Source: Minisyncoccota bacterium (GTDB lineage: Bacteria > Patescibacteriota > Minisyncoccia > Phycocordibacterales > JABMNX01). From it: 64,000 nucleotides of DNA. The notes under the pieces were generated by a model. The model was not told the DNA's origin. It was given only the letters and a program-made list of their open reading frames with translations, and ran no database searches. Both the position numbers and the translations under genes were made by a program. Shown piece by piece: positions 1-64,000 of this stretch (positions are counted from its first letter, which is position 1; the number at the start of each line of letters is the position of its first letter). Location: the NCBI GenBank assembly GCA_040876885.1, contig JBBDOU010000008.1:42986-106985 (forward strand). Reading direction: 5' to 3'.

Positions 1-1182
1 ATTATTGATGCAATTGAAACATCTCTGGCCACTGCATATAAAAAAGAATACGGAAAGCGCGGACAGATTATTCGCGCGACGTTTGATTTAACAACAGGAG
101 ATACAGAATTTTTCCAAGTAAAAATAGTTGTCGATGACACGCTCGTGCGCGATGAAGAAGCGGAAGCAGAAAATGAAGATGATGTGCGTTCACGATTCAA
201 CCCAGAGCACCACATTATGATTGAAGATGCTAAGCGTATTAAAAAAGACGCAGAGCTTGATAGCGAAATCACCTTCCCCCTTGAAACTAAAGACGACTTT
301 GGGCGAATTGCCGCACAAACTGCAAAACAAGTTATCGTACAGAAAATTAGAGAAGCTGAGAAGGTATCTATTATGGAAGAATACGGAGAACGTGAAGGTG
401 ACATCATCACCGGAACAGTACAGCGACTTGAGCGTGGAAACATGTTTATTGACCTTGGACGAGCAACGGGGATTATCCCGTATGAAGAACAAATCCCTGG
501 AGAGAGATATCGTCAAGGAGAACGTCTTCGTGCATACCTATACTCAGTAGAAGAAAGTCCTCGAGGAACATTCCTTCGCATGTCACGCTCACACCCTGAC
601 TTCCTTAAGAAACTCTTTGAAATGGAAGTTCCTGAGCTTGCGTCAGGTGCTGTTGGCATTAAAGAAATAGCCCGCGAGGCAGGTTCACGTTCAAAGATCG
701 CTGTCGTTTCACACGATGAGCATATTGACCCTGTTGGTTCCTTTGTTGGACAACGTGGAGTGCGTGTTACGACTGTTATGGGGGAGCTCGGTGGAGAAAA
801 AATAGATGTTATTGAGTGGTCAGAAGACCCAAAAGAATTTATTGAAAAAGCACTCTCCCCTGCAGAAATCCTCAGCGTAACGCTTGATGAAGAAGAAAAG
901 AAAGCGACTGTTGAAGTCGCTGACGACCAACAGTCTCTCGCAATCGGAAAAGGAGGACAAAATGTTCGCCTTGCTGCAAAACTTACTGGATGGAGAATAG
1001 ATATTCACTCTCTTGGCGGAGACACTAAAGAAATTACCCCTGAAGAAGTGCCTGCTACAGAGAAAGTAGCTCCAGAAGCAACAGTAGAAGCACCAGCAAT
1101 TGAAACTGAAGAACCAGTTACAGAAAGTGAGGTAGCAACTGAGGCACCAGAAGCAGAAGAAAAACCTAAAGAAGAAGCGTAA
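1..1182 (+). CDS. nusA: Transcription termination/antitermination factor NusA (5' end cut by window edge)
   Basis: Frame-1 translation is open from base 1 (IIDAIETSLATAYKKEYGKRG...) and joins track ORF 145..1182; S1-like segment and two KH-like motifs (IAIGKGGQNVRLAAKLTGWRI); acidic C-terminal tail. Confidence 0.88.
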   Translation: MIDAIETSLATAYKKEYGKRGQIIRATFDLTTGDTEFFQVKIVVDDTLVRDEEAEAENEDDVRSRFNPEHHIMIEDAKRIKKDAELDSEITFPLETKDDFGRIAAQTAKQVIVQKIREAEKVSIMEEYGEREGDIITGTVQRLERGNMFIDLGRATGIIPYEEQIPGERYRQGERLRAYLYSVEESPRGTFLRMSRSHPDFLKKLFEMEVPELASGAVGIKEIAREAGSRSKIAVVSHDEHIDPVGSFVGQRGVRVTTVMGELGGEKIDVIEWSEDPKEFIEKALSPAEILSVTLDEEEKKATVEVADDQQSLAIGKGGQNVRLAAKLTGWRIDIHSLGGDTKEITPEEVPATEKVAPEATVEAPAIETEEPVTESEVATEAPEAEEKPKEEA

Positions 1183-1255
1183 TCTAACCCACTAACACTA
1201 AAAAACCGAACGCAGAGCGTTCGGTTTTTTAGTGTTAAGTGCATCTAACAAAAAT

Positions 1256-1789
1256 TTACTTTTGACCCTTGTATCGTTCGATACAGTCCTTAATAACAAC
1301 AATGGCATCCTGAGCGTCTCCATACCCAAGCACTTTTGTTGTTCCTCGCTTTTTAAGATCCTTGTATGTGTTGAAGTGGTATTCAATTTTATTCTTCCAT
1401 TGCTCCCCCAAATCATCTAATGTCTTGATACGATCACCACTATCGTAATCAGTTGCTGGTACACAAATTATTTTATGATCTTTCTCACCATCATCTTCAA
1501 AATTAAGTACCCCGATTACTTTTGCCTCGACAACAACCCCTGTCGGAACTGGCTCAGCGGTTACGAGCAAGGTATCGAGCTCGTCATTATCTTCGTCGAG
1601 TGTTGCAGGAATAAACCCATAATTAGAAGGCTTTACAAAAATAGCGGGTTCGACTCTATCAAGCTCGAACGTTCCTTTATCTCTGTTGTATTCTATTTTC
1701 AACATAGACTTCTCTGAAATCTCAACTACCGTGTTGATTTTGAAATTATCCAAATCTCCTGGCGTATATAATGTATTGTAATCTGTCAT
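1256..1789 (-). CDS. ppa: Inorganic pyrophosphatase (family I)
   Basis: 177 aa; motifs PATLDEDNDELD, DGEKDHKIICVP and YGFIP are typical of soluble family-I PPase. Confidence 0.9.
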   Translation of the reverse strand: MTDYNTLYTPGDLDNFKINTVVEISEKSMLKIEYNRDKGTFELDRVEPAIFVKPSNYGFIPATLDEDNDELDTLLVTAEPVPTGVVVEAKVIGVLNFEDDGEKDHKIICVPATDYDSGDRIKTLDDLGEQWKNKIEYHFNTYKDLKKRGTTKVLGYGDAQDAIVVIKDCIERYKGQK

Positions 1790-1934
1790 ATATTTTCTAT
1801 GTATTATCTAAAAATGCACCTCTCGCTACAATATCTGTAACTGTGTAGACTACAGTATACCTATCAACAAAAGAAATGCACAATCCCACGTTTCTTTTGC
1901 TATACTGGTCGTATTATACATTTATATTCATCCT

Positions 1935-2786
1935 ATGAAACACGCATTACCATTTAGTCTTGTATCTACCAGTATTGTACTCGCGGTCTTTTTACTCACA
2001 CTCTCAACTGCATCAGCACAAACCACAACACAATTACGTCCCGCTGCACGCGAAGCTATCAAAAATGAACAGCCTGCACGACCACCCTCCCAGCCAGAAA
2101 ATTTCGAGAGAAAAGAAATCGAGATGCGCGCCATGGAAACAAAGATGCGTGATGATGCAATGAAAGAGGTCGAGAGTGAAGAAATGCACACTGATGACTC
2201 TCTTGAGGCAAAACCTCGAACATTTCTTGAAAAAGCACAAGCAACTCTTAAAGAAAAACGCCAAAGAGAGAATGCGGAGATAAGGATAAATGAAGATGCT
2301 CAAAGAAAGGACAACTTCTCTCGAGGCGAAGAGCCACGAGATGCAGTACTTAAAAAACAAAAAGAAGACCGCACCGTTAAGTTCCTCAGCAACATTAAAA
2401 ATAAAATGGATGCTGCAATCTCACGACTTGAAATACTTGCCGAAAGAATCGAATCAAGGATAGACAAGTTTGAAGCACGTGGAGTAGATATGACCGAAGC
2501 GCGTCGCCTTCTTGAAACAGCAAAAGAAAGTATCGCCCAGGCTGTAGAAAATATCACCACAGCGTTTGAAGAAGCGCGCGAAGTACTTGCTCTAGACCTC
2601 ACTCGAGATGCGTTTGGCGGAGTTGTATCAGAGCTATCAAAAGCAAAAGAAAACCTCCGCGCCGCGCATAGCGTACTCATTCAAGTAGTACGTACTATGA
2701 AAAACAGTATTTCAAATGAAGAAACTCCTGAGGATACAAACGTCGAAAAAGATGCGCCGGATTCAAATAGCCTTGAAAATAATTAA
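1935..2786 (+). CDS. Secreted coiled-coil protein, unknown function
   Basis: N-terminal signal peptide (LAVFLLTLSTASAQT), then a long charged, heptad-like K/E/R-rich region. Confidence 0.6.
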   Translation: MKHALPFSLVSTSIVLAVFLLTLSTASAQTTTQLRPAAREAIKNEQPARPPSQPENFERKEIEMRAMETKMRDDAMKEVESEEMHTDDSLEAKPRTFLEKAQATLKEKRQRENAEIRINEDAQRKDNFSRGEEPRDAVLKKQKEDRTVKFLSNIKNKMDAAISRLEILAERIESRIDKFEARGVDMTEARRLLETAKESIAQAVENITTAFEEAREVLALDLTRDAFGGVVSELSKAKENLRAAHSVLIQVVRTMKNSISNEETPEDTNVEKDAPDSNSLENN

Positions 2787-2813
2787 TAACCTTTGTAACT
2801 AACACCCATACGT

Positions 2814-3164
2814 ATGAATGAAGAAAATAAAAACGTGAATGAAGAGCCTGTAATGGAAACTCCTCAAGAAGACACCCCCAACACACCTCAAGGAAACAGT
2901 ACGGAAGAACATGCGTCCTCTGGCCCTCTTGTTGGGGTTGCAATTATTATTCTCGTATTAATCGTTGGCGGTATCTACTTCTGGAATACTGAGGTGAATA
3001 ACCACAAAGGAGACGCGACTCAAGAAACCTCTGCAGAAGCTACTGTAGACGCACTGAACACCCAGGGGACGTCTGATGAGGTTGCTGCAATCGAAGCTGA
3101 CCTTGATACAACTGACCTTGATAACCTCGATGCAGAGCTTGACGACCTTCTCAACGGGCTGTAG
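2814..3164 (+). CDS. Small single-pass membrane protein with acidic tails, unknown function
   Basis: 116 aa; central TM helix (LVGVAIIILVLIVGGIYFW); acidic N- and C-termini; follows the previous gene. Confidence 0.45.
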   Translation: MNEENKNVNEEPVMETPQEDTPNTPQGNSTEEHASSGPLVGVAIIILVLIVGGIYFWNTEVNNHKGDATQETSAEATVDALNTQGTSDEVAAIEADLDTTDLDNLDAELDDLLNGL

Positions 3165-3293
3165 AAACCTAAAGGAAAGCTCAAATAAACACCTCGACTC
3201 GTTGCGGTGTTTATTTTTTATGATGTTTTTGACTTTGTGGTGTACAAGCGGTAGACTGGGCAAACTTAATATCTAGTAAATAACACGTACACA

Positions 3294-4526
3294 ATGGCAA
3301 CAGAAACAGCAAAACTCTACGAAAACGTAAAAATAACAGAACTTGAAAACTCTGAAATTGAAATTGAGGGGGAAATTCCTCTTTCTTGTATTCCAGCATA
3401 TAGAACGAAAGCACTAAAAAAACTTGGTGAACACGCAAACATCGACGGTTTCCGAAAAGGGCACATTCCTGAAAAAGTACTAATAGAAAAGGTCGGAGAA
3501 GGATCACTTATGGGTGAAGTCGCTGAACTCGCGCTTGCGGACATGTATCCTACGCTTGTGCAGGATAAAAATCTTGAAGTTATTGGTGCACCACAGGTGA
3601 CCATCACAAAACTAGCCCCAGGAAACCCTATTGGATTTAAAATCAAAAGCGCCATAGTTCCTGCGTTCACACTCCCTGACTACACGACAATTGCAAAAGA
3701 AGTTATGGGCGCACCTGTAGTTGATGGTGATGCGCTTGAAGTAACTGACGCTGATGTAGAAAAAGTAATGACCGAAGTGCGTCGTGGAAAAGCGCGTTTT
3801 GAGAAAGCACAAAAACAAGCTGAAAACCCTAATACTGAAACAGGAGAACCAAAAGAAGAGCCTAAGGTAAGTGGCCCTGTTAGAACTAACGACTCCAAAA
3901 AGTCTACTTCTAACGGGGTAGGAAGCGAAACCCCGTTAGAGACAGGAACTAAAAGTTCCGAAGACTCTAACGGGGAAAACCTTCCAGAGCTTGATGATGC
4001 ATTTGTCGCAACACTTGGTGACTTTAAAACAGTGGCTGATTTTGAGAAACGAGTGCGAAGAGACCTTGAAAAAGAAAAAGAACAAAAAAATCGTGACAAG
4101 AAACGAATCACGCTTTCAGAGAAACTCATCGAAGCGACTGACATTAAACTTCCCACCATTTTAGTCTCAAGTGAGCTCGACAAGATGGTTGCGCAAATGA
4201 AAGACGACACTGCACGGATGAATATGAAATTTGAAGATTACCTTACTCATGTAAAGAAGACAGAAGCAGACCTTCGTCTTGAATGGAAAGAACAAGCAGA
4301 AAAACGGGCAACACTACAGCTCCTCCTTAATAAAATAGCTGACAAAGAAAAAATATCAGCAGACCACGATGCAGTACACAAGCAAATGGATATAATCCTC
4401 GAACACCACAAAGATGCAGACCCTCGAAACGTACATATCTATGTAGAGACTCAACTCACTAACGAAGCGGTATTCCAACTACTTGAAGAAGAAAAGAAAG
4501 AAAAAGAAACCCCAGTTGAGAAGTAA
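3294..4526 (+). CDS. tig: Trigger factor (ribosome-associated chaperone)
   Basis: N-terminal ribosome-binding signature IDGFRKGHIPEKVL; classic tig-clpP order. Confidence 0.9.
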   Translation: MATETAKLYENVKITELENSEIEIEGEIPLSCIPAYRTKALKKLGEHANIDGFRKGHIPEKVLIEKVGEGSLMGEVAELALADMYPTLVQDKNLEVIGAPQVTITKLAPGNPIGFKIKSAIVPAFTLPDYTTIAKEVMGAPVVDGDALEVTDADVEKVMTEVRRGKARFEKAQKQAENPNTETGEPKEEPKVSGPVRTNDSKKSTSNGVGSETPLETGTKSSEDSNGENLPELDDAFVATLGDFKTVADFEKRVRRDLEKEKEQKNRDKKRITLSEKLIEATDIKLPTILVSSELDKMVAQMKDDTARMNMKFEDYLTHVKKTEADLRLEWKEQAEKRATLQLLLNKIADKEKISADHDAVHKQMDIILEHHKDADPRNVHIYVETQLTNEAVFQLLEEEKKEKETPVEK

Positions 4527-4577
4527 CAGCGGTGTGCTACTATTGCATAATACTTATTGGTTTATCTAAATTAATGT

Positions 4578-5174
4578 ATGAAACACGGAGATATAAAAAA
4601 CCAACTCGTTCCCATGGTGGTTGAAAAATCACAAGGAGGTGAACGTGCATATGATATTTATTCACGCCTCTTAAAGGACCGTATTATATTCTTGGCGGGT
4701 CCTATTGATGACCACACGGCAAATCTTATCATCGCACAGCTCCTCTTCCTCGAATCTGAGGACCCAAAGAAAGATATCTCTTTCTACATCAACTCACCAG
4801 GAGGTAGCGTCTCAGACGGACTCGCGATACTTGATACTATGAACCATATAAAACCAGATGTTTCTACAGTCTGTGTCGGACTTGCAGCATCGATGGGAGC
4901 TGTACTACTTTCAGCTGGAAAGAAAGGTAAACGATTTGCACTTCCAAACGCTGAAGTGATGGTCCACCAACCATGGGGTGGAGCACAAGGACAAGCGTCA
5001 GACATTGAAATCACCGCAAAGCATATTCTTGCAACACGAGAGCGGTTAAATAAAATTCTTGCTAAAAATACTGGAAAGAGTCTTCCCCAGATAGAAAAAG
5101 ATGTCGACCGAGACTACTTTATGACCTCAGACGAAGCTAAAAAATATGGACTCGTTGACGAGGTATTGAAATAA
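4578..5174 (+). CDS. clpP: ATP-dependent Clp protease proteolytic subunit
   Basis: 198 aa; active-site region [30 protein letters not shown]; directly follows tig. Confidence 0.95.
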
Positions 5175-5185
5175 CATGTAATCGA

Positions 5186-5218
5186 AAAACGCCGTGCATA
5201 TCCTGCACGGCGTTTTTA
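5186..5218 (+). terminator. Rho-independent terminator after clpP
   Basis: Hairpin gccgtgca-tatcc-tgcacggc followed by TTTTT. Confidence 0.75.
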
Positions 5219-5671
5219 TTTATATGCATCTTTTCTTAGTGCGTACGCACCCCATAAAATAATTGCCTCTTTGACATTGAGACTTCCATTCTGGGGTAAT
5301 GTAGAAATAGTACGCGAGCTTAAAACAATACAGCGCACCGAAGCCGAGGACCCACAGAATAGTTGCTTGAATAAGATCTACAAGCACGAGTTGCATTTCC
5401 GTCTCCATTTCTAAACATTTCTATTCAAAATAGAGAACAATGCGAACAGTTAGACAATCGCAAAAACCCGTGATATATTCAGAGTGCACTGCAATAGTGT
5501 TCTTATTTAATTTAACACTGAAATCAAGCCCTTTACCTTACGTTGCTGATGTTCCTGAATGACAGAAATCCTCACGATGGCCCGTATCACCATATACTCT
5601 CTATATAGACCTTACATACTACATAAAAACCATCCGTATACTCACTATAAAGGCACGATTTTAGCCTACAT

Positions 5672-7201
5672 ATGTCATTAAAAGTAATACTGGTTCTGCT
5701 CATCGTTGCGGGACTTATCGGTATTGCAGTTGGTTACTTTCTACGTTGGCTCCATTCTCTTGGAAGACGAGGTTCAATGGAACTCGAAATCAAGCAAATG
5801 ATGCTTGAGGCACGTGACGATGCGAAAAACATCACAAAAGAAGCCGAAGCAAAAGCCGAAAAGACACTCACTGAGCTGAGTCAAGAGCTAAAAGAAGGAA
5901 GAGAACAGTTGAAGAGAACTGAAGACCGTCTTGTAAAAAAGGAGGAGCTTTTAGATAAACGACAGACAGATATCGACGCTGATGTTGAAAACCTCAAAAA
6001 GAAAATAGAAGAAGTCCGCGTATTTAAAGAAAAAGCTGAAGCGTTGGTTCTAGAACGACAACTGAGTTTAAGTAATGTTGCACATCTTAGTGCTGACGAT
6101 GCAAAAAAGGAGCTCCTTGGGCTTATTGAAAAACAGTCTGAAGAAGATATGCTTATCCGTCTTCAAAAGCTAGAAATTGAAGGGAAAGAACGTCTTGAAA
6201 GAAAAGCGCAGGATATCCTTACCACCTCTATTCACCGTCTTGGAAACTCAGTGATTGACGATATTATGTCTACGTCAGTGAAAATTCCATCTGATGAAGT
6301 TAAAGGAAAGATAATTGGAAAAGAAGGTCGTAATATAAAAGCATTTGAACGGGCAACCGGCGTTGACGTCATTATTGATGACACACCACACACAATAAAT
6401 ATCTCATCATTTGACCCGATTCGTCGTCATGTAGCACGTATTGCACTAGAGAACCTTATCGCTGACGGACGAATTCAACCGGCAAAAATTGAAGAAGTGG
6501 TACAGAAGGCAAAAGATGAAATCAATAAGACGATTAAAGAAAAAGGTGAGCAAGCAGCGTACGAATCAGGAGTACATAATCTTGATCCACGCGTTGTCGC
6601 GATACTTGGGCGCCTTCACTTCCGTACGAGCTACGGGCAAAACGTCTTGTACCACTCAATAGAGATGGCGCACATTGCGGGAATGCTTGCAGAAGAACTT
6701 GGTGCTGACCCGTACGTTGCACGCGCTGGAGCACTCCTTCATGACATCGGTAAAGCGGTTGATCACGAGGTTCAAGGAACACATGTTGAGATAGGAAAAC
6801 GTATCTTACAAAAATTCGGAGTAGACGAGGCTATCATCAAGGCGGTTATCGCACATCACGAAGAATACCCGTACGAGACACCTGAATCTATGATAGTTCA
6901 AGTTGCTGATGCTATTTCAGGTGGACGACCTGGAGCACGTCGTGATTCTGTAGAGAACTATATACAACGTCTCGAAGAGCTTGAGGCTATAGCCAAAAAC
7001 TTCCCTGGTGTTGAAAAGAGTTACGCAATTCAGGCTGGACGAGAAATTAGAGTATTCGTAACTCCTGAGAAAGTCTCTGACTTAGAAGCTAAGAAAATGG
7101 CGCGTTCTATAGCGCTCCAGATTGAAAACGAGCTCAAATACCCAGGAGAAATTAAGGTAAATGTTATCCGAGAGTCACGCTCTATAGAGTTTGCGCGGTA
7201 A
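5672..7201 (+). CDS. rny: Ribonuclease Y
   Basis: N-terminal TM helix, coiled coil, KH domain (KGKIIGKEGRNIKAFERATGVDVIID) and HD domain (HSIEMAHIAGMLAEELG...LLHDIGK). Confidence 0.9.
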   Translation: MSLKVILVLLIVAGLIGIAVGYFLRWLHSLGRRGSMELEIKQMMLEARDDAKNITKEAEAKAEKTLTELSQELKEGREQLKRTEDRLVKKEELLDKRQTDIDADVENLKKKIEEVRVFKEKAEALVLERQLSLSNVAHLSADDAKKELLGLIEKQSEEDMLIRLQKLEIEGKERLERKAQDILTTSIHRLGNSVIDDIMSTSVKIPSDEVKGKIIGKEGRNIKAFERATGVDVIIDDTPHTINISSFDPIRRHVARIALENLIADGRIQPAKIEEVVQKAKDEINKTIKEKGEQAAYESGVHNLDPRVVAILGRLHFRTSYGQNVLYHSIEMAHIAGMLAEELGADPYVARAGALLHDIGKAVDHEVQGTHVEIGKRILQKFGVDEAIIKAVIAHHEEYPYETPESMIVQVADAISGGRPGARRDSVENYIQRLEELEAIAKNFPGVEKSYAIQAGREIRVFVTPEKVSDLEAKKMARSIALQIENELKYPGEIKVNVIRESRSIEFAR

Positions 7202-7265
7202 ATTTCTGAAGCACATTGACATAAGACACCAATACATAGCGTAATACTTGTGCAAAATACAGATA

Positions 7266-7293
7266 TTGCGCTAACAATGGGGCTCTGTATAAT
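7266..7293 (+). promoter_or_regulatory. Candidate sigma70-type promoter for hup
   Basis: TTGCGC-N16-TATAAT about 70 nt upstream of the hup start. Confidence 0.3.
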
Positions 7294-7363
7294 GATTGTG
7301 TAATTTCACAGTACAGAATGTATACATTATGTCCTGGTTATTAATGCACAAGGTCGAGATTAA

Positions 7364-7660
7364 ATGACTTTTAGCAAAACACATATGAACAAAGCAGCAA
7401 TCGTAGAAAAAGTACACGAGACGCTTGGTGGAACTAAAGCTGACGCAGAACGCGCAGTGGATACAATGGTAGGAAGTATCATTGACAGCCTTAAAGGAGG
7501 TCAGGAAGTTTCAATCGCAGGTCTTGGTATTTTTGAAGCTAAGATGCGAAGTGCACGAACTGGACGAAATCCTCGAACAGGAGAGTCAATCCAAATTCCA
7601 GCTATGCGCGTACCAAAATTCCGCGCAGCTAAAGCACTTAAAGACGCAGTAAAAAATTAA
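7364..7660 (+). CDS. hup: DNA-binding protein HU
   Basis: 98 aa; HU/IHF fold signature GLGIFEAKMRSARTGRNPRTGESIQIPAMRVPKFRAAKALKDAV. Confidence 0.9.
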   Translation: MTFSKTHMNKAAIVEKVHETLGGTKADAERAVDTMVGSIIDSLKGGQEVSIAGLGIFEAKMRSARTGRNPRTGESIQIPAMRVPKFRAAKALKDAVKN

Positions 7661-7688
7661 GCTTAATTTTTAACTTGTCACTATCTAT

Positions 7689-7716
7689 AAAAGCCTCACG
7701 AAAGTGAGGCTTTTAT
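7689..7716 (+). terminator. Rho-independent terminator after hup
   Basis: gcctcac-gaaa-gtgaggc hairpin followed by TTTT. Confidence 0.75.
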
Positions 7717-7736
7717 AGTGGAGATGTAGTTTCTTA

Positions 7737-7811
7737 AGAGAGAATCGGTCACGGTCGCTAAATGTTTTGGGGTCAAGTTTCTAAACTTGCTTTGTTAGTA
7801 GAGAGAATCGA
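7737..7811. repeat. Two partial copies of the tRNA-Gly(TCC) T-loop/3' stem flanking an 18-nt motif TTGGGGTCAAGTTTCTAA
   Basis: agagagaatcg at 7737 and 7798 matches the T-arm of the adjacent tRNA (gtagagagaatcgaac at 7932); the same 18-mer recurs at 12986. Confidence 0.5.
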
Positions 7812-7892
7812 CGACTAGTCACTAAGTAAAATTTTCGTCTTTCAGACTTAATTTTACTTAGTGCTTTTCGTCTAGCCTCAGCTAAATACAAA

Positions 7893-7920
7893 AAGACCCC
7901 ATAAAACGTGGGGTCTTTTT
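7893..7920. terminator. Bidirectional hairpin terminator just 3' of tRNA-Gly(TCC)
   Basis: agacccca-taaaacg-tggggtct with T-runs on both strands. Confidence 0.65.
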
Positions 7921-7928
7921 GTATTTTG

Positions 7929-7999
7929 TGCGGGTAGAGAGAATCGAACTCTCGTCTACTGCTTGGAAGGCAGTCATTCTACCACTAAACTATACCCGC
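7929..7999 (-). tRNA. tRNA-Gly (anticodon TCC)
   Basis: Reverse complement GCGGGTATAGTTTAGTGGTAGAATGACTGCCTTCCAAGCAGTAGACGAGAGTTCGATTCTCTCTACCCGCA folds as a cloverleaf; anticodon loop CTTCCAA. Confidence 0.9.
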
Positions 8000-8037
8000 T
8001 CTTATAACTCAACGAATGTAATCCTACCAAAATACAA

Positions 8038-8060
8038 CAAACCCCGCAATTGCGGGGTTT
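8038..8060. terminator. Bidirectional terminator hairpin (aaaccccgcaattgcggggttt)
   Basis: Perfect palindrome; T-rich on the minus-strand side, just downstream of the small acidic ORF. Confidence 0.6.
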
Positions 8061-8083
8061 GTTAGTTGAAGATTGAATAAAAA

Positions 8084-8203
8084 TTACTCAGCTGCTTCTT
8101 CTGTAGTTGCTTCTTCAACAGCTCCTTCAGTTGCTGGTGCATCTGTAGTTGCTTCTTCAGTTCCTTCTGCTCCTTCTACTACTTCGTCAAATACGAATGT
8201 CAT
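8084..8203 (-). CDS. Small acidic peptide (39 aa), unannotated
   Basis: ATG...TAA ORF MTFVFDEVVEGAEGTEEATTDAPATEGAVEEATTEEAAE, below the ORF-track length cutoff; followed by a CCCCGCA hairpin terminator; N-terminus resembles a second acidic mini-ORF at 52112..52228. Confidence 0.3.
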   Translation of the reverse strand: MTFVFDEVVEGAEGTEEATTDAPATEGAVEEATTEEAAE

Positions 8204-8407
8204 AATATTTTTTGTCTTACGTTCAAACACCATTTAAAGTGTTCGGAACACTGATAAACAAAAAGCTGGGCTTATAACCCAAGCTATGTCCATAAGTATA
8301 CATGAGACACCCGTATTGTCAATACTACATAATAAATATAATCTATTGTCAAAATCTATAATAACCCGTGTTGAAGGGCTCTTTCTTGGTGTTATACTAA
8401 ATAAACT

Positions 8408-9571
8408 ATGCCGATATTTGCACTTATTCAAGTACTCATCAGTCGTATTGTTATTACAGTGATTGCGGTTCTCTCAGTAGTAGGAATTGGGTCATTTTCT
8501 GAAGCGCCACAGCACCTCGTCATAGAGGAGAAACCGGTGTCCATACAAGAAGAAACAACGCTACCTATCGATGGAGTAGTGGACATCCGAGAGCTCTCTG
8601 AAGAGTCTCTACCCGACCCAGAAGAATCGAAGCCTAAGGAAGCAGTATCGGTCCCTATAGCTGAAGAGACAGTTGAAGTGCCAGTAACCATCCCAATTCA
8701 GGAAGTTACAGTCCCCTTGTCCTTCTCTCAAATCAACACTGATACAGCAAAGACCCTCGTGAACGTGCTGTGCACACAAAATTCAGCGGGCGCAGCGCAT
8801 CCAATCACAGGGAGTGGGGTGATTATTGACCCACGAGGTGTTGTTATCACTAACGCACACGTGGCTCAGTTTTTTCTTTTGAAAGACCATCCGGTTGAAA
8901 ATGCACTCCAATGTACTTTAAGAACAGGAAGTCCTGCTCGAAACACATATACCGCTGAACTTCTGTATATATCACCAGAATGGGTGCGCCTCCACGCAAG
9001 TGACATAAACAATACTGCCCCAAAAGGCACTGGTGAGTACGACTATGCACTCTTGCGCATTACAGGGCGTACTGATCCCCAAGCACAGCTTCCAGCAACC
9101 TTCCCGTTCGTCTCTATTGGTATACATGACGAATCCATACAAACGGGTGATCAAGCGCTCGTTGCAGCGTACCCAGCAGGCTTCCTTGGGGGAGTCTCTA
9201 TTCAAAGAGATCTGTTCTCAGTCTCGAGTGTCGCGACAATAGGAGAGCGGTTTACGTTTCTTGAAAACACCATCGACCTTATTTCCGTTGGAGGGACGGT
9301 CGTCTCACAAGGAGGTTCTTCCGGAGGAGCGGTTGTCTCACAAGAAAATACCTTGATTGGTATAATCGTCACGAGTACGCAAGCTGATACAACTGCCGAG
9401 CGTGACTTACGTGCAATAACCACGGGGTATATAAATCGCTCCCTTATTGAAAACGAAAACACGACAATCGAAGGCCTGTTGTTTGGAGATGTCTTACTTA
9501 AAGCAAGACTGTTTAACTTGGGTGTCGCACCAGCGCTCACTGCATTATTTCTCCCCTATTTAGTGCAATAA
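8408..9571 (+). CDS. Membrane-anchored trypsin-like (S1 family) serine protease
   Basis: N-terminal TM helix, acidic linker, then catalytic His (VITNAHV), Asp (DYALLRI) and Ser (GGSSGGAVV) contexts. Confidence 0.75.
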   Translation: MPIFALIQVLISRIVITVIAVLSVVGIGSFSEAPQHLVIEEKPVSIQEETTLPIDGVVDIRELSEESLPDPEESKPKEAVSVPIAEETVEVPVTIPIQEVTVPLSFSQINTDTAKTLVNVLCTQNSAGAAHPITGSGVIIDPRGVVITNAHVAQFFLLKDHPVENALQCTLRTGSPARNTYTAELLYISPEWVRLHASDINNTAPKGTGEYDYALLRITGRTDPQAQLPATFPFVSIGIHDESIQTGDQALVAAYPAGFLGGVSIQRDLFSVSSVATIGERFTFLENTIDLISVGGTVVSQGGSSGGAVVSQENTLIGIIVTSTQADTTAERDLRAITTGYINRSLIENENTTIEGLLFGDVLLKARLFNLGVAPALTALFLPYLVQ

Positions 9572-9642
9572 TATATACCGTTGACTTTCTTTTCCTCTGA
9601 GAGTAAAACTAAAATAGTATCGAGATTTGAACCAAAAATAAC

Positions 9643-9678
9643 AAAGACCTTTACACAGACGTCTGTGTAAAGGTCTTG
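9643..9678. terminator. Bidirectional palindromic terminator between convergent protease and mscS genes
   Basis: agacctttacacagacg/cgtctgtgtaaaggtct perfect inverted repeat. Confidence 0.65.
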
Positions 9679-9706
9679 CTCCGTTCCTAGGAAGACGTCT
9701 GTCAGA

Positions 9707-10762
9707 TTATTTAAGCAGATGCACTGTCTGCGTCGGGTATGCGAATTCTATCTTTTCTTTTTTAAAGGATTCCAATAACTTTATATTAAGCTCCTCTTGA
9801 AGGTCTACGTAATCGATGTATTCACGTGTTGGTATATAGTACACAACCTCATAATCAAGTGCCGAAGAAGCGAGTGCTTTGAGGTGCACTCTATCAAGCC
9901 GTGCATTCCCCACTTCAAGCCCCGCAAATATTGCTCGCACCATATCGGGAACCGCCTTTATTTTTGGAAGATCGGTCTCATATAAAATACCAAAAGAAAA
10001 CACTGCTCGCCGTTCGGTCATCTTTTTAAGGTTTTGAATACGTGCAGAGGTCAGTTCCTGATTTGAAATTACAATCTCCTCCCCCTGCAGTGCACGAAGT
10101 CGTGTTGTTTTAATACCAATCTTTTCTACTGTACCTGAGTGCTCTCCTACAATAACAAAGTCACCTACCTCAAATGGTTTGTCGAAGTAAATCGCAAACG
10201 AGCTAAACAAATCAGAGAGAATATTCTGCATTGCAAGCGCAATCGCAATACCTCCAATACCAAGACCGGCGACAAGTGAGGTAATGTTAATTCCAAGGTT
10301 TGAAATAACTGCAAGAATCGCAATAATCCACAATCCCCATTTCACTGCACTCCCTAAGAATCGATATGCTTTTTGTCCATCTTTCCCTTCCCGCTTCGCC
10401 CACTTTTCTAATGTGTAATCAATAAGCACATGGAGTGCGGTTACTACCTGGTAGGCAATTACAACAAAAATTAACCCGTCAATCACCCTATCGATAGTAG
10501 TGGTGAAAGATAAGTATTGCAGTGCAAAATACACCGAAAGCATGTAATAAAATGCAGGCTTCACACTTCTGATAATGCGAATTAACGTATCATCAATATC
10601 AGTCTCGGTCTTTTTAGCAAGACTCTCTAGGCGTTTCAAAATCCCCCACTGTAGAAATCTAAATACGAGTGTCAGCACGATAAAAATACCGAGCGCCAAC
10701 AGGTACGCCTGAAGACTATTACCAAAAAATACATACTCACTCCTTTGTAACATTTCAATCAT
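9707..10762 (-). CDS. Mechanosensitive ion channel, MscS family
   Basis: 351 aa; several TM helices followed by the MscS beta-domain region GDFVIVGEHSGTVEKIGIKTTRLRALQGEEIVISN. Confidence 0.85.
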   Translation of the reverse strand: MIEMLQRSEYVFFGNSLQAYLLALGIFIVLTLVFRFLQWGILKRLESLAKKTETDIDDTLIRIIRSVKPAFYYMLSVYFALQYLSFTTTIDRVIDGLIFVVIAYQVVTALHVLIDYTLEKWAKREGKDGQKAYRFLGSAVKWGLWIIAILAVISNLGINITSLVAGLGIGGIAIALAMQNILSDLFSSFAIYFDKPFEVGDFVIVGEHSGTVEKIGIKTTRLRALQGEEIVISNQELTSARIQNLKKMTERRAVFSFGILYETDLPKIKAVPDMVRAIFAGLEVGNARLDRVHLKALASSALDYEVVYYIPTREYIDYVDLQEELNIKLLESFKKEKIEFAYPTQTVHLLK

Positions 10763-10997
10763 ATAATCTTAGTATATCAAAAATTAAAGACTTTTTAAAA
10801 AGTATGCCACAGGTAAGCGTCTTCCTTAATATGAGATCATGGGATATGTCTTGACTATCTCTAAGTTCGTAAACCCACTAAGAGTGGCGGGACACAACTC
10901 AGCCTTTCCTCGCTTCGTGCGTGATTCCGCCGTTCGTGACTTTGTTTTATTTATAAAACAAGAAACACTCCTGTGGTGAATCCCAGTACTTCGCGCA

Positions 10998-11045
10998 CAT
11001 GAAAACAAAAAGATGACTAAAGCTAGCCATCTTTTTGTTTTCATG
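10998..11045 (-). terminator. Long hairpin immediately 3' of tRNA-Pro (18-bp perfect inverted repeat)
   Basis: catgaaaacaaaaagatg ... catctttttgttttcatg. Confidence 0.6.
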
Positions 11046-11118
11046 TCGGGATGCCGGGATTCGAACCCGGAGTCGCCCGCTCCCAAAGCGGGAATGTTAG
11101 CCGTTACACTACATCCCG
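11046..11118 (-). tRNA. tRNA-Pro (anticodon TGG)
   Basis: Reverse complement CGGGATGTAGTGTAACGGCTAACATTCCCGCTTTGGGAGCGGGCGACTCCGGGTTCGAATCCCGGCATCCCGA; anticodon loop TTTGGGA. Confidence 0.88.
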
Positions 11119-11416
11119 ATATACGACTCTCCTGCTTGCAAAATCACTCTCACTGCAATTGCAAAATCATACCATAAAAACTAAATACTACTAGCGTTCC
11201 GCCTCAAATTATAAAAAGCTCGTCAACGTATGTGCTGACGAGCTTCCTGTTTATTATTTCTGATTATTGCTTATTCTTTACTGCGCATATAATTAAAAAT
11301 ATAATACATAAGTTTAAAAATACTAATTCCATCTCTCCTCCTTTTTCCAAGTGTATATGTTCCCCTCTGCTCTTATATAAGTATGCAACCTACTGATTAG
11401 TTACATATGTGTCTTA

Positions 11417-11450
11417 TAAAGGACATATTGTATACACAAAATGTCCTTTA
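11417..11450. repeat. Inverted half-sites TAAAGGACAT-N14-ATGTCCTTTA (same half-site as the palindromes at 15841-15901)
   Basis: Exact 10-nt half-sites in everted orientation, adjacent to the yraN terminator. Confidence 0.5.
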
Positions 11451-11459
11451 TAAAAATAC

Positions 11460-11494
11460 CCTCTCTTTGGCGGTCCGACCGCCAAAGAGAGGGT
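11460..11494 (-). terminator. Terminator of the HD-yraN operon
   Basis: Perfect palindrome ccctctctttggcggtc/gaccgccaaagagaggg followed by a T-rich run on the minus strand. Confidence 0.7.
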
Positions 11495-11495
11495 A

Positions 11496-11903
11496 CTATA
11501 TGATGATATCTTCAATATACCTGCACTTCGCTTCCCTGTTCTTAATATCAAGAAAAACTGCTATCACGTCAAATTGCCATTCTTCCTCGTATTTCTTCTC
11601 CAAAAGATATGTTTGGATAGTACGTGAAAGCCGTTCGAGTTTCTTTTTATGTATATTCTCCTCAGGCCTATACTCATCAAGTGTTTCATGAGAAACAGCT
11701 CGTATACTCTCACGTGAAACTGTTTTTACTTCTATAAAATGTACTATACCCTTATTTTTAGCGATAATATCAATCTCACCCCACTTTTTCCAGTAGTTTT
11801 GCTGTACTATACTAAATCCCTGTTTCATAAGAAACCTACATGCGGTCTCCTCCCCTAGTCTTCCAACTTCATTGTGAGATATCTCCTTCATGTATTTAAG
11901 CAA
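11496..11903 (-). CDS. yraN: YraN-family (UPF0102) predicted endonuclease
   Basis: 135 aa; GEIDIIAK motif and size typical of UPF0102. Confidence 0.7.
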   Translation of the reverse strand: MLKYMKEISHNEVGRLGEETACRFLMKQGFSIVQQNYWKKWGEIDIIAKNKGIVHFIEVKTVSRESIRAVSHETLDEYRPEENIHKKKLERLSRTIQTYLLEKKYEEEWQFDVIAVFLDIKNREAKCRYIEDIII

Positions 11904-12494
11904 CTAATCCTGTTCCACGTGAAACATATCTTTATGTTCCTCTAAAATTAGAAGTAACTCCTTATAATACGCCTCTATTTCAGGTGAAACAGCTATCTTA
12001 GTGGTTTTCCCGTCAATAAGCATTTGGAGTGTCACTTTATGTTTTTTCCAGTTTCTCCCCTTATCGAGGTATACATTAATTATTGGAAGTAACTTGTCGA
12101 GTGCATACACAAATCTGCCCTCATTATCAATTTGATTCTCATAATCTTCTATAGTTTCATGAAAATCAGGGAATTCTGGAAACTCTTTGTTTAGCCGGAT
12201 AGCTGATTGCTTTTCGCGTTCCTTTTTTTCGATATTATCAGACTCAGAGCGGTAAAACCACGTATCTCCTGCGTAAACCTCAACAAAGTCATGAACAAGA
12301 GCGTATTTGATAATAAGATCCTTGTTTAACGTGTACTTCCCTTCAGAAAGTATGTACCAAGCGGTCATAGCAAGTTGGTAACTGTGCTCGGCATCGTTTT
12401 CATTTCTATCCAATCCAGTAGCATAAATCAAGCGTTCTACATCCCTAAATTTATTTATAAGTGTTACGAATTTAAAAATCGAGTCAATGTTCAT
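11904..12494 (-). CDS. HD-domain phosphohydrolase (YfbR-like 5'-deoxynucleotidase family)
   Basis: HD motif context AEHSYQLAM...LVHDFVEVYAGD; 196 aa. Confidence 0.75.
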   Translation of the reverse strand: MNIDSIFKFVTLINKFRDVERLIYATGLDRNENDAEHSYQLAMTAWYILSEGKYTLNKDLIIKYALVHDFVEVYAGDTWFYRSESDNIEKKEREKQSAIRLNKEFPEFPDFHETIEDYENQIDNEGRFVYALDKLLPIINVYLDKGRNWKKHKVTLQMLIDGKTTKIAVSPEIEAYYKELLLILEEHKDMFHVEQD

Positions 12495-12582
12495 ACTTTT
12501 AAGTATACATCAAAAATTAAGAAAAAAGTCTCAGTGTTACACATGAAACGTGTGATATAAAGTATAAACACATCAATATACT

Positions 12583-12596
12583 GTTTCACGTGAAAC
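12583..12596. promoter_or_regulatory. Perfect 14-bp palindrome GTTTCACGTGAAAC upstream of the HD gene; two further copies of CACGTGAAAC inside the operon
   Basis: Also ccacgtgaaac at 11925 and tcacgtgaaac at 11699. Confidence 0.4.
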
Positions 12597-12796
12597 ACTT
12601 GTTAGTGGAAAAATGATGTCTTTAAAATAACCATGTTTACAGCCATATTTTATAAAAGACAGTATTTTCATGTCCTTTTAATCCACACTATACACAGAGT
12701 TATCCCCAAAAAACAGTAAAAATGGCTTATTTTCTAGGCCTATTTAGGACAAATAAAGGACAGGTATTAAAGATATTCGTCTTGTAGTCAATAAAA

Positions 12797-12824
12797 AAGA
12801 CCCTCTGGGTACAGGAGTCTTTTT
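12797..12824 (-). terminator. Imperfect hairpin plus T-run 3' of tRNA-Gly(GCC)
   Basis: aagaccctctgggtacaggagtcttttt; shares the tttttgtattttgtgcgg flank with the tRNA-Gly(TCC) locus. Confidence 0.4.
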
Positions 12825-12832
12825 GTATTTTG

Positions 12833-12903
12833 TGCGGCCAGGGGTAATCGAAACCCCGACTCATCCTTGGCAAGGACGTGTTATACCACTTAACCATGGC
12901 CGC
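12833..12903 (-). tRNA. tRNA-Gly (anticodon GCC)
   Basis: Reverse complement GCGGCCATGGTTAAGTGGTATAACACGTCCTTGCCAAGGATGAGTCGGGGTTTCGATTACCCCTGGCCGCA; perfect D-stem; anticodon loop TTGCCAA. Confidence 0.88.
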
Positions 12904-13007
12904 AAGTGGAGATATTATACTATGTAAATATGTTATTCCAAATTTAAACAGGGAAGTCTGTGGCGCAGATTTATAAGTGATAGTTGTTGGGGTCAAGTTT
13001 CTAAGTT

Positions 13008-13292
13008 CGCCAGGATTCGAACCTTACAGATTCAGTACAGGTTGGCGATATTTTTACAAAATATCTGACAACCTTTTCGAATCCTCTTAGTCGCTACAAA
13101 CAAAATCACCCAATGTTCTCACATCGGGTTCATTTGTTTGTTGTGCGCCTACCAGGATTCGAACCTTACAGATTCAGTACAGGTTGGCGATATTTTTACA
13201 AAATATCTGACAACCTTTTCGAATCCTCTTAGTCGCTACAAACAAAATCACCCAATGTTCTCACATCGGGTTCATTTGTTTGTTGTGCGCCT
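13008..13292. repeat. 142-bp tandem duplication (two units) each carrying the 3' half of tRNA-Arg (T-loop to discriminator) plus 119 bp of downstream spacer
   Basis: caggattcga recurs at 13011, 13153 and 13295 (period 142); units are identical and run directly into the intact tRNA-Arg; the most distal copy (13008-13022) diverges after CCTGG. Confidence 0.85.
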
Positions 13293-13357
13293 ACCAGGAT
13301 TCGAACCCAGAATAACGGTTCCGAAGACCGTTGTGATATCCATTTCACCATAGGCGC
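13286..13357 (-). tRNA. tRNA-Arg (anticodon TCG)
   Basis: Reverse complement GCGCCTATGGTGAAATGGATATCACAACGGTCTTCGGAACCGTTATTCTGGGTTCGAATCCTGGTAGGCGCA; perfect acceptor stem; anticodon loop CTTCGGA. Confidence 0.85.
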
Positions 13358-13420
13358 AGTGATACGGAAGAATTATACGCTATATTCGCTTCACAACCAA
13401 ATATGTAATAAAATAGAAAC

Positions 13421-14899
13421 ATGTCAACTATTACACACTCACAAATTCCAAAAGAAATACAAGCGGTAACAGAAGCGCTCGAGAAGGCTGGTTTTGAAGC
13501 GTACCTTATTGGTGGCTGTGTCCGTGACCTCCTTATTGGACGCACCCCTAAGGACTGGGACGTGACCACAAACGCACACCCAGAAAAAATTCAAGAACTT
13601 TTTGAAGAGACATTTTATGAAAACGATTACGGAACAGTGGGTGTTGTTAACGAAACTGAAAACGCGTCACTCAAAGTCGTTGAAATAACTCCATACCGAC
13701 TTGAGACGACATATTCCGATGCACGCCGCCCCGATTCGATTCAGTTCTCAGAGAACCTTGAGGACGACTTAAAGCGTCGAGACTTCACTATGAACGCGAT
13801 AGCCTACAGTGTTTCAACAGGGGGGCTCACAGACCCATATAACGGACAGTCAGACCTTAACGGTAAGAGTATCACCGCTGTAGGAGACCCCTTTGAACGA
13901 TTTGAAGAAGATGCACTTCGCATGCTTCGCGCAATACGGCTCTCAGCGGAACTTGGTTTTACTATTGAAACAAAAACAGCCGAAGCAATTGCAAAGTCTG
14001 CTCCACAGCTTGGAAAAATTGCAAAAGAAAGAATTCGAGATGAATTTCTTCGTATTGTAATGTCTGATAACCCAATGCACGCGCTCATTATTTCAGAAAA
14101 ACTAGGACTACTTCCGTATATTGCACCTGATTTAGAGCGGGGGATTGGTATAGAACAAAACCAAGCACACACCTACGATGTGTTCGAGCATCTCCTGCGC
14201 ACCATGCAACACGGTGCTGATATGCATTGGAATATAGACGTGCGGTTAGCGGGACTCTATCACGATATTTCAAAACCAGAGACACGGAGATGGTCAAAAG
14301 AGAAGGAAGACTGGACGTTTTATGGACATGAGGTTGTTGGCGCACGAGTCGCAAGACGAGCATTTCAAGATTTAAAATTACCAAAGAAACAAACCGACAA
14401 ATTAGTCACAATGGTCCGGTGGCACATGTTTTTCTCTGACCCTGAAAAAATTACACTCTCGGCAGTCAGACGTATGATTAGAAATGTTGGTGAAGAAAAC
14501 ATCTGGGACCTGCTTAACCTGCGTATTTGTGACCGTATTGGTTCGGGGCGTCCTAAAGCACAGCCATTTCGATTTAGAAAATATAAATCAATGGTTGACG
14601 AGGCACTTCGTGACCCTATTTCAGTCGGCATGCTTAAAATAGACGGCGCGGGTGTTATGGAAATCACCGGAGAGAAACCTGGACCACGACTTGGGTACAT
14701 ACTCCACGCGCTTCTTGAGGAGGTGCTTGATGATCCTAAGAGAAACACCGAGGCGTATTTAGAAAAAAAGATAAAAGAGTTACAAGAACTTCCTGAGGAA
14801 ACACTTAAGGCGCACGGAGAACAGGGAAAGCGGAAAAGGGAGGAGTTTGAAGAGGAAGCGGTGAAAGAAATCCGTAAAAAACACTGGGTAGACAAGTAA
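13421..14899 (+). CDS. cca: CCA-adding tRNA nucleotidyltransferase with C-terminal HD domain
   Basis: Pol-beta NTase head signature GGCVRDLLIGRTPKDWDV, RRDFTMNA motif, HD region (YHDISKP). Confidence 0.9.
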   Translation: MSTITHSQIPKEIQAVTEALEKAGFEAYLIGGCVRDLLIGRTPKDWDVTTNAHPEKIQELFEETFYENDYGTVGVVNETENASLKVVEITPYRLETTYSDARRPDSIQFSENLEDDLKRRDFTMNAIAYSVSTGGLTDPYNGQSDLNGKSITAVGDPFERFEEDALRMLRAIRLSAELGFTIETKTAEAIAKSAPQLGKIAKERIRDEFLRIVMSDNPMHALIISEKLGLLPYIAPDLERGIGIEQNQAHTYDVFEHLLRTMQHGADMHWNIDVRLAGLYHDISKPETRRWSKEKEDWTFYGHEVVGARVARRAFQDLKLPKKQTDKLVTMVRWHMFFSDPEKITLSAVRRMIRNVGEENIWDLLNLRICDRIGSGRPKAQPFRFRKYKSMVDEALRDPISVGMLKIDGAGVMEITGEKPGPRLGYILHALLEEVLDDPKRNTEAYLEKKIKELQELPEETLKAHGEQGKRKREEFEEEAVKEIRKKHWVDK

Positions 14900-14923
14900 T
14901 TTATTACACGTAATAAAAAGAAA

Positions 14924-14954
14924 GACGCCATCCAAGATTGGATGGCGTTTTTAT
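14924..14954. terminator. Bidirectional terminator between convergent cca and nudix genes
   Basis: gacgccatccaa-gattggatggcgt hairpin followed by TTTTTATTT. Confidence 0.7.
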
Positions 14955-14977
14955 TTCGTGTTATATCGTTTTCGAGA

Positions 14978-15484
14978 TTAAGCACTTTTTTTCAGAGTAT
15001 CTTGAATCTCTTTTTTGACCCCCACACGATACAGTAGATCATCGTGGTTGGGCAAAAGGTCTGGGAGTCCATCAACGCGTGAAAAAAAGTTTTCGACGGG
15101 ACACGTGACGACGATTTCCCCTTCATCACCGACCTTTTTAAGTGGATTTTGCTTCCATTCTTCACCAGAATAGTGCTTCACCACCAGAAACAAGTACCGG
15201 TCGTAGTCACCTTTGTCTTCTTTAGAGCGAAAAGTGACCGTGTCAGGGTCTACAATCCCAGTTTCTTCAGCAACTTCACGTATGACGGTTTTGAATGGAT
15301 CGTTTTTGTCACACGGGTCAACATTTCCGCCGGGCAACTTGCGGTAGACGGTACCTCTTTTTTCTGGGTCATCGTGTACCATGACGAAAAGAAGTTGCCG
15401 AGGCAAGAAGATTAACGCAACAGAAGAATAGCTCCGGCCAGCAAGGGCGGATGGGCACTCAGGCCCACTAAGCGTTCCAACCAT
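14978..15484 (-). CDS. NUDIX hydrolase
   Basis: Nudix box context KLPGGNVD...VIREVAEETGI; possibly starts at the internal Met (MVHDDPEK). Confidence 0.8.
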   Translation of the reverse strand: MVGTLSGPECPSALAGRSYSSVALIFLPRQLLFVMVHDDPEKRGTVYRKLPGGNVDPCDKNDPFKTVIREVAEETGIVDPDTVTFRSKEDKGDYDRYLFLVVKHYSGEEWKQNPLKKVGDEGEIVVTCPVENFFSRVDGLPDLLPNHDDLLYRVGVKKEIQDTLKKSA

Positions 15485-15535
15485 TTGAAAGTTCCCCTTT
15501 TTATGGTTGACCCATCCTATGATGAATCTGTAATC

Positions 15536-15564
15536 ATTTTAGCATAAAAAGGTGTGCGAGTCAA
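15536..15564 (-). promoter_or_regulatory. Candidate promoter for the NUDIX gene (TTGACT-N17-TAAAAT on the minus strand)
   Basis: Read on the minus strand, about 50 nt upstream of the start codon. Confidence 0.4.
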
Positions 15565-15840
15565 GTTTCAGTATATAAAATAAAGCCGCTTTAGTGCGGG
15601 TTTCGGTATTAGGAGATTGGGCAAAAAATATCCGAAGGGTGCGTTAAAGCGACTTTGTCTACAAACTATCTCAGTAAAAGAACTGTCTTAAGAGTCAACA
15701 TACCCGATAATTCCAATACGCCGAAGCGTTATAATGTTAGTGTAAAAGGGATTGTTGTATTCCTCTCAAGGTGCCTCAGACTAAAATAAGTCTGTGAAAC
15801 TCTCTGAAAGATCTAAGAACGAACTTCTGAGTATTAGTAT

Positions 15841-15901
15841 ATGTCCTTTAGAAAAAGAGTAAAGGACATGGGTGTGGATAAATGTCCTTTATAAAGGACA
15901 T
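15841..15901. repeat. Two tandem copies of the palindromic element ATGTCCTTTA/TAAAGGACAT, each followed by GGGTG
   Basis: 15841-15869 is an inverted repeat with a 9-nt spacer; 15882-15901 is a perfect 20-bp palindrome; the same half-sites occur at 11417-11450. Confidence 0.7.
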
Positions 15902-15910
15902 GGGTGTTTT

Positions 15911-16288
15911 TTACCGATAATCCTCCCAAATACCAGCAAATACGCCCGCATAGTGCACTACTACATAAAGAAAGAACACATACCCAATAACCCCAACAAT
16001 AAGGACAAGTAGTGATGTATTGATGATTTCCTTACGGCGTTTCTTTGCTTCATCAAGAGTACACACACCCTTTTGTTTGTAGAAATAAAATAAAGTGGAT
16101 GCGACAAGAAGTAGTAACCCTACTCCTCGAAACGCCCACTTATATTCACCATAAAATGTATCAGAGAGAGAACTTGCGAAACTCACTGTTGAGAGCCCAA
16201 ACAAGACAAGGACGAGCGGACTTAAGCAACATAATGACGCGACAACCACCGGGAGACCGGTAACCTTAAGAAGTTCTTTTATTTTCAT
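15911..16288 (-). CDS. Small polytopic membrane protein, unknown function
   Basis: 125 aa with three or four hydrophobic helices. Confidence 0.5.
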   Translation of the reverse strand: MKIKELLKVTGLPVVVASLCCLSPLVLVLFGLSTVSFASSLSDTFYGEYKWAFRGVGLLLLVASTLFYFYKQKGVCTLDEAKKRRKEIINTSLLVLIVGVIGYVFFLYVVVHYAGVFAGIWEDYR

Positions 16289-16331
16289 ATTGATAAGTGT
16301 AGCGTATTGAGTGTTTCAATGTCAAGTTTAC

Positions 16332-16360
16332 TTGACATCAACATGTGGACTTCCTACAAT
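16332..16360 (+). promoter_or_regulatory. Candidate promoter TTGACA-N17-TACAAT ending 7 nt before the msrAB ATG, overlapped by a 9+9 palindrome (atgtcaagt-tt-acttgacat)
   Basis: Consensus-like hexamers with exact spacing; near-leaderless geometry. Confidence 0.45.
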
Positions 16361-16367
16361 AGACGCT

Positions 16368-17558
16368 ATGAACCATAGAATAAAGAACATGTTGTTGCCG
16401 TTTCTCCTTATCGCACTAATCCCAATCCTTATCTGGGGGTACGGGTGGTATCAGGGAAAGGTGTCGCCAAGTGAAGCAGACATGTCTGAAGTTATAGTGG
16501 GCGAAGCGGTTGGATATTTTGCTGGTGGGTGTTTCTGGTGTACTGAAAGTGATTTTGAAAAACTATCGGGGGTAACCGACGTTGTCTCTGGATACATGGG
16601 AGGGGATAGTGAGCATCCAAGCTACGTGCAAGTTGCAGGTGGAGAGAGTGGTCATCGAGAAGTGGTGAAGGTGACGTATAATCCAAACGAAGTGAGTTAT
16701 CGAAGGCTCGTCCTCGATCTCTTAAAACACACCGATCCAACTGACGAAGGTGGCTCGTTCTACGACCGAGGACATCAATACACGTCTGCGGTGTACTACC
16801 AAACGGAAGAAGAGAAGGCTATCGCGGAAGCAGTCCTCACGGAGATCGACACACTTGATGTGTATGAAAAACCTACTGTAACGAGTGTTGAACCTGCAGG
16901 AACATTCTGGGTGGCAGAAGACTACCACCAGGACTACTACAAGAAGAATCCTCGACAATACCAATACTACCGGACCGGTTCAGGGCGAGATGCATTTATA
17001 CAATCAGTGTGGGGGGACGGCATGCATGATGCGTTATTTATAGAGGAGATAATGAACGAATTAAATATAGGTAACAAAGGTAGTGCGGGAACGGATACTA
17101 TAAAGAATTCCTGGATAAATTTTGAGAAGCCAAGTGACGCAGTGCTCAAAAGCACCCTTACTGAACTTCAGTATTATGTAACACAAAAAGAGGGGACCGA
17201 GACTCCTTTTAAAAATGAGTACTGGGACAACCACGAGGAAGGTATTTATGTGGATGTCGTTTCAGGAGAACCTCTTTTTTCTTCAACTGATAAATTTGAT
17301 TCAGGTACAGGGTGGCCAAGCTTCTTAAAACCAATTGACTATAGCTTTGTGACCGAGCATAAAGATTACAAACTTATTATTCCACGTACGGAGATACGCA
17401 GTAAGATTGCGAATTCTCACCTTGGGCACATTATCCTTGATGGACCAATTGAGAACGATGGAATCCGCTACTGTATGAACTCTGCAGCACTTCGTTTCGT
17501 ACCAAAAAAAGACCTCAAAGCAGAAGGTCTTGGTGAGTATGCGAGCCTGTTTAAATAA
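16368..17558 (+). CDS. msrAB: Peptide methionine sulfoxide reductase MsrA-MsrB fusion with N-terminal membrane anchor
   Basis: MsrA active site GGCFWCTE; MsrB zinc/catalytic region ([10 protein letters not shown]...[11 protein letters not shown]); start taken at MNHRIKN, which precedes the TM helix. Confidence 0.88.
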
Positions 17559-17588
17559 CCACCTCACCGCCAGCTTCTTTCCACTGCA
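17508..17588. repeat. 81-bp direct repeat, copy 1 (3' end of msrAB plus truncated 3' end of the rhodanese gene)
   Basis: Matches 18151..18231 with 2 mismatches. Confidence 0.9.
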
Positions 17589-17624
17589 CAATATCTTACT
17601 CCAGTGGAAGGACTCAAGCTTTTC

Positions 17625-18158
17625 TTATTTTTGCACAAAAATAAAATCTTCGTCACCTTTCCAAAAATCATCTAGATGCTTATGGTCTCCAACGAGCCAA
17701 ATAAAATTATCACCTCCATGCACTACTCGGAACTGACTCTCGTGATTTTCTGAGTCAAATTGAGATTCCATTCCAATTTGTAATGATTCTAATCTTGGTT
17801 GATGTAAATATTGAATTCTTAACTGAGGACCAACCTCTAAAGGACATATTTCTAGCCCAGCTTCAGTAGCCTTTTTATATATATCTTTTCTATAAGCTCC
17901 ATTAGAGAACCCTAAACCTGAAGGAGTGATCCTAACTAAATCTACTTTCTTTTCGGTTTTGGACATCGTGAAAGATTCACTATGTAAAACATCCTCCGCC
18001 CAGCTACCTATCCTAAATCCTTTCTCTTTAATAGCCCTCTTTAGTTCCTCCACGTTTTTATACGTACCAATGTTAATAGTCTTCCAAACTTGAAATCTTT
18101 TCATGTCTTTAGTATACCAAAGCTTTAAAAGTACCATGCTGAGGTATAAAAAAGACAT
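17625..18158 (-). CDS. Orphan protein of unknown function carried on the insertion between the 81-bp repeats
   Basis: ORF lies entirely between the repeat copies; first ATG is inside repeat copy 2 and an alternative start is MKRFQV (18104); no recognisable motifs. Confidence 0.5.
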   Translation of the reverse strand: MSFLYLSMVLLKLWYTKDMKRFQVWKTINIGTYKNVEELKRAIKEKGFRIGSWAEDVLHSESFTMSKTEKKVDLVRITPSGLGFSNGAYRKDIYKKATEAGLEICPLEVGPQLRIQYLHQPRLESLQIGMESQFDSENHESQFRVVHGGDNFIWLVGDHKHLDDFWKGDEDFIFVQK

Positions 18159-18231
18159 CAAAGCAGAAGGTCTTGGTGAGTATGTGAGCCTGTTTAAATA
18201 ACCACCTCACCGCCAGCTTCTTTCCACTGCA
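18151..18231. repeat. 81-bp direct repeat, copy 2 (pseudo 3' end of msrAB plus the functional 3' end of the rhodanese gene)
   Basis: aaagacatcaaagcagaaggtcttggtgagtatgtgagcctgtttaaataaccacctcaccgccagcttctttccactgca. Confidence 0.9.
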
Positions 18232-18496
18232 TGATACCGTGCGCGTTCTCGACGTGAGTAAAGCCTGCTTCTTCTAAGATTTCCTTAGCTCTTCCTGCGC
18301 GTCCTCCAGCATTACATGCGGTATATATTTTCATGTCTTTAGGTATGTTTGGTAATTCACCGTTTTCAAACCGTTCGAACTCAAACCGTGTGGCGAGCTT
18401 CGCGTGTCCTGTGTCCCACTCTTCGTCTCTTCTTAAATCAAGAAATACCGCCTCTCCAGATTCAACTTCTTTTGTTATTTTTTCTATATCTATCAT
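18194..18496 (-). CDS. Rhodanese-like single-domain sulfurtransferase
   Basis: 100 aa; active-site loop YTACNAGGRAGRA. Confidence 0.75.
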   Translation of the reverse strand: MIDIEKITKEVESGEAVFLDLRRDEEWDTGHAKLATRFEFERFENGELPNIPKDMKIYTACNAGGRAGRAKEILEEAGFTHVENAHGIMQWKEAGGEVVI

Positions 18497-18505
18497 ATTA
18501 TTTAT

Positions 18506-18904
18506 TTACGTTGGTCTGTTATTTTTTCTAAAAGTAATCCTGTATACAAAGTACCCAATGAGTCCTAACTGAATGGTGGGAGTGAGTCCTACCACAAGGA
18601 AGGGTACTAACGGCATCATGTATGTATACTCCCAACGCTCAATCCCCAGTGCCCAGTATTCGATACCTACAGATACGATCACCCCGCCAAGAATAAGTAA
18701 ACTCGGATACCGTCTTGATATAGCAAAAAGTTGTAGTGCAAAAATTAATGCGAGTATTATTACCGCGTCAACAAATGCTGCCCTAAACAACATAAGTTCT
18801 GTTATAGGCTCTCCTTTATAGTGAACATACAAAAAGTGATGCGCGTTCTCCCAAATGAGATTTAATCCAAACGCGTAGATAAAAACGAGAAACCATTTTT
18901 TCAT
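18506..18904 (-). CDS. Polytopic membrane protein, unknown function
   Basis: 132 aa with four hydrophobic helices. Confidence 0.5.
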   Translation of the reverse strand: MKKWFLVFIYAFGLNLIWENAHHFLYVHYKGEPITELMLFRAAFVDAVIILALIFALQLFAISRRYPSLLILGGVIVSVGIEYWALGIERWEYTYMMPLVPFLVVGLTPTIQLGLIGYFVYRITFRKNNRPT

Positions 18905-18933
18905 ACCAAGCAGTATACCAAAATTAGAAATAT

Positions 18934-19734
18934 CTACAGATCTATTTCAATACTCACAGGGCAGTGGTCTGAGCCCATCACCTCTTTATGAATAGTTGCT
19001 TGAGTAAGCTTTGGTACAAGTTTTTTACTGACAAAAAAATAGTCAATACGCCACCCAACGTTTCGTGCGCGAGAGTTTTGCCAATGTGTCCACCATGAAT
19101 AGTGACCATTCCCTTCTGGAGTGAAGTGACGAAAGGTATCAACGAATCCAACGTCAACCATACGGTTGACACCGTCTCGCTCTTCGTTGGTGAATCCATG
19201 CTTTCCTTCGTTTGGTTTTGGATGTGCAAGGTCTTGTTCCTCATGCGCTACATTGAGGTCACCACAAAAAATGACCGGTTTCTTCTTCTGAAGCACTGCA
19301 CAGTATTCAAGAAATGCAGGATCCCAGTTTTCATGACGGAGCTTTAAGCGGCTTAAATCACCTTTTGAATTTGGCGTGTACACGGTCACCACAAAAAATT
19401 TTTTAAACTCAGCCGTGATGACACGACCTTCTGTGTTTGGATTACCATATCCATCGTCTTTAATCTTGTACTTCTTTGCGATGTCAGTCGGTATATCATT
19501 GACTACAGACAGCGGTTTTTCTTTTGTGAAAATTGCGGTACCTGAATATCCTTTTTTTACTGCTGAGTTCCAGTACTCAGTGTAGTCAGGTAAATCAACA
19601 GGGGACTGGTCAGGTTGTGCCTTGGTTTCCTGAAGACATAGGATATCTGGTGTATGTTTCTTAACAAACGGAATAAAGAGTCCTTTATTGTGAACTGCGC
19701 GTATTCCATTTACATTCCATGACATTATTTTCAT
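18934..19734 (-). CDS. xth: Exodeoxyribonuclease III / AP endonuclease
   Basis: MKIMSWNVNGIRA N-terminus, ILCLQETK, C-terminal SDHCPV; start placed at MKIMSW rather than the longer track ORF. Confidence 0.88.
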   Translation of the reverse strand: MKIMSWNVNGIRAVHNKGLFIPFVKKHTPDILCLQETKAQPDQSPVDLPDYTEYWNSAVKKGYSGTAIFTKEKPLSVVNDIPTDIAKKYKIKDDGYGNPNTEGRVITAEFKKFFVVTVYTPNSKGDLSRLKLRHENWDPAFLEYCAVLQKKKPVIFCGDLNVAHEEQDLAHPKPNEGKHGFTNEERDGVNRMVDVGFVDTFRHFTPEGNGHYSWWTHWQNSRARNVGWRIDYFFVSKKLVPKLTQATIHKEVMGSDHCPVSIEIDL

Positions 19735-19750
19735 TACCATCGAGTATACC

Positions 19751-19786
19751 ATGAACAAAAAACACCTCACCTTCCAGAAGGTGAGG
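19751..19786. terminator. Bidirectional hairpin terminator (acacctcaccttc-caga-aggtgaggtgt)
   Basis: Perfect stem flanked by A- and T-runs. Confidence 0.65.
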
Positions 19787-19806
19787 TGTTTTTATGTATG
19801 TATTTC

Positions 19807-20214
19807 CTACAAGAGAAAACCTTGGTAAACAAAATAGATTCCGAGAACTACAGAAACGACTCCCATGAGTCGGGCCATGTGTGCTCCCATAAAGGCTTCA
19901 ATCATTGCCGAGATTGTCTTCTGTGGAAGAAGCATCATCAGTACTCCTTCTACGACTACAACCCAACCAATAAGAGAAACGAGTACTTCTAGAAGTCCGT
20001 CCCACACGTTGTGGTTAAGAACTAAAAGAAGACCTACAACAAGCGCAATTGCTCCATCAAAGTAGGGAAGAAGATAACTTCGTTTCGCTTCCTGCATTGC
20101 TCCCTTCATACGAGCTGGGTTTAAAAGCATACCTACTCCTGCTACGAGAAAGTACACCCCCATAACCTGAGCAAGAAATAATGTAATATCCATCATATAT
20201 ATATGTATGAGCAT
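19807..20214 (-). CDS. Polytopic membrane protein, unknown function
   Basis: 135 aa, four predicted TM helices. Confidence 0.5.
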   Translation of the reverse strand: MLIHIYMMDITLFLAQVMGVYFLVAGVGMLLNPARMKGAMQEAKRSYLLPYFDGAIALVVGLLLVLNHNVWDGLLEVLVSLIGWVVVVEGVLMMLLPQKTISAMIEAFMGAHMARLMGVVSVVLGIYFVYQGFLL

Positions 20215-20412
20215 CTAGTAAATACCGACCTCTGTATATATACTACTGCCGGTGGTGAATATAAAGATAGTCTGTCTCTGTGGATAGAAACCTTTCATGA
20301 AAAACATTTGTTTGTAGAGAAAGAGAGGAGATCTTTATGAATACCGATGTGCAAAGTGCTATCACTTTTATTGAAACGACCGGGAGATATGTTCCTATTG
20401 CCGTACCAATAA

Positions 20413-20446
20413 TAAAAACCTAGCGATATATCGCTAGGTTTTTATT
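20413..20446. terminator. Bidirectional terminator (aaaaacctagcgatatatcgctaggttttt)
   Basis: Perfect palindrome flanked by A- and T-runs. Confidence 0.7.
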
Positions 20447-20582
20447 ATTGTTGTACGACTTCACTCGATACGTCAGAAAAAATCTTTGGACGTACTGAGT
20501 GCGCTCTGGAAACCGCACGCGACGCTCATCTTGGGGCAATTTAGTGGCGTACTTATGAGTGGACCTTTGTTTTAATATCCAA

Positions 20583-21521
20583 CTACTTTCTGCCTTTACC
20601 ATGAAACTGTTTATGTATATCGTGAAGATGTTTATCGGTTACGTGGGTGTAAATCTGAGTCGTCGCGATATTTGCGTGTCCTAAGAGTGCCTGCACTGAA
20701 CGGAGGTCTGCGCCGTTTTGTAGCAAGTCAGTCGCAAATGAGTGTCGGAGCGTGTGTGGTGTCACTCGCTTATCAATCCCTGCTTTGATTGCATATTGTT
20801 TCACTAAACGTTCTACTCCTCGTGTTGAGAGTCGCATGGAACCACTTTCAGTCTCTGCGCGTTTTGCACCACGACCTAAGTAAATAAAGAGTGCCTCATC
20901 AGTGTCTTTTCTTTTATCTAAATATTTTTTAATCGCACTTTTTGCTCCGAGCGATATAAATACTGGACGTACTTTGCCACCTTTACCACGCACAGAGATT
21001 TCGTCACGACTCCAATCAAGATATCGCGAGAGGGAACACAGCTCTGACACACGAAGTCCTGTAGAGAAGAGAAGCTCGAGTATTGCTCTATCGCGGAGTG
21101 CCTTCACCTCGTCTCCCTCGGGGGACTTAAGGAGTCTTTGAAGTTCTGTTGATGAAATGAGACTCAAGTCCCGTGGGGTTTCTTTTGCAAGCTCTATCGT
21201 GTCAGGAGGAAGGACCTCAAAACCACGTTTCACAAGATATTTTAGGAATTGACGAAGCGCAATAAGATAATAATTCTGTGTACGCCGATTAAGCCCCGCA
21301 CGGTTCAGTTCAAGTCGATATTTTCGTATCTTTTCAGTTGTAATATCTTGTACTTCTTTAGCCCCCGAAAAAACAAAAAACCGAGTGACGTACCGGTTAT
21401 AATTTTCAACCGTCTTGAGTGCACGACCACGCTCAATCTCAATATATTCGAGATATTCTTGCTTGAGTGACTTTAAGTTCTGCGCCATTATATTTATTAT
21501 AGCAGTTATTGTGCGACCCAT
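20583..21521 (-). CDS. xerC: Tyrosine site-specific recombinase (XerC/XerD family)
   Basis: C-terminal catalytic region HTLRHSFATDLLQNGADLRSVQALLGHANIATTQIYTHV. Confidence 0.85.
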   Translation of the reverse strand: MGRTITAIINIMAQNLKSLKQEYLEYIEIERGRALKTVENYNRYVTRFFVFSGAKEVQDITTEKIRKYRLELNRAGLNRRTQNYYLIALRQFLKYLVKRGFEVLPPDTIELAKETPRDLSLISSTELQRLLKSPEGDEVKALRDRAILELLFSTGLRVSELCSLSRYLDWSRDEISVRGKGGKVRPVFISLGAKSAIKKYLDKRKDTDEALFIYLGRGAKRAETESGSMRLSTRGVERLVKQYAIKAGIDKRVTPHTLRHSFATDLLQNGADLRSVQALLGHANIATTQIYTHVTDKHLHDIHKQFHGKGRK

Positions 21522-21829
21522 ATATCTTATGAAGACCTTCCGTCTGAATTAGATAAATGGGGAGTGCTACAGTAAGCCGACTATATTTTCTTGGAGATGA
21601 AATCGGCGAAATTAACCTAACTTTCTTAGCGGTGAAACCGATTTAGAAAATAGGAGACGTATGGACCGACCATATATAAACTCAACAGGGAGCAAATGTA
21701 AGAACATCACTAACTTCCATAGACAGAAACATCCATAAAAAAGCTCATTAAGGTCATACTAAAACAGTAGCTTCTATAGAATAAGCCATATATTATAGGT
21801 ACTAAGACTACCAAAGCACGCGAAAAACC

Positions 21830-21858
21830 TTGCAAATAGCCATATTCTATGCTACTAT
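21830..21858 (+). promoter_or_regulatory. Candidate promoter TTGCAA-N17-TACTAT ending 6 nt before the rpsO ATG
   Basis: Hexamers and spacing as stated; no Shine-Dalgarno space. Confidence 0.4.
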
Positions 21859-21864
21859 GTCCCC

Positions 21865-22131
21865 ATGTTAACTAAACAGAAAAAAGCACGAGCAGTTAAA
21901 ACCGTCCAGAAACATGAGACTGACACGGGCTCTTCTGAGGTGCAAGTGGCACTCCTTTCAAAGAAAATTGATGCACTTGCCCTACATCTGAAGAAAAACA
22001 ACAAAGATAAGCACTCACGAAGAGGGCTTCTCCAGATGGTTGCGGATAGACGCAAGCACCTAAAATACCTTGAAACAAACAATAAGCGTTCTTATACGGC
22101 ACTTATTAAAAAGCTTGGTTTGAAGAAATAA
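21865..22131 (+). CDS. rpsO: 30S ribosomal protein S15
   Basis: 88 aa; TGSSEVQVALLSKKIDALALHLKKNNKDKHSRRGLLQMVADRRKHLKYL. Confidence 0.9.
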   Translation: MLTKQKKARAVKTVQKHETDTGSSEVQVALLSKKIDALALHLKKNNKDKHSRRGLLQMVADRRKHLKYLETNNKRSYTALIKKLGLKK

Positions 22132-22320
22132 TTCTCTATAGTTATTTCTTAATTTACTTATTCTTATACTTATTTTGATTTTATAAGTAAGTCTTTTATA
22201 CTTTAAGGAGGTCGTTTCGTTAGCGATACATAACGATATGTTGTTTTGTGTACATTTTTACTCGTGCGCATTCTGAGCGTTAACATTTTATAAGCATTAA
22301 TTTCATTTACAATAAAATAT

Positions 22321-22854
22321 ATGGCTGTTATTAAACATAAAGAACAGCGCGTTGGTGTTTTTATCGATACGCAAAATCTTTACCATAGCGCAAAAAATTT
22401 ATATAAAGCCAAAGTTAACTTTGGAAATGTTTTGAAACAAGCAGTTGCGGGACGTCAACTCATTAGAGCTCGGGCATACGTGGTAACAACAGAAAGTGGC
22501 GAAGAACAAAACTTCTTTGAAGCACTTGAAAAGCTTGGTATCGAAATAAAAACAAAAGACCTGCAGGTCTTTTATGGAGGCGCAAAAAAAGCAGACTGGG
22601 ATGTGGGTATGGCTGTTGATGCTATCTCAATGGCATCAAAATTAGATGCGGTGGTACTCGCGACAGGTGATGGAGACTTTAACCCACTTGTTGAATACCT
22701 TCAGTACAATGAGGGATGCCAAGTAGAGGTTATTTCATTTGGTAAATCTACCTCATCAACACTTCGCGAGCTTGCTGATGATTTCTATGACCTCTGCGAT
22801 GATCACAAAAAATATCTCATTGGAGGCTCAAACTGGAAACTTCCACGTCCGTAA
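22321..22854 (+). CDS. NYN-domain (LabA/YacP-like) predicted RNase
   Basis: RVGVFIDTQNLY opening, ATGDGDFNPLV aspartate cluster. Confidence 0.7.
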   Translation: MAVIKHKEQRVGVFIDTQNLYHSAKNLYKAKVNFGNVLKQAVAGRQLIRARAYVVTTESGEEQNFFEALEKLGIEIKTKDLQVFYGGAKKADWDVGMAVDAISMASKLDAVVLATGDGDFNPLVEYLQYNEGCQVEVISFGKSTSSTLRELADDFYDLCDDHKKYLIGGSNWKLPRP

Positions 22855-22881
22855 CGCCTTATAGCGTTTCACGCTTCAAAA

Positions 22882-22906
22882 CTCACTCACCTATGAGTGG
22901 GTTTTG
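22882..22906 (+). terminator. Terminator after the NYN-domain gene
   Basis: ctcactca-ccta-tgagtggg hairpin followed by TTTTGTGATTTT. Confidence 0.55.
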
Positions 22907-22991
22907 TGATTTTATATAATTACACATCCCTCTGTTATAATAAAGGAAACAAAAAAATTAACCCTGCAGAGAAATAACACTCCGTATATCT

Positions 22992-24050
22992 ATGAGCACC
23001 GAACCAGAAAAAAAATTTAGCCTTAATGACGAAGTAGACGCAAAATTTGCGCCAATGCGGTCTCTATCTTCTTTTCCTGGAGAAGAAAATAGAGCTTCTC
23101 TTGATGAAGATTTTGACAGCAGTATTGTACAGAATGGGAAACCAAAAGCTCCGCTCCGTGGAGGCATAAAGAGGGTGCGAACATACAAGGAAGATATCGC
23201 AGAAGCTGTTAAGAACCAGAAAGCTTCCGTAACAAGTATTGCGGCAGCAGAAGAGAGGAGAAGGACGGGTATTCCGCAAGATGTACTTGAAAAAAAACCA
23301 CGGGACATAAAAAGAACCCTCACGGTACTCGGCAGTATCCTCCTACTCCTCATAGGAATAGGGGTTATTGCTTTTTTCTACTTTTTTTATGAAAAAGAAT
23401 CAGTGGTTATACAACAAGAAATTCCTTCGTTAGTTTTTGCAGAGAGCCAAGAAGAAATCAATGTCACCAAGAAAACAGCCCGTGAGATTCTCCAACAATT
23501 ATATACTTCACGAAATACAACACAGCTCCCACTTGGACAAGTCTCTCACCTATACCTTACAGAATCCACGGAGACACCAGAAGGTACGTATACTCAGTTA
23601 ATTACCACTGAGGCACTCCTTACAAAAATACAAGCACAGGTAAGTGGCTCATTTTTGCGTTCACTTGAGCCGTCTTTTATGCTCGGCGTACATGTATTTA
23701 ATAACAACCAACCGTTTATCATCCTTAAATCAAATTCTTACCAACATGCTTTTGCGGGGATGCTCGAATGGGAGCGAACACTGTATGACGACCTCTTCCT
23801 GTTTACAGGATTAAAGAACGATCCAGTTTTAGGAGCACCAATAGACCCCCAAACCGGTAACGAAATTGTGCTCAGCGAAGTATTTGAAGATAGAATAGTA
23901 AAAAATATCGATGTGCGGGCGCTCACTGATGAAAGTGGAGTAATCAAATTCCTCTATGCATTTCCTGATCAAAAAACCCTGATTATAACTACTAATGAGA
24001 ATACGCTTATTGAAATAATTACACGACTTAACTCAGTCAGAGTGTTCTAA
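22992..24050 (+). CDS. Single-pass membrane protein, unknown function
   Basis: Acidic N-terminal region, one TM helix (LTVLGSILLLLIGIGVIAFFYFF), extracytoplasmic C-terminal domain. Confidence 0.55.
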   Translation: MSTEPEKKFSLNDEVDAKFAPMRSLSSFPGEENRASLDEDFDSSIVQNGKPKAPLRGGIKRVRTYKEDIAEAVKNQKASVTSIAAAEERRRTGIPQDVLEKKPRDIKRTLTVLGSILLLLIGIGVIAFFYFFYEKESVVIQQEIPSLVFAESQEEINVTKKTAREILQQLYTSRNTTQLPLGQVSHLYLTESTETPEGTYTQLITTEALLTKIQAQVSGSFLRSLEPSFMLGVHVFNNNQPFIILKSNSYQHAFAGMLEWERTLYDDLFLFTGLKNDPVLGAPIDPQTGNEIVLSEVFEDRIVKNIDVRALTDESGVIKFLYAFPDQKTLIITTNENTLIEIITRLNSVRVF

Positions 24051-24122
24051 TAGTAATTGCGCTTGCTAGAAACTAATCCTCTGCTATGATTTTACTATAA
24101 TAAAAATCATTAACTAACTGAT

Positions 24123-24491
24123 ATGGAAATTGATACACAAAAATTTAAAGAAAAACTTACTACTGAGATGGAAACACTTTCTGGAGAACTGCAGAAAATA
24201 GCGCGTGTCAATCCTGATAGCGAAAAAGAAGACTGGGAAGCAAAGGGTGCACAAGAAGGGGTTGGTCAAGCGGACCCAAATGAACGTGCTGACGCACAGG
24301 AAGAGTACGAACTTAACAACACACTCCTTAAAGATATCGAAATGCGATATAACAATGTAAAAGAAGCACTGACGCGCATAGAAGACGGTACATATGGTGT
24401 TTGTTCTGTAAGTGGGGAGCCTATTGAAATAGATCGTCTTGAGGCAAATCCTGCAGCAACCACTTGCAAGGCTCACATGAACGAAGTGTAA
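24123..24491 (+). CDS. DksA/TraR-family protein with a degenerate zinc finger
   Basis: Coiled-coil N-terminus; C-terminal GTYGVCSVSGEPIEIDRLEANPAATTCKAH keeps only 2 of the 4 usual Cys. Confidence 0.6.
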   Translation: MEIDTQKFKEKLTTEMETLSGELQKIARVNPDSEKEDWEAKGAQEGVGQADPNERADAQEEYELNNTLLKDIEMRYNNVKEALTRIEDGTYGVCSVSGEPIEIDRLEANPAATTCKAHMNEV

Positions 24492-24503
24492 TATTCCTAC
24501 GGT

Positions 24504-25997
24504 ATGAGTTTTGCGAAAGTATACAGTGCACAGACATCATACTTAGAAGCTCATATAATTGATATCGAAGTAGACCTTTCAAAAGGTCTTCATTCGTTTG
24601 GAATTGTTGGACTTCCTGGTAAAGCTGTCGAAGAATCTCGAGACAGGGTGTCAGCAGCAATTAAAAATTCTGGCTTTAAATCTCCTAAAAGTAAAAACCA
24701 AAAGGTGGTTATTTCTCTTGCGCCCGCAGATATAAAAAAAGAAGGTCCTGCATTCGACTTAGGCATAGCACTTGCATACCTCCTTGCGACAGAAGACATC
24801 ACATTTAACCCAACGGGACTTTTGTTTTTAGGAGAGCTCTCTCTTGATGGAGAACTTCGTCCGATACATGGAATCTTGCCACTTATACGGAAGGCAAAGC
24901 AGGTTGGATTTAGAGAAGTCTTTGTACCATTTGAAAATAGTAAAGAAGCTGGTCTTATTGAGGGAGTTGATATCTATCCAGCAAAAACACTCTCTGAAGT
25001 AATTCTTCACCTAGACACAGAGCACACAGAGCACGCACAGCTCACGAAACAACAAAAAACCGAGGTGCAGTACGATATTCCTGAGAGCGCAATTGATTTT
25101 GGTGACATACGCTCACAAGAAAGTGCCAAACGTGGACTCCTTATCGCAGCATCGGGGCGTCATAACATTATGCTCTATGGACCGCCGGGCACAGGAAAGA
25201 CAATGCTTGCACGAGCGTTTAATAACATCCTTCCAAACCTTTCATTTGAAGAATGTTTAGAGGTGACATCAATCCACTCAATTGCCGGAGTACTCTCTGG
25301 ACCATTGATTACACTCCCTCCATTTCGGAGCCCGCACCACACCGCATCCTACGTATCTCTTGTTGGCGGTGGAGCAACGCCAAAGCCTGGTGAAATAACC
25401 CTTGCGCATCGTGGTGTTCTTTTTCTCGATGAGTTCCCTGAGTTTGAACGCCGGACTATCGAAGCGCTCCGCCAGCCACTTGAAGAGCGGACGGTCACCG
25501 TGGTTCGTGCAAAGGGGTCTGCACTTTTCCCTGCAAACTTTATTTTAGTTGCCGCAATGAACCCCCCAGAAAAAGATGGTATAGCACAAGGAAGGTTTGA
25601 AAAGAAAATATCTGGACCAATTATAGACCGCGTCGATATGTGGATTGAAGTTGGAAACATTGACCACAAAACACTCTCTGTGGAAGGAGACTCACCACGA
25701 GAATCAGAAGGACTTAGGAGACAAGTGCTCGAAGCACGAAAAAAACAAAGCAAACGTTTTGGGGTAGCAAAATGCAATAGTGAGATGACAGTACGTGAAC
25801 TTGCGTGCCACGTTACCCTAGAAGGACCGGTCCGAGATATCCTCAATAGTGCCGCTACAAAACTAAACCTCTCACCGCGCGCATATCACCGTGTTATCAA
25901 ACTTGCCCGAACTATCGCAGACATAGAAGATGCGAACGAGGTTGAGGAAGGACATATTCTCGAAGCGCTTCAGTACCGTCCGCGAAGTTTTTTGTAA
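24504..25997 (+). CDS. comM: YifB/ComM-family Mg-chelatase-like AAA ATPase
   Basis: Lon-like N-domain, Walker A GPPGTGKTMLAR, Walker B VLFLDEFPEF. Confidence 0.85.
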   Translation: MSFAKVYSAQTSYLEAHIIDIEVDLSKGLHSFGIVGLPGKAVEESRDRVSAAIKNSGFKSPKSKNQKVVISLAPADIKKEGPAFDLGIALAYLLATEDITFNPTGLLFLGELSLDGELRPIHGILPLIRKAKQVGFREVFVPFENSKEAGLIEGVDIYPAKTLSEVILHLDTEHTEHAQLTKQQKTEVQYDIPESAIDFGDIRSQESAKRGLLIAASGRHNIMLYGPPGTGKTMLARAFNNILPNLSFEECLEVTSIHSIAGVLSGPLITLPPFRSPHHTASYVSLVGGGATPKPGEITLAHRGVLFLDEFPEFERRTIEALRQPLEERTVTVVRAKGSALFPANFILVAAMNPPEKDGIAQGRFEKKISGPIIDRVDMWIEVGNIDHKTLSVEGDSPRESEGLRRQVLEARKKQSKRFGVAKCNSEMTVRELACHVTLEGPVRDILNSAATKLNLSPRAYHRVIKLARTIADIEDANEVEEGHILEALQYRPRSFL

Positions 25998-26056
25998 CCT
26001 TTTAAATATCGTGTTTGTTTATACCAGAAGAAACACGTGTTCTTGGAGGACGTCTA

Positions 26057-26245
26057 ATGCATAGACATAAAAAGGTTTCACCGCATGAAGATACGCTCTT
26101 AAGTCGTGCCTGCGCACTCGAAGTGTATCTAACAGAAATCCGTGACCATATAGAAAATGACGAAATAGAATCTGCAAAAGAAATAATTGATACAGTACTT
26201 CGTGTCCTCGTACGAGTGACACTAAAAAACGACTCAAAAAATTGA
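26057..26245 (+). CDS. Small hypothetical protein
   Basis: GGAGG Shine-Dalgarno 9 nt upstream of ATG at 26057; fills the gap before a terminator; no motifs. Confidence 0.3.
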   Translation: MHRHKKVSPHEDTLLSRACALEVYLTEIRDHIENDEIESAKEIIDTVLRVLVRVTLKNDSKN

Positions 26246-26252
26246 GTCGTTT
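26228..26252. terminator. Hairpin terminator (aacgactcaa-aaaa-ttgagtcgtt)
   Basis: Perfect stem between comM and the small ORF on one side and the convergent M23 peptidase gene on the other. Confidence 0.6.
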
Positions 26253-26273
26253 ACTGCTTTATATCTCACTTAT

Positions 26274-27308
26274 TTAAAATGGGTTCTTCGCTCCACGAAC
26301 CTCAAAGTGAAGATGTGATCCTGTTGAACGTCCTGTACTTCCAACATACCCAATAACCTGACCTTGCACGACACGTTGCCCACTATAGACAATTACCGTC
26401 GACATGTGGGAATACAGGGTCTGTGTTCCGTTACCATGACGAATCACGGCATATGTTCCGTACCCACCGTTCCATCCACCATTTCGAACGACAATAACGT
26501 CACCTGTAGCTGAGGCAAGAATTGGAGTTCCTGATGGAGCAGCAAGGTCGACACCGTTATATCCATGAATCCCCTGTGATTTTCGCCCACCAACAATCGG
26601 TCGCATATAGTATCCAGAATATGATGAACTGTTTGAACCGGTGACTACCTGTGTTGTTGCTTTATAGACTGGTGCCTCCACCTCTCCACCTGGCACGGTG
26701 ATAACATCTCCAACGGCAAGAATTACATTTTCCGTAATGTCGTTATATTGTAGAACTTCGTTGAAATCTCCTTTGTATTTCTTAGCAATACTCTGTAGGG
26801 TGTCTCCTTTCTCTACAATGTGCTGTACTCCAGACACAGGAAGAATAACGAGCGTTTGTCCTTCTTTAATAAGAGAACCTTTCTTAATGTCGTTCGCCCA
26901 AATAATTGTACCCGTTGTGACGTTAAACATTTTAGCTATTTGAGAAAGCGAATCTCCTTCACGAACAACATAAATACTAATACGCCCTCCATGCTGTGGG
27001 CGAACCTCAACATCAGCAAGCGTTCCTGTTGGTCCTGTTTCAGAAAGCAGTGCAGAACCGTCTACAACAGTAATATCACCTCCTCCTTTTGCAGGGTTTG
27101 GGTCAACGTTACGAGCAGCTTTTAATACTAGCGCATTTTGAGAATTATATTCTGAATCAACCACACGTGCCGTATCAGATAAAAAAGAGGATATAAAAGA
27201 AACAATCCCCGCATGCGTAGGGGTTGGGGATATAAATAAGAGCGCAATGACAATGCTACATAATGAAAAAACAGCGGTACTGAGCCGTGCATGTTTCTTT
27301 TTTATCAT
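26274..27308 (-). CDS. LysM-LysM-M23 peptidoglycan endopeptidase
   Basis: Signal/TM N-terminus; two LysM motifs (GDSLSQIAKMF..., GDTLQSIAKKY...); M23 HxxxD/HxH region (GIHGYNGVDLAAPSGTP...GSHLHFEV). Confidence 0.85.
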   Translation of the reverse strand: MIKKKHARLSTAVFSLCSIVIALLFISPTPTHAGIVSFISSFLSDTARVVDSEYNSQNALVLKAARNVDPNPAKGGGDITVVDGSALLSETGPTGTLADVEVRPQHGGRISIYVVREGDSLSQIAKMFNVTTGTIIWANDIKKGSLIKEGQTLVILPVSGVQHIVEKGDTLQSIAKKYKGDFNEVLQYNDITENVILAVGDVITVPGGEVEAPVYKATTQVVTGSNSSSYSGYYMRPIVGGRKSQGIHGYNGVDLAAPSGTPILASATGDVIVVRNGGWNGGYGTYAVIRHGNGTQTLYSHMSTVIVYSGQRVVQGQVIGYVGSTGRSTGSHLHFEVRGAKNPF

Positions 27309-27572
27309 CTGATGAGTTTCCTTACTATATAAGGGGTCAGAATCCTGTGGATTTGAGTTGATAAGTTAAATGTTATGAGAAAAACCCGAACGGTCACATC
27401 TGGAATGGCTTAGTTAAGCCATGAAAATAATCCCGCTATTCAGTACCTACCCACTATATCTTCTACTCATTAAAAGTCAACGAGTAATACACACCAAAAG
27501 AAACTGCCTATTATAGCCTTATGTTAAGCCATTTTTAGGCGCTTTCACACAAAACTATGCTATAGTTTTTTA

Positions 27573-29525
27573 GTGAATTACCTAGACGACTTAAATGAAA
27601 AACAGCGAGCTGCGGTCCTCCATAAAGAGGGTCCACTCCTTATAATCGCTGGTGCTGGTGCTGGAAAGACGCGAGTACTTGCGCATCGCATATTGCACCT
27701 TCTAAAAAACGGAATCCTACCGGAAGAAATCCTTGCAGTAACGTTTACTAACAAATCTGCAAAGGAGATGCGAGAGCGAGTTATTGATTTAATCAATAAT
27801 GACAGGGATTTAAACCTTCCGGTTTCTCAATCTGCACAAAAGACTCCAACACCTTTTGTTTCTACCTTTCATGCACTTGGTGTACACATTATAAAAGAGA
27901 ACGCAGTGCTTTTAGGACTGAAACGTCACTTTAGTATCTTTGATCGGTCAGATTCAATACGTGCGATTAAAGAATCTATGAAGAAAAGTGACATAGACCA
28001 AAAGCAATTCGAACCAAGGAAGATTCTCGGACTTATTTCTCGTGCAAAAGGTGACGGCGTCTCACTTGCCCGCTATCAAGAAGGTGCGGGAAATGACTAT
28101 ATGAAAAAAATTGTTTCTCTGGTATGGGAAAAATATGAAACGATATTAAAAGGCGAGTGTTCGCTTGATTTCGACGACCTACTCCTTAAGACCGTGACCC
28201 TCCTTGAAACAAATGAAAAGGTCAGAAAACATTATTGTGGTATTTGGAAATATCTTCTTATAGACGAGTACCAAGACACAAACAAAGTACAATACAGAAT
28301 TTCAGAACTTCTTGCAGGAGATACGAAAAACATCTGCGTTGTGGGAGACATCGATCAAAATATTTACAGCTGGCGAGGAGCTGATATTCAAAATTTACTC
28401 GATTTTGAAAAAACATATCCAAACACCACGACCGTCCTCCTTGAGCAAAACTACCGTTCCTCGCAAAATATCCTCGGTGCATCAAATGCCATCATTGAAA
28501 AAAACAAAAATCGACTTGAGAAAAAATTATTCACCGAACAGGGGCGTGGAGAGAAAATCATGGTCGCAGGTAACTACGACGAAGAAGCCGAGGCACATTT
28601 TATTACTGAAAAAGTTGAGACACTTGTCAGAGGAGGGGTATCGCATAAAGAAATCGCGGTCCTATATCGCACAAACTTTCAGTCACGAATCCTCGAGGAA
28701 GTTTTCTTATATCAAGATATTCCGTATCAGGTTCTCGGCACTCGATTCTTTGAGAGAAAGGAAGTCAAAGACATACTCTCATTTATGCGAGCCGCGTATA
28801 ATCCAGAAAATACCGCCGATATAAAGCGCGTTATCGATGTCCCTCCTCGGGGGATTGGAAAAGTGACACTCCTGCGCATGATAGAGAAACGTGAAGATGA
28901 GCTCTCTTCTGCAATGAGAAAACGGGTCGAAGATTTCAAGAACCTCCTACTCCGTATCCGGGAATACGGGGGAGCGCATGCACCATCTGAAACAGTCCTT
29001 TTTATTTTAAAGGAAAGCGGACTTGAAGCGACTCTTAAAGAAGGTGTAGGAAGCCACAAGGAAGAAAACCTTGAACGGCTACAAAACGTATACGAACTCA
29101 AGACACTCGCAGAGAAATATGACACACTACCACCAGATCAAGGAATAGAAAAACTACTTGAAGACGCCGCGCTTGCAACGGACCAAGATTCACTAGAAAA
29201 AGAAAACGACGCGGTGAAGCTTATGACCGTCCATGCGTCAAAAGGGCTCGAATTTGATTATGTATTTATCTCTGGACTTGAAGAAGATTTGTTTCCGCAA
29301 CAATCTAGTGACGATAGAGACACCGAAGAAGAACGGAGACTATTTTACGTTGCACTTACTCGGGCACGAAAAAAAGTATTTCTCACGTTTGCATCAACCC
29401 GTATGATCTTTGGTTCACGAGAGGTTCGACTCCCTTCTGATTTTATCAATGATATCCCTGATGAGTTTCTTGAAGTAGAGGGGGATGCACCACAGTCGCG
29501 TGGGGAATTACTGACGATAGAATAA
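27573..29525 (+). CDS. pcrA: ATP-dependent DNA helicase PcrA/UvrD family
   Basis: Motif I AGAGAGKTRVLAHR, motif II LLIDEYQDTN, motif V/VI region (VALTRARKKVFL). Confidence 0.9.
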   Translation: MNYLDDLNEKQRAAVLHKEGPLLIIAGAGAGKTRVLAHRILHLLKNGILPEEILAVTFTNKSAKEMRERVIDLINNDRDLNLPVSQSAQKTPTPFVSTFHALGVHIIKENAVLLGLKRHFSIFDRSDSIRAIKESMKKSDIDQKQFEPRKILGLISRAKGDGVSLARYQEGAGNDYMKKIVSLVWEKYETILKGECSLDFDDLLLKTVTLLETNEKVRKHYCGIWKYLLIDEYQDTNKVQYRISELLAGDTKNICVVGDIDQNIYSWRGADIQNLLDFEKTYPNTTTVLLEQNYRSSQNILGASNAIIEKNKNRLEKKLFTEQGRGEKIMVAGNYDEEAEAHFITEKVETLVRGGVSHKEIAVLYRTNFQSRILEEVFLYQDIPYQVLGTRFFERKEVKDILSFMRAAYNPENTADIKRVIDVPPRGIGKVTLLRMIEKREDELSSAMRKRVEDFKNLLLRIREYGGAHAPSETVLFILKESGLEATLKEGVGSHKEENLERLQNVYELKTLAEKYDTLPPDQGIEKLLEDAALATDQDSLEKENDAVKLMTVHASKGLEFDYVFISGLEEDLFPQQSSDDRDTEEERRLFYVALTRARKKVFLTFASTRMIFGSREVRLPSDFINDIPDEFLEVEGDAPQSRGELLTIE

Positions 29526-29529
29526 TTAT

Positions 29530-30306
29530 ATGTTTGCAAAAAAATCACTCGGGCAACACTTTCTTATCGCCCCACTCATAATTACAAAGACTGTATCGGC
29601 AGGTACTGTAACCCACGATGACGTTGTCCTTGAAATTGGTCCCGGTAATGGTGCGCTCACTAAAGAACTTCTCCTTACGGCAAAAAAAGTTGTTGCTGTT
29701 GAAAAAGACAGGGCGTTGGTAGAGAAATTAGAAGTAGTTTTTAAAAAAGAAATAGAAAATGGGTCCCTTGAACTTATTCATGACGATATTTTATTATGCG
29801 ATTTTGAAACGTTACAACTTCCTGCTTCATATAAAGTTGTCGCAAATATCCCCTACTACATCACCGGGATTCTTATTCGAACCCTCCTCACAAACAAAAT
29901 AAAACCAAAAACAATCGTTCTTATTGTTCAGAAAGAAATAGCTGAACGTATTGCACGTGACAAAAAAGAAAGCCTGCTTTCACTCAGTGTTAAAGCATAC
30001 GGAACACCGCGATACATTGGAACTATAAAAGCAGGCGCTTTTAACCCCCCTCCTAAGGTGGATTCTGCCATACTTCTTATTGAAAATATCTCCTTGGGCT
30101 TTTTCGACACAATCTCAGAAGAATCCTTCTTTACAGCCATAAAAGCAGGCTTCTCAAGCAAAAGAAAACAGGTAATCAACAACCTTGAGAAGATAGAAAA
30201 CAGAGAAAAAATCGTGCGCGTGTTTGAAAAACTATCCTTAAACCAGAAGATTAGAGCAGAAGATATCACCCTTGGGGTCTGGAAGGATATTCTAACAACG
30301 CTTTAG
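29530..30306 (+). CDS. rsmA: 16S rRNA (adenine1518/1519-N6)-dimethyltransferase
   Basis: FAKKSLGQHFL opening, SAM motif VVLEIGPGNGALT, NIPYYIT. Confidence 0.9.
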   Translation: MFAKKSLGQHFLIAPLIITKTVSAGTVTHDDVVLEIGPGNGALTKELLLTAKKVVAVEKDRALVEKLEVVFKKEIENGSLELIHDDILLCDFETLQLPASYKVVANIPYYITGILIRTLLTNKIKPKTIVLIVQKEIAERIARDKKESLLSLSVKAYGTPRYIGTIKAGAFNPPPKVDSAILLIENISLGFFDTISEESFFTAIKAGFSSKRKQVINNLEKIENREKIVRVFEKLSLNQKIRAEDITLGVWKDILTTL

Positions 30307-30327
30307 GATGCTTTGAGTTTAACGGAA

Positions 30328-30678
30328 TTAGATCCCGCCACTTGAACCAACAATCATCATAATAGGACCCGCGCCAATATAAAATTGGCCCAAGAAACAA
30401 AGTCCGGGAGGGCCCGCATTGCCAAGAACCCAACGAGGGACCGATGGGGGACCATATAAATATGTTCGGGTTGCTAGTGTATACATATACTCACCGCCAA
30501 CAGGTGGACCAATAAGCGCAAGGAGTCCCGTGTTACACGGCTTTGTTATTAAGGTTCTACCGCCAAATGGAATCAGCGCATGTGCTTGAAATGGAAGTAA
30601 TAAAATTCCAATAATACATAAAAGAAGCGCCAGTGTAGGTAGTCGTCTTTGTAAAAAAAGAATTACAAAATATCTCAT
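30328..30678 (-). CDS. Small secreted Gly/Pro-rich protein with two Cys and a hydrophobic C-terminus, unknown function
   Basis: Signal peptide ending QAHA; mature about 80 aa; divergent from the T4SS-like cluster. Confidence 0.45.
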   Translation of the reverse strand: MRYFVILFLQRRLPTLALLLCIIGILLLPFQAHALIPFGGRTLITKPCNTGLLALIGPPVGGEYMYTLATRTYLYGPPSVPRWVLGNAGPPGLCFLGQFYIGAGPIMMIVGSSGGI

Positions 30679-30715
30679 ACTAAAAAGTATACCTTCTAAA
30701 TGGTATACTCACCAC

Positions 30716-31453
30716 ATGCATCTTCAGATTAGGCAAATGGGTACGCTTGCAATACTACTTGCGCTCTTTATAGCGGTAACAATTTATTTATTTCCAAGAG
30801 AAGACTCGCCACAAAGCACACAAGGCACCCTAAAAGGTATTTCAGTCTCTAACGCAAAAAAAACAGGTACTCAAACGGGGTATACTTCTCTTTCGTCGAC
30901 TGAGGGAGGTGTGCTCCATACGGGAGGTACGTCTATTTTCAATAAAACAACCCTGCAAGAATTTTTAAATACAAACACAGATGAGCGTACTGCTACAATC
31001 ACCGGAACGGACTCGGGCGAAGAAGAAGTACTGAGCGCATTAAAAGACTATGGGAATAGCGCTGGTGCTATTATAAAAAGTCACCTAAGCGAGAGTCGTG
31101 ACGAGGCAGGTGTACTCGACAAGTTTATAACAACTCCAAAAAATATCGAAGCACAGAACGACTTTAAAGCGCTTCTCAATGACTACCGTGCAGTTGGTCA
31201 CGAACTTAACGCACTTGTACCGCCTACAGTACTCGACATGCACCACAAAAAATTTGCCGACGTCTATATACATATAGGGGACTCGATGGAGCAACTTTTA
31301 TACAGTGCTATCAGTAGTGAAGACGCAGACACATACAACGAAAATATTACCTTATATATTGATGCGTATGTACACGTTGCAGAAACCTTACGTGTGTACG
31401 GGGTGACATTTAACGCAGACGAACCCGGGTCCCTATTCACACTTCCGTTCTAG
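30716..31453 (+). CDS. Membrane-anchored protein, unknown function (first gene of the T4SS-like cluster)
   Basis: N-terminal TM helix, Ser/Thr/Gly-rich linker, globular C-terminal domain. Confidence 0.55.
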   Translation: MHLQIRQMGTLAILLALFIAVTIYLFPREDSPQSTQGTLKGISVSNAKKTGTQTGYTSLSSTEGGVLHTGGTSIFNKTTLQEFLNTNTDERTATITGTDSGEEEVLSALKDYGNSAGAIIKSHLSESRDEAGVLDKFITTPKNIEAQNDFKALLNDYRAVGHELNALVPPTVLDMHHKKFADVYIHIGDSMEQLLYSAISSEDADTYNENITLYIDAYVHVAETLRVYGVTFNADEPGSLFTLPF

Positions 31454-31480
31454 GAATGTACGGCTAAACACTGCTATACT

Positions 31481-32398
31481 GTGGTTATGAACGGGCGTTT
31501 CTTAAAGAAAAACGTTGTACTTGTAGCTGTTGTTACTGGTGCACTACTTATCAGTGCCTCTTTTGTATTAGTAGCGCTAAAACACAAAGGAGCAGTGACG
31601 ACAAAGGGAGTAGCAGTAAATAAAAATCTTGAGCAAATAGTTACCCAGACGGTTTCTGTAGATTCAGACAATGATGGGCTTAAAGACTGGGAGGAAATTC
31701 TTTTTGGGACGGACCCGCAAAACCCAGACTCAGACAATGACGGGATTCTAGACGGACAAGAAGAAGATATTGCACAAACGCCAGGGTCTATAGACAGAGA
31801 GAAAGTAGAAGCGCTTGCACATACTGATAAACTCGCCTTCCAGCTTTTTGAGGGATATATTGACTTGAAACAACGGCGCTATTTAGGAACAAATATTGAA
31901 GAAAATTTTGTCGCTGGACTTGTTGAAGACAGTCTTCCTGAAATTTCTTACACCCAATACTCCTCGAAAGATTTTACAATAGATACAAAGGCCACACCAA
32001 GTGAAAAGGAACGAGTACGTACCTACCGGTCAGCACTTAATGTTGCCTGGAGCCCTTTATTCCTTGTAAAAGAAGACGAGCTCATTACATTTACCCGAAT
32101 CGTAGAGGATGGTGATAAGAAAGGAATAGCGAAACTACAATTTGCAAAAGAAAAGTACGAAGAAGCAATCAAAAACATGCTTCGTGTTTCTGTACCGAGC
32201 GATGCAGTCACACTACACACAGATATACTCAATGGATTTAGTTTTTTTATTGGAGTTCTTGATACAATGATACAAGTAGAAAATGATCCCTTATCTGCAC
32301 TTGTTGCAGTTGAAGGATACGCCGAAGGGGAGGGGCGCATACGGGCATCAATTGAACGCTTCAAGACTTACTTGCTACTAAAAGGAATAACAAAATAA
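31481..32398 (+). CDS. Membrane-anchored protein with thrombospondin-type-3-like Ca-binding repeats
   Basis: N-terminal TM helix; DSDNDGLKDWEE...DPQNPDSDNDGILDGQEED. Confidence 0.55.
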   Translation: MVMNGRFLKKNVVLVAVVTGALLISASFVLVALKHKGAVTTKGVAVNKNLEQIVTQTVSVDSDNDGLKDWEEILFGTDPQNPDSDNDGILDGQEEDIAQTPGSIDREKVEALAHTDKLAFQLFEGYIDLKQRRYLGTNIEENFVAGLVEDSLPEISYTQYSSKDFTIDTKATPSEKERVRTYRSALNVAWSPLFLVKEDELITFTRIVEDGDKKGIAKLQFAKEKYEEAIKNMLRVSVPSDAVTLHTDILNGFSFFIGVLDTMIQVENDPLSALVAVEGYAEGEGRIRASIERFKTYLLLKGITK

Positions 32399-34047
32399 TG
32401 AATACCATTTCTAAAAACATACTCACCCTACTCATAGTGTTTGCGCTTTGTGTTCCTTTTGGTTTATCCTCGACTACCTATACCGCTCACGCTCAATCAA
32501 CGAGTGGGGCAGATGCTGGAGGTAACCCTGATCTTGGAGGGGACGACACTGCTGATGATGCTGCTATATCTTCCGCAGGAGGCATCCTCTCCTGTCTTGC
32601 TGGTGGATATATAGATGGTTTCTTAGGGGCTGGTGCGAGTGCAATTGGACTAGTAGTTCCTGTTAACGATTCTCTGGTAACCTCAAACACCGGAACAATA
32701 AAAAACAAAGATTGTGTTCTTGATGGACTGACGACTGTTGTGCGTGATGTATTAATATCAAGCATGACTCGAAGTATTGTAAATTGGATTAATGGCGGCT
32801 TTGACGGAAACCCAGCATTTATAACCGACCTCGAAGGATTCTTATTAGATGTAGGGGATCAGGTCGTAGGAACATACATCGAAGGTTCAGAGCTTGCCTT
32901 CCTTTGTAGTCCCTTTCAATTAGATGTGCGTATTAGCCTTGCGCTTGACTACTACACCAACGCCCGCGACCGTGTCTCATGTACCTTAACAGGAGTAATC
33001 GAAAACCTTAACGATTCTTTTGATGACCTCTCATCAAAAAACTCATGGGACTCATGGCTTGAGCTTTCGGTAAACCCACACAACAATCCGTACGGATCAT
33101 TTTTGGCTTCAAGACAAGCGATGCGTCAATCCATCGCCTCTGCGCAAAACAACCAACAAAGCATCCTTAATTGGGGTAGTGGATTTCGTTCTTATGAAGT
33201 CTGCGATACTGCTGGAGTACAAGACCCTAATGACAGTGCGAACATCTCCGTGGGGAACTTTAATTGTAGAATTGCGACTCCTGGAGTTGTTATTAACGAA
33301 CAACTCAGCCAAACCTTAGGTTCAGGGTTCAGGCAACTTGAGCTTGCTGATGAAATAAATGAGATTATTGGGGCGCTTCTTGGACAACTCTCAAAACAAG
33401 TTCTCGGCGGTTCTCGATCAGGTCTATCTGGGTTAAGTAGTAGTCGTTATGGGCGACCTTCTTATGTTAATCAGCTCGTGAGCGCTTCTAACGAAAAATC
33501 TGAATCAGAATTCCGTAGCTACGGAACAAGTGTTGTTGACGGGTCAATTAACACAGAAAGTCAACTTATCACGAGTAAAAAAGTGTCACTCGCTCGACTT
33601 AATGCATCAGAAACATTATTAAAATCTCTTGCCGTATGTTATGAAGGGAAACTCTCAACCACACAAAACCCAACACTTACTCCCGAAGAAAGAACTACCG
33701 CAACCGAGGGTATGAACACTGCAAGCTCAACTATTGCTGCGAGCATAACACCACTACAAAAACTTATCACGGATGATATAGCACACGCTGAAAATAATAT
33801 CTCCAAGCTTCTTGTTATTAAAGAGAATCTAAAAAATACAACCTCCCAAGCTGGCGTCGACCGAGTCCTCGCAAACGAACTTGACCCGCTCGTTAAAGAT
33901 AAAATCATCCACTCCCAACCCGATTTTGTTATTGCAACACAACAAAAAGAAGACATCAGTAGTATCACGGACGCAATGAACACGGCAACAAATGCAAACC
34001 TCACGACGTGTTCTGCATTTCCTGTACGGGGGACTAATCAAAACTAA
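32398..34047 (+). CDS. Large secreted protein (549 aa), unknown function; candidate surface or pilus-tip component
   Basis: Signal peptide ending AHAQ; Gly/Asp-rich region; no TM helix; start overlaps the stop of the previous gene. Confidence 0.55.
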   Translation: MNTISKNILTLLIVFALCVPFGLSSTTYTAHAQSTSGADAGGNPDLGGDDTADDAAISSAGGILSCLAGGYIDGFLGAGASAIGLVVPVNDSLVTSNTGTIKNKDCVLDGLTTVVRDVLISSMTRSIVNWINGGFDGNPAFITDLEGFLLDVGDQVVGTYIEGSELAFLCSPFQLDVRISLALDYYTNARDRVSCTLTGVIENLNDSFDDLSSKNSWDSWLELSVNPHNNPYGSFLASRQAMRQSIASAQNNQQSILNWGSGFRSYEVCDTAGVQDPNDSANISVGNFNCRIATPGVVINEQLSQTLGSGFRQLELADEINEIIGALLGQLSKQVLGGSRSGLSGLSSSRYGRPSYVNQLVSASNEKSESEFRSYGTSVVDGSINTESQLITSKKVSLARLNASETLLKSLAVCYEGKLSTTQNPTLTPEERTTATEGMNTASSTIAASITPLQKLITDDIAHAENNISKLLVIKENLKNTTSQAGVDRVLANELDPLVKDKIIHSQPDFVIATQQKEDISSITDAMNTATNANLTTCSAFPVRGTNQN

Positions 34048-34053
34048 CATTTC

Positions 34054-36165
34054 ATGAAACGTATTATCTTTATCAGCCTTATACTCACACTACTCTACGT
34101 ACCAGTATCATTTAACCTTGATACTACGAATAACTTTGAACCTTTAATAGCAAATGCTAACCATAGTGACGAGCAACACCCGGGTATTGTAGGAGAGGAT
34201 ACTTCGCCACAATCAGGATCTCTGACAACAGATAGTAGCGGAGTTACACGAGAGGCATTTAGCCCTATCTCTAATGCATTTAACGAGTTTATGGAGAATG
34301 TTGCGCTTCTCCCAATCTTTATTTCAGGTTTTTTTGTGTATGTGGCAGGGGCACTTTTTGACGTATCAATACTAGAGACAGTTAGTAGACTTGGGGTGCA
34401 TTTCAGCGCTGTGGATGGAATTAATATTGCATGGGGGACACTTCGAGACTTAGCGAACATACTCTTTATATTTGGACTTCTGACAATTGCGATATCCACA
34501 ATCCTGGGCCTATCTGGTTTTGGGTATAAGAAACTACTCGCTCGGCTTATTATTGTCGCACTATTAATAAACTTCAGTCTCTTCTTCACCAAATTTGTGA
34601 TAGACGCTTCAAATATTTTTGCGCTTCAATTCTATCAACAACTTTCTGTACCAGACGCCGATGGTACTCGGAGCATCTCAAATATTTTTAGACACGCACT
34701 TGGACTCGACACACTGTGGAGCACGGAAACTGTACTTAATAGACTTAACCAACTTAACTATAACTCTAGTGGAGGATTCGGCTTAATGTTTCTCTACTCA
34801 ATATTTACTTCAATATTCTTATTTATCACCGCATTTGTATTTATGTTTGGTGCAATTTTGCTTATTGTTCGTGCTGTTGGATTTATACTACTTGCTATCC
34901 TTTCTCCCGTTGCTTTCGCGGCGTACGTTCTACCCACAACTCAGAAGTGGACCGACATGTGGTGGAAAAAACTCTGGGAGTACGCTATTTTTGCGCCAGC
35001 ATTTCTCTTGATGTTGTGGATTACCGCATCCATTATTCCAAGTATTACCGCGACTTTCGCACCAAACGGAGGGGGGTTGCTTGAGGCTATTTCATCAAAT
35101 CCTGAGGAACGCATCGGGAGTGTGAGTATGATACTTAATTTTATTATTTTGATATCACTACTCATTGCTTCAATTGTTATTTCCAATAAACTTTCTATTG
35201 CGGGTTCAGAAAAACTTACCAAAATGGGTAAGAGCCTTGGCAAATTTGGTGCAGGAAAAGCACTCGCACTTCCTTTTGGCCTCACAGCAGCACTTGGCAG
35301 GAATCTTCCGGGACGCGGTCTTAGAGCATTAAGTAACTCACAAGGACTAAAGGATGTTGCTTCTGGTAAACGAAACTTTAAACCATTAGCGGGCGATGGG
35401 GTTTTTGCTAGAGGTGCAAACATAGCAGCTAATAAGATAGCCCAGAAGAGCGCTGAGTATGGGCTAAAAGGAGCACGGGTTGGTGCCGATGCAAACTTTG
35501 ATGCACGCGCCTTCCCTGGAGCTGGAGCTGTTATAAAAAGCACTGGATTAAACCTAGGGAAGCCAAGAAAAGGTGGGTATGAGACTACAATTAAAAAACA
35601 AGTTGAGGACAGGAAGAAATTTGGAGAGTCATTAGGTAACGACTCAGTAACTCAAGATGCGTTAATAAAACCTCTAGAAAAAGAACAAGGAGAAATCAAA
35701 GGACGCAAAAAAGAACAGGAAGGAGAGAAGACCGAAGATCAAAATAGGATAAAAAATCTTAGTCGACAAAAACAAGCGCTCGTACGGGATGGAAAAGAAT
35801 ATTCAAACGAAATGAACGCGCTTGATGTAGAGCTAAACAAAGCAGAATCAAAACTTGCAGACACAGAGAACACGCTGAAGAGAATTGGCGATGAGGAAAA
35901 GAAAATCAAAGAACAGCTTGACGCAGTAAATAATATCGGAAAAGAAAGAGCTAAAAGTTTTGCTCAGATGTTGGCTTCAGAAAAGACTGTTGATACGCTT
36001 TGGTTTAAAGTTCCTAGAAAAAATAAAGAAGCAGGGATTGCAATGATGAAGGGGAAAAGTGACGAAGATAAACTAATAGAAGGCCTTACAAAAAAAATGA
36101 AAAAAGAAAAAAAAGAGAGCGATACAGATGATGACGGGGAATCTTCTGAAAAGAAAGAGAGCTAA
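34054..36165 (+). CDS. VirB6/TrbL-like polytopic membrane protein with a long charged coiled-coil C-terminal tail
   Basis: Signal/TM N-terminus, about 7 TM helices between residues 90 and 370, then 300 aa of K/E-rich coiled coil; topology and position next to VirB3/VirB4-like genes. Confidence 0.5.
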   Translation: MKRIIFISLILTLLYVPVSFNLDTTNNFEPLIANANHSDEQHPGIVGEDTSPQSGSLTTDSSGVTREAFSPISNAFNEFMENVALLPIFISGFFVYVAGALFDVSILETVSRLGVHFSAVDGINIAWGTLRDLANILFIFGLLTIAISTILGLSGFGYKKLLARLIIVALLINFSLFFTKFVIDASNIFALQFYQQLSVPDADGTRSISNIFRHALGLDTLWSTETVLNRLNQLNYNSSGGFGLMFLYSIFTSIFLFITAFVFMFGAILLIVRAVGFILLAILSPVAFAAYVLPTTQKWTDMWWKKLWEYAIFAPAFLLMLWITASIIPSITATFAPNGGGLLEAISSNPEERIGSVSMILNFIILISLLIASIVISNKLSIAGSEKLTKMGKSLGKFGAGKALALPFGLTAALGRNLPGRGLRALSNSQGLKDVASGKRNFKPLAGDGVFARGANIAANKIAQKSAEYGLKGARVGADANFDARAFPGAGAVIKSTGLNLGKPRKGGYETTIKKQVEDRKKFGESLGNDSVTQDALIKPLEKEQGEIKGRKKEQEGEKTEDQNRIKNLSRQKQALVRDGKEYSNEMNALDVELNKAESKLADTENTLKRIGDEEKKIKEQLDAVNNIGKERAKSFAQMLASEKTVDTLWFKVPRKNKEAGIAMMKGKSDEDKLIEGLTKKMKKEKKESDTDDDGESSEKKES

Positions 36166-36177
36166 ACAAACACTATT

Positions 36178-36645
36178 ATGGAACACCATGCACCCACTAT
36201 TCTAGAAAAACAATTTGATAAGCTTCCGAAGCAATTACAGGCCTTTATCAGTTCTGGAAACCTTACACGTACTTTAGAAGATATCGGCAAGGATCATACT
36301 TTAAGTGACCGAGAACAAACCGGGTTAGAAAACACCTCGCTCATGATTCTTTTAGGACTCGAGCCACTCAGTGAACTTAAAAACCACTTAATGCAAAAAT
36401 ACGCATTGACTGAAGAAAAGGCAGAGAGTGTCTCTGATGATTTCTCTGCAAAAGTAATTACCCCGCTGGAACAAGATTTGCGTAATTTCCTAGAAAATGA
36501 ACGCCAAGAGGAAATATCAAACCCTATGGAAGAGTCGACTGTACAACCATTGTTATCTAAAGACGACACCGACAGAGTACGTGCACTCCTTCGAGAAAAT
36601 GCCAAGACAGTAAGTATTAAAAATATTATTGCTAACATTGAATAA
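36178..36645 (+). CDS. Cytoplasmic protein, unknown function (paralog A)
   Basis: 155 aa; shares a KLPxQLQ...H.L...Q...LEN....LLG.E pattern with the next gene. Confidence 0.5.
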   Translation: MEHHAPTILEKQFDKLPKQLQAFISSGNLTRTLEDIGKDHTLSDREQTGLENTSLMILLGLEPLSELKNHLMQKYALTEEKAESVSDDFSAKVITPLEQDLRNFLENERQEEISNPMEESTVQPLLSKDDTDRVRALLRENAKTVSIKNIIANIE

Positions 36646-36646
36646 T

Positions 36647-37159
36647 ATGAACGACGTAAATATTCACACAACACTCAAGGAGCAGTTTAAAAAACTCCCG
36701 CCAAAACTGCAAGAAGCAATCACATCAACAGAAATTGCTGAAAAACTTCGTGCAATAGCTCAAAAACATAGGCTCCATATAGACCAAGGACAGATACTTG
36801 AAAATGAGACTTATATGGTACTTCTTGGGATAGAGCAGGCGGGGGCATATGAAAAAAATCTACAAAAAGAACTTACTATACCAACTGAAGTCGCACAAAA
36901 GATATACACTGATGTGGCAAAAGACATTTTCTTAGTAATACGCGACACATTAAAAGAGGCGACAACTACCGAGAAGCCAACACAAGTGCCTGATCCTGAG
37001 GCCCAAACTGTACACGCCCAGGAAACAAGTCCATTTACAACAAATACTGACACAGCTCACAATAAACTTGAGTCAGTAGTGAGAAAACAAAGTAAAGATT
37101 TTGAGATTTCTCCCAGAAAAACATACACAACAGACCCCTACCGAGAATCGATAGAGTAA
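36647..37159 (+). CDS. Cytoplasmic protein, unknown function (paralog B)
   Basis: Start set at MNDVNIH immediately after the upstream stop; shares the pattern described for paralog A. Confidence 0.5.
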   Translation: MNDVNIHTTLKEQFKKLPPKLQEAITSTEIAEKLRAIAQKHRLHIDQGQILENETYMVLLGIEQAGAYEKNLQKELTIPTEVAQKIYTDVAKDIFLVIRDTLKEATTTEKPTQVPDPEAQTVHAQETSPFTTNTDTAHNKLESVVRKQSKDFEISPRKTYTTDPYRESIE

Positions 37160-37222
37160 AAAGTACTAAGAAAAAGTGTATAGCGCACTTAAATAGGGAG
37201 ACAAATACAGTATAATAAAGAC

Positions 37223-37648
37223 ATGCGCTACCAAGTGCCGCAGTTTATTGATGTAGAAGATAGAATATTTGGCCCACTAACCATCAAGCAATTCGTCTAC
37301 TTGGCTGGAGGTGCTGGTATTTCTTTTGTTTTATGGAGGTTATTTCCTATCATTGTTGCACTTATCATCATTGCTCCGGTAGTTGCGCTCTCTTTAGGGC
37401 TTGCTTTTTATAAAGTAAATGACCGCCCACTAATCACCACAATAGAATATGCGCTTGGGTACCTCTTTGGGAAAAAACTCTACTTATGGGAGACGAGTAA
37501 AAAACTTCCGAAAGAAGCGACAGCAAAAGTAACCAAAGAAAACGAGCTCATCTCAGTACCTAAGCTCTCAGACAGTAAGTTAAAAGACCTCTCATGGAGT
37601 CTCGATATAAAAGAAAATATACACTCTTCAGAAAATAATACTATTTAA
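37223..37648 (+). CDS. VirB3/PrgI-like small membrane protein
   Basis: 141 aa; VPQFIDVEDRIFGPLTIKQFVYLAGGAG followed by a TM helix; directly precedes the VirB4 region. Confidence 0.45.
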   Translation: MRYQVPQFIDVEDRIFGPLTIKQFVYLAGGAGISFVLWRLFPIIVALIIIAPVVALSLGLAFYKVNDRPLITTIEYALGYLFGKKLYLWETSKKLPKEATAKVTKENELISVPKLSDSKLKDLSWSLDIKENIHSSENNTI

Positions 37649-37650
37649 CT

Positions 37651-38310
37651 ATGGCTCAAGCAGACACAAAAGCTTCACAAGATTTTGTTCCCGTTCAGGA
37701 AATACGGGATGGTATTGTGGTGTTGAAAGACGGCTCACTTCGGGGAATTCTGCTTGCATCATCCATAAACTTCGCACTTAAGTCTACCGACGAACAAAAT
37801 GCCGTTGTTTCTCAATTTCAAAATCTTTTGAACTCACTAGAATTTTCAATACAAATATCTATACAGTCACGAGAACTCGACATCAGACCGTACGTGGCGC
37901 TTTTAGAAAAACAGCTCGAAAACAACACTAATGATCTTATGCAAATCCAAATACGAGAGTACATAGAGTTCGTAAAGAATTTTGTTGATGTCTCTAGTAT
38001 CATGACTAAAAATTTCTTTATTGTTGTTCCATACCAAAAACCCGCACTACAGTCGATGGGCACTAACCCTGTTTCAAAATTATTTGGGAAGACAAACACA
38101 GCTCAAGAAGACTCAGCAAATTTTGAAGAGGCTGTTTCACAACTCGAACAAAGAATGTCAGTCGTCGAGCAAGGACTTGCTCGCTCAGGAGTACGAACCC
38201 TTCGATTAGGTACCGAAGAAGTGATAGAGCTTTACTATAAGATTTTCAATCCTGGAGAGCAGGAAAAACCAATTAATCTTAACCAAGAGAGTATAATGCA
38301 ACAACAGTAA
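37651..38310 (+). CDS. Soluble T4SS-associated protein, unknown function
   Basis: 219 aa, no TM helix; translationally coupled between the VirB3-like and VirB4 genes (1-nt gaps). Confidence 0.4.
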   Translation: MAQADTKASQDFVPVQEIRDGIVVLKDGSLRGILLASSINFALKSTDEQNAVVSQFQNLLNSLEFSIQISIQSRELDIRPYVALLEKQLENNTNDLMQIQIREYIEFVKNFVDVSSIMTKNFFIVVPYQKPALQSMGTNPVSKLFGKTNTAQEDSANFEEAVSQLEQRMSVVEQGLARSGVRTLRLGTEEVIELYYKIFNPGEQEKPINLNQESIMQQQ

Positions 38311-38311
38311 T

Positions 38312-40141
38312 ATGGCACTTCTAGACTTTTTCAGAAAAAATAAAAGAGAAGTAAGTAGTGACATCGTTCCTATTCTTCCTGAGGAAATTTATCGAGCAGG
38401 AGCGCTTGAACTTAAAGACATTATCGCTCCCTCGGCGCTAAAGATAACTCCAAAAGAGCTCCACCTAGGGGACAAAATTGCACGTACATTCTTTGTTATA
38501 TCCTACCCAAGATTCTTGAACAGTAGCTGGTTTTCTCCTGTTATTAACCTCGATAAAGTATTCGACATATCTATCACCGTACATCCCATAGATACTGCGG
38601 GAGTCCTCCGTAAATTTCAGAAAAAAGTTGCAGAAATCCAAAGCCAGATAATAAGCAGAGAAGAGAAAGGACTCGTGCGTGACCCAAAGCTTGATACCGC
38701 CCACCAAGACCTTGAACAACTTCGTGAACAGCTCCAGCAAGCACAGGAGAAGATATTTGATGTGGGTCTTTATATAACAATTTATGGAAACTCAGTAGAG
38801 GAATTAGACAAAACAGAATCAGAAATCAAATCTATGCTCGAGTCGAAACTCATTTACCTTAAACCAGCACTCTTCCAACAAGAGCAAGGATTTCTAAGTG
38901 TCCTTCCCTCAGGAACCGATAAGCTTATGGTCCATTCAAAGCTAAACTCAGCACCTCTTTCAAGTATCTTTCCGTTTGTATCTTTCGACTTAACCTCAGA
39001 CAAAGGAATCCTCTACGGAATAAACCGCCACAACTCAAGTCTGGTACTCTTTGACCGATTCTCTCTTGAAAACTATAACTCAGTAACCTTTGCTAAGTCT
39101 GGTTCTGGTAAGTCATATGCAACAAAACTCGAAATCCTTCGTACGCTTATGTTTGACACGGAAGTCATTGTCATCGACCCTGAGCGAGAATATGAATACA
39201 TGGCAGAAGCAACAGGGGGGAGGCACTTTAATATTTCTTTAAGCTCAGAACACCACATCAATCCATTTGATTTACCGACTCCACGAGAAGATGAAAACCC
39301 TTCAGACATATTGCGCTCAAACATTATCACGCTTGTTGGACTCTTCCGTATTATGCTTGGTGGACTCACTCCAGAAGAAGACGCAATAATTGATAGGGCG
39401 ATAACTGAAACGTACGCACTAAAAGACATCACCGCTCAATCAGACTTTAGCAACGTAGAGCCTCCACTTCTTTCTGATTTTGAAATGGTTCTTGGTGGCA
39501 TGGAAGGAAGTGAGTCTCTTGTACAGCGACTCTCTAAATACACCCGAGGAACATGGTCTGGCTTTATCAACCAACCAACCAACGTTGATATCAATAAAAA
39601 ATTCGTCGTGTTCTCTGTTCGAGACATGGAGGACGATCTTAAGCCAGTTGCAATGTACATTGTGACGCACTTTATATGGAATATGGTCCGAAAAGAACTT
39701 AAAAAGAGGCTCCTTGTCATCGACGAGGCGTGGTGGATGATGAAATCAGAAGACACCGCTTCGTTCCTGTTTAGTATTGCTAAGCGTGGTAGGAAGTACT
39801 ACCTGGGACTTGCTACTATCACGCAGGACGTGAGTGACTTCCTAAGCTCACCCTATGGGCTTCCGATGATCAGCAACTCTTCAATACAGATGCTTATGAA
39901 GCAGTCTCCAACCTCAGCTGACCTGGTACAAGAAACCTTTAAACTTAGTGACGAAGAGAAATATCTCCTCCTTGAGTCTGATGTTGGAGAGGGGATATTC
40001 TTTGCGGGACTTAAACATGTCGCTATTAAGGTTATCGCTTCATACACTGAAGACCAGATTATAACTTCAGACCCATCTCAAGTCCTCGCAATACGGAAAA
40101 ATAAAGAAGTTCTGAGACAACAAAAGGGATCCGCAACGTAA
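38312..40141 (+). CDS. virB4: VirB4/TrbE/ConE-family type IV secretion ATPase
   Basis: N-terminal ...YPRFL... domain, Walker A FAKSGSGKSYATK, Walker B LLVIDEAWWMM, C-terminal IATITQ-type motif region. Confidence 0.85.
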   Translation: MALLDFFRKNKREVSSDIVPILPEEIYRAGALELKDIIAPSALKITPKELHLGDKIARTFFVISYPRFLNSSWFSPVINLDKVFDISITVHPIDTAGVLRKFQKKVAEIQSQIISREEKGLVRDPKLDTAHQDLEQLREQLQQAQEKIFDVGLYITIYGNSVEELDKTESEIKSMLESKLIYLKPALFQQEQGFLSVLPSGTDKLMVHSKLNSAPLSSIFPFVSFDLTSDKGILYGINRHNSSLVLFDRFSLENYNSVTFAKSGSGKSYATKLEILRTLMFDTEVIVIDPEREYEYMAEATGGRHFNISLSSEHHINPFDLPTPREDENPSDILRSNIITLVGLFRIMLGGLTPEEDAIIDRAITETYALKDITAQSDFSNVEPPLLSDFEMVLGGMEGSESLVQRLSKYTRGTWSGFINQPTNVDINKKFVVFSVRDMEDDLKPVAMYIVTHFIWNMVRKELKKRLLVIDEAWWMMKSEDTASFLFSIAKRGRKYYLGLATITQDVSDFLSSPYGLPMISNSSIQMLMKQSPTSADLVQETFKLSDEEKYLLLESDVGEGIFFAGLKHVAIKVIASYTEDQIITSDPSQVLAIRKNKEVLRQQKGSAT

Positions 40142-40153
40142 ACACATTTTAGT

Positions 40154-40543
40154 ATGTCTGACACCAAAGGCTTCAACCCAAGAATATCTAATCTCCTAGC
40201 AGTAGTACTTATCACTATTGCTATTTTCGTTGATATCACACAAGCCTTACTGAGCGTTATTGGATTTTTAATCTTGGGAGTTGCATTAAACACACTAATA
40301 TCTGCATGCATGACCATGTTTTTTGGTATAGTATTTATTATGAACGGTGTTTCTTTTTTCAGTTCACGACGACTTGCTGTAACAGGTACAGCGCTCCTTA
40401 TTGAGGCGATACCGCTCCTTAACAATCTTCCTACCTGGACCATGTACACAGTAGTCGCGGTAAAGAACGTACGAAAAGAAGACAAGGAGCGGTGGCTAGA
40501 AAAAAACAGCAGCGCGTACAAAAAAGGAAGCTTCACTCAATAA
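40154..40543 (+). CDS. Small membrane protein (3-4 TM), unknown function
   Basis: 129 aa, hydrophobic, within the cluster. Confidence 0.5.
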   Translation: MSDTKGFNPRISNLLAVVLITIAIFVDITQALLSVIGFLILGVALNTLISACMTMFFGIVFIMNGVSFFSSRRLAVTGTALLIEAIPLLNNLPTWTMYTVVAVKNVRKEDKERWLEKNSSAYKKGSFTQ

Positions 40544-40569
40544 AATAAAACTACAAACGCAATCTAACT

Positions 40570-41598
40570 ATGCTTAAAAAACTTTACAAAAAAACCCTCC
40601 TTTTCATTACCCCACTTCTCTTAGTTGCACCTTTTTTTGTTTCAGCACAGATTATTCCTGATTTTGGAAGTACATTACTGCTTACTATTACACCAACATA
40701 CCCAAGTCCAGAAGAAGGCGTCACTGTTTCTATAGAAAGTTTTTCCGCAGACTTACATAATTCAAATATTTCATGGTTTTTGGATACCAAGCTCGTACAA
40801 GAAGCTGTCGGCATCACCTCTTTTACTTTTACCGCAGGGGCCTTGGGGAGCCCGACAAGAATTGACGTTGTCGCACAAGAGCCAGGAGCTCCACTTTTGA
40901 GCGAAACGGTCTATGTCCGCCCAACAGATATGGATATCCTCTGGCAAGGGGATACATTCACACACCCGCTCTACAGAGGGAAACGTCTCCCCACAACAGG
41001 AAGTGCAATTAACGTTGAAGTTATCCCTCATTTTATAAATGAGTTTGGGAGGAAGTTTGCAACAAGTGAACTGACATACGTATGGAGCGTTGAAGGTAAA
41101 AAACTAACCCACGCGTCCGGACGAGGAGAAAACACAATAACGATAACCCAAAACAAGCCAATAAAAAATATACCCATTGAGATTGAGGTAGCGTCTCCAG
41201 ACGGGCTCATCACAAGAAAAGAATCACTGCAAATACCAATAGAAACCAGCGCGTTACATATTTATGAAAACAACCCACTTCTTGGGATTCTTTTCAATAA
41301 AGCAGTAAACAGTCTATACTCATTAGTAGGGCAAGAAACCAATTTTATAGCCTATCCTTTCTTTATGTCCGCTGTTGATAGAAATGATTCATCCCTTCAG
41401 TACTCGTGGAGTCTTGATGGGAAACCAATCACCTTAGGAGAAGATACAGGAAGTATCACCGTCAGTCACGAAGGAGGGGTGCGCGGAACCGCCTTAATTA
41501 AAGTCGGTGCGCGTAACACTAAAGAAATTTTTCAAAAAAGTGACGTGGAGTTTAGTATAGAGTTTGGTAACAGTCCTTCGTCAGGTTTCAGTTTTTAA
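40570..41598 (+). CDS. Secreted protein, unknown function
   Basis: Signal peptide (LLLVAPFFVSAQ); about 310-aa mature beta-rich domain. Confidence 0.55.
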   Translation: MLKKLYKKTLLFITPLLLVAPFFVSAQIIPDFGSTLLLTITPTYPSPEEGVTVSIESFSADLHNSNISWFLDTKLVQEAVGITSFTFTAGALGSPTRIDVVAQEPGAPLLSETVYVRPTDMDILWQGDTFTHPLYRGKRLPTTGSAINVEVIPHFINEFGRKFATSELTYVWSVEGKKLTHASGRGENTITITQNKPIKNIPIEIEVASPDGLITRKESLQIPIETSALHIYENNPLLGILFNKAVNSLYSLVGQETNFIAYPFFMSAVDRNDSSLQYSWSLDGKPITLGEDTGSITVSHEGGVRGTALIKVGARNTKEIFQKSDVEFSIEFGNSPSSGFSF

Positions 41599-41601
41599 TA
41601 C

Positions 41602-42111
41602 ATGGTAAAAATGCACATCCATAAAAAAACATTTTCAAAAATAGGCCATCTCGCAACCTTTTCTTTTGTGTTTCTTTTATTACCTATACTTGTGTTCGGG
41701 GCAGGTGAAGCATTTGTTCCCCTTACTGATGGAGGGATTCCTGGCGTATCATCTGGTGTTGAGTTCAAAGACTTCTTAAACGCAGTATTTAAGCTCGGCC
41801 TTGCTATTGCAGTGACGCTTGCGGTTATTATGATAACTGTAGGAGGTTTAGAGTACATGACCACAGATTCTGTAAATAATAAGAGTTCCGGGAAAGAAAA
41901 GATACAAAATGCACTTATGGGGCTCCTGATTGCTCTCATGATTTGGATTATTCTCTTTACTATCAACCCAAATCTCCTCAATATTGATTTAAAAATAGGT
42001 ACCGGCAGTGGAGCGCCTACTGATTACGAGTTGGAAGATTATAGTTCAATACCTACGACAAATTTACGTGGAGGTAATGTACTAGACTACGAGGGAGACG
42101 CGTACCCTTAA
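41602..42111 (+). CDS. VirB2/TrbC-like putative pilin
   Basis: Signal peptide, then two hydrophobic helices separated by a short polar loop (LGLAIAVTLAVIMITVGGL ... ALMGLLIALMIWIILFTI); topology-only call. Confidence 0.35.
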   Translation: MVKMHIHKKTFSKIGHLATFSFVFLLLPILVFGAGEAFVPLTDGGIPGVSSGVEFKDFLNAVFKLGLAIAVTLAVIMITVGGLEYMTTDSVNNKSSGKEKIQNALMGLLIALMIWIILFTINPNLLNIDLKIGTGSGAPTDYELEDYSSIPTTNLRGGNVLDYEGDAYP

Positions 42112-42152
42112 AGAATCTTTACGGAGACCTTTTTAATACAGTAAACAAGATT

Positions 42153-43340
42153 ATGACCACTCAAAGAAAAATCCTTACACTTATCATTATTGTTTTTATA
42201 CTTATTATTGGTGGGCTATTCTTTTTGTACCAATCGTTTGTACAAACAGACACAGAGCCCACTGGAAATGGCACTGGGGGTACGGGGAGCGGAGGAAGTA
42301 TACTATTTCCAAATACTGGACAAGGAGAGACATCAGGAATAGGTACCACAACAGGACCGTCTTCAATAGCAACACTACGGCAAATATCAAGTGTTCCAGT
42401 TTCGGGTGCAGTAATATTTACGGACGAGGAGACTGCTGTAATTAGGTACGTTGAACGCTCGTCTGGTCATATATTTGAAACAACCAGCACATCATTGGAG
42501 CTAAATCGCATATCTAATACGACTATACCTCGAATTCAAAGAAGTTTCTGGGCGCCAGACGGTAGTACGGTTATCTTGCAATACTTAGATGAAAATGAAA
42601 CTCTTAAAAGTTTTTATGGAAAGGTGGCACCTGAAACTGGTGCGCTTGAAGGATGGTTTCTTGGAAATAATATCTCTGATGTAGCAGTAGCTCCTGACGG
42701 AGATATGCTCTATGTACAGAAGATTGGTGGTGGAGTGCAGGGGATTATCTCTAATTTTGATGGAACTAATAGCGCTACTATATTTTCATCCACCCAGCGT
42801 GACTGGCGTCCATTGTGGATGGGTAAAGAAGTAACCTTCACTACAAATCCAGCACGAGATATCACTGGGTTTATGTATCAAATACAAAAAGGGGAGTATA
42901 AAAAAATTCTTTCGCGTGATGGGTTGATTACTAATATAAACCCCGATGGTGGAAATATACTCTTCTCGTTAAGTAATTCTAGAGAAACAAATCTCTTTGT
43001 ATACAATCAAAAAACAAAAGAAACTGTCGAGGTCCCTTTTAGAACCTTAGCTGAAAAATGTGCGTGGTCTGGCAACACCGTTGTCTTCTGCGCTTCACCC
43101 CACAGAGTTACAGAAGGGATTGTCCCTGACGACTGGTACAAGGGATCCCTTTCATTTTCTGATGACATTTGGTCATATAACACTGAAACAGACGAAGCAC
43201 AGTTGGTGTATGACGCGCTTTCTAATGAGCAAATATTTGACGCTATAAACCTCCGCATCGACAGCGAAGGAAAAGTACTGCTCTTTACTGATAAAAATAA
43301 CCTAACTCTCTGGGCCCTTTCTCTTAAGGAGCGCCTATAA
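42153..43340 (+). CDS. Membrane-anchored protein with Gly-rich linker and beta-rich ectodomain, unknown function
   Basis: N-terminal TM helix (ILTLIIIVFILIIGGLFFLY); GTGGTGSGGS linker. Confidence 0.5.
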   Translation: MTTQRKILTLIIIVFILIIGGLFFLYQSFVQTDTEPTGNGTGGTGSGGSILFPNTGQGETSGIGTTTGPSSIATLRQISSVPVSGAVIFTDEETAVIRYVERSSGHIFETTSTSLELNRISNTTIPRIQRSFWAPDGSTVILQYLDENETLKSFYGKVAPETGALEGWFLGNNISDVAVAPDGDMLYVQKIGGGVQGIISNFDGTNSATIFSSTQRDWRPLWMGKEVTFTTNPARDITGFMYQIQKGEYKKILSRDGLITNINPDGGNILFSLSNSRETNLFVYNQKTKETVEVPFRTLAEKCAWSGNTVVFCASPHRVTEGIVPDDWYKGSLSFSDDIWSYNTETDEAQLVYDALSNEQIFDAINLRIDSEGKVLLFTDKNNLTLWALSLKERL

Positions 43341-43793
43341 TTCAGTGTACTGTAAAACAACCCTCCGCAGTCTCCCTTCACCAACAGAAGTGGTTTCTAT
43401 ATGTGCATTTTTTGTAAAAAGAGAGTGTATAACCATCCTTTCGTACGCATTCATTGGCCCTAGCTCTACATTTCGTTTAAATGCGCGCGCCCTTTCAGCA
43501 AGAAGTAGTGCGCTTGTTTCTAAGTCTTGTAATTTTTTTTCTTGATAGCTATTAATGTCTATTAAAAACTGTTCCTCCTTTCCTATTTCTTTAAAAAGTA
43601 TGCCCTTAATAAGGTGATTCAGTGCTTGTATAATTTCACTTAATGTCTCGTCAGTTAACACCCTGTCTTTTGTTTTTATTGAAAAAATAGGATGAAGCAC
43701 ATGAGGTTTAATCTCAATAGCATCAGGAATAATGTCTAACCTCTCTAAAAATTTTCTGATTCCTTCTTCAATTTTTTCGTGAGTATCCATCAT
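43335..43793 (-). CDS. jag: Jag/KhpB R3H-domain RNA-binding protein
   Basis: R3H motif LGPMNAYERMVIHSLF; conserved position downstream of yidC. Confidence 0.8.
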   Translation of the reverse strand: MMDTHEKIEEGIRKFLERLDIIPDAIEIKPHVLHPIFSIKTKDRVLTDETLSEIIQALNHLIKGILFKEIGKEEQFLIDINSYQEKKLQDLETSALLLAERARAFKRNVELGPMNAYERMVIHSLFTKNAHIETTSVGEGRLRRVVLQYTEL

Positions 43794-43805
43794 TTGTTAT
43801 TATCA

Positions 43806-44567
43806 TTACGTCTGCGCTATGTCTGATGTCCCGTCTTTAATTTCAGCACTCTGTACCATGCGTTTTCGTACAAAGATTTCCTGGAGAATTGCAAAAATAT
43901 TACTGGTTGTCCAATACAGTGCTATCGCAGCTGAGATTGAATACGAAATCACCCCAATAATAACGGGGAGCACGTACCGCATTTGTATCTGCATACTTCT
44001 TGCTAAATCATTTTTAAATGACTGCTCTTTATTTTTAGTATCAAACTTAGGAAAAGAAATCCGCGTATGGATAAATTGAGTAACCCCGGCGAGAACTGCG
44101 AGGACAATACTCTTACCTGCCATATCAACAAAACCAATAAAATTCATATTCACCATATCCGGAACGCTGACAAATGAATATAAGATGTCCGCATTAATTT
44201 CAGGAAACCCTCCTTTAAAAAACACCCAATACAATCCGAAAATAATCGGGAGTTGTATAAGAAGCGGTAAAATCATAGCGAACGGATTAATCCTCTTTTC
44301 CTTATACAGAGCCATCGTCTTTTGCGCTTGCTCTTGTTTATTGTCTTTGTACGTCTCTCTGATCTCTTCGAGTTCTGGTTTAACCGCGTTCATCATGATT
44401 TGTGAACGGATTGCACTCTGCGCAAGCGGGAGGAGGATGAGCTTCACTCCTATCGTCAAAATAACCACCGCGATACCCATATCAGCGTAGGGGATATGGT
44501 TTATAAGGAAGACGAGACTGTTATACAGTGGATCATAAATCACTGTGGAAAAAAGATATGAAAACAT
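43806..44567 (-). CDS. yidC: Membrane protein insertase YidC (short form)
   Basis: 253 aa; five TM helices; conserved rnpA-yidC-jag order. Confidence 0.88.
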   Translation of the reverse strand: MFSYLFSTVIYDPLYNSLVFLINHIPYADMGIAVVILTIGVKLILLPLAQSAIRSQIMMNAVKPELEEIRETYKDNKQEQAQKTMALYKEKRINPFAMILPLLIQLPIIFGLYWVFFKGGFPEINADILYSFVSVPDMVNMNFIGFVDMAGKSIVLAVLAGVTQFIHTRISFPKFDTKNKEQSFKNDLARSMQIQMRYVLPVIIGVISYSISAAIALYWTTSNIFAILQEIFVRKRMVQSAEIKDGTSDIAQT

Positions 44568-44603
44568 GAGGCAATTTTAACGCACTCACCCATCTTCCAC
44601 AAC

Positions 44604-44909
44604 TTATATTTTTTTTATGAGATAACTAATTTCTTCACGCAACTCTTTTTTTGATATGTCTTGTGCGCCTTTTTTTGTATAAAAAATAGCTTCTATAGGA
44701 TAAGGAGCTACTTCTTCAAATAAACCCCGCACACGTCTTCTCAGGAGGTTTCTCGCGGTAGCGTGTTTTATAGTCTTTTTTGAAATAACGACCCGAACCT
44801 GTGTTTTTTTAACACCGAGCTTCACCGCCCGTAATGAAAGGTGTGGGGAACTAAATAAACCGCCTGATTTCATGACGGTTTTAAAAAATGTCTCTGTTTT
44901 TTCTCTCAT
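44604..44909 (-). CDS. rnpA: Ribonuclease P protein component
   Basis: 101 aa basic protein; RNLLRRRVRGLF motif; immediately downstream of rpmH. Confidence 0.85.
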   Translation of the reverse strand: MREKTETFFKTVMKSGGLFSSPHLSLRAVKLGVKKTQVRVVISKKTIKHATARNLLRRRVRGLFEEVAPYPIEAIFYTKKGAQDISKKELREEISYLIKKI

Positions 44910-44915
44910 GAGGCT

Positions 44916-45050
44916 TTATACAGTAAGACTCGCTCGTCCCTTTTGACGGCGTCTTTTAAGGACATTTTGACCAGTTGAGGTTGCAGCTCGACCCAAAAAA
45001 CCATGGGCTCGTTTGCGCTTCCTGTTTTTAGGATTGTATGTTTGTGACAT
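44916..45050 (-). CDS. rpmH: 50S ribosomal protein L34
   Basis: Minus-strand [47 protein letters not shown] (44 aa), missed by the track; the track ORF 44906..45088 is a different frame. Confidence 0.85.
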
Positions 45051-45322
45051 AAGGACGTTAGTATACGATACAATGACACACTTTTCAAGGAAAACGTACC
45101 AGCGCTCTAAAAACCAGCTTTAGTAAGAATATTGGTCCCTTCACAACCACCTAAAGGGGTGCGTATCTTCCTATACACAATTTATACACAACTTATGAAC
45201 ATAATCATTCAAAGTGCACAAGTTCTATCATCTCCCCACTTCTATATAATAAGGATTATATATTTTTATATGCCTGATTTCTAAACTAGGCATAAAAATA
45301 CTTATGGAGTAACTACGATACT
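45051..45322. promoter_or_regulatory. oriC-proximal DnaA-box region and dnaA promoter region
   Basis: Degenerate DnaA boxes CTATACACA (45171) and TTATACACA (45182); tgtgggaat immediately at the dnaA start; rpmH-dnaA divergent arrangement. Confidence 0.5.
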
Positions 45323-46675
45323 GTGGGAATAAAACAACTTTGGGAAAATACACTTGTCGATATTGAACTGAGTATTTCAAAAGCAAACTTTAGTACTTGG
45401 TTTAAAAACACATCTATTCATAAAATAGATTCTGGTGTTGTGTATTTAGGGGTTCCTAATCAATTTGTTAAAGACTGGCTCTCAAATAAGTACCATAAAG
45501 ACATTTTAAAGACACTACGAAGTTTTTCTACAGAGGTGCGCGGTCTTGAATATATTATCTCTAAGGACCAAAAAGGCGCCCTCCATAAAAACCCCACGTC
45601 TGTAAAAGAATTTAACCAAAACTCAGTGGGGGAGCTCCCACTTGATGATTTTTATATTAATAAAAACGATAACTTAAACCCCCGGTATACATTTGATACA
45701 TTTGTAGTGGGGCCTTTCAATCAGCTTGCACACGCGGCAGCTCAGGTTATTACACAAAAACCAGGTATTGTGTACAACCCACTCTTTATTTATGGTTCGA
45801 CGGGACACGGTAAGACCCACCTTATACAATCAGTAGGGAATTATATTAAAAAAGTTAACCCAAATAGAAAAGTATTCTATGTAACCTCTGAACGGTTCGC
45901 GGTTGATTATCTTAATTCAGTTCAGGAAGGGAAAGCAAACACTTTTAAAGAGAAGTACCGACAATATGACGTTCTTATTATGGACGATATACAATTCCTC
46001 TCTGATAAAGAGAAGACCCAAGAGGAACTATTCCATTTATTTAATGCGTTATACGACAACAATAAGCAAATAATTTTTTCTTCTGATAAACACCCTAACT
46101 ACATTCCAGGGCTTGAAGACAGGCTAAAATCACGGTTTAACGCTGGTATGATTGCGGATATCCCTGCACCAGATCATGAGTCACGTATGGCGATTCTGAA
46201 ATCTAAAACTGCACAGAATAATTTTCTACTCCCTGATGACTTAGTTTCGTATATTTCAAGTGAGGTTCAGGGGAATATTAGAGAGTTAGAAGGTGTCTTA
46301 AACTCAATAATTTTTCAATCACAAGTAAAAGGGAGAATCCCCAACCAAACAGAAATTCGGGCGATTATTAAAAACAGCTCTAAACCTAAAAAATCAGTAT
46401 CAGCAAAAGATGTGATTAAAAAGATTGCTGATTTTTATGAAATAAACGAAAACAGTATCTACGAAAAGACTCGAAAAAAAGAAATTGTTAAACCAAGACA
46501 GCTAATTATGTATATCTTGCGAGAAGATTTTGGTGTGTCTTATCCAAGTATTGGAGAAAAATTAGGAGGAAGAGACCACACAACAGTAATACACTCTTGT
46601 GAGAAAATTAAAAACGACCTAAAAACAAACCCGACCCTTGGGCAGGAGATAGACCAAATACGGGCATTGTTATAA
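45323..46675 (+). CDS. dnaA: Chromosomal replication initiator DnaA
   Basis: Walker A GSTGHGKTHL, AAA+ sensor motifs, C-terminal DNA-binding domain. Confidence 0.95.
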   Translation: MGIKQLWENTLVDIELSISKANFSTWFKNTSIHKIDSGVVYLGVPNQFVKDWLSNKYHKDILKTLRSFSTEVRGLEYIISKDQKGALHKNPTSVKEFNQNSVGELPLDDFYINKNDNLNPRYTFDTFVVGPFNQLAHAAAQVITQKPGIVYNPLFIYGSTGHGKTHLIQSVGNYIKKVNPNRKVFYVTSERFAVDYLNSVQEGKANTFKEKYRQYDVLIMDDIQFLSDKEKTQEELFHLFNALYDNNKQIIFSSDKHPNYIPGLEDRLKSRFNAGMIADIPAPDHESRMAILKSKTAQNNFLLPDDLVSYISSEVQGNIRELEGVLNSIIFQSQVKGRIPNQTEIRAIIKNSSKPKKSVSAKDVIKKIADFYEINENSIYEKTRKKEIVKPRQLIMYILREDFGVSYPSIGEKLGGRDHTTVIHSCEKIKNDLKTNPTLGQEIDQIRALL

Positions 46676-46889
46676 ATAAAAACATGTTCATTGACTGTGG
46701 AAAAAAAGTTAATATATAAAAAGTAATCAACAAGAGTATTATGAAAAAAGAAACCTATAAAATAAAATCAACTTTTTATACACACGTTGTTGGTAAATTA
46801 TTTAACAGAATATACTTATTTATAAACATTAAAAATACTTTTCAACATATACACAGTACTAATAGTAATAATAAATTATATATACATAT
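46676..46889. promoter_or_regulatory. AT-rich dnaA-dnaN intergenic region; candidate DNA-unwinding element of oriC
   Basis: About 80% A+T with a further TTATACACA box (46777) and tgtggaaaa. Confidence 0.45.
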
Positions 46890-47993
46890 ATGAAAATAAC
46901 CTGTGAAAAAAAAGATCTATTAAACAGCTTAGTTATTACAGAAAAAATAACTGGTACTAATCCAACACTACCAATCCTTAGTTGTGTGTTATTAATTGTG
47001 AAAGATTCAATTCTTACTGTACGTTCAACAAATCTTGAGCTTGGTATTGAAGTATATATACCAGTCACTTCAGAAGAAGATGGAATAGTTGCTATTCCGG
47101 GTCATATTTTTTATAACACTATACAAAATACACACGATAATTCTATTACTCTTGAAACACAAAAAGATACACTTGTTATTCAAACAAAACATAGTAAAAC
47201 AGTACTTAATACACAAATATATGATGATTTTCCATCATTACCAATAATTCAAAACAACACAACATATACATTAAAAACAGAGAATATTATTAAAGGTATA
47301 GAATCAGTTGTGTATAGTGCGTCTAATTCAACTATTAAACCAGAGCTTTCAAGTGTGTATGTGTATGAACATGATAATAAAATATTTTTTGTTGCAACAG
47401 ACTCTTTTCGATTAGCTGAGAAAACAACACATATTAAAGAAAAAAATACACTTAACCAATCATTTCTACTTCCATTAAGAAACGCATTAGAGGTGGTGAG
47501 AATTTTAAACCAATTACCAGATGATAATATTTTAATTAAAGTAGATAATAACCAAATATCCCTTGAAGGTAAAAATTTATTTATCACATCAAGAATTATT
47601 GATGGTGTATTTCCTGACTATAAACAAATTATTCCTAAAGATTATATTTCAGAGGTAATTGTATTAAAACAGGATTTAGTTAATGTTTTTAAGAAAATAA
47701 GTATTTTTTCTGATAAATTTGGACAGATATCTATCGATATACAACCAAAGAAAAAAAACGTGACCATACATACAAATAACAATACAATAGGGAAAACAAG
47801 TGATGGTATTGATGCTGCGGTGACTGGAGAAGCGTTGGTAATGAGTTTTAATTACCGATATATATACGATTGTCTTACCTCAATACATTCAGACAGTATT
47901 ACGTTACTTTTTACTGGTATTGGTAAACCACTTATTATAAAAGGTGTCTCTGATGAGTCATTTTTGTATCTCGTAATGCCGATGAATAAGTAA
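46890..47993 (+). CDS. dnaN: DNA polymerase III beta sliding clamp
   Basis: 367 aa with three-domain clamp architecture (MKITCEKKDLLNSL..., C-terminal LVMPM); directly after dnaA; about 28% GC. Confidence 0.88.
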   Translation: MKITCEKKDLLNSLVITEKITGTNPTLPILSCVLLIVKDSILTVRSTNLELGIEVYIPVTSEEDGIVAIPGHIFYNTIQNTHDNSITLETQKDTLVIQTKHSKTVLNTQIYDDFPSLPIIQNNTTYTLKTENIIKGIESVVYSASNSTIKPELSSVYVYEHDNKIFFVATDSFRLAEKTTHIKEKNTLNQSFLLPLRNALEVVRILNQLPDDNILIKVDNNQISLEGKNLFITSRIIDGVFPDYKQIIPKDYISEVIVLKQDLVNVFKKISIFSDKFGQISIDIQPKKKNVTIHTNNNTIGKTSDGIDAAVTGEALVMSFNYRYIYDCLTSIHSDSITLLFTGIGKPLIIKGVSDESFLYLVMPMNK

Positions 47994-48013
47994 CATAGAA
48001 AAAGATTCAAAAT

Positions 48014-48268
48014 ATGAAAACTATTGGCGATTTTTTTAAGAAATTTTCTCACATAAAACCAACAGCTCGGGTTATTAGAAAAATAATGGTAAGTATTCTC
48101 GATAAAAAAAATATACCAATTACAGAAGATGAGATTGTGTATAGTAGTGGAATTATATATATAAAAAGCAACCAGAGTGTAAAAAACGAGGTATTTATAC
48201 TTAAACAGACTCTTTTAAAAGAGTTGGAAGAAGGCCTTAATAGGAAAACGGTGACTGATATTCGTTAG
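48014..48268 (+). CDS. Small hypothetical protein downstream of dnaN
   Basis: 84 aa, AT-rich like dnaN; no motifs. Confidence 0.3.
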   Translation: MKTIGDFFKKFSHIKPTARVIRKIMVSILDKKNIPITEDEIVYSSGIIYIKSNQSVKNEVFILKQTLLKELEEGLNRKTVTDIR

Positions 48269-50757
48269 AACTGTATTTTCAAGAATGATTCGGTACTGTT
48301 TTTATTGAAAACAGAGTCGTAGATAACTGCAGTCGCTGTATTTTCTGTATTAATATTTTCTAATGTAAATGGGGAGAATGTGAAAGAAAATGGGTGTGTG
48401 TTTGATGAACCAATAAAGACACCATTAATAAAATAATCAACTTTTTTAATAGGAAAAACGTTAGTATAAGAAACTGCTAACGTAAGCGGCGAATCAATAG
48501 GTTTTGGCGTGTCTTCGTTTATTGAAGTAAAACGTACTGTGGGTTTGTTTTGGGGCGTATGGAGGGTGTCTACTGCTGTTGGGGCAGCACCTCCTCCAAG
48601 TATATTATTTTTTATAACCCATTCTTGTATCGGCCACTCCCATAAAGTATATTGAGGATCATTTTCTGGCGCTTTGGGTATCGCTCCGTGAGGTTTGTTT
48701 TTATCCACCCAGTGAAGAATAGAGTGCACACGAGTAACAACCCGAGTTTCCCGAGTTTCTTCTGGTGTAAATTCAGTTGCCAAGTTTCCTGAAATTGAAT
48801 CTATAATATATTGTTCACTGCCTCTCCATTCACCTTTTAAAACAGGTTTTATTTCTTCAGTGTTGCCCACGACTGGTTTTTTAAAGGATTCATTAGGAAA
48901 CGTTGGGAGTGCTACGCGCATAAACTCATTCCAAAGCGGTGCAATAGTGAAGCCCGCAACTTTTTTCTCCATAGGAGAGTTGTCGTTATTTCCTGCCCAA
49001 GCGCCAACGGCTATTGTTGGTGAGTAACCCACTATCCATGCGTCCCTAAAATCGTTTGTGGTACCTGTTTTTGAGGCAACATCATAGTCTTCAAAATACA
49101 AAGGTGATCGAGCGCCAAATGCTGGTGTCCGAGCTTCATTATCAGAGAGTACATCAGATATTTGTCGAGCGATTTGCGGTTCAAGCACTTGTGCTGGGTG
49201 CGCGCGGAATTCTTCTACAACGACTCCGTTTGTGTCTTCTATTTTGAGTATACCCGTGTAGGAATTCTTTACGCCATCATTTGCAAATACACTATATGCG
49301 CTTGTTATATCAAGCGGTGTGACTTCACCCCCTCCAAGTACTAACGTGAGTCCGTATCTCCCCACATCAGAGAGTGTCGTCAGTCCCATGTCGCGGGCGG
49401 TATTAAGAGAATCACTTAATCCTGATAGGTACAGAGCTTTTACTGCGGGTATGTTGATTGATTGGGCGAGTGCCTCACGAAATGTTATTGGCCCATGAAA
49501 GACCCCATCATAGTTTCCTGGGGAGTAGCAATTGTCTTCACTGGTAATGTTGTCTGGGGCACAATTTGTTGAGAATTGTGTTTTTAAGTCGAATACAACT
49601 GTGTCTGGTGTATACCCTTTCTTAAATGCCGTTGCGTATACAAAGGGTTTAAATGCAGAACCCGGTTGTCGTTTTGCAAGAGCAATATTAAAGTTTCCAT
49701 CTATTTCCTCATCAAAATAATCACGTGATCCGACCATAACAAGTATCTGACCTGTCTTAGGGTCAATTGCAGTGAGCGATGCATTTTCTGCGTTAAAGTT
49801 TTCTTCGTTTTCAAACGCGTAGCGCTTCACAATTTCTTCTGCTTTTTCTTGTAGTGGGTAATCAATTGTTGTTATTACTTTAAACCCTCTTTCTTCAAGC
49901 GCTCTTTTACCGTATTTATTTTCTAAATATTCCCTAATGAAAAATACAAAATGAGGAGCTTTAATACCAATGTCTTCTTGTGGTTTAAACGTGACCACTT
50001 CTTCTTTAGCATGAGTATACTCCTCCTCAGTAATGAAATTATTTTCAAACATCTTAAAGAGCACGAGGTTTTTTCGGGTTTCTAGTTTGTCTCGGTTGTT
50101 TCCGTGGGGTGAATAGTATGTTGGTGCTTGCGGGAGTGCTGCTAAGTATGCTGATTCGGTCAGTGAGAGTTCCACAGCAGATTTTCCAAAAAAAGCACGA
50201 CTCGCTTCTTCAATTCCATAGAGGTTTCCGCCGTATGGGGACTCATTTAGGTATAAGGCGAGAATCTCTTCTTTATTGAGTATTTTTTCGAGTTTAATAG
50301 AAAGAATCCACTCTTTTAATTTTCTTGATATCTTACGTTCGTTTGTTAAGAGAGAGTTTTTAACAACCTGTTGTGTGATAGTTGAACCACCCTGCACTCC
50401 TTTACCGCGAAGTGGCTGAATAAAGACCGCTCGAAACGTAGCGATAGGCCGAACACCAAAATGATTATAAAATTCTGCATCCTCTATAGCGATGGTAGCG
50501 TTTTTTATATTTCGTGAGATGTCTTCATAGGGAATAACTGTTCTTCTAACATTTTGATGTAGGTCGAAGAGAAGAATTTCTCCAGTTCGGTCGTAGATTT
50601 TTGTTGATTGCTCTACTTTCCTTTTCTCAAAAGACTGTAAGTCTGGTATCTCAAGGGTTGCGCCCCACAGGATAATACTGCCAGCTATAAGGAGCCCAAG
50701 TGCAAGGAAAAATACAATGGAGGTACGCAGAAAAGTACCTTTTCTTTTCTTTATCAT
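48265..50757 (-). CDS. Class A penicillin-binding protein (PBP1A-type glycosyltransferase-transpeptidase)
   Basis: N-terminal TM helix; GT51 motifs (EDAEFYNHFGV, GGSTITQQVVKN); transpeptidase SxxK/SxN/KTG motifs; C-terminal extension. Confidence 0.9.
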   Translation of the reverse strand: MIKKRKGTFLRTSIVFFLALGLLIAGSIILWGATLEIPDLQSFEKRKVEQSTKIYDRTGEILLFDLHQNVRRTVIPYEDISRNIKNATIAIEDAEFYNHFGVRPIATFRAVFIQPLRGKGVQGGSTITQQVVKNSLLTNERKISRKLKEWILSIKLEKILNKEEILALYLNESPYGGNLYGIEEASRAFFGKSAVELSLTESAYLAALPQAPTYYSPHGNNRDKLETRKNLVLFKMFENNFITEEEYTHAKEEVVTFKPQEDIGIKAPHFVFFIREYLENKYGKRALEERGFKVITTIDYPLQEKAEEIVKRYAFENEENFNAENASLTAIDPKTGQILVMVGSRDYFDEEIDGNFNIALAKRQPGSAFKPFVYATAFKKGYTPDTVVFDLKTQFSTNCAPDNITSEDNCYSPGNYDGVFHGPITFREALAQSINIPAVKALYLSGLSDSLNTARDMGLTTLSDVGRYGLTLVLGGGEVTPLDITSAYSVFANDGVKNSYTGILKIEDTNGVVVEEFRAHPAQVLEPQIARQISDVLSDNEARTPAFGARSPLYFEDYDVASKTGTTNDFRDAWIVGYSPTIAVGAWAGNNDNSPMEKKVAGFTIAPLWNEFMRVALPTFPNESFKKPVVGNTEEIKPVLKGEWRGSEQYIIDSISGNLATEFTPEETRETRVVTRVHSILHWVDKNKPHGAIPKAPENDPQYTLWEWPIQEWVIKNNILGGGAAPTAVDTLHTPQNKPTVRFTSINEDTPKPIDSPLTLAVSYTNVFPIKKVDYFINGVFIGSSNTHPFSFTFSPFTLENINTENTATAVIYDSVFNKNSTESFLKIQF

Positions 50758-50814
50758 AATAGTGAATCAATAGTAGCACAGACTCTCTAGGGCTGGAATT
50801 CGCTCTAGAATATA

Positions 50815-52056
50815 GTGAGTACTTCGTGCTACAGTAGGTGTATGTTTGGGTTACGAAGTCTAAAACAAAAACCAGTAGATACTGAGGTGTCTAAAGTAGA
50901 GGAAATTCTCGCTCGGGGAGTTTCTCAGGTTGTCGATATGGAAGCATTGCGAAAGAAACTCCTCTCTGGACGAAGACTTCGTATAAAACTTGGTATTGAC
51001 CCCACAAGCCCTCATTTACATATCGGCCGAGCTGTCTCACTTTTAAAACTAAGAGATTTTCAAGAGCTTGGACATACTATTGTGCTTATTATCGGAGACA
51101 CTACAGGTGTTATCGGAGACACCTCGGATAAAGACAGTGAACGCCCACTTCTTACAAGAGATGCCGTTAGAGAGAATGCAAAGACATATTTTAAACAAGC
51201 GGGAAAAGTTTTAGATATGAGTGCGGTTGAGAAGCATTACAACTCAACGTGGCTTTCAAAGCTTTCTTATAATGAAATTGGCGAGCACGCAGATCAATTT
51301 TCTGTTGCGGACTTTGTCGCTCGCGACAATATTAAAAAAAGACTTGATGGTGGTAAGCGAGTTTCTTTACGGGAAATACTCTATCCTCTTATGCAGGGTT
51401 ACGATAGTGTTGCGGTACACGCAGATGTTGAGATAGGTGGAAATGATCAATGGTTTAACCTTCTCGCCGGACGAAAACTTCAGTCTCGATTTAACCAAGA
51501 ACCGCAGGATATTGTTACCACAAACTTAATTCTCGGCACTGATGGTAGAAAAATGAGTTCAAGTTGGGGTAACACCATAAATTTAACCGACTCACCAAAA
51601 GACATGTACGGAAAAATTATGAGTATACCGGACGAGCTGATTGTTCCGTATTTTATTCACTGCACTCGAGTTGAGAACAATCGTATTCAGGATATAGAAA
51701 AAAAAATGGAGAAGGGGGATAATCCACGGGACTATAAGATGGAGCTCGCAAAGACAATTGTTGCGCTTTACCACACAGAGAAAGATGCACAAAAATCTGA
51801 AGAAGATTTTGTAAAAAAATTCCAAAATAAAGATGTGTCAGATGCGCGAGTAGTGTCTGTAAAAAGCAACACACTCCTTAAGGACGTCTTTGTGGCGGAA
51901 GGGGTGGTATCTTCTAGAAATGAATTTAATCGATTAGTAGCGTCTGGTGCTGTGAGTGTTGTTGGCGCTGATAAGGTATCTGACCTTAAAGAGATAGCAA
52001 CAGACAACACATACAAAATAGGGAAGCGAAGGTCGCTCACTATCGAGATTATTTAA
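50815..52056 (+). CDS. tyrS: Tyrosyl-tRNA synthetase
   Basis: HIGH-type motif (PHLHIGRAV), KMSKS variant KMSSSWGNT, C-terminal S4 domain. Confidence 0.9.
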   Translation: MSTSCYSRCMFGLRSLKQKPVDTEVSKVEEILARGVSQVVDMEALRKKLLSGRRLRIKLGIDPTSPHLHIGRAVSLLKLRDFQELGHTIVLIIGDTTGVIGDTSDKDSERPLLTRDAVRENAKTYFKQAGKVLDMSAVEKHYNSTWLSKLSYNEIGEHADQFSVADFVARDNIKKRLDGGKRVSLREILYPLMQGYDSVAVHADVEIGGNDQWFNLLAGRKLQSRFNQEPQDIVTTNLILGTDGRKMSSSWGNTINLTDSPKDMYGKIMSIPDELIVPYFIHCTRVENNRIQDIEKKMEKGDNPRDYKMELAKTIVALYHTEKDAQKSEEDFVKKFQNKDVSDARVVSVKSNTLLKDVFVAEGVVSSRNEFNRLVASGAVSVVGADKVSDLKEIATDNTYKIGKRRSLTIEII

Positions 52057-52061
52057 TGTAA

Positions 52062-52094
52062 GTAAAAACCCCGCACACAAGTGCGGGGTTTTTA
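52062..52094. terminator. Bidirectional terminator aaaaaccccgcacacaagtgcggggttttt
   Basis: Perfect stem with flanking A- and T-runs. Confidence 0.75.
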
Positions 52095-52111
52095 CTTAAA
52101 GAAGATTAGGA

Positions 52112-52228
52112 CTACTCTTCGTCATCGTCTCCATCTGTGTCTGTATCTAGGTCCATATCATCGTCTCCATCTGTGTCTGTATCTAGGTCCAAGTCGTCAT
52201 CTTCTAGCTCATCGTCAAAATAAAACAT
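52112..52228 (-). CDS. Small, highly acidic repeat peptide (38 aa), unannotated
   Basis: ATG...TAG ORF MFYFDDELEDDDLDLDTDTDGDDDMDLDTDTDGDDDEE, below the ORF-track length cutoff; lies immediately upstream of the CCCCGCA terminator. Confidence 0.3.
   Translation of the reverse strand: MFYFDDELEDDDLDLDTDTDGDDDMDLDTDTDGDDDEE
52120..52191. repeat. 36/37-bp tandem direct repeat (x2) inside the acidic mini-ORF
   Basis: atcgtctccatctgtgtctgtatctaggtcca occurs twice in tandem. Confidence 0.8.
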
Positions 52229-52442
52229 ACGTTTTTTATTTTAAATTTTAAATTTATACTAACCGACCCACAATCGTAAGAGTTTACGAAAATGTGACCC
52301 TATAGTTGTACCAGAACTTAGTACTTTTTCAATACCCCAATATTTTTTTTGTGGATAATCTGTGTATATCTCAAAAAACACAAACGAGGCTTCTGTTAAG
52401 CGACCTGCTCTGGCACTTCCATTTTTATACTCGCTCCACTCG

Positions 52443-52925
52443 TTAAAAAATAAGTCGCTCTGATGCGAGGCACGTAAGCCCAACAGCAATTGCATCATAC
52501 TCATCATCGAGTGCTATTTCCTTCCGTATTTCAATAAGGTGAGGGATCATTTTTGCCACCTGCTCTTTAGTGCTTTTCCCATAGCCAGATACCGCACTTT
52601 TGATCTGAAGGGGGGTATATTCAAAGATTAAAAGGTTTTCTTTTTTAGCTATATAGGTGATAACACCAATAACTTCTGTGACTGAAAGCGCTGTTTTTTG
52701 GTTTGTATTAAAAAAAAGCTGTTCTATCGCAATCACGTTTGGGGAGTATGTCTCAATAAGTCTTTCAATCTCTAATCCAATTTGGAGTAGGCGATCTTTG
52801 AAGGAGTCTTGTGTATCTGTCCTAAAGCAGTCTGAATACAAAAGAGTATCCTTTGGGGTATTTGTTTTTTCTATAATCGCAATACCAAGTCGTTCGTACC
52901 CCGGATCTATTGAAAGGACTCTCAT
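52443..52925 (-). CDS. ruvC: Holliday junction resolvase RuvC
   Basis: MRVLSIDPGYERLGIAIIE opening; catalytic acidic residues in RuvC spacing. Confidence 0.85.
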   Translation of the reverse strand: MRVLSIDPGYERLGIAIIEKTNTPKDTLLYSDCFRTDTQDSFKDRLLQIGLEIERLIETYSPNVIAIEQLFFNTNQKTALSVTEVIGVITYIAKKENLLIFEYTPLQIKSAVSGYGKSTKEQVAKMIPHLIEIRKEIALDDEYDAIAVGLTCLASERLIF

Positions 52926-52931
52926 AATTTT

Positions 52932-53480
52932 TTAATGAGATTCGTCACGCACCCGTTCATTAGTGAAAACATCTTGGACATCATCATGGTCAAGAATTGT
53001 TTCAATTAAACGTTCAAGCTTTTCGTTGTCATCTTTTGAAATCTCAACGGTTGTCTTAGCGGTGTACTCATCAGTATCTTTCTGAAATGCCCATGATGCT
53101 GCACCTGGAGCCGCAAGGGTAAGTCCTTGTTTCGTAAGCAGGTGTTTTATTTCAGCAGCAGTTCTGTTTCGATTATCAGTGAACCCTGAAATCATTATCG
53201 CCACTCCACCTGGGCCGTATACTTCATACAAAAGTGCTTCAAGCGCAACGCCCGTATCGTTTTTCCCTTTCTGTACCGCACGTGCAATATTGTCGTTTGG
53301 CATATTTGCTTGTTTTGCTTTCTCTATTGCAGCTCGAAGTCCTGGAGAGTTTTCGTCACCCTTTGCTTGTTTAGATTCAACAACAATAAGTTTTCCCAGC
53401 TTCCCAAAAATTTTGCTTTTCTGTGCGTCAGTTGCTGCTTTTTTATGTTTAATTTTTGACCATTTATTATGTCCACTCAT
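52932..53480 (-). CDS. yebC: YebC/PmpR-family regulatory protein (short form)
   Basis: MSGHNKWSKIKHKKAATDAQKSKIF N-terminus; conserved yebC-ruvC neighbourhood. Confidence 0.85.
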   Translation of the reverse strand: MSGHNKWSKIKHKKAATDAQKSKIFGKLGKLIVVESKQAKGDENSPGLRAAIEKAKQANMPNDNIARAVQKGKNDTGVALEALLYEVYGPGGVAIMISGFTDNRNRTAAEIKHLLTKQGLTLAAPGAASWAFQKDTDEYTAKTTVEISKDDNEKLERLIETILDHDDVQDVFTNERVRDESH

Positions 53481-53495
53481 AGTGTATCGGTGATG

Positions 53496-54533
53496 TTATA
53501 AAAGTGTAGTATGTCTCGGTGCTTGTTTTAGGTGTGTGTACGCCCGTTCTGTTACGACTCTTCCTCGTGGAGTTCTCTCAATAAGCCCTAGTTGTAGGAG
53601 ATATGGTTCGTGGACCTCCTCAATAGTCCCTTGCTCTTCTGATGTTGCTGCGGCAATGGTGCTCAGTCCGACTGGACCACCGTTGAACTTAGTGATGATA
53701 ATTTCAAGGAGTGCTCTGTCGGCCTGGTTGAGCCCGAGTGCATCTATTTGGAGTAATGAAAGCGCTTGGTCCACCATGTCTTTCTTTAGAGGCAGGTCTT
53801 TTACTTGGGCGAAGTCTCGACAGCGCTTCAAGAGAAAGTTTGCAGTTCGCGGTGTAAAGCGACTTCGTCGTGCGATCTCCGCAACGCTTTCACTATCGAT
53901 AGTAACACCTAATATTTTTGCGGAACGTTTCAAAATACTCTCAATCTCTTCATCGCTGTAATAGTTGAGACGGAATGTTCCTCCAGAAAACCGTGAGCGC
54001 AACGGAGACGAGAGTAGTGAGATACGCGTGGTTGCTGCGATAAGGGTAAATGGAGGGAGTTCTAGTTGGATTGTTCTTGCAGAAGGACCTTTCCCGATAA
54101 TAATGTCGAGTGCACCTGATTCCATAGCAGGGTAGAGTATTTCCTCAATTGTTTTATTAAGTCGATGTATCTCATCAATAAAAAGAATATCTCCAGGGTT
54201 CAGGTTTGTGAGAATTGCAGCAAGGTCACCGACGCGTTCTATTGCGGGGCCAGAGGTGATTTTAATTTGTGCTCCGATTTCACCTGCAATAAGGTGCGCG
54301 AGTGTTGTTTTCCCTAACCCAGGGGGTCCATAAAATAAAATATGCTCAGGAGGGTGTTCTCTCTGGCGAGCGGCAGTTAATAATATTTTTACGTTGTCTT
54401 TGAGGTTAGATTGCCCTATGTATTCGTCCCATTTATGAGGCCTGAGTGTTTGGTCAAGGAACGCTCGGTCAGTGGAGTCGAGGTTTCGCTCTTTTTCAGT
54501 AGTCGTATGAGGTTCTGGCTTAAGGGTTGACAT
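53496..54533 (-). CDS. ruvB: Holliday junction branch-migration helicase RuvB
   Basis: Walker [16 protein letters not shown], Walker [11 protein letters not shown], sensor and winged-helix regions. Confidence 0.95.
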
Positions 54534-54757
54534 AGACTTTCTTTTATGTTAACATAGTTGAGTAACCACAAATAACGTATGTAGTGTGGTTTTTCTTTTT
54601 AATCCTTATTATAAACCCCTAAACAATTTAGCTCCGCGCTTTGAATCAGTTTCGAGGACGTCATGGTCTTACCTTAGGGTAAGCAGCTGTTTCCATCCTT
54701 AGATTTTTGATTGACTTTAGGTCTCCTAAAGTATTGCTTAGGGATTTATGCTTGGGA

Positions 54758-56506
54758 TTATAATTTTGAATTTTCTCCCTTATATTTTAGACTAGCATTT
54801 ATCTCTTCTAAATCAATAACCCGTTGTAGTTCTGAAAGAGAAGTGACACCTTGTAAAGCCTTAAGGACCCCATCTTGAGCCATAGTCAGAATTCCCTGTT
54901 TTTGGGCAGCCCGAGTGATTTCATGTTCGCTTGGGTTTTCTGTTACGAGTCGCTCTATTTCCTCATCAACAACAATTGCTTCAAATATCCCGATACGTCC
55001 TTTATATGCATTAGGGGTTTCTTCTGTTGCTTCAAAAATAACGTCCCTTTTTTCTGGAACGAGTGTCTTGTCGTAAATTGAATCAAGTATTGCGTCCACG
55101 AGCTCTTTGTTTCGTCCAGTGAGTGGCACTTCTTTTTTATAGTCATCTTTAAGTTTTCTGACGAGTCGTTGTGCCATAGCGATATTCACTGCTGATCCGA
55201 TAATTTTTGGATTAACGCCAAGATCAATAAGTCGAGGAAATGTTCCCGCAGCATTGTTTGTGTGGAGCGTAGAGAATACTAAGTGCCCCGTAAGGGCGGC
55301 GTTTACTGCGGTTGATGCCACCTCTTTATCTCGGATTTCTCCCACCATAATAATATCCGGGTCTTGTCGCAGTGTTGAGCGAAGCCCGCTTGCAAACGTG
55401 TAATGCTCACCTTCTGTTTGGGTCTGCACAATACCGGGAAGGTGGTACTCAATAGGGTTTTCTATGGTGATGATTTTAATATCAGGGCTGTGTACTTTCC
55501 TTAAGAAGGCATAGAGAGTTGTGGTCTTACCAGAGCCCGTAGGTCCTGTGTTAAGAATCATTCCATTTGGACGTCGCACTTCGCGCTCAAGAATCTTTTG
55601 TAGATTTAGAGGAATACCAAGCGCTTCCATCTCAACGCCAATAGCATTTGGGTCAAGGATACGCATGACGACAGATTCTCCATACGCTCCAGGGAGGATT
55701 GAGGTACGCATTTCAACATCTTTTTCATGAATTGAGACACTAAATCTGCCGTCCTGCGCTGCATTATGTCTATTGAGTTTTAATCCAGAAATAAGTTTAA
55801 GTCGGGATAAGAGTAGGGTGTAGGTTTCAATATCAAAAGAAAGTACGTCAGTAAGGACTCCGTCAAGTCGGTATCGAAGCCGTACGTATGTTTCCTCAGG
55901 TTCTATGTGCACGTCTGAGGCGTGGAGACCCATAGCACCCGCAAGCACTGCCTCAAGGATTCTTGAAATTCGATAAGACTTTTTCATCTGCATAACCCCT
56001 TCGATGTATGTTTTTACATCAGGTATGGATTTAAGTTTTTCAATAAGCGAAACAATTTCCTCTCCCGATATATCAAGGACACCCGCCTTAGACTCTGTTG
56101 AAAATGAAAGGTCTTTGTACCGCTCCCACGCACGTTCTAAGCTTGCTCGAGACACCATAAATACGTTGACTTCGTAGCCAAGTTTTTCAAGGTCTTTAAT
56201 GATACGCTGTACCTCTTTCTTCCCAGGAGCGCGCACCGCAAGAGAGAGGCGTTTCGCTACTTTATGAAAACCGGCCACCTCAAAAGCGCGGGCCTCATCT
56301 TCTTTAACAAGACGAAGTGCGTCAGTACTAATAGATGTCTGAGAAAGGTCGATGTAGTTCACCCCATATTTACTTGAAAGGATTTTTGCTAACGCCTCTT
56401 CTTCTTCAAGTCGGAGTTTCAATACACGCTCTTCTTGTTCTGATTCATCAAATGTGGCCATATTTATGGCTTCATTGTAGTCTTTTTTATCCGTTCCAAC
56501 AAACAA
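54758..56506 (-). CDS. pilB: PilB/GspE-family secretion (type IV pilus assembly) ATPase
   Basis: N-terminal GSPII-like domain; Walker A GPTGSGKTTTL; Asp box and His box; about 570 aa; start may be the internal MATFDE. Confidence 0.88.
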   Translation of the reverse strand: MFVGTDKKDYNEAINMATFDESEQEERVLKLRLEEEEALAKILSSKYGVNYIDLSQTSISTDALRLVKEDEARAFEVAGFHKVAKRLSLAVRAPGKKEVQRIIKDLEKLGYEVNVFMVSRASLERAWERYKDLSFSTESKAGVLDISGEEIVSLIEKLKSIPDVKTYIEGVMQMKKSYRISRILEAVLAGAMGLHASDVHIEPEETYVRLRYRLDGVLTDVLSFDIETYTLLLSRLKLISGLKLNRHNAAQDGRFSVSIHEKDVEMRTSILPGAYGESVVMRILDPNAIGVEMEALGIPLNLQKILEREVRRPNGMILNTGPTGSGKTTTLYAFLRKVHSPDIKIITIENPIEYHLPGIVQTQTEGEHYTFASGLRSTLRQDPDIIMVGEIRDKEVASTAVNAALTGHLVFSTLHTNNAAGTFPRLIDLGVNPKIIGSAVNIAMAQRLVRKLKDDYKKEVPLTGRNKELVDAILDSIYDKTLVPEKRDVIFEATEETPNAYKGRIGIFEAIVVDEEIERLVTENPSEHEITRAAQKQGILTMAQDGVLKALQGVTSLSELQRVIDLEEINASLKYKGENSKL

Positions 56507-56615
56507 GAGTGGTGCATAGCACTATTGACAAACAGTATTGATTTGTGATATAATTAATATAGAAATGAAGGGTGTGCGATTGTGCATAGCCCCACCAAAA
56601 TTAGAGGATAAAGTC

Positions 56616-57023
56616 ATGAAGTGCCTTAAATCTTTCGTTACTGTACTGGCATTTTTTCTTCTGACAGCGTGCGCAGTCCAGGGAGTTCAAACACAACAAC
56701 CCCTCCCATTACCGTCGTCACTTGCTGAGAAGGTGGCGGACTGCACGTTCAACTTCGGAAACCGCGAAGGCGCGCTCTGGAGTTGTGAGAGTAAGGTCAA
56801 CTTGACCATTGCCGAAGCCGTTCTCGTTGAACAGTGGGCGCGTCAAAAAGATGCTGAAATTCTTGCGCTTCAGCGTCCACAGGTCAACTTCTCTCTTTTT
56901 GGGGTGAGGAACACTTCAAACAAAGTGACAACGTCACACTTTGACCGGAAACACTACGGCCTGAGGGACCAAGAGCATCGTTACCGCCGTAACCCAGAAA
57001 GATGGGTGTGGCGCCCTAATTGA
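56616..57023 (+). CDS. Putative lipoprotein, unknown function
   Basis: GAGGA Shine-Dalgarno then MKCLKSFVTVLAFFLLTAC lipobox-like signal. Confidence 0.5.
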   Translation: MKCLKSFVTVLAFFLLTACAVQGVQTQQPLPLPSSLAEKVADCTFNFGNREGALWSCESKVNLTIAEAVLVEQWARQKDAEILALQRPQVNFSLFGVRNTSNKVTTSHFDRKHYGLRDQEHRYRRNPERWVWRPN

Positions 57024-57043
57024 GACACTTTTAGTATCAGGGA

Positions 57044-57094
57044 TAAGGCGGACAGTTATGCAGTAAGCATAGACTTGTCCGCCTTTTTATTTTC
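57044..57094 (+). terminator. Rho-independent terminator
   Basis: aaggcggacag ... cttgtccgcctt hairpin followed by TTTTTATTTT. Confidence 0.6.
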
Positions 57095-57129
57095 AAACGG
57101 ATTTCTCCAAGAGGTGTTAAAATATATAC

Positions 57130-57579
57130 ATGACAGAGATTACTGAGGCAGAGCTCAATACTGAGGCAGAAAATTTTCTAGAGAGTCTTTCCCCGCAAAA
57201 AACTGCGACCGTTGTGGGTTTGTATGGTGATTTAGGTGCGGGAAAAACAACATTTACAAAAGCACTTGCTCGCGCGCTTGGTGTTGATGAGACGGTGACG
57301 AGCCCAACCTTTGTGCTTGAAAAAATATACTCGCTTGCCAATCAAAAACAAGCACGTGGTTTTTCACAGCTTGTACATATTGACGCGTACCGTTTAGAGG
57401 AAAGTAAGGAGCTTAAACAATTAAATTGGAACACGTATATAGTGGACCCAAAAAATATTATCGTAGTTGAGTGGGCTGATAGAGTTGCGGAATTTCTTCC
57501 AGAGGATATAAAAAAGGTAACGCTTGCGGTAGTTGGTGGTAGCGCAGAGAGTTTGGTCAGAAATATTTCATATGCCTAA
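57130..57579 (+). CDS. tsaE: tRNA t6A37 biosynthesis ATPase TsaE (YjeE)
   Basis: Walker A GDLGAGKTTFTK followed by SPTFVL. Confidence 0.85.
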   Translation: MTEITEAELNTEAENFLESLSPQKTATVVGLYGDLGAGKTTFTKALARALGVDETVTSPTFVLEKIYSLANQKQARGFSQLVHIDAYRLEESKELKQLNWNTYIVDPKNIIVVEWADRVAEFLPEDIKKVTLAVVGGSAESLVRNISYA

Positions 57580-59971
57580 AAAAGTAGGGACAAAAAACAA
57601 ACGAGTGGTACTTCTTGATGCACACGCAATACTCCATCGAGCGTACCATGCGCTTCCTGACTTTGCTTCAAACGCAGGAGAGCCAACAGGTGCGCTCTAC
57701 GGACTCACCTCAATGTTGATGAAAATTGTGCAGGATCTTAATCCTGACTATATGATTGCGTGCTATGACCTCCCCGAGCCAACCTTTCGACACGATGTGT
57801 ATAAAGAGTATAAAGGAGGCCGTGCAAAGACAGATGATGCGTTGATTGCTCAGATGAACCGCTCCCGAGATATCTTTACGGTATTTAATATTCCTATTTA
57901 TGAAAAAGCTGGGTTTGAGGCCGACGATATTTTAGGAACAATTGTTGAGCAAACAAAAGATCTTAAAGCGGTCGAAATAATTATTGCTTCAGGCGACATG
58001 GACACGTTGCAGTTAGTTGATAAGAAAAAGGTGCAGGTGTACACCCTTAAAAAGGGTATCAACGACACTATTTTATACGATGAAAAAGCGGTAGTTGAGC
58101 GTTTTGGTTTTAAACCAGCATTACTTCCTGACTACAAAGGGCTTCGCGGTGACCCGTCGGACAACATTATCGGGATTCCAGGAATTGGTGAAAAGACTGG
58201 AAGTATTTTGATTCAGGAGTTTGGTTCAATCGAATCTATATATAAAAAACTAAAAAAGAGCCACACTCCTTTTGAAAAGGCAGGTATAAAAACAAGAATC
58301 ATTGGTCTTTTAGAGGATAATGAAGAAGAGGCACTTTTTTCAAAAATGCTTGCGCTGATTCGACGTGACGTACCGATAACATTTGCACTTCCCGAGCACC
58401 GTTGGCGGGAACGTATTGATATTAAAGAAGCACTTAAGCTTTTTGAAGTGTTGTCGTTTCGAACACTTGGCGAACGGTTTAAACTTTTATTTTCTGAGAA
58501 AGGAGCGGTAGATGAAATAGTTGCGGAGCCCAGTAAACCGCGGGAGACTGTTGATGAGGCACTCCTTAAAGAAACAGCGGTTGCGCTCTGGGTACTGCGC
58601 TCTGACAAGACAAACCCGACGCTTGAGGATATTTTACAGTTTGCAAATACGGACTCATTTGCCGATGCGCGAAAAAAAATACACGCATGTATTAAAGAAC
58701 AGAAACTCGAAAAAATATATGAAGATATTGAAAAGCCACTGATTCCTATTACTGATTTGATGCGAGTGCGCGGGATTGAAATAGATGTTCCGTACTTGAA
58801 AACACTTTCAAAGGAGTATCACAAGGAGCTCGTAAGACTTGAGAAAAAAATCTATACGCACGCGGGTGCAGAGTTTAATATTAGTTCTCCAAAACAACTT
58901 GGCGAAATCTTATTTGAAAAAATGGGACTGACGGTAAAAAACCAAAAGAAGACAGGAACAGGGCAGAAGTCTACAAAAGAATCAGAGCTTGAAAAAATGA
59001 AAGTGCTACATCCGATTATTGCGGATATTCTTGCGTACCGCGAGTTACGAAAACTACTTACCACATACATCGACAATATACCTGACATGGTCGAAAAAGA
59101 CGGACGGCTTCACGCAGAGTTTTTACAAACAGGAACGACCACCGGGAGAATGGCATCGCATAATCCAAACCTACAAAACATCCCCATAAAGACGGAGCTC
59201 GGGCGACGCATTAGGAATGCATTTGTTGCGAAAAAAGGATATCAGTTTATTGCCGCAGATTATTCCCAGATTGAATTACGATGTGCGGCACTCCTTTCTG
59301 GGGATGAGAAACTTACAGAAGTTTTTGTAACGAATGGCGATGTGCACACGACCGTTGCAAGCGAAGTGTTTGGTGTCCCACCAGAGCAGGTGGACTATGA
59401 AATGCGAAGGCGCGCTAAGGTAATTAACTTTGGAATTATTTACGGCATGGGAGTAAATTCTTTACGACAGTCTTTAGGAAAAGACACCACCACAAAAGCA
59501 GAGGCACAGACGTTTTATAATGAATACTTTAAACAGTTTAGTACGCTCGCACACTACCTAGAGAGTGTTAAAGCTCAAGCAGCCCGAACGGGGTACACCG
59601 AAACATACTTTGGCAGAAAGCGATATTTTGAAGGAATTAAATCAAAAGTTCCTTTCATACGGGCGTCAGCAGAACGGATGGCAATTAATGCGCCGATTCA
59701 AGGGACAGAAGCTGACATTGTTAAGTACGCGACAATACATATTGATGCGTATATTAAGAAAAATAAATTAGAATGTGATGCAGGACTCCTTCTTCAGATT
59801 CATGATGAACTTGTGTACGAGGTAAAGAAAAGTGCCGTGAAGGAAGTCGCGGGCGCTATTAAACATATCATGGAGTCGGTGTTGCCCCCTGAAGAAACGA
59901 ACGGCATTCTTTTTAAGGCAGATATATCAGTAGGAAATAATTGGGGTGAAATGAAAAGGCTTGATATATAA
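57572..59971 (+). CDS. polA: DNA polymerase I (5'-3' exonuclease plus polymerase domains)
   Basis: Start at MPKKVGTK; FEN/5'-exonuclease N-terminus; polymerase motif A (IAADYSQIELR), motif B (RRRAKVINFGIIYG), motif C (LQIHDELV). Confidence 0.9.
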   Translation: MPKKVGTKNKRVVLLDAHAILHRAYHALPDFASNAGEPTGALYGLTSMLMKIVQDLNPDYMIACYDLPEPTFRHDVYKEYKGGRAKTDDALIAQMNRSRDIFTVFNIPIYEKAGFEADDILGTIVEQTKDLKAVEIIIASGDMDTLQLVDKKKVQVYTLKKGINDTILYDEKAVVERFGFKPALLPDYKGLRGDPSDNIIGIPGIGEKTGSILIQEFGSIESIYKKLKKSHTPFEKAGIKTRIIGLLEDNEEEALFSKMLALIRRDVPITFALPEHRWRERIDIKEALKLFEVLSFRTLGERFKLLFSEKGAVDEIVAEPSKPRETVDEALLKETAVALWVLRSDKTNPTLEDILQFANTDSFADARKKIHACIKEQKLEKIYEDIEKPLIPITDLMRVRGIEIDVPYLKTLSKEYHKELVRLEKKIYTHAGAEFNISSPKQLGEILFEKMGLTVKNQKKTGTGQKSTKESELEKMKVLHPIIADILAYRELRKLLTTYIDNIPDMVEKDGRLHAEFLQTGTTTGRMASHNPNLQNIPIKTELGRRIRNAFVAKKGYQFIAADYSQIELRCAALLSGDEKLTEVFVTNGDVHTTVASEVFGVPPEQVDYEMRRRAKVINFGIIYGMGVNSLRQSLGKDTTTKAEAQTFYNEYFKQFSTLAHYLESVKAQAARTGYTETYFGRKRYFEGIKSKVPFIRASAERMAINAPIQGTEADIVKYATIHIDAYIKKNKLECDAGLLLQIHDELVYEVKKSAVKEVAGAIKHIMESVLPPEETNGILFKADISVGNNWGEMKRLDI

Positions 59972-60252
59972 CGTACAGTATGGTTTATTGCTTCTAGGCA
60001 GTTTTAAAAGGCATGGTTAAAAGGTAGTTTTAAAAGATATGGGAGGAATATATGACACAGAGGATTCCGTTGCAAATTGGTCCTGCGCAGTCACAATTTC
60101 CTAGAGACATAGGGTGGCGCAAGAAAAAATTACTCTTTCGAGAGTTGTTGTTTGGGGTGTTCTTTTGGGGTGGTGTCGGTATCATGAGTGCTCTTCGCGA
60201 CACCTCGAAAAATCTTAAAAAAAGATTCTCTCGGGATTAAAATTATTCTCTA

Positions 60253-60286
60253 AAAAAGGGGCATACGTGCCCCTTTTTCTTTTTTA
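60253..60286 (+). terminator. Rho-independent terminator
   Basis: aaaaggggcatacgtgcccctttttcttttt. Confidence 0.65.
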
Positions 60287-60310
60287 TATCTCGCTTGATA
60301 TACTATTATT

Positions 60311-61024
60311 ATGATTTATCTCCTCCACGGAAACGATATACAAACTTCGAGAAAGAAGCTCCACACACTTCTTGATGGGCTTACTCAGAAACGTCCTGAT
60401 GCTGAACACTTTCACATACACACAGAGAACAGAAAAGAATTTTCTATCGCGGAGCTTATTGGGTCCAGAGGGCTTTTTGAAGAGAAGTACATTGTCATAC
60501 TCGATGGTCTTTTTATAGATAAAGAGGAGAGAGAGACACTTCTTACTTCCCTTAAAGAGATGCAAAGCGCTGAGCACATATTTATCTTTCTAGAAGGAAA
60601 GCTCGATAAAAAAACAATCACACGTTTTGAGAAATATGCAGAGAAGATCCAAGAATGCAGTGTCGCTGAAATAAAGAAAGAGCGTTTTAACACATTTTCT
60701 TTAACTGATGCGTTAGGGAAGCGTGATAAAAAGGGTTTATGGACACTGTATCAGCGAGCGAAAGCCGAACACATTGCGGACGAAGAGATTCACGGTATTC
60801 TGTTTTGGCAGGTAAAGAGTATGCTTCTCTCACTGCAAAGCGCTCACGCAAAGGAAGCGGGACTCAACCCTTTTGTGTACACGAAGTCAAAAGGTTTTCT
60901 AAAGAACTATTCTGACGCTGAGGTTCGGGCACTTTCTCAGAGACTGGTTGCACTCTCGCATGATGCTCGCAGGGGAATACATGAATTTGATATAGCGCTT
61001 GAAAGATTTATTTTAACGCTGTAG
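60311..61024 (+). CDS. holA: DNA polymerase III delta subunit-like protein (short)
   Basis: IYLLHGNDIQTSRKKLHTLLD opening typical of HolA; 237 aa; weak overall. Confidence 0.45.
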   Translation: MIYLLHGNDIQTSRKKLHTLLDGLTQKRPDAEHFHIHTENRKEFSIAELIGSRGLFEEKYIVILDGLFIDKEERETLLTSLKEMQSAEHIFIFLEGKLDKKTITRFEKYAEKIQECSVAEIKKERFNTFSLTDALGKRDKKGLWTLYQRAKAEHIADEEIHGILFWQVKSMLLSLQSAHAKEAGLNPFVYTKSKGFLKNYSDAEVRALSQRLVALSHDARRGIHEFDIALERFILTL

Positions 61025-61190
61025 AGCTGTTTTTTAAAACATCAAGGATGTCCTCTGTTGTTTAAAAATAAACGTCACAGGTATCGGTGGTGTTTATCTC
61101 ATGGAGGCATTTTTTTGTTTTTATGATATGGTGTATGGGTTGATTTTTGAGTTGTGAGTAGAACCAGCATTTGGTACCATATAAAGGCAA

Positions 61191-61263
61191 CCGCCCGTAG
61201 CTCAGTTGGTAGAGCAGCTCCCTTTTAAGGAGAATGTCGTAGGTTCAAGTCCTACCGGGCGGA
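61191..61263 (+). tRNA. tRNA-Lys (anticodon TTT)
   Basis: CCGCCCGTAGCTCAGTTGGTAGAGCAGCTCCCTTTTAAGGAGAATGTCGTAGGTTCAAGTCCTACCGGGCGGA; anticodon loop CTTTTAA. Confidence 0.85.
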
Positions 61264-61264
61264 C

Positions 61265-62095
61265 ATGAATGAGTTTAAACAGCAGTGTATTAAGTTGAGA
61301 GAAAAAGACCACACACTTTCTGAAATCATGCAGATAACAGGAAGGTCAAAAACATCTATCTATTTTCACATACAGAACATTGCACTTAGTTCTCTAAAAC
61401 AGAAAGAAATTCGAGATGCAAGTCGCACGAGAGTTCTTGATCTTTCACAAGCAAGGAAAGGTAAAAGCAAAAAACCTTTTAAGAAGTTTCCTCAGTGGAA
61501 CATTCAGGCAGTTTCTTTGGTGGCACACTTACTTTTTGGTGGAGAAATTCAGTCAAATAAATGTGTCTATAGTAACCGAAGCGTTGCTTTATGTAAGAAG
61601 GTCGAAAATTCTATGTGTCTGTTTTATGATTTTGAGCCTAAACGGCGGTATAACAAACAGACGGGAGTAACAAGTATCAGTTATTTTAATGTTGAGCTTA
61701 CATCATATCTTAAGCATAAAGCGAAGGCATTGCTTATTGAGATTGAATTTTTTCCTGAAGAATTTAAGCGAGAATTTTTGCGCGCATTTTTTGACGATGA
61801 AGGGTGTATAGATTTTAAACCTCATAGCGGTACGCGACGAGTTCGTGGGTATCAAAAAGATACAACAATACTATATCTTGTGTGGAAACTTCTTCGAGAT
61901 TTTAATATTAACGCAAAGATTCAACTTCCTAATGAAGTCGTAATATCAAAAAAAGAAAATTTACTAAAGTTTCAAAAAGAAATAGGTTTTTCTATTGGAG
62001 TTAAAATGAATGGAAATAGACCAAATAGCGTCTGGAAAAAACATATGGAAAAAAGTGATATTCTTAAAAAGGCTATAGACTCGTACGGTTCTTAA
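61265..62095 (+). CDS. Free-standing double-motif LAGLIDADG homing endonuclease with N-terminal HTH
   Basis: Motif 2 FLRAFFDDEGCI is canonical; motif 1 LVAHLLFGGEI is degenerate; HTH LSEIMQITGRSKTSIYFHI; begins 2 nt after tRNA-Lys. Confidence 0.65.
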   Translation: MNEFKQQCIKLREKDHTLSEIMQITGRSKTSIYFHIQNIALSSLKQKEIRDASRTRVLDLSQARKGKSKKPFKKFPQWNIQAVSLVAHLLFGGEIQSNKCVYSNRSVALCKKVENSMCLFYDFEPKRRYNKQTGVTSISYFNVELTSYLKHKAKALLIEIEFFPEEFKREFLRAFFDDEGCIDFKPHSGTRRVRGYQKDTTILYLVWKLLRDFNINAKIQLPNEVVISKKENLLKFQKEIGFSIGVKMNGNRPNSVWKKHMEKSDILKKAIDSYGS

Positions 62096-62103
62096 AAATA
62101 ACT

Positions 62104-62508
62104 TTATAACGGTAAGTCTACTGCGGGAGCTCCAGCACCAGTAAGGAGGAGAGAAAGAAAGATTGCAAAAAGAAGAATATAGAATATCCGTTCATGAGGG
62201 ACGAGGACTGGAAACTCTTTTTTAAACCAGAGGAGTTTTAGTGCATAGAGTCCACCAAGAAGCGCCATAACCTGTGTAAGAAATCCTGCAATAAGAAAGA
62301 GTCCAAGCACAACCTCAAAGAGTCCGCCGAAAACAATAAAGATTGTTGTGGGTGACCCAAGTCGAGCGTACAGTTTTTCAACAAGCGTCTCTCTTTGAGT
62401 AGTAAGGTGTCCCCATCCTATGTGGAGCAGATAGGCACCAACAACAACACGAAGAATAAACGGTGCGAAGATGCCAAAAATTAAGAGTGATGGAAAAATA
62501 CTTAACAT
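62104..62508 (-). CDS. DoxX-family membrane protein
   Basis: LRVVVGAYLLHIGWGHL ... LIAGFLTQVMALLGGLYALKLL; start set at MLSIFPSL, since the longer track ORF would overlap the convergent SpoU gene. Confidence 0.5.
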   Translation of the reverse strand: MLSIFPSLLIFGIFAPFILRVVVGAYLLHIGWGHLTTQRETLVEKLYARLGSPTTIFIVFGGLFEVVLGLFLIAGFLTQVMALLGGLYALKLLWFKKEFPVLVPHERIFYILLFAIFLSLLLTGAGAPAVDLPL

Positions 62509-62581
62509 AAATATATTGCTAGTATACCACGACTCCTTTATAGGAAACCACCGTTTCTGTGTGGTACCCTGCATAGACACT

Positions 62582-63046
62582 ATGAAAGAAACACACATTA
62601 TCTTGCACAATATACGAAGCGCTCTTAATGTAGGGTCCATATTTCGCTCTGCCGACGGGGCTGGTGTTTCAAAGATACATCTCACGGGGTATTCACCAAC
62701 GCCTATTGATAGGTTTGGGAGAAATGAAGCAACGATTGCAAAAACAGCGCTTGGTGCAGAGCATTCGGTTTCTTGGGAGCAGGGAGAAATACAGACAGTA
62801 CTTCGTACACTCAAAGATTCTGGATATTTAATCGTGGGAGTCGAGCAAACTGCAGACGCGAAGAACTACAAAGAGTTTATAGCCAGAGGGAAAACAGTTT
62901 TTATATTTGGAAACGAAGTTGGGGGTCTTGAGGATGAGGTTCTTAGGGTGTGTGATGAGACTATTGAAATTCCAATGCGTGGAGAGAAGGAGTCTTTAAA
63001 TGTTGCGGTTGTCGCGGGTATTATCTTGTTTAACTACACACCTTAG
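62582..63046 (+). CDS. SpoU/TrmH-family RNA 2'-O-methyltransferase
   Basis: NVGSIFRSADGAGV, IFGNEVGGL, ESLNVAVVAGIILF; start at MKETHIILHN. Confidence 0.8.
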   Translation: MKETHIILHNIRSALNVGSIFRSADGAGVSKIHLTGYSPTPIDRFGRNEATIAKTALGAEHSVSWEQGEIQTVLRTLKDSGYLIVGVEQTADAKNYKEFIARGKTVFIFGNEVGGLEDEVLRVCDETIEIPMRGEKESLNVAVVAGIILFNYTP

Positions 63047-63993
63047 TAGTTAAAGACGTCAACAGTCTTTCCGTCAGCATCAAGAAGACGAATAATGTCA
63101 CGGCTACCCCAAATCTCTCGGTCGTGTTTTAGATAGACACGCCACTCAGGGCTAAAGAAATCGCTATCATTTCTATGATTTTCTACGCAACTTGAGTAGT
63201 GTATCTCTTCAGTAATAAACACTGCGCAGGAATCAGAAAACCCTAGTGGTAGTGCTTCAAGGGGCATAGAGCATCGGTCTAAGTCTTCGATATATGAAAG
63301 ACACGCATCTCCAAAACGAAGTGGGTCACTTTCTGAAAATCTGAATTCGTCTTCAGGTAATGGGCATTGCTTTTGAATTGACGGGGTGAAGTCTTGGAAT
63401 TGTTCGAAGTATCCTGAGCATTTATTTATCTGGAAAGAGACTCCCGTAGGTGAATGACCTGTTAGGAGATATATTTTTTCTCGGTGGCCCGCCATAAGTG
63501 GCTGTTCTATATTTACCGTTCCTGAGGTAGATATTTTTGTGGCTTTAGGAATAGAGACCACTTCGTTAGAGATCATACTTTGTAGTTTCCAACCAGTAAG
63601 CGAAACAGGCGCTGTCAGTGAATATGCTGTTGAGAGTTCAACGTATTCCGTAAGTGGAGATGTTTCTCTTGGCCCGTTTGATGTTTTTTGAATACGTACC
63701 TGGCCCCAGTACGGAGATGTTTCTCCAAAGTCTCGAGTGCGTCCAAACTCCTCTACAATACGCGCATATTCTGCGTCAGCTTTTGAAGTACTACTGTCTC
63801 CTTGGCTAACAGGTGGAAAGAAGTTGCTTACTCCGGAGAAGATACTTTCTTTTGCGTTAAAATTAACCGTGCTCGTACTCGCTTTGTCTGCGCCACCTGA
63901 AAACACCCAAAAAATTCCAAGGATAATCACAAGAGAAGCAACCAACATAAAATCTCCACCCGCTTCTCCTGTGTTTCTTTTTTTAAACCACAC
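63043..63993 (-). CDS. Membrane-anchored protein, unknown function
   Basis: N-terminal TM helix (FMLVASLVIILGIFWVF); 316 aa; no motifs recognised. Confidence 0.45.
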   Translation of the reverse strand: MWFKKRNTGEAGGDFMLVASLVIILGIFWVFSGGADKASTSTVNFNAKESIFSGVSNFFPPVSQGDSSTSKADAEYARIVEEFGRTRDFGETSPYWGQVRIQKTSNGPRETSPLTEYVELSTAYSLTAPVSLTGWKLQSMISNEVVSIPKATKISTSGTVNIEQPLMAGHREKIYLLTGHSPTGVSFQINKCSGYFEQFQDFTPSIQKQCPLPEDEFRFSESDPLRFGDACLSYIEDLDRCSMPLEALPLGFSDSCAVFITEEIHYSSCVENHRNDSDFFSPEWRVYLKHDREIWGSRDIIRLLDADGKTVDVFNY

Positions 63994-64000
63994 TGTTTCT

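What the first reader, a model, noticed from the sequence alone, without database searches (positions are those of the whole stretch)
7737..7930. Shared 18-nt motif TTGGGGTCAAGTTTCTAA next to partial tRNA T-loop copies at two different tRNA loci
The 18-mer occurs at 7768-7785 and 12986-13003 (the core GTCAAGTTT also occurs at 15563 and 16322, in -35 contexts). In both places it is followed within 5-14 nt by a partial copy of the T-loop of the neighbouring tRNA: agagagaatcgac for tRNA-Gly(TCC), and ccaggattcgaacc for tRNA-Arg. At the second locus the motif, read on the minus strand, supplies a TTGACC -35 box 16 nt before TATAAA, pointing at tRNA-Gly(GCC). At the first locus no -10 follows. Two readings are possible:
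- the motif is a conserved tRNA-operon promoter or UP-like element and the first locus is a decayed copy;
- the two loci are matching scars of a tRNA-targeting element.
Basis: partly seen in the sequence, partly recalled or inferred. Interest (0 to 1): 0.55.

Follow-up and report, generated by a model that had tools for sequence, protein, structure and literature searches.

The report
tRNA-tail-targeting miniature insertion elements, decayed copies
The shared 18 bases are the end piece of an apparently undescribed family of ~110-200-base non-coding structured elements that sit in the tails of tRNA genes of Patescibacteria, carry a built-in stretch complementary to the tRNA they sit beside, and leave a duplicated tRNA tail behind; this window holds worn-down copies plus a freshly duplicated sister element.

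Summary
In detail: the 18-mer occurs exactly twice (7767-7784, 12987-13004), each beside partial T-arm copies of the neighbouring tRNA. It is not a promoter. In tRNA orientation it reads TTAGAAACTTGACCCCAA. That is the complete 3' strand of helix P3 of a conserved non-coding module found downstream of co-oriented tRNA genes of at least 15 amino-acid types in Patescibacteria genomes and metagenomes. Each module has a terminator-like hairpin, an 11-22 nt segment complementary to the adjacent tRNA (T-loop/T-stem, or 3' end plus trailer), and covarying helices P2 and P3. Directly after ...GACCCC comes a copy of the tRNA from position 57 to its end. The guide tracks the functional tRNA, while the downstream copy decays like a displaced fragment. 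Tandem arrays occur, including a perfect 142-nt duplication of a sister-family module at the window's tRNA-Arg. Rfam and the searchable literature hold nothing similar. Best reading: small ORF-less insertion elements that pick their site in tRNA genes by base pairing and restore the tRNA 3' end. The window's two 18-mers are 5'-truncated remnants. Mobility and mechanism are inferred, not shown.

The parts
7928..7999 (-). tRNA-Gly(TCC), intact; target or host gene of locus A
   Evidence: ARAGORN; Rfam tRNA 75.9 bits
7884..7926 (-). T1: terminator-like hairpin directly after the tRNA (18-bp perfect stem)
   Evidence: Inverted repeat I12; fold. Its 5' half is nearly identical to the hairpin after tRNA-Gly(GCC) (family D2).
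7864..7883 (-). Degenerate guide region (AGCTGAGGCTAGACGAAAAG); compare the family consensus GAGAATCGAAAG
   Evidence: Read and compared with modules. A weak match, so the assignment is inferred.
7820..7863 (-). P3-type hairpin with the CTAAG/CTTAG motif (class 1a), CACTAAGTAAAATT...AATTTTACTTAGTG
   Evidence: Fold. Same motif as in L004, L014 and L026 modules.
7798..7811 (-). Displaced copy of the tRNA-Gly(TCC) T-loop and T-stem 3' strand (TCGATTCTCTCTAC)
   Evidence: 14-nt exact match to the tRNA
7767..7784 (-). The 18-mer: a 5'-truncated remnant, namely the complete 3' strand of family helix P3 (TTAGAAACTT-GA-CCCC-AA). Here it is folded into a mini-palindrome, CAAGTTTAGAAACTTG (7774-7789).
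   Evidence: CM partial hit at 7779-7804; fold
7748..7761 (-). TTAGCGACCGTGAC: remnant of a class-1a P3 3' strand, which in relatives directly precedes the tRNA copy (L014: GTTAGCGACTGTGAC|CGATTCTCCC)
7737..7747 (-). Second displaced T-loop copy (CGATTCTCTCT)
   Evidence: 11-nt exact match to the tRNA
13285..13357 (-). tRNA-Arg(TCG), intact; host gene of locus B
   Evidence: ARAGORN; Rfam
13010..13307 (-). Two perfect 142-nt tandem units of a class-2 (sister family) module, each starting with the tRNA-Arg T-arm-to-3'-end segment
   Evidence: the repeat finder D1 and TRF, 100% identity; Logan contig break; fold z = -7.08
13143..13165 (-). Within the distal unit: copy of the tRNA-Arg 3' end (GGTTCGAATCCTGGTAGGCGCAC)
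   Evidence: 23-nt exact match
13096..13141 (-). T1 terminator-like hairpin of the unit (also at 13238-13283). Homologous to T1 of elements at other tRNAs (L105, L119).
   Evidence: Inverted repeats I20/I21; terminator scan; sequences
13076..13094 (-). Guide segments. GCGACTA is complementary to the acceptor 3' strand; AGGATTCGAA is complementary to the T-loop and T-stem 3' strand.
   Evidence: they pair with the tRNA 3' segment across T1 in the MFE fold
13040..13074 (-). Helix P2 of the class-2 unit
   Evidence: Fold
13018..13034 (-). Hairpin P3' (GAATC-TGTAA-GGTTC) abutting the flank copy; covaries in relatives
13010..13023 (-). Terminal, truncated T-arm copy (GGTTCGAATCCTGG)
12987..13004 (-). 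The 18-mer, second copy: a 5'-truncated P3 3'-strand remnant after a 5-nt linker
   Evidence: The CM aligns 12980-13086 to the full model, but weakly (11.3 bits, E = 0.39).
12914..12941 (-). Own promoter of tRNA-Gly(GCC), TTGGAA-16-TATAAT. Not part of the element; it shows that the 18-mer is not needed as a promoter.

Best explanation
The 18-mer is the 3' strand of helix P3 of a family of small (about 110-200 nt), ORF-less, structured insertion elements. In Patescibacteria these lodge in the 3' part of tRNA genes.

Layout of an intact element, in tRNA orientation:
1. a replacement copy of the tRNA from T-loop position 57 to the 3' end;
2. its own terminator-like hairpin, T1;
3. a guide, often split by hairpin P0, that is complementary to the tRNA 3' region;
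4. helices P2 and P3, ending in ...TTAGAAACTTGACCCC.

The element lies between tRNA positions 56 and 57 (class T) or 72 and 73 (class E). The junction always falls 3 nt into the sequence complementary to the guide. The tRNA gene stays intact. Its original 3' segment is pushed downstream, where it decays; these are the 'partial T-loop copies'.

I infer that the guide selects the insertion site by base pairing, as RNA or single-stranded DNA. I also infer that an unidentified activity, either a trans-acting enzyme or the RNA itself, performs the insertion. Repeated insertion or unequal exchange then gives tandem arrays.

In this window:
- tRNA-Gly(TCC) carries two decayed modules.
- tRNA-Arg(TCG) carries two perfect 142-nt copies of a sister-family (class 2) module.
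- Each array ends in a 5'-truncated remnant of the P3 strand, which is the 18-mer.

Shown: the anatomy, the association with tRNAs, the guide complementarity, the covariation, and the decay of the distal copy. Inferred: mobility, the role of the guide in targeting, and the chemistry.
For: - Association with tRNAs. Of 135 exact 16-mer hits, 80 share the long conserved context ...GAGTCCGGGGAGGAAGTTCTTA-hairpin-TTAGAAACTTGACCCC. Of these, 57 have a co-oriented tRNA within 450 nt upstream, against 5 of the 55 context-less hits.
- tRNA copy. In 27 of 53 distinct modules, the 18 nt after the motif are at least 94% identical to tRNA positions 57-74 of that tRNA. At least 15 amino-acid types are represented.
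- Guide. The mean longest exact complement to the cognate tRNA end is 10.2 nt, against 3.6 for non-cognate ends (maximum 4.7 in 300 permutations). There are two target classes. The junction lies 3 nt into the target in 26 of 37 modules.
- Structure. P1, P2 and P3 are supported: 95.2% of cells are paired against 81.8% in shuffles, and the covariation score is 0.355 against 0.117 (0 of 500 shuffles reach it; slid controls at most 0.086).
- Distribution. The covariance model finds 17 members in related species, 16 of them directly downstream of a co-oriented tRNA. All are in Patescibacteria loci and none in the non-CPR loci. Several can occur on one contig.
- Which copy is under selection. The guide matches the functional tRNA better than the distal copy in 6 of 6 informative cases, and the distal copy is mutated or truncated in 10 of 26 modules.
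- The element carries its own parts. T1, the start of the trailer and P0 are homologous between elements at different tRNAs and in different genomes.
- Tandem arrays are seen in the window, L075, L102, L105 and L163.
- Composites and truncated copies like those in the window occur in L119, L091, L113 and L103.
- Occupancy. Orthologous tRNA loci are patchily occupied. In L017 and L011 the tRNA-Arg spacer is compact; in L026 it holds a module.
- Folding. The window units fold as the model predicts (z = -7.1 and -7.3).
Against: - No insertion event, empty-site/filled-site pair between close strains, excised form or transcript was observed.
- No mobilising enzyme was identified. Of the window's ORFs, 30 of 61 were checked: no RT or transposase, only a Xer-type recombinase.
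- How the tRNA-specific replacement segment and guide would change together when the element moves to a new tRNA type is unexplained.
- T1 looks like a functional terminator, so the core may be poorly transcribed from the tRNA promoter.
- A few members (L088, L094) are not next to any tRNA.
- The window's own copies score weakly with the model (11.3 and 7.6 bits).
- A 17/18 copy of the 18-mer at the syntenic site in distant L014 could mean that the remnant is under selection for some other role.
Confidence: 0.55

Rival explanations
1. The modules are non-mobile, cis-acting structured RNAs in tRNA 3' trailers. The antisense segment pairs with the tRNA 3' region of the same precursor and governs processing, quality control, termination or read-through. 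The sense and antisense tRNA-like parts are kept matched to the tRNA by selection or gene conversion.
For: - The modules are always co-oriented with, and directly downstream of, tRNA genes.
- The guide tracks the functional tRNA.
- The helices covary and the junction nucleotides are invariant, as in functional RNAs.
- The guide extends the T1 hairpin into the tRNA 3' end, which resembles an alternative-pairing switch.
- Modules at syntenic tRNAs persist across distant species.
Against: - This reading does not explain why a sense copy of the tRNA 3' end follows the module at a junction fixed by the guide, or why that copy decays.
- It does not explain perfect tandem arrays, 5'-truncated remnants or patchy occupancy.
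- T1, which looks like a terminator, precedes the core, so most tRNA transcripts would end before it.
- Near-identical cores occur beside many different tRNAs and in different genomes. That fits spread better than independent evolution.
Confidence: 0.2
2. The tRNA fragments are ordinary attL/attR-type scars. They were left by tyrosine-integrase elements (prophages or islands) that integrated into the T-loop sublocation of tRNA genes and were later deleted. The 18-mer would be a leftover of the attP arm.
For: - Direct repeats running from the T-loop to the tRNA 3' end are the classic signature of integrase-mediated integration into tRNA genes (established knowledge).
- In the class-2 unit the repeat includes the whole T-loop.
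- A Xer-type tyrosine recombinase is encoded in the window.
Against: - No integrase or cargo gene is adjacent in any of the more than 100 cases.
- The intervening DNA is a conserved 110-200 nt structured core with covarying helices, not random deletion remains.
- The internal segment complementary to the target has no role in att sites.
- In class 1 the identity block starts at position 56/57, inside the 7-nt T-loop. The overlap region would therefore be mismatched for a tyrosine recombinase.
- None of the 10 viral-contig hits shows the conserved context.
Confidence: 0.1
3. The 18-mer is a conserved promoter or UP-like element of tRNA operons (TTGACC as the -35 box), and locus A is a decayed copy.
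For: - The motif contains TTGACC.
- At locus B a TATAAA follows and tRNA-Gly(GCC) lies downstream.
- A 17/18 copy lies at the same spacer in L014.
Against: - The spacer is 15 nt and the site is not called. tRNA-Gly(GCC) has a better promoter of its own just upstream of the gene start.
- Locus A points into a convergent terminator, and no promoter is called there.
- In about 80 family members the motif is followed by a tRNA 3' fragment or an A-rich flank and a terminator, with no consistent -10 box.
Confidence: 0.05

Closest known systems
Integrase-borne genetic elements that integrate into the T-loop sublocation of tRNA genes (attL/attR with a tRNA 3'-end duplication; sublocation classes described by Williams, NAR 2002, cited from my own knowledge)
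   Same: The inserted DNA supplies a replacement tRNA 3' end. The original 3' segment, from the T-loop to the end, is left as a direct repeat on the far side. Tandem accretion is possible.
   Different: Here the insert is only 110-200 nt and has no integrase or any ORF. It has a conserved, covarying structured core and an internal segment complementary to the target. The identity block starts inside the T-loop (56/57).
Group II introns of class C (IIC) and group I introns
   Same: An internal guide (compare EBS or IGS) is complementary to the sequence on both sides of the insertion point. The elements are associated with terminator hairpins (IIC) and with tRNA genes. Group I introns are common in Patescibacteria tRNAs (PMC13011429).
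   Different: The modules are far too small. There is no match to Rfam intron models and no domain V or P3-P9 core. The host gene is not interrupted, because a duplicate 3' segment is present. The junction pair is C-G, not the U.G of group I.
IS200/IS605-family elements and their ORF-less derivatives (PATEs)
   Same: Small, hairpin-rich and strand-specific. In that family the cleavage and target sites are recognised by base pairing with an internal guide in single-stranded DNA (Barabas et al. 2008, cited from my own knowledge).
   Different: Their guides are 4 nt and their targets are tetra- or pentanucleotides, and they make no target duplication. Here the guide is 11-22 nt and tRNA-specific, and 8-22 nt of the target is duplicated. 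No TnpA or TnpB gene was seen.
IS110/IS1111 elements with bridge or seek RNAs
   Same: A structured non-coding RNA encoded in the element specifies the target by base pairing, and the target is reprogrammable.
   Different: Those elements encode a DEDD recombinase, carry two guide loops (target and donor), and make no long duplication. No such ORF or loop architecture is seen here. This comparison was not tested beyond inspecting the anatomy.
MITEs and SINE-like non-autonomous elements (including eukaryotic Dada transposons that target small-RNA genes; PMC8869645)
   Same: Short, non-coding and multi-copy, presumably mobilised in trans. They prefer RNA genes as safe havens. 5'-truncated copies recall SINE/LINE behaviour.
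   Different: No terminal inverted repeats of the transposase type, no poly-A or RT signature, and no known bacterial precedent. The target-matched guide is unique.

Membership tests
tRNA-integrating integrase elements (att scars) | Direct repeat of the tRNA 3' segment flanking the insert | tested here: met
   12-34 nt copies lie 100-240 nt downstream of the tRNAs. In 27 of 53 modules the 18-nt copies are at least 94% identical.
tRNA-integrating integrase elements (att scars) | Tyrosine or serine integrase gene (and cargo) between the repeats or adjacent | tested here: not met
   The inserts are 110-200 nt with no ORF. The genes next to the window's loci are hup, MscS and the CCA-adding enzyme.
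tRNA-integrating integrase elements (att scars) | The identity block covers the whole 7-nt crossover (T-loop) | tested here: not met
   In class 1 the copy starts at position 56/57, preceded by CCC instead of TTC. The feature is met only for the class-2 unit of the window.
Group II / group I introns | Catalytic core recognisable by Rfam covariance models | tested here: not met
   Only tRNA hits appear at the gathering threshold and at E up to 10.
Group II / group I introns | Internal guide complementary to both sides of the insertion site | tested here: met
   The guide spans 3 nt to the left and 8-10 nt to the right of the junction.
Group II / group I introns | The host gene is interrupted and needs splicing | tested here: not met
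   The upstream tRNA is intact by ARAGORN and Rfam.
IS200/IS605 / PATE | TnpA (Y1 HUH) or TnpB gene in the element or genome | tested here: inconclusive
   None was found among the 30 of 61 window ORFs scanned. The rest of the genome was not available.
IS200/IS605 / PATE | No target-site duplication; a 4-5 nt target motif | tested here: not met
   8-22 nt of the target is duplicated, and the targets are tRNA-specific.
MITE | Terminal inverted repeats plus a short fixed-length TSD | tested here: not met
   The ends are the tRNA segment or T1 on one side and the P3 strand on the other, which are not inverted repeats of each other.
Sigma-70 promoter / UP element | -35 and -10 hexamers 16-18 nt apart, upstream of a gene, consistently across copies | tested here: not met
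   The spacer is 15 nt at locus B and there is none at locus A. No consistent -10 box appears in about 80 family members.
Any Rfam 15 RNA family | Score at or above the family's gathering threshold | tested here: not met
Structured RNA (or ssDNA) element, generic | Helices supported by compensatory changes beyond the shuffled and slid controls | tested here: met
Mobile element, generic | Presence/absence polymorphism with precise junctions between close relatives | not testable with these tools
   Only distant species representatives and anonymous metagenome contigs were available.
IS110/IS1111 bridge- or seek-RNA elements | DEDD recombinase ORF and a two-loop guide RNA | not tested
   No ORF lies inside the modules, and the anatomy differs on inspection.

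The most novel reading that the evidence does not exclude
A new class of ORF-less, nucleic-acid-guided mobile elements. A roughly 100-nt structured core carries a reprogrammable 11-22 nt guide that chooses the insertion point in a tRNA gene, and occasionally at other terminators. The element brings its own replacement tRNA 3' end and terminator, so the host gene survives. Insertion would be carried out either by the RNA itself (a small ribozyme with reverse-splicing-like chemistry) or by an unknown trans-acting host or element enzyme. If so, this is a compact natural system for programmable site-specific insertion in the smallest bacterial genomes.
Probability: 0.35. Interest if true: 0.9.

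Novelty: categorically new. Interest (0 to 1): 0.78.

Why it matters
Patescibacteria have tiny, streamlined genomes. Yet they keep many copies of this module, several per 14 kb on some contigs, beside tRNA genes of nearly every type.

If the modules are guide-directed insertion elements, they would be a new way for selfish DNA to use tRNA genes as safe havens. They would also be a compact, naturally reprogrammable targeting device, comparable in concept to group II introns, bridge RNAs or omega RNAs, but far smaller and without an ORF.

If instead they are cis-acting RNAs, they reveal an unknown layer of tRNA 3'-end biology in a major, poorly understood part of the bacterial tree.

There are practical consequences either way:
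- The displaced tRNA fragments and tandem units confuse tRNA annotation.
- They break short-read assemblies; the Logan contig ends exactly at the repeat.
- They can be mistaken for prophage att sites.

Tried and rejected
- **Promoter/UP reading.** Rejected by the consensus scans and by the context of about 80 family members.
- **The extra 9-mer cores at 15560 and 16321 as part of the pattern.** Rejected: they are within chance.
- **Assembly artefact.** The 142-nt period equals k+1 for k = 141 assemblers, so I checked. Locus A is identical in an independent k=31 assembly. The Logan contig also breaks exactly where a real duplication predicts. An artefact is unlikely, but the two assemblies may rest on the same reads.
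- **A tRNA-like RNA with a full acceptor stem.** A segment resembling the acceptor 5' strand is present in some modules (L033, L022, L153) but not consistently. I dropped it as a defining feature.
- **Hammerhead, other small ribozymes, group I/II introns, tmRNA, SRP, RNase P.** No Rfam support. The core motifs do not fit a hammerhead on inspection.
- **Box C/D or H/ACA-like guide RNA.** The box motifs are not in the required positions.
- **Retro-derivation from mature tRNA.** Only about 4 of 27 distal copies have CCA where the gene lacks it. That is not above chance.
- **Viral origin.** All 10 viral-contig hits lack the family context.
- **Strand asymmetry of G.U against A.C pairs, to decide between RNA and DNA.** Inconclusive: about 10 against 7.
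- **Mobilising enzyme in the window.** None found among 30 ORFs.
- **Literature.** Five full-text searches, including the motif sequence itself, found no description. The paper on Patescibacteria tRNA introns (PMC13011429) concerns canonical group I introns at position 35/36.
Full report
**1. The observation**

The window is a Patescibacteria (Paceibacteria-like) chromosome segment from MAG GCA_040904045.1, contig JBBDUD010000007.1. It carries RNase Y, HU, the CCA-adding enzyme and MsrAB, and dnaA-dnaN.

The 18-mer TTGGGGTCAAGTTTCTAA occurs exactly twice, at 7767-7784 and 12987-13004. No additional match appears with up to 3 mismatches, and 0.12 matches are expected by chance.

All four nearby tRNA genes are on the minus strand: Gly-TCC 7928-7999, Pro 11045-11118, Gly-GCC 12832-12903 and Arg-TCG 13285-13357. 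In tRNA orientation the motif reads TTAGAAACTTGACCCCAA and lies downstream of tRNA-Gly(TCC) and tRNA-Arg.

Three more features belong to the picture:
- a third T-loop copy at 7737-7747;
- a perfect 142-nt x 2.1 tandem repeat at 13010-13307 that begins inside the T-arm of tRNA-Arg;
- a terminator-like hairpin directly after each tRNA.

Locus A is identical in an independent k=31 Logan assembly. A second Logan contig begins exactly at the 30-mer shared by the repeat unit and the tRNA, where a real duplication would make the assembly graph branch.

The two other GTCAAGTTT 9-mers are within chance.

**2. The pattern extends beyond the window**

I fetched 80 loci around homologues of the CCA-adding enzyme in other species. 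In many Patescibacteria loci, the tRNA-Gly, -Pro and -Arg genes are followed 100-240 nt downstream by a 12-34 nt exact copy of their own 3' end.

The 16-nt core of the motif recurs in L014 and L028, and with two mismatches in L033. It is always co-oriented with, and downstream of, a tRNA. About 0.0006 matches would be expected by chance in that much sequence.
- In L028 the motif abuts a 19-nt copy of the tRNA-Gly(GCC) 3' end, which is followed by a terminator.
- In L014 a 17/18 copy sits in the same tRNA-Arg / tRNA-Gly(GCC) spacer as in the window.

**3. Collection-wide search**

A 16-mer is expected by chance a few hundred times in a collection of that size, so I separated true relatives from chance hits by their flanks.
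- 80 of 135 instances share the long context ...cGAGtCCGGGGAGGAAGTTCTTA-[hairpin]-TTAGAAACTTGACCCC.
- 57 of those 80 have a co-oriented tRNA within 450 nt upstream, and many of the rest lie on truncated contigs. Only 5 of the 55 context-less hits do.
- The tRNAs cover at least 15 amino-acid types.
- In 27 of 53 distinct modules, the 18 nt immediately after ...GACCCC are at least 94% identical to the last 18 nt of that tRNA. The copy always begins at T-loop position 57.
- None of the viral hits has the family context.

**4. Anatomy**

Whole modules show the following order after the tRNA:
1. a trailer with a terminator-like hairpin, T1;
2. often a segment complementary to the acceptor 3' strand;
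3. a conserved hairpin, P0 (GCAAACTGCTTTGC);
4. a segment complementary to the T-loop and T-stem 3' strand (for example GGAGAATCGAA);
5. AAAGACGGAG, then helix P2 with an invariant GGA/GAG internal loop;
6. GAGUCC, then helix P3 (GGGG-AGG-AAGUUCUUA ... UUAGAAACUU-GA-CCCC);
7. directly after P3, the tRNA copy.

A second class of modules, class E, lacks the T-loop copy. Their guide is complementary to the last 5 nt of the tRNA plus about 6 nt of the trailer. In L127, for example, ACCTATGTGCC is the reverse complement of GGCAC|ATAGGT. In these modules the motif is followed by AC and an A-rich flank, as at both window sites.

Quantitatively:
- The longest exact guide-target complement averages 10.2 nt for the cognate tRNA, against 3.6 nt for non-cognate tRNA ends (maximum 4.7 over 300 permutations).
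- Targets start at tRNA offset -21 (T54) or around -5.
- The flank joined to the module's 3' end starts 3 nt into the target in 26 of 37 cases.

**5. Structure**

An alignment of 30 modules (A2) gives an RNAalifold consensus of three helices around one junction.
- P1, the guide paired with the 3' flank, has 5-14 double changes per pair.
- P2 covaries: one pair shows AU 20, GC 6, UA 3, CG 1; another shows CG 11, GC 7, AU 7, UA 2.
- P3 is invariant.

In the control, 95.2% of cells are paired against 81.8% in shuffles. The covariation score is 0.355 against 0.117. None of 500 shuffles reaches it, and the slid structures score at most 0.086.

A covariance model built from this alignment (R1) gave these results:
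- 17 members in the species representatives. Sixteen lie directly downstream of a co-oriented tRNA, and the seventeenth is at a locus edge. All are in Patescibacteria loci and none in the Bdellovibrionales, Gammaproteobacteria, Treponema or Myxococcales loci of the same set.
- 93 hits on the metagenome contigs, often several per contig.
- Only weak matches in the window itself: 12980-13086 aligns over the full model length at 11.3 bits, and 7779-7804 as a P3 fragment.

The window therefore holds decayed copies.

**6. What the window loci are**

*Locus A* has, in order:
1. tRNA-Gly(TCC) and T1;
2. a degenerate guide;
3. a P3 hairpin of the CTAAG/CTTAG variant (class 1a, as in L004, L014, L017 and L026);
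4. T-loop copy 1;
5. a 13-nt linker and the 18-mer;
6. TTAGCGACCGTGAC, a class-1a P3 strand almost identical to that of L014;
7. T-loop copy 2;
8. the convergent hup terminator.

It amounts to two decayed modules in tandem.

*Locus B* has, in order:
1. tRNA-Arg(TCG);
2. two perfect 142-nt units of a sister family (class 2);
3. a 14-nt T-arm copy;
4. the linker CGAAC;
5. the 18-mer.

Each class-2 unit has this order: tRNA 3' segment, T1, guide GCGACTA..AGGATTCGAA, P2, GTAC, hairpin P3'. The class-2 hairpin P3' covaries in 8 relatives; all 5 pairs show compensatory changes.

The unit folds as predicted, with the tRNA segment pairing with the guide across T1 (z = -7.08). Locus A also folds far better than shuffles (z = -7.28).

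The same composite, a module followed by a truncated T-arm copy and then a P3 piece carrying the 18-mer, occurs in L119, L091, L113, L103 and L014.

**7. Which pairing is maintained**

Where the tRNA's own 3' segment and the distal copy differ, the guide matches the tRNA in 6 of 6 cases. The distal copy is mutated or truncated in 10 of 26 modules.

The distal copy thus behaves as a displaced, unselected fragment. The P1 helix seen by RNAalifold reflects a common origin (target duplication) rather than selection on the flank.

T1, the start of the trailer and P0 are homologous between elements at different tRNAs and in different genomes. Examples:
- window Arg, L105 Glu and L119 Arg-CCT share AACAAATGAACC...GGTGATTTTGTTT;
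- L118 Leu resembles L177 Tyr;
- AGGTAC follows the tRNA in L128, L142 and L177.

These parts therefore travel with the core.

Taken together, the unit is:
1. the replacement tRNA segment 57-74;
2. T1;
3. the guide, split by P0;
4. P2;
5. P3.

It is placed at 56|57, or at 72|73 in class E. The original 3' segment and its terminator are pushed downstream.

**8. Mechanism (inferred)**

The guide is complementary to the uninterrupted target across the junction, 3 nt to the left and 8-10 nt to the right. That is the logic of intron guide sequences (IGS, EBS) and of the guide-directed site choice of IS200/IS605.

I therefore take the modules to be small insertion elements that choose their site by base pairing and avoid harm by restoring the tRNA 3' end.

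Supporting observations:
- perfect tandem arrays (window, L075, L102, L105, L163);
- patchy occupancy of orthologous tRNAs;
- the compact tRNA-Arg spacers of L017 and L011 against the occupied one of L026;
- frequent remnants consisting only of the element's 3' end.

Those 3'-end-only remnants could reflect 5'-truncated insertion of the target-primed reverse-transcription type. They could equally reflect deletions constrained by the need to keep the tRNA intact.

Several points remain open:
- whether the active form is RNA or single-stranded DNA; G.U and A.C counts do not decide (about 10 against 7);
- which enzyme acts, or whether a ribozyme does;
- how the guide and the replacement segment change together when a new tRNA type is colonised.

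In the window, no RT or transposase was found among 30 of 61 ORFs. One Xer-type recombinase is present. According to PMC13011429, 95 complete Patescibacteria genomes lack group II introns but are rich in group I introns.

**9. Rivals**

- *Fixed cis-acting trailer RNA.* This explains the orientation, the covariation and the guide-tRNA matching. It does not explain the decaying sense copy at a junction set by the guide, the arrays, the truncated remnants, or near-identical cores beside many different tRNAs.
- *Classical integrase scars.* These explain the direct repeats. They do not explain the conserved structured core, the internal complement, the lack of any integrase in more than 100 cases, or a junction inside the T-loop.
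- *Promoter.* This fails on spacing (15 nt), on locus A, on the presence of a good promoter just upstream of the tRNA-Gly(GCC) start, and on the family context.

One item remains unexplained. The 17/18 copy at the syntenic position in L014, whose neighbouring protein is only about 63% identical, may mean independent insertion at a hot spot or selection on the remnant.

**10. Comparison with what is known, and novelty**

Rfam 15 has no matching family at the gathering threshold or at E up to 10. Five full-text searches, including one for the motif sequence itself, found no description.

The modules share single features with several known kinds of element:
- tRNA-integrating islands: duplication of the tRNA 3' end;
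- group I and II introns: a guide spanning the insertion site, and an association with terminators;
- IS200/IS605: base-pair-directed site choice and hairpins;
- bridge-RNA elements: a programmable guide;
- MITEs and SINEs: small, non-coding and multi-copy.

They fail a tested defining feature of every one of these families that I could test; the bridge-RNA elements were compared by anatomy only (see the membership table). I therefore rate the family as categorically new. Its mobility and chemistry are inferred, and a cis-regulatory role is not excluded.

For this window, the verdict on the finding is as follows. The scar reading is right and the promoter reading is wrong. The two 18-mers are 5'-truncated remnants of one element family, lying at the distal ends of two arrays of related modules.

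Noticed in passing
window 61191-62095: A 276-aa ORF with a LAGLIDADG_3 domain (E = 4.6e-08) starts at 61265, directly after tRNA-Lys(TTT) (61191-64). It may be a free-standing or intron-derived homing endonuclease next to a tRNA gene.
   Followed up: no
window 45323-47993: dnaA (45323-46675) and dnaN (46890-47993). GC falls to 0.297 in the 46-48 kb bin. This is probably the replication origin region.
   Followed up: partly
window 7910-7999 vs 12814-12903: The two Gly tRNAs share nearly identical sequence for about 18 nt beyond the gene (CAAAATACAAAAAGAC[C/T]CC, the 5' half of their terminator hairpins). Yet tRNA-Gly(GCC) has no module. Either this is a shared ancestral terminator or only T1 of a lost element remains.
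   Followed up: partly
window 20583-21521 (-): A 312-aa XerC/XerD-type tyrosine recombinase (Phage_integrase E = 1e-43, plus a SAM-like N domain). It is probably the housekeeping dif recombinase, but it is the only recombinase seen in the window.
   Followed up: no
window 52122-52191 and 52422-52449: A perfect 36-nt x 1.9 tandem repeat lies downstream of the TyrRS gene. A small hairpin, TTTTTAACGAGTGGAGCGAGTATAAAAA, follows a gene end and resembles the distal loop of family helix P3 (CM hit of 15.8 bits).
   Followed up: partly
Family modules in L086, L112, L036 and others; window 52430-52445: A recurrent loop motif GA-RY-(N2-3)-RY-GA, for example GAGCGAAGCGA or GAGCGTAGCGA. It has a covarying 2-bp stem flanked by GA/GA. 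The GCGNAGC core is known as an unusually stable DNA mini-hairpin (from my own knowledge), which may hint at single-stranded DNA forms.
   Followed up: no
L075 about 9369-9790; L102 7604-7898; L105 6314-6615; L163 13368-13717: Other genomes carry tandem arrays of 2 to 3 or more identical modules, with periods of 168-205 nt. The L105 array is not next to an intact tRNA.
   Followed up: partly
L088 10209-10593; L094 9223-9266: Family members with no tRNA within 2.5 kb. They sit after terminators, in L094 that of a protein-coding gene, and their guide extends the terminator stem. This may be a third target class, with terminators as such as the target.
   Followed up: partly
L123 about 400-690; L157 about 1650-1850: Modules whose upstream tRNA (Asp in L123; the type in L157 was not determined) is missed by ARAGORN. 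The cause appears to be a long insert that looks like a group I intron, so introns and modules can occupy the same tRNA gene.
   Followed up: no
L004, L006, L026, L032, L046, L049 (tRNA-Pro loci): A third kind of tRNA-linked duplicate. About 50-65 nt after tRNA-Pro come a hairpin and a small second hairpin, and then a 23-34 nt copy running from the anticodon-stem/variable region to the 3' end. This layout differs from classes 1 and 2.
   Followed up: no
window tRNA genes; window 13421-14899: The tRNA genes checked in the window (Gly-TCC, Gly-GCC, Arg-TCG) do not encode CCA; at most C74 is present. The CCA-adding enzyme gene lies immediately next to tRNA-Arg, in divergent orientation.
   Followed up: no

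What the first reader, a model, noticed from the sequence alone, without database searches (positions are those of the whole stretch)
8084..8203. Unannotated 39-aa acidic peptide gene just upstream of a CCCCGCA palindromic terminator
The minus-strand ORF MTFVFDEVVEGAEGTEEATTDAPATEGAVEEATTEEAAE (predicted pI about 3) ends 24 nt before the aaaccccgcaattgcggggttt hairpin. A second acidic mini-ORF at 52112-52228 begins MFYFDDELEDD and also ends just before a near-identical CCCCGCA...TGCGGGG terminator. The shared MxFxFD(D/E)E N-terminus plus the shared terminator architecture suggests a small family of acidic peptides. They were missed because they fall below the 60-aa ORF cutoff.
Basis: seen in the sequence. 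Interest (0 to 1): 0.5.

Follow-up and report, generated by a model that had tools for sequence, protein, structure and literature searches.

The report
Two conserved acidic microprotein genes
Two tiny genes in an uncultured Paceibacterota (CPR) bacterium each encode a 30-50-residue, very acidic, probably unfolded protein that starts with a short aromatic motif; both are conserved in related genomes, one sits behind a pair of DnaA boxes near the replication origin, and their function is unknown.

Summary
They are the only such ORFs and the only such hairpins in the 64 kb.

- pep1 (MTFVFDE...) is syntenic in three relatives, and two more members exist as database proteins.
- pep2 (MFYFDDE...) lies between ruvC and a convergent tyrS in five relatives. 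A sixth, more distant relative has a divergent acidic ORF at the same spot.
- In both families the N-terminal motif and the frame are kept. The acidic tail changes freely in length by in-frame indels and repeats.

Each gene has its own promoter, a 5' stem-loop, an A-rich leader without a Shine-Dalgarno site (normal for this genome) and a strong terminator.

- The shared motif is F[VY]FD[DE], offset by one residue, not MxFxFD.
- The CCCCGCA stem is not a family trait, because pep2 orthologues use unrelated terminators.
- pep1 is annotated in a sister MAG as a 49-aa hypothetical protein, with a start codon that is not conserved.
- Homology between the two families cannot be shown statistically.

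New finding: pep2's promoter carries two tandem DnaA boxes exactly 17 nt upstream of the -35 element in six genomes, about 5.5 kb from dnaA.

No known family matches. My best guess at function, a free-standing nucleic-acid-mimic or competitor peptide, is inference only.

The parts
8295..8322 (-). pep1 promoter: TTGACA, 16-nt spacer, TATACT
   Evidence: It matches the consensus at 11 of 12 positions. The -35 block GTATTGACA and the -10 element are conserved in L001, L002 and L026.
8204..8287 (-). pep1 5' UTR of about 84 nt. It has a 5'-proximal stem-loop AGCTTGGG..CCCAGCT followed by a T-run (8260-8285), a second variable hairpin (about 8225-8244), and an A-rich leader ACAAAAAATATT with no Shine-Dalgarno site.
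   Evidence: The stem-loop pattern is unique in the window, with 0 matches in shuffles, and is present in L001, L002 and L026. The alignment fold gives 8 pairs, all invariant, so there is no covariation test. The leader is 60% A, against 41% for the genome's start regions.
8084..8203 (-). pep1 coding sequence: 39 aa, MTFVFDE followed by an E/A/T/P-rich tail, net charge -13
   Evidence: Orthologues are L001 5696..5800, L002 5606..5746 and L026 3001..3132, plus the proteins P0003 and P0124. The upstream ATG at 8233 is not conserved in frame.
8035..8064 (-). pep1 intrinsic terminator: 13-bp stem around CCCCGCAATTGCGGGG, followed by a T-run
   Evidence: -22.4 kcal/mol, z -6.2. It is identical in L001 and L002 and different in L026.
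52350..52369 (-). Two tandem DnaA boxes upstream of the pep2 promoter: ATATACACA, then GA, then TTATCCACA
   Evidence: The perfect box at 52350-52358 is one of only two perfect boxes in the window. In window, L027, L028, L030, L031 and L032 the box lies exactly 17 nt upstream of the -35 element, and the block is conserved while its flanks vary.
52305..52332 (-). pep2 promoter: TTGAAA, 16-nt spacer, (TGg)TACAAC
   Evidence: It is a conserved block in six genomes. It falls below the threshold of the consensus scanner, so it is inferred from conservation.
52229..52300 (-). pep2 5' UTR, with a stem-loop (about 52265-52300) and an A-rich leader
   Evidence: The single-sequence fold is -11.9 kcal/mol. 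The alignment fold gives 11 pairs, 3 of them with compensatory changes. The leader is 65% A.
52112..52228 (-). pep2 coding sequence: 38 aa, MFYFDDE followed by a D-rich tail ending DDEE, net charge -23. It contains a perfect 36-nt (12-codon) tandem duplication at 52122-52191.
   Evidence: Orthologues are in L027, L028, L030, L031 and L032, and L035 carries a divergent version.
52059..52098 (-). pep2 terminator: an 18-bp stem with A-run and T-run flanks. It is bidirectional and shared with the convergent tyrS gene (50815-52056, +).
   Evidence: -30.3 kcal/mol, z -11.1.

Best explanation
Shown:
- pep1 and pep2 are genuine protein-coding microgenes of a Paceibacterota lineage, each transcribed on its own.
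- Each unit consists of its own promoter, a 70-85-nt 5' UTR with a 5'-proximal stem-loop, an A-rich start region without a Shine-Dalgarno site, a 31-54-codon ORF and a strong terminator.
- Selection acts on three things: the N-terminal motif (M)(T)-[FIV]-[VY]-F-D-[DE]-[DE], the overall polyanionic character of the tail, and the acidic C-terminal end.
- The tail sequence and length drift by in-frame indels and repeats, as expected for an intrinsically disordered protein.
- pep2's promoter carries two tandem DnaA boxes at a fixed distance, about 5.5 kb from dnaA and oriC.

Inferred:
- The products are free-standing 'aromatic anchor plus polyanionic tail' peptides.
- They would work like the acidic nucleic-acid-mimic tails of SSB, Hfq, GyrA or the RNA polymerase delta subunit. 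The aromatic N-terminus would dock in a hydrophobic pocket of a basic nucleic-acid-binding protein, and the tail would compete with DNA or RNA for the basic surface.
- pep2 expression would be coupled to DnaA activity, that is, to the replication state.

I put about 0.9 on the genes being real and about 0.25-0.3 on this mechanism.
For: Conservation in synteny:
- pep1 is present in L001, L002 and L026, next to the same trypsin-like protease gene and tRNA-Gly(UCC).
- pep2 is present in L027, L028, L030, L031 and L032, between ruvC and a convergent tyrS. L035 has a divergent version at the same position.

Coding signature:
- The ATG-to-stop distance is a multiple of 3 in all orthologues, although ORF lengths range over 105-141 nt (pep1) and 96-165 nt (pep2).
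- The few changes inside the conserved motif are synonymous: ACA/ACT, TAT/TAC, TTT/TTC.
- The other sense frames carry stop codons in all but one case.
- The window's pep2 has a perfect in-frame 36-nt duplication.

Specificity:
- All strongly acidic mini-ORFs found in 377 kb of Paceibacterota DNA belong to these two families.
- The motif has no background hit among 6,547 ATG-started frames.

Expression signals:
- pep1's promoter matches the consensus at 11 of 12 positions.
- Both terminators are strong.
- The genome uses Shine-Dalgarno sites in only 6 of 56 genes and has A-rich start regions, which both peptide genes share.
- pep1 uses only the genome's preferred codons: GAA, GCA/GCT, ACA/ACT, GGA.

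Disorder: AlphaFold2 gives pLDDT 58-60 and no secondary structure for both peptides.

DnaA link:
- The box-to-(-35) spacing is 17 nt in six genomes.
- dnaA, dnaN, rnpA and yidC, together with the GC-skew minimum, lie at 44-48 kb.

Precedents from the literature:
- Acidic disordered tails act as nucleic-acid mimics in Hfq, gyrase, SSB and HMGB1 (PMC5606850).
- DnaA directly controls the small-protein gene sda in B. subtilis (PMC8203912).
Against: - There are no expression, translation or binding data of any kind.
- The first 7 codons, the 5' UTR and the terminator of pep1 are nearly identical at the nucleotide level between genomes whose neighbouring protein is only 61-66% identical. An RNA-level function or recent transfer of the unit is therefore not excluded.
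- The antisense frames are also open, which is a by-product of the composition.
- No partner protein is indicated by gene neighbourhood, because the two loci share no functional neighbours.
- The anchor motif is N-terminal, unlike the C-terminal tips of SSB or Hfq.
- The single-sequence AlphaFold2 runs are weak evidence for disorder.
- The DnaA boxes are identified by sequence only.
- pep1 has no DnaA box.
Confidence: 0.4

Rival explanations
1. The peptides are generic polyanions: buffers of divalent cations (Mg2+/Ca2+), counter-ions, or 'Hero-like' solubilising shields for basic proteins. In this reading the N-terminal motif serves only stability or initiation, and there is no specific nucleic-acid-mimic target.
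For: The tails are 24-64% D/E with almost no K/R, and only their composition is conserved. The window's pep2 carries two DxDxDG-like strings (DTDTDG). The M/D-rich tails in L030-L032 resemble metal-binding Met/Asp tracts (own knowledge).
Against: The DxDxDG strings are absent from the orthologues. A strictly conserved aromatic N-terminal motif, found in two families and nowhere else among 6,547 frames, argues for a specific docking site. DnaA-box control is hard to rationalise for an ion buffer.
Confidence: 0.2
2. The peptides are short-motif regulators of one specific protein, for example a protease adaptor or degron, or an inhibitor acting by beta-strand addition. The acidic tail would serve only as a solubility or entropic element. 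For pep1 the partner could be the divergently transcribed membrane-anchored trypsin-like protease.
For: pep1 shares a 200-nt divergent promoter region with the protease gene in all four genomes that have it. Alternating hydrophobic residues followed by acidic ones resemble strand-addition motifs (own knowledge).
Against: The protease has an N-terminal membrane helix and is probably extracytoplasmic, whereas the peptide has no signal sequence. More distant relatives keep the protease without pep1. pep2 has no comparable neighbour.
Confidence: 0.15
3. The ORFs are leader peptides of transcription attenuators. In pep1, ribosome stalling at GGA codons would control read-through into tRNA-Gly(UCC) immediately downstream.
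For: The layout is a small ORF followed by a terminator. All three Gly codons of pep1 are GGA, and tRNA-Gly(UCC) (7928-7999, -) follows 35 nt after the terminator. Rfam gives sub-threshold hits to the Thr and Leu leaders.
Against: The Rfam hits cover only the terminator hairpins and lie far below the gathering scores. No alternative antiterminator overlaps the ORF end, and the stop codon lies about 20 nt before a very stable stem. pep2 is followed by a convergent gene, not by an operon. Relatives without pep1 keep tRNA-Gly at the same place. L001 and L002 have an extra spacer of about 110 nt before the tRNA. The L030 pep2 has no Gly at all.
Confidence: 0.06
4. The loci are non-coding RNAs (sRNAs), or the ORFs are chance products of purine-rich conserved RNA. 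In this reading the peptides are not made.
For: Nucleotide-level conservation of the 5' UTR, the start region and the terminator is very high. There is no Shine-Dalgarno site. The antisense frames are open too.
Against: The frame is kept through many indels in 4 of 4 pep1 and 7 of 7 pep2 loci. Changes within the motif are synonymous, and the tails diverge in sequence but not in composition. Lack of a Shine-Dalgarno site is the norm in this genome. There is no Rfam family match. Gene callers predicted the orthologues independently.
Confidence: 0.07
5. The peptides are exported: bacteriocin, RiPP or signalling precursors with a conserved N-terminal leader and a variable core.
For: The N-terminus is conserved and the remainder is hypervariable. 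The pep1 tails are Thr/Pro-rich and mucin-like (a weak Pfam Mucin hit, E = 0.16).
Against: There is no signal peptide, no double-glycine site and no Cys. No modification enzyme or transporter lies within about 5 kb of either locus, where the neighbours are HU, RNase Y, MscS, RuvBC, YebC, TyrRS and a PBP. Conservation of tail composition is typical of disordered proteins, not of RiPP cores.
Confidence: 0.05

Closest known systems
Acidic nucleic-acid-mimic tails of nucleic-acid-binding proteins: the SSB C-terminal tip DDDIPF, the Hfq acidic CTD tip, the GyrA tail and the RNA polymerase delta (RpoE) C-terminal domain
   Same: They are disordered polyanionic stretches combined with a few hydrophobic or aromatic anchor residues at one terminus. 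Only composition and the terminal motif are conserved (PMC5606850; SSB and delta from own knowledge).
   Different: Here the element is a free-standing 31-54-aa gene product rather than the tail of a folded protein. The anchor is at the N-terminus, not the C-terminus. No binding was tested.
Sda of Bacillus subtilis, a small checkpoint protein whose promoter is bound by DnaA
   Same: It is a very small protein gene with its own promoter carrying DnaA boxes, which couples a small regulator to replication initiation (PMC8203912).
   Different: Sda is a folded helical hairpin, is not polyanionic and inhibits sporulation kinases. There is no sequence similarity: the peptides match no Pfam or NCBIfam family. 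Paceibacterota do not sporulate.
DNA-mimic proteins (Ocr, ArdA, DMP12/DMP19, HI1450, DinI)
   Same: They are strongly acidic proteins that compete with DNA for basic proteins such as HU or RecA (own knowledge).
   Different: Those proteins are folded, have 80-170 residues and display their charge on a rigid surface. The peptides here are 3-5 times smaller and are predicted to be unstructured. The PDB profile search found nothing.
Pup (prokaryotic ubiquitin-like protein)
   Same: It is a small, acidic, intrinsically disordered bacterial protein encoded by a stand-alone gene.
   Different: Pup ends in GGQ or GGE and is encoded with pafA, dop and mpa. The peptides here end in DDEE, ATE or AAE, and no such genes lie nearby.
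Attenuator leader peptides (Thr, Leu and Trp leaders)
   Same: They are short ORFs followed closely by an intrinsic terminator, and Rfam gave sub-threshold hits.
   Different: There is no run of regulatory codons, no alternative hairpin and no downstream co-directional operon for pep2. All Rfam scores are below the gathering thresholds.

Membership tests
Any described protein family (Pfam-A, NCBIfam, PDB sequences) | A significant profile or sequence match | tested here: not met
   Four family members scanned at E up to 10 matched no family, apart from noise: Mucin at E = 0.16 and SdrC at E = 4.7. The PDB profile search gave 0 hits at E up to 10.
Pup | A C-terminal GG[QE] and neighbouring pafA, dop and mpa genes | tested here: not met
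   The C-termini are DDEE, DDEM, ATE or AAE. The neighbours are unrelated housekeeping genes.
Attenuator leader peptide | Regulatory codon run, an alternative antiterminator/terminator pair overlapping the ORF, and a downstream co-directional operon | tested here: not met
   pep2 is followed by the convergent tyrS. A single very stable hairpin starts about 20 nt after the stop codon. The Rfam leader hits are below the gathering scores and cover only the hairpin. For pep1 the co-directional tRNA-Gly keeps this formally open.
SSB-Ct-like acidic tip | An acidic run ending in a C-terminal hydrophobic tripeptide (I-P-F) with a free carboxylate | tested here: not met
   The hydrophobic or aromatic motif is at the N-terminus, and the C-terminus is acidic. 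The resemblance is functional or architectural only.
DnaA regulon (pep2 only) | DnaA boxes (TTATNCACA) at a conserved position relative to the promoter | tested here: met
   There are two tandem boxes. The perfect box lies exactly 17 nt upstream of the -35 element in six genomes.
DnaA regulon (pep2 only) | DnaA binding and a DnaA-dependent change in transcription | not testable with these tools
   This needs EMSA or ChIP and reporter assays.
RiPP or bacteriocin precursor | Adjacent modification or export genes, and a leader cleavage site | tested here: not met
   No such genes lie within about 5 kb of either locus. There is no GG site and no Cys.
Type II toxin-antitoxin (acidic antitoxin) | A co-transcribed toxin gene | tested here: not met
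   Both genes are monocistronic, lying between their own promoter and terminator.
pep1 and pep2 as one homologous family | Statistically significant sequence or profile similarity | tested here: inconclusive
   hhalign aligns only the 7 motif columns, with E = 0.11. However, the motif occurs in none of about 6,500 background frames, and the gene architecture is parallel.

The most novel reading that the evidence does not exclude
pep2 is a DnaA-activated, origin-proximal polyanionic microprotein. It would feed back on replication initiation or nucleoid proteins by mimicking DNA, for example by titrating DnaA, HU or SSB. That would make it a minimal replication-coupled regulator specific to CPR bacteria, with pep1 as a constitutively expressed paralogue. 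Function would be carried by a 5-residue anchor plus charge alone.
Probability: 0.12. Interest if true: 0.75.

Novelty: new variant of a known kind. Interest (0 to 1): 0.5.

Why it matters
CPR (Patescibacteria) genomes are tiny and full of unannotated or 'hypothetical' genes, so microproteins conserved under selection there are likely to do something basic.

These two families show a minimal design: about five conserved residues plus a charge-only tail. One is wired to tandem DnaA boxes beside the origin. That offers a concrete, testable handle on how cell-cycle or nucleoid control works in organisms that cannot yet be grown alone.

There is also a practical lesson for annotation. One gene is missed, and the other is given a start codon that is not conserved.

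Tried and rejected
- Protein-database search with pep2 padded to 40 aa found no hit.
- A metagenome scan for MTFVFDE matched 261 pattern stretches, but only one locus was confirmed, L026.
- A profile search of 1.84 billion representative proteins returned only pep1-type proteins (P0001, P0124) and one spurious repeat protein. It found no pep2-type proteins and no longer proteins carrying the motif.
- Pfam, NCBIfam and PDB searches found nothing.
- Literature searches for the peptide strings, and for 'small acidic protein' together with Patescibacteria, found nothing.
- Rfam at gathering thresholds found only tRNAs. At permissive E-values it found only terminator look-alikes.
- hhalign between the two families was not significant.
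- AlphaFold2 on the single sequences gave no fold. That is consistent with disorder but is weak evidence.
- I considered whether the shared CCCCGCA stem marks a mobile cassette or a family trait, and rejected it because the orthologues have unrelated terminators.
- I considered the upstream ATG at 8233 (the 49-aa annotation) and the TTG start of P0002 (67 aa) as true starts. I rejected both: L001 has ATG GGT ATT TGA there and L002 has no ATG.
- I considered a Shine-Dalgarno site and found none, but the genome as a whole lacks them.

Full report
**1. Observation.**
- The minus-strand ORF 8084..8203 reads MTFVFDEVVEGAEGTEEATTDAPATEGAVEEATTEEAAE. The minus-strand ORF 52112..52228 reads MFYFDDELEDDDLDLDTDTDGDDDMDLDTDTDGDDDEE.
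- In all six frames of the 64 kb, these are the only ATG ORFs of 15-90 aa with at least 30% D/E and at most 2 K/R. Their net charges are -13 and -23.
- CCCCGCA..TGCGGGG occurs exactly twice, at 8042-8057 and 52069-52088, once behind each ORF. None was found in 100 shuffles.
- Both hairpins are very stable: -22.4 and -30.3 kcal/mol, with z-scores of -6.2 and -11.1.
- One correction applies. The literal pattern MxFxFD does not fit pep2. The common string is F-[VY]-F-D-[DE], shifted by one residue.

**2. Source and annotation.**
- Neighbouring genes and their relatives place the window in an uncultured Candidatus Paceibacterota (Parcubacteria/CPR) MAG with 40.8% GC.
- The identical pep1 sequence is annotated in a sister assembly as a 49-aa 'hypothetical protein WEB94_01855', starting at the upstream ATG 8233.
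- P0001 was not found on any contig longer than 20 kb. So it was apparently not called on the 127,881-nt contig that carries the window's RuvC.
- No gene is called between ruvC and tyrS on that contig either.

**3. pep1 is conserved.**
- I searched genomes using the divergent neighbour, a membrane-anchored trypsin-like protease at 8408-9571 (Pfam).
- The two closest relatives are 66% and 61% identical in that protein. Both carry, at the same place and on the same strand, MTFVFDEEVVEGAEVAETEEATEEATEEETPAAE (L001) and MTFVFDEKVETEGEATEEATTEAPATEEATTEAPATEEATKEAATE (L002).
- A marine-sediment contig (L026 = P0002) has a syntenic copy. Two database proteins (P0003, P0124) are further members.
- MTFVFDE is invariant. 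The tails range from 34 to 50 aa and differ by repeats of units such as ATTEAPATEE.
- The upstream ATG used in the NCBI annotation is not conserved. L001 reads ATG GGT ATT TGA there, and L002 has no ATG.
- More distant relatives have tRNA-Gly(UCC) directly next to the protease gene and no acidic ORF. This is shown for L003 and L006 (tRNA position), and no comparable acidic ORF was found at that position in any of the other loci. The roughly 300-nt unit is therefore a clade-specific addition.

**4. pep2 is conserved.**
- I fetched loci through RuvC homologues.
- Five relatives with 63-73% RuvC identity have an ORF between ruvC and a convergent tyrS:
  - L027: MFYFDEDEMLDDDVIPGGVEETDDDDMDDEE
  - L028: MFYFDDETMGMGLEDEVATEGMEEADEEGTDDEDEE
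  - L030: MFYFDDEEDMMDDDDMMSDDEEMDTDDDTDDEE
  - L031: MVYFYDEDEMMNDDEDMGG...DMDDEE
  - L032: MIYFDDEMMSDDMDMDDD...DMDDEM
- L035 (61% RuvC identity) has a 54-aa acidic ORF, MSYNDDEEF..., at the same spot.
- The ORF is present in 7 of 7 loci where tyrS is the neighbour. It is absent in 3 of 3 loci where tyrS is not there (L029, L033, L034).
- Independent gene callers predicted five of these ORFs.

**5. Coding evidence.**
- In every orthologue the distance from the conserved ATG to the conserved stop is a multiple of three, despite many indels.
- The other two sense frames contain stops, with one exception.
- The only substitutions inside the conserved motifs are synonymous: ACA/ACT in pep1, and TAT/TAC and TTT/TTC in pep2.
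- The window's pep2 contains a perfect 36-nt in-frame duplication.
- pep1 uses only the genome's preferred codons.
- The antisense frames are open as well. This follows from the GAN-rich composition, and they have no conserved start.

**6. Gene anatomy.**
- pep1 consists of:
  - a TTGACA-16-TATACT promoter, matching 11 of 12 consensus positions;
  - a 5'-proximal stem-loop followed by a U-run, unique in the window and invariant in four genomes;
  - a second hairpin that differs between genomes;
  - the leader ACAAAAAATATT and then the ATG;
  - a terminator, followed by tRNA-Gly(UCC).
- pep2 consists of:
  - tandem DnaA boxes;
  - a TTGAAA-16-TACAAC promoter, inferred from conservation only;
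  - a stem-loop with three compensatory pairs;
  - an A-rich leader, the ORF, and a bidirectional terminator shared with tyrS.
- Neither gene has a Shine-Dalgarno site. However, only 6 of 56 genes in the window do, many genes look leaderless, and start regions are A-rich and G-poor. Lack of a Shine-Dalgarno site is therefore not evidence against translation.

**7. DnaA link.**
- The window contains rnpA, yidC, dnaA and dnaN at 43.8-48 kb, along with the GC minimum and the cumulative-skew minimum. It therefore contains the origin region.
- About 5.5 kb away, pep2's promoter is preceded by ATATACACA-GA-TTATCCACA.
- The perfect box lies exactly 17 nt upstream of the -35 element in all six genomes, while the sequence in between varies.
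- That pattern is a phylogenetic footprint for DnaA-dependent control.
- DnaA is known to control a small-protein gene, sda, in B. subtilis (PMC8203912).
- Binding itself was not tested.

**8. One family or two?**
- The two families share an architecture: an N-terminal aromatic-acidic motif, a polyanionic tail, an acidic C-terminus, a monocistronic unit and a structured 5' UTR.
- The motif ^M.?F[VY]FD[DE] occurs 8 times among 6,547 ATG-started frames in about 390 kb of Paceibacterota DNA, and all 8 are in these ORFs.
- Every strongly acidic mini-ORF in that DNA belongs to one of the two families.
- Profile-profile comparison, however, aligns only seven columns, with E = 0.11. Common descent is plausible but unproven.
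- The CCCCGCA terminator similarity is not a family trait. The pep2 orthologues and the L026 pep1 orthologue use unrelated stems.

**9. Comparison with known families.**
- There is no match in Pfam, NCBIfam or PDB sequences, no Rfam family, and no literature hit for the sequences.
- The defining features of Pup, attenuator leaders, RiPP precursors, antitoxins and the SSB tip were checked and are not met (see the membership table).
- The nearest functional analogues are the acidic nucleic-acid-mimic tails of Hfq, SSB, gyrase and HMGB1 (PMC5606850) and of RNA polymerase delta (own knowledge). In regulatory logic, the nearest analogue is Sda.

**10. Mechanism.**
- Shown: these are conserved microprotein genes, each a separate predicted transcription unit, with selection on a 5-6-residue aromatic-acidic N-terminus and on charge alone elsewhere. 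They are predicted to be unstructured.
- Inferred, at about 0.25-0.3: the N-terminal F/Y residues dock into a hydrophobic pocket, and the polyanionic tail competes with DNA or RNA on a basic protein. pep2 levels would follow DnaA activity.
- Rivals are a generic polyanion or ion buffer, a specific strand-addition regulator or degron, an attenuator leader, a non-coding RNA, and an exported peptide. Each is weighed in the rivals section.

**11. Verdict.**
It is wrong on the terminator argument and imprecise on the motif and on the annotation status.
- This is a previously undescribed microprotein family, or pair of families, restricted so far to one Paceibacterota lineage.
- It is moderately interesting in itself. 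It becomes more interesting because one member sits in an apparent DnaA regulon next to the origin.

Noticed in passing
window 43806-47993: This is the replication origin region. It holds yidC and rnpA (-), then dnaA (45323-46675) and dnaN (46890-47993) (+). GC falls to 0.34 and the cumulative GC-skew minimum lies at 44-48 kb. Several one-mismatch DnaA boxes sit in the flanking intergenic spaces.
   Followed up: partly
window, all genes (e.g. 8385-8407, 9707-10790, 30695-30715): Only 6 of 56 long ORFs have a Shine-Dalgarno-like site. Many have a TATACT -10 box 7-9 nt before the ATG, which suggests widespread leaderless mRNAs. Start regions are A-rich and G-poor.
   Followed up: partly
window 7737-7747, 7798-7820 vs 7934-7956: Partial copies of the 3' end of tRNA-Gly(UCC) (AGAGAGAATCG three times, plus a 23-nt copy at 83% identity) lie downstream of the tRNA, between it and the HU gene. 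They look like remnants of att-site duplications from old integration events.
   Followed up: no
L001 about 5481-5600 and L002 about 5438-5530 (minus strand): L001 and L002 carry an extra conserved segment of about 110 nt between the pep1 terminator and tRNA-Gly. It includes a hairpin GGATATATGGAAAyCATATATCC and the string GCGGCATyCGGACAAAATGT. The segment is absent from the window and from L026.
   Followed up: no
window 15873-15881 (-): The only other perfect DnaA box (TTATCCACA) in the window lies in the intergenic space upstream of the MerT-like gene (15911-16288, -) and the divergent msrA/msrB fusion gene (16311-17558).
   Followed up: no
window 145-1182 (+): NusA ends in an A/T/E/P-rich acidic tail (APAIETEEPVTESEVATEAPEAEEKPKEEA) whose composition is like that of the pep1 tail.
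   Followed up: no
L027 (JBHPEW010000055.1) / P0006: The record is labelled 'candidate division KSB1 bacterium'. Yet its gene order (pilB-like, ruvB, yebC, ruvC, pep2, tyrS, PBP) and its 73% RuvC identity match the Paceibacterota loci. The label is probably a binning or labelling error.
   Followed up: no
P0001 (49 aa) and P0002 (67 aa; L026 about 2932-3132): Database gene models for pep1 start at non-conserved upstream ATG or TTG codons inside the 5' UTR. In P0002 the start falls in the T-run of the 5' stem-loop. The conserved start is the ATG of MTFVFDE.
   Followed up: yes
L029, L033, L034 vs L027, L028, L030, L031, L032, L035: pep2 and tyrS are present or absent together at the ruvC locus: 7 of 7 against 0 of 3. 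They therefore behave as one block. I could not check whether they moved together elsewhere in the three genomes that lack them here.
   Followed up: partly

What the first reader, a model, noticed from the sequence alone, without database searches (positions are those of the whole stretch)
13008..13357. Tandem duplication of the tRNA-Arg 3' half plus spacer (142-bp unit, two extra copies)
The unit runs from the tRNA-Arg T-loop through the discriminator base and 119 bp of downstream sequence. It occurs twice in perfect tandem next to the intact tRNA-Arg(TCG), with a third, diverged T-loop copy at 13008-13022. Each unit is internally structured: a GATTCGAA...TTCGAATC inverted repeat surrounds an imperfect hairpin (ggttggcgatat...atatctgacaacc). 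It could be an integration-site footprint (att-like repeats of a tRNA 3' end), a slippage duplication, or a source of tRNA-3'-half-derived small RNAs.
Basis: seen in the sequence. Interest (0 to 1): 0.6.

Follow-up and report, generated by a model that had tools for sequence, protein, structure and literature searches.

The report
Tandem structured elements behind tRNA-Arg
The two identical 142-base units behind this tRNA-Arg gene are copies of a small, gene-less, hairpin-rich element that sits behind many different tRNA genes (and a tmRNA gene) in ultra-small Patescibacteria, each time with a spare copy of that tRNA's tail; Rfam 15 and the papers I could search do not describe it.

Summary
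There are 2.1 perfect copies of a 142-bp unit at 13010-13307, next to tRNA-Arg(TCG), which lies on the minus strand. The copy number is not secure, because the public assembly has a 100-N scaffold gap inside the second unit.

It is not a one-off slippage event. Each unit has four parts: a terminator-like hairpin, an inverted complement of the tRNA 3' end, a conserved three-way-junction core, and a direct copy of the tRNA from the T-loop to its 3' end.

- A 26-nt signature of the core hit at least 120 metagenome stretches, downstream of tRNAs of about 28 anticodon classes, one tmRNA gene and one intron-containing tRNA.
- Covariation is strong (94% of cells paired against 74% in shuffles), and wobble pairs favour the tRNA-sense strand.
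- There is no Rfam 15 match and no hit in IMG/VR viral contigs.
- The closest relatives have an empty site, or a different core at the same tRNA.
- Tandem arrays recur in other loci.

My best reading is a non-autonomous cassette that inserts at the T-loop, restores the tRNA 3' end and pushes the old end outward. Arrays would grow by repeated insertion or unequal crossover. The enzyme is unknown, and so is whether the element acts as single-stranded DNA or RNA.

The parts
13285..13357 (-). Intact tRNA-Arg(TCG). Its last 21 nt (13285-13305, TTCGAATCCTGGTAGGCGCAC) are the segment S(+) that is repeated downstream.
   Evidence: ARAGORN; Rfam tRNA model 61.7 bits.
13238..13284 (-). Hairpin A of the proximal unit: a terminator-like stem (13250-13271) with an A-tract and a T-tract. 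It is the centre of a long imperfect palindrome formed by the tRNA 3' end and its inverted complement.
   Evidence: Terminator scan; fold; inverted repeats I3 and I8.
13218..13237 (-). S(-) of the proximal unit, AGCGACTAAGAGGATTCGAA. It is the inverted complement of the tRNA's T-loop, T-stem and acceptor 3' strand (16 of 19 bases).
   Evidence: Inverted repeats I4 and I8. The same feature covaries with tRNA identity in relatives.
13164..13217 (-). Core of the proximal unit: hairpin B (13182-13215), the joiner UGUACU, and hairpin C (13161-13175, GAAUC UGUAA GGUUC).
   Evidence: Covariance model R1 hit at 13149-13230, 76.8 bits, against 12 bits on the opposite strand; covariation in A1.
13143..13163 (-). 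Direct copy of the tRNA 3' end, TTCGAATCCTGGTAGGCGCAC (S(+) copy). It lies at the end of the proximal unit and the start of the distal unit.
   Evidence: 23 of 24 bases match the tRNA tail; perfect repeat.
13096..13142 (-). Hairpin A of the distal unit (terminator-like stem at 13108-13129).
13076..13095 (-). S(-) of the distal unit.
   Evidence: Inverted repeats I6 and I11.
13022..13075 (-). Core of the distal unit (hairpin B at 13040-13073, hairpin C at 13019-13033).
   Evidence: R1 hit at 13007-13088, 75.8 bits.
13010..13021 (-). Truncated distal S(+), TTCGAATCCTGG. The acceptor strand is missing.
   Evidence: Sequence; end of the tandem repeat.
12987..13009 (-). Remnant that looks like the right end of a second element type ('family 2'): CGAAC TTAGAAACTTGACCCCAA. 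It lies distal to the array, as an older and decayed insertion would.
   Evidence: The exact 18-mer also occurs at 7767-7784 behind tRNA-Gly(TCC). It resembles the right ends in L026, L024 and L087.

Best explanation
The 142-bp units are two (or possibly more) tandem copies of a reduced member of a family of small, gene-less, hairpin-rich elements. These elements sit between a tRNA or tmRNA gene and a displaced copy of that gene's 3' end in Patescibacteria.

Read on the tRNA strand, the layout is:
1. the tRNA, ending in S(+), the segment from the T-loop to the 3' end;
2. a hairpin, often a terminator;
3. S(-), the inverted complement of S;
4. a conserved core made of the joiner GAA(A/G), hairpin B, the joiner GUACUGA and hairpin C with loop CUGUAAG;
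5. S(+) again;
6. the original trailer.

Most likely mechanism (inferred, not shown). The element is a non-autonomous cassette that recombines into the T-loop of its target gene. It brings a replacement 3' end with its own terminator, so the tRNA stays intact. The old 3' end is pushed outward. Because insertion regenerates an intact T-loop, a further insertion there extends the array next to the tRNA; unequal crossover between the S(+) repeats would do the same. The newest units lie closest to the tRNA and the oldest, most decayed ones lie furthest away.

The S(+)/S(-) pairing and the covarying hairpins suggest that the active form is a folded single strand of tRNA-sense polarity. That could be single-stranded DNA, as with integron attC sites, the CTX phage attP site or REPIN and IS200/IS605-type elements, acted on by an enzyme supplied in trans. 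It could instead be an RNA.

What is shown: the anatomy, membership of the family, the covariation, the strand bias, the range of targets, the presence/absence differences among relatives and the recurrence of arrays.

What is inferred: mobility, the point of insertion, the enzyme, and whether the active form is DNA or RNA.
For: Family and anatomy:
- In 81 related loci, about 20 of 200 tRNA genes carry a same-strand downstream copy of their last 17 nt, 75-242 nt away. None is upstream or inverted. They share one architecture.
- A 26-nt core signature hit at least 120 metagenome stretches. In the 80 loci returned, it always lay outside the tRNA. In 57 of 87 matches a same-strand tRNA lay within 700 nt upstream, typically 66-330 nt. 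These tRNAs cover about 28 anticodon classes.
- One copy lies behind a tmRNA gene and one behind a tRNA that contains a group I intron.

Structure:
- RNAalifold predicts a three-way junction, and 17 of 26 pairs show changes on both sides.
- 94.4% of cells are paired, against 73.7% in shuffles. The covariation score is 0.479 against 0.124 (0 of 500 shuffles reach it), and slid controls stay at or below 0.147.
- T-loop base 59 is complementary to its partner in S(-) in 56 of 61 distinct modules, using all four Watson-Crick pairs.
- There are 25 G.U cells against 7 A.C cells. The model scores 76-77 bits on the tRNA strand and 12 bits on the other.

Cassette-like behaviour:
- In about three dozen loci, identity of the distal copy to the tRNA stops at the tRNA's last base. 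In most of them the trailers differ immediately afterwards.
- Where the two copies differ, S(-) follows the tRNA-side copy (L095, L102, L131, L166).
- The distal copy is usually followed by a second, separate terminator.

Turnover:
- The closest relatives, judged by the neighbouring CCA-adding enzyme, differ. L083 (86% identity) has an empty site, L087-L090 (85%) have a different core behind the same tRNA-Arg, and L091 (80%) has none.
- Two different tRNAs on one 1.5-kb contig (L133) carry identical 88-nt cores with tRNA-specific flanks.
- Tandem arrays recur in L098, L125/L151, L160, L145, L166 and L073.
- In the window, a decayed second-type remnant lies distal to the array.
Against: - No transposase or integrase was seen inside any copy, and no autonomous version turned up among more than 120 loci. 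Mobility is therefore inferred from distribution alone.
- A cassette tied to one tRNA does not explain how the same core came to carry matching S(+) and S(-) arms for about 28 tRNA classes. Identical cores on two tRNAs (L133) could equally reflect gene conversion between old copies.
- A 142-bp double-stranded circle would be a strained recombination substrate.
- The strong structural covariation and conserved loops are more typical of a functional RNA than of a recombination site.
- About half of the loci lack an obvious terminator between the tRNA and the core, so co-transcription with the tRNA is possible.
- The metagenome sample was chosen with a strict sequence pattern, which inflates the apparent conservation of hairpin C and the GUACUGA joiner.
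- The copy number in the window rests on a region that is a scaffold gap in the public record.
Confidence: 0.5

Rival explanations
1. A host-useful, tRNA-like non-coding RNA. The module would be transcribed with the tRNA, by read-through or from its own promoter. It would fold into an acceptor-plus-T-stem helix identical to that of its neighbour tRNA, carrying arms P0, B and C. It would then act at the RNA level, for example as a processing or termination module, as a decoy or sensor for enzymes that bind tRNA 3' ends, or as a substrate of RNase P, RNase Z or the CCA-adding enzyme.
For: - Covariation in all three helices and conserved single-stranded joiners and loops.
- A G.U bias on the tRNA-sense strand.
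- The copy preserves the acceptor strand plus the discriminator base exactly.
- In many members the acceptor complement, a hairpin with a GG-containing loop (CUGGGAG), hairpin B, a 5-nt joiner and a 5-bp hairpin C follow the order of tRNA arms.
- About half of the loci have no clear terminator between the tRNA and the module.
Against: - Occurrence is patchy: about 10% of tRNAs, and present or absent among genus-level relatives.
- There are tandem arrays of identical units, including units without any acceptor strand (L098).
- Decayed copies and pseudo-tRNA rearrangements occur around it.
- In the window and in about half of the loci, a terminator-like hairpin lies between the tRNA and the module, and no promoter-like site lies inside the unit.
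- Where the two S(+) copies differ, S(-) follows the upstream tRNA rather than the module's own 3' strand.
- No expression data are available.
Confidence: 0.2
2. Ordinary footprints: decayed remnants (CIME-like attL/attR pairs) of conventional integrase-bearing prophages or genomic islands that once sat in these tRNA genes. The array would be a tandem accretion followed by deletion.
For: - Direct repeats of the tRNA 3' end that start in the T-loop and end at the tRNA end are the classic signature of integrase-mediated integration. Partial tRNA genes of this origin are described in PMC9897764, and CIMEs and tandem accretion are defined in PMC5704250.
- L053 has a 0.7-kb cargo segment, encoding a 116-aa ORF, between two tRNA-Gly 3' copies.
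- A third, simpler class of repeats starts near the anticodon stem (L002, L024, L047).
Against: - More than 100 copies share one compact structured core with compensatory changes. Random deletion remnants would not do this.
- No copy among at least 120 loci retains an integrase.
- The signature is absent from 2.9 million IMG/VR viral contigs.
- The inverted complement S(-), which tracks each tRNA, is not a feature of known att sites.
Confidence: 0.12
3. A replication error rather than an element: an inverted triplication, S(+)-S(-)-S(+), made by two template switches at hairpins (the terminator and a second hairpin), followed by slippage that duplicated the 142-bp unit.
For: - The arrangement is formally an inverted triplication.
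- In the window, L098, L133 and L160 the palindrome runs from the tRNA 3' end through the trailer and is centred on the terminator loop.
- In L110 the duplication breaks in the terminator loop.
- Template switching at short inverted repeats is a known source of such structures (PMC11790251).
Against: - In most loci the trailers after the two S(+) copies differ from the first base onward, although the tRNA parts are identical. The duplicated segment therefore does not reach the terminator.
- The second junction is always the same foreign, conserved core.
- The same product would have had to arise independently at about 28 tRNA classes.
Confidence: 0.06
4. An assembly artefact, or a purely local slippage duplication with no wider meaning.
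For: - There is a 100-N scaffold gap inside unit 2 of the deposited assembly.
- The perfect identity of the units is what a collapsed or expanded repeat would look like.
Against: - The unit-to-unit, flank-to-unit and unit-to-tRNA junctions are present in contiguous sequence of the public record and in Logan assemblies of other runs.
- A single unit would still be a member of the family.
Confidence: 0.03

Closest known systems
attL/attR repeats of tRNA and tmRNA 3' ends, left by integrase-mediated integration of prophages and genomic islands (T-loop sublocation class of Williams 2002, recalled from memory; partial tRNA genes in PMC9897764)
   Same: - Same-strand direct repeats of the tRNA 3' segment.
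- The left boundary is in the T-loop and identity ends at the tRNA 3' end.
- The tRNA is kept intact.
- tmRNA genes are also targeted.
- Presence varies among relatives.
   Different: - The inserted DNA is only 88-190 bp and has no integrase or any other gene.
- It carries a conserved structured core and an inverted complement of the tRNA end.
- One core family serves about 28 tRNA classes.
CIMEs (cis-mobilizable elements) and tandem accretion at tRNA genes (PMC5704250); tandem islands at the Dehalococcoides tmRNA gene (PMC3146451, abstract only)
   Same: - Gene-poor elements bounded by att sites.
- Arrays built by successive site-specific insertion at the 3' end of the same gene, with older and decayed members alongside.
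   Different: - CIMEs are kilobase-scale decay products with no shared structured core.
- Here the units are about 0.1-0.2 kb and are conserved as a family.
Recombination sites that fold from single-stranded DNA: integron attC sites and the CTX phage attP hairpin used by XerCD (recalled from memory)
   Same: - Imperfect inverted repeats that fold to rebuild a duplex copy of the target site.
- Strand-specific folding.
- No recombinase gene within the unit.
- Arrays next to a fixed site.
- The host genome has a Xer-like recombinase (20583-21521).
   Different: - No link to any recombinase has been shown.
- The arms are tRNA-specific rather than a fixed consensus.
- Extra conserved hairpins B, C and P0 have no counterpart in those sites.
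REPIN/RAYT elements and the IS200/IS605-derived palindromic elements called PATEs (recalled from memory)
   Same: - Small, gene-less, hairpin-forming extragenic repeats mobilised in trans.
- Activity on one strand.
- Location beside terminators.
   Different: - Those elements have fixed sequences and no duplicated target.
- No Y1 transposase was looked for or found here.
tRNA-like RNA domains: the tRNA-like domain of tmRNA, viral tRNA-like structures, and mascRNA
   Same: - A helix built from acceptor and T-stem strands that ends at the discriminator base.
- Arms arranged in cloverleaf order.
   Different: - The Rfam tRNA and tRNA-like models do not hit it.
- The T-loop is replaced by a branched insertion.
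- The acceptor sequence copies whichever tRNA lies upstream.

Membership tests
The tRNA/tmRNA-linked structured element family defined here (model R1) | The core matches the covariance model on the tRNA-sense strand. | tested here: met
   Window hits at 13149-13230 (76.8 bits) and 13007-13088 (75.8 bits), against 12 bits on the other strand.
The tRNA/tmRNA-linked structured element family defined here (model R1) | The element lies downstream of a tRNA on the same strand and ends in a copy of that tRNA from the T-loop to the 3' end. It is preceded by the inverted complement of that segment. | tested here: met
   The window unit lacks the P0 hairpin and the apical loop of hairpin B that many members have, so it is a reduced member.
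Integrase-type integrative element (att repeats at a tRNA gene) | Direct repeats of the tRNA 3' segment flank the inserted DNA, and the tRNA is regenerated. | tested here: met
Integrase-type integrative element (att repeats at a tRNA gene) | A tyrosine or serine recombinase gene lies inside the element. | tested here: not met
   The only ORF of at least 50 aa across the array (13138-13353 +, 71 aa) also overlaps the tRNA and was not followed up. Units elsewhere are 88-190 bp. The only integrase-family gene seen in the window is Xer-like and about 7 kb away.
Integrase-type integrative element (att repeats at a tRNA gene) | Excision and integration can be demonstrated (empty site, circular junction). 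| not testable with these tools
   Only presence/absence between related genomes was seen.
MITE (miniature inverted-repeat transposable element) | Terminal inverted repeats that belong to the element, plus a short target-site duplication. | tested here: not met
   The inverted repeats are copies of each target tRNA and differ from tRNA to tRNA. The direct repeat is about 20 nt and ends at the tRNA end.
Any Rfam 15 RNA family (ribozymes, tRNA-like RNAs, sRNAs) | A match to a curated covariance model. | tested here: not met
   There were no hits at E<=1 over the units in the window or over canonical members. Only the neighbouring tRNA, tmRNA and group I intron genes were hit.
Folded single-stranded recombination site (attC or CTX attP type) | Strand-specific folding of inverted arms into a duplex that mimics the target. 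| tested here: inconclusive
   S(-) pairs with S(+) and covaries with it, and wobble pairs favour one strand. RNA folding would give the same signals.
Folded single-stranded recombination site (attC or CTX attP type) | A cognate recombinase acts on the folded strand. | not testable with these tools
   A Xer-like gene is present in the window, but nothing links it to the element.
Simple tandem duplication by slippage | The unit has no relatives elsewhere and no internal organisation shared with other loci. | tested here: not met

The most novel reading that the evidence does not exclude
This is a previously unrecognised class of selfish or semi-domesticated nucleic-acid element. It would be a gene-less unit of about 90-190 nt that folds as a single strand into a mimic of the acceptor/T-arm half of whichever tRNA or tmRNA it sits behind. 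It would use that mimicry to insert at the universal T-loop and regenerate the tRNA 3' end, re-templating both of its arms from the target. That would be a new mode of target recognition and insertion, not a decayed island.
Probability: 0.3. Interest if true: 0.88.

Novelty: new variant of a known kind. Interest (0 to 1): 0.72.

Why it matters
If this reading holds, tRNA and tmRNA genes of Patescibacteria are routinely followed by a small structured element that no annotation pipeline reports. Three consequences follow.

- It would explain assembly breaks and scaffold gaps next to tRNA genes in these metagenome-assembled genomes. Two of the loci seen here, the window's own record and L073, have 100-N gaps inside such arrays.
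- It would explain the frequent inversions and pseudo-tRNA fragments in an otherwise syntenic tRNA cluster.
- It would add a compact case of tRNA mimicry tied to genome plasticity. The case has testable biochemistry: which enzyme recognises the T-loop mimic, and whether that mimic is DNA or RNA.

Model R1 and the 26-nt signature make a census of the family immediately possible.

Tried and rejected
- Rfam 15 at a permissive threshold, on the window and on 20 related loci. Only the neighbouring tRNAs, a tmRNA and a group I intron were hit.
- A hammerhead-type or other known self-cleaving ribozyme. I mapped the joiners (GAA(A/G), GUACUGA) onto the hammerhead core by eye. The order and sequence do not fit, and Rfam agrees.
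- Retro-copying from mature tRNA. S(-) does not start with TGG, the complement of CCA, in the loci I read where the gene lacks CCA (L098, L160). S(-) also runs through position 58, where a methylated base would stop a reverse transcriptase. I dropped this idea.
- A phage attP site. The 26-nt signature has 0 hits in IMG/VR.
- A link to the LAGLIDADG ORF that abuts tRNA-Lys. There is no duplicated tRNA-Lys tail anywhere in the window, so no link is shown.
- Further copies of the unit in the 64 kb window. There are none beyond the two.
- Literature. Seven full-text searches found no description of this element. Williams 2002 is not in the held library.
- The stable DNA mini-hairpin d(GCGAAGC), recalled from memory, as a hint that the element acts as single-stranded DNA. 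GC[GA]AAGC occurs in 11 of 57 modules, against 0.7 expected. This is suggestive only.
- The resemblance of the hairpin C loop CUGUAAG to an anticodon loop or a queuine-transglycosylase recognition site. I noted it but did not test it.

Full report
**1. The observation.** Tandem Repeats Finder reports one array at 13010-13307 with period 142, 2.1 copies, 100% matches and no indels. The repeat finder gives 13010-13151 and 13152-13293 as identical. tRNA-Arg(TCG) lies on the minus strand at 13285-13357, so everything below is read on the minus strand.

Downstream of the tRNA come, in order:
- Hairpin A, which is terminator-like: a 9-bp stem followed by a T-rich tail.
- AGCGACTAAGAGGATTCGAA, which is the inverted complement (16 of 19 bases) of the tRNA's T-loop, T-stem and acceptor 3' strand.
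- Hairpin B.
- The short hairpin C, GAAUC-UGUAA-GGUUC.
- A 23-of-24-base copy of the tRNA 3' end.

The whole series is then repeated once, ending in only TTCGAATCCTGG. The layout is [14]-[128]-[14]-[128]-[14]. There is one full and one truncated extra tRNA tail, not two full ones.

**2. How solid is the copy number?** The window is identical to NCBI GCA_040904045.1 contig JBBDUD010000007.1, except that the record has exactly 100 N in place of window 13207-13252, inside unit 2. Logan assemblies of sister runs confirm the flank-to-unit junction (L216). L082 breaks exactly where a k-mer assembly graph must branch between the unit-to-tRNA and unit-to-unit junctions. At least two units exist; the exact number is unresolved. 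A second locus of the same kind (L073, two 168-bp units behind tRNA-Arg) also has a 100-N gap inside its array.

**3. Organism and synteny.** The adjacent gene at 13421-14899 encodes a CCA-adding enzyme. Its relatives come from Patescibacteria (Paceibacterota/Parcubacteria) metagenome-assembled genomes. The block tRNA-Gly(TCC), tRNA-Pro(TGG), tRNA-Gly(GCC), tRNA-Arg(TCG), cca is widely conserved. The orientation of individual tRNAs flips often, and the Gly-Arg spacer ranges from 1 nt to 1.5 kb.

**4. The repeat is one instance of a general pattern.** In 81 loci holding 200 tRNA genes, about 20 tRNAs (Pro, Gly, Arg) have a copy of their last 17 nt on the same strand, 75-242 nt downstream. None is upstream or inverted. 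Identity typically begins inside the T-loop (TT|CGA or TTC|GA).

The intervening DNA shares one architecture:
- a hairpin;
- the complement of that particular tRNA's T-arm, for example CAGGACTCGAA, CAGGAATCGAA, TGGGATTCGAA, GGAGAATCGAA and GGGGTAATCGAAAC;
- a long hairpin and a short hairpin;
- the tail copy, usually followed by a second terminator.

At least two core types exist. 'Family 1' includes the window. 'Family 2' has a right end of the form ...TTAGnnACnTGnGACC|CGA.

**5. Breadth.** In the 80 loci returned:
- It is never inside a tRNA. In 57 of 87 matches a same-strand tRNA lies within 700 nt upstream, typically 66-330 nt, and these tRNAs cover about 28 anticodon classes (15 amino acids).
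- The bases after TCGANTCC are that tRNA's own acceptor strand.

Several cases with no detected tRNA have an explanation. One module follows a tmRNA gene (L173) and one follows a tRNA interrupted by a group I intron (L147). Others are contig ends or degenerate pseudo-tRNAs. The signature has no hit in IMG/VR viral contigs.

**6. Structure.** I aligned 37 metagenome modules plus the window unit (A1).
- RNAalifold folds the alignment into a three-way junction. P1 is S(-) paired with S(+); the other two arms are B and C. 17 of 26 pairs show changes on both sides.
- In the pair-count control, 94.4% of cells are paired against 73.7% in shuffles. The covariation score is 0.479 against 0.124 (0 of 500 shuffles reach it), and all slid registers score 0.147 or less.
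- T-loop base 59 is complementary to its partner in S(-) in 56 of 61 distinct modules, with all four Watson-Crick combinations.
- Wobble pairs favour the tRNA-sense strand: 25 G.U cells against 7 A.C cells.
- Covariance model R1 scores the two window units at 76.8 and 75.8 bits, against 12 bits on the opposite strand.
- R1 finds 15 significant hits in 740 kb of genome loci, including the two window units; the other 13 are all in Patescibacteria-type records. It finds 106 hits in 438 kb of metagenome loci, often several per contig.
- No Rfam 15 family matches.

Many members carry an extra hairpin, P0 (loop CUGGGAG), between the acceptor complement and the T-arm complement. Many also have a conserved apical motif, GAGCGAAGCGAA, on hairpin B. 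The window unit lacks both, so it is a reduced member.

**7. Signs of a cassette that inserts at the T-loop.**
- (a) In about three dozen independent loci, the distal copy matches the tRNA up to its last base. In most of them the next bases differ at once. This is expected if the proximal 3' end came in with the element and only the tRNA part is under selection.
- (b) Where the two S(+) copies differ, S(-) follows the tRNA-side copy (L095, L102, L131, L166).
- (c) The distal copy is typically followed by its own terminator.
- (d) The closest relatives differ. L083/L085 have an empty site, L087-L090 have a family-2 core behind the same tRNA-Arg with a homologous hairpin A, and L091 has no element.
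- (e) Tandem arrays recur in L098 (at least four 88-nt units), L125/L151, L160, L145, L166 and L073.
- (f) In the window, the array is followed distally by a family-2 right-end remnant. Its 18-mer recurs behind tRNA-Gly(TCC), where further decayed tail copies lie. This is the order expected if new insertions enter at the functional T-loop.
- (g) On one 1.5-kb contig (L133), tRNA-Lys and tRNA-Leu carry identical 88-nt cores with tRNA-specific arms.

**8. What remains unexplained.**
- No copy encodes a protein, and no autonomous version was seen.
- It is unclear how one core family acquires matching S(+) and S(-) arms for so many tRNAs. The arms could be re-templated at insertion. Alternatively, gene conversion could homogenise cores between old copies.
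- The data do not distinguish folded single-stranded DNA from RNA.
- About half of the loci have a terminator-like hairpin between the tRNA and the core, and half do not. In the window the hairpin is terminator-like, and no promoter-like site lies inside the unit.
- The window does encode a Xer-like tyrosine recombinase (20583-21521), but nothing ties it to the element.

**9. Comparison with what is known.** The nearest known things are:
- att-type partial tRNA genes left by integrative elements (PMC9897764; Williams 2002, from memory);
- CIMEs and tandem accretion (PMC5704250);
- folded single-strand recombination sites (integron attC, CTX attP; from memory);
- REPIN and PATE-type repeats (from memory).

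The element shares features with each but fails a defining test of each. It has no integrase. Its inverted repeats come from the target rather than from the element. It has no fixed consensus arms. Seven full-text searches found no description of it.

**10. Verdict.** The main result is that the 'spacer' belongs to a widespread, structured family linked to tRNA and tmRNA genes that Rfam 15 and the searched literature do not describe. I put the mobile-cassette reading at about 0.5, a host RNA function at about 0.2, ordinary decayed islands at about 0.12, and the other rivals below 0.1.

Noticed in passing
window 13207-13252; L081/L214 2733-2832; L073 3610-3709: The public record of this contig has a 100-N scaffold gap exactly inside the second unit. 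A related locus with a tandem array of the same element type also has a 100-N gap. These elements appear to break short-read assemblies next to tRNA genes.
   Followed up: partly
window 7737-7927 (minus strand), downstream of tRNA-Gly(TCC) 7928-7999: This stretch holds decayed 'family 2' elements: a terminator, then a 13-nt exact copy of the tRNA tail (7798-7810), then the 18-mer TTAGAAACTTGACCCCAA (7767-7784), then a second partial tail copy, GATTCTCTCT (about 7737-7746). The same 18-mer lies at 12987-13004.
   Followed up: partly
window 10830-11044 (minus strand), downstream of tRNA-Pro(TGG) 11045-11118: A long terminator hairpin is followed by CTGGGATTC, the complement of the tRNA-Pro T-arm, and by a degenerate tail-like sequence. 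This is probably a decayed element of the same general kind.
   Followed up: no
window 61265-62095 (+): An ORF of 276 aa with a LAGLIDADG_3 domain starts one base after the 3' end of tRNA-Lys(TTT) (61191-61264). It is a free-standing homing-endonuclease-like gene that abuts a tRNA. No duplicated tRNA-Lys tail exists in the window.
   Followed up: partly
window 20583-21521 (-): A 312-aa tyrosine recombinase with a Xer-like architecture (Phage_integrase domain plus an N-terminal SAM-like domain). It is the only recombinase-like gene among the 10 ORFs I screened in the window, and it is a candidate trans-acting enzyme.
   Followed up: no
L001-L080, upstream of the cca gene: Within the conserved cluster tRNA-Gly/Pro/Gly/Arg-cca, individual tRNA genes are often inverted relative to one another between genomes, and spacers vary from 1 nt to 1.5 kb. 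This suggests recurrent recombination at or near the tRNA genes.
   Followed up: no
L173 239-798; L147 8668-9129: The same structured module follows a tmRNA gene (Rfam 137 bits) in L173. In L147 it follows a tRNA interrupted by a group I intron (Rfam 82 bits).
   Followed up: partly
L053 1260-2209: Behind tRNA-Gly(TCC) lies a 142-nt family-2 element, then a 0.7-kb segment encoding a 116-aa ORF with a signal-peptide-like N-terminus on the opposite strand, then a third copy of the tRNA tail and a terminator. A small cargo-bearing islet uses the same kind of repeats.
   Followed up: partly
L097/L156 and L118: In these loci the core sits inside what looks like the T-arm of a degenerate tRNA copy, with D-arm and anticodon-arm remnants upstream. 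There is no S(+)-hairpin-S(-) part, and an intact tRNA of the same kind lies next to it. These could be simple T-loop insertions or products of recombination between modules.
   Followed up: no
L002, L024 (119-284), L047: A third, simpler class of tRNA-Pro tail duplications starts near the anticodon-stem 3' strand. The repeats are about 33 nt, with a 60-70-nt hairpin-containing insert and no family-1 or family-2 core.
   Followed up: no
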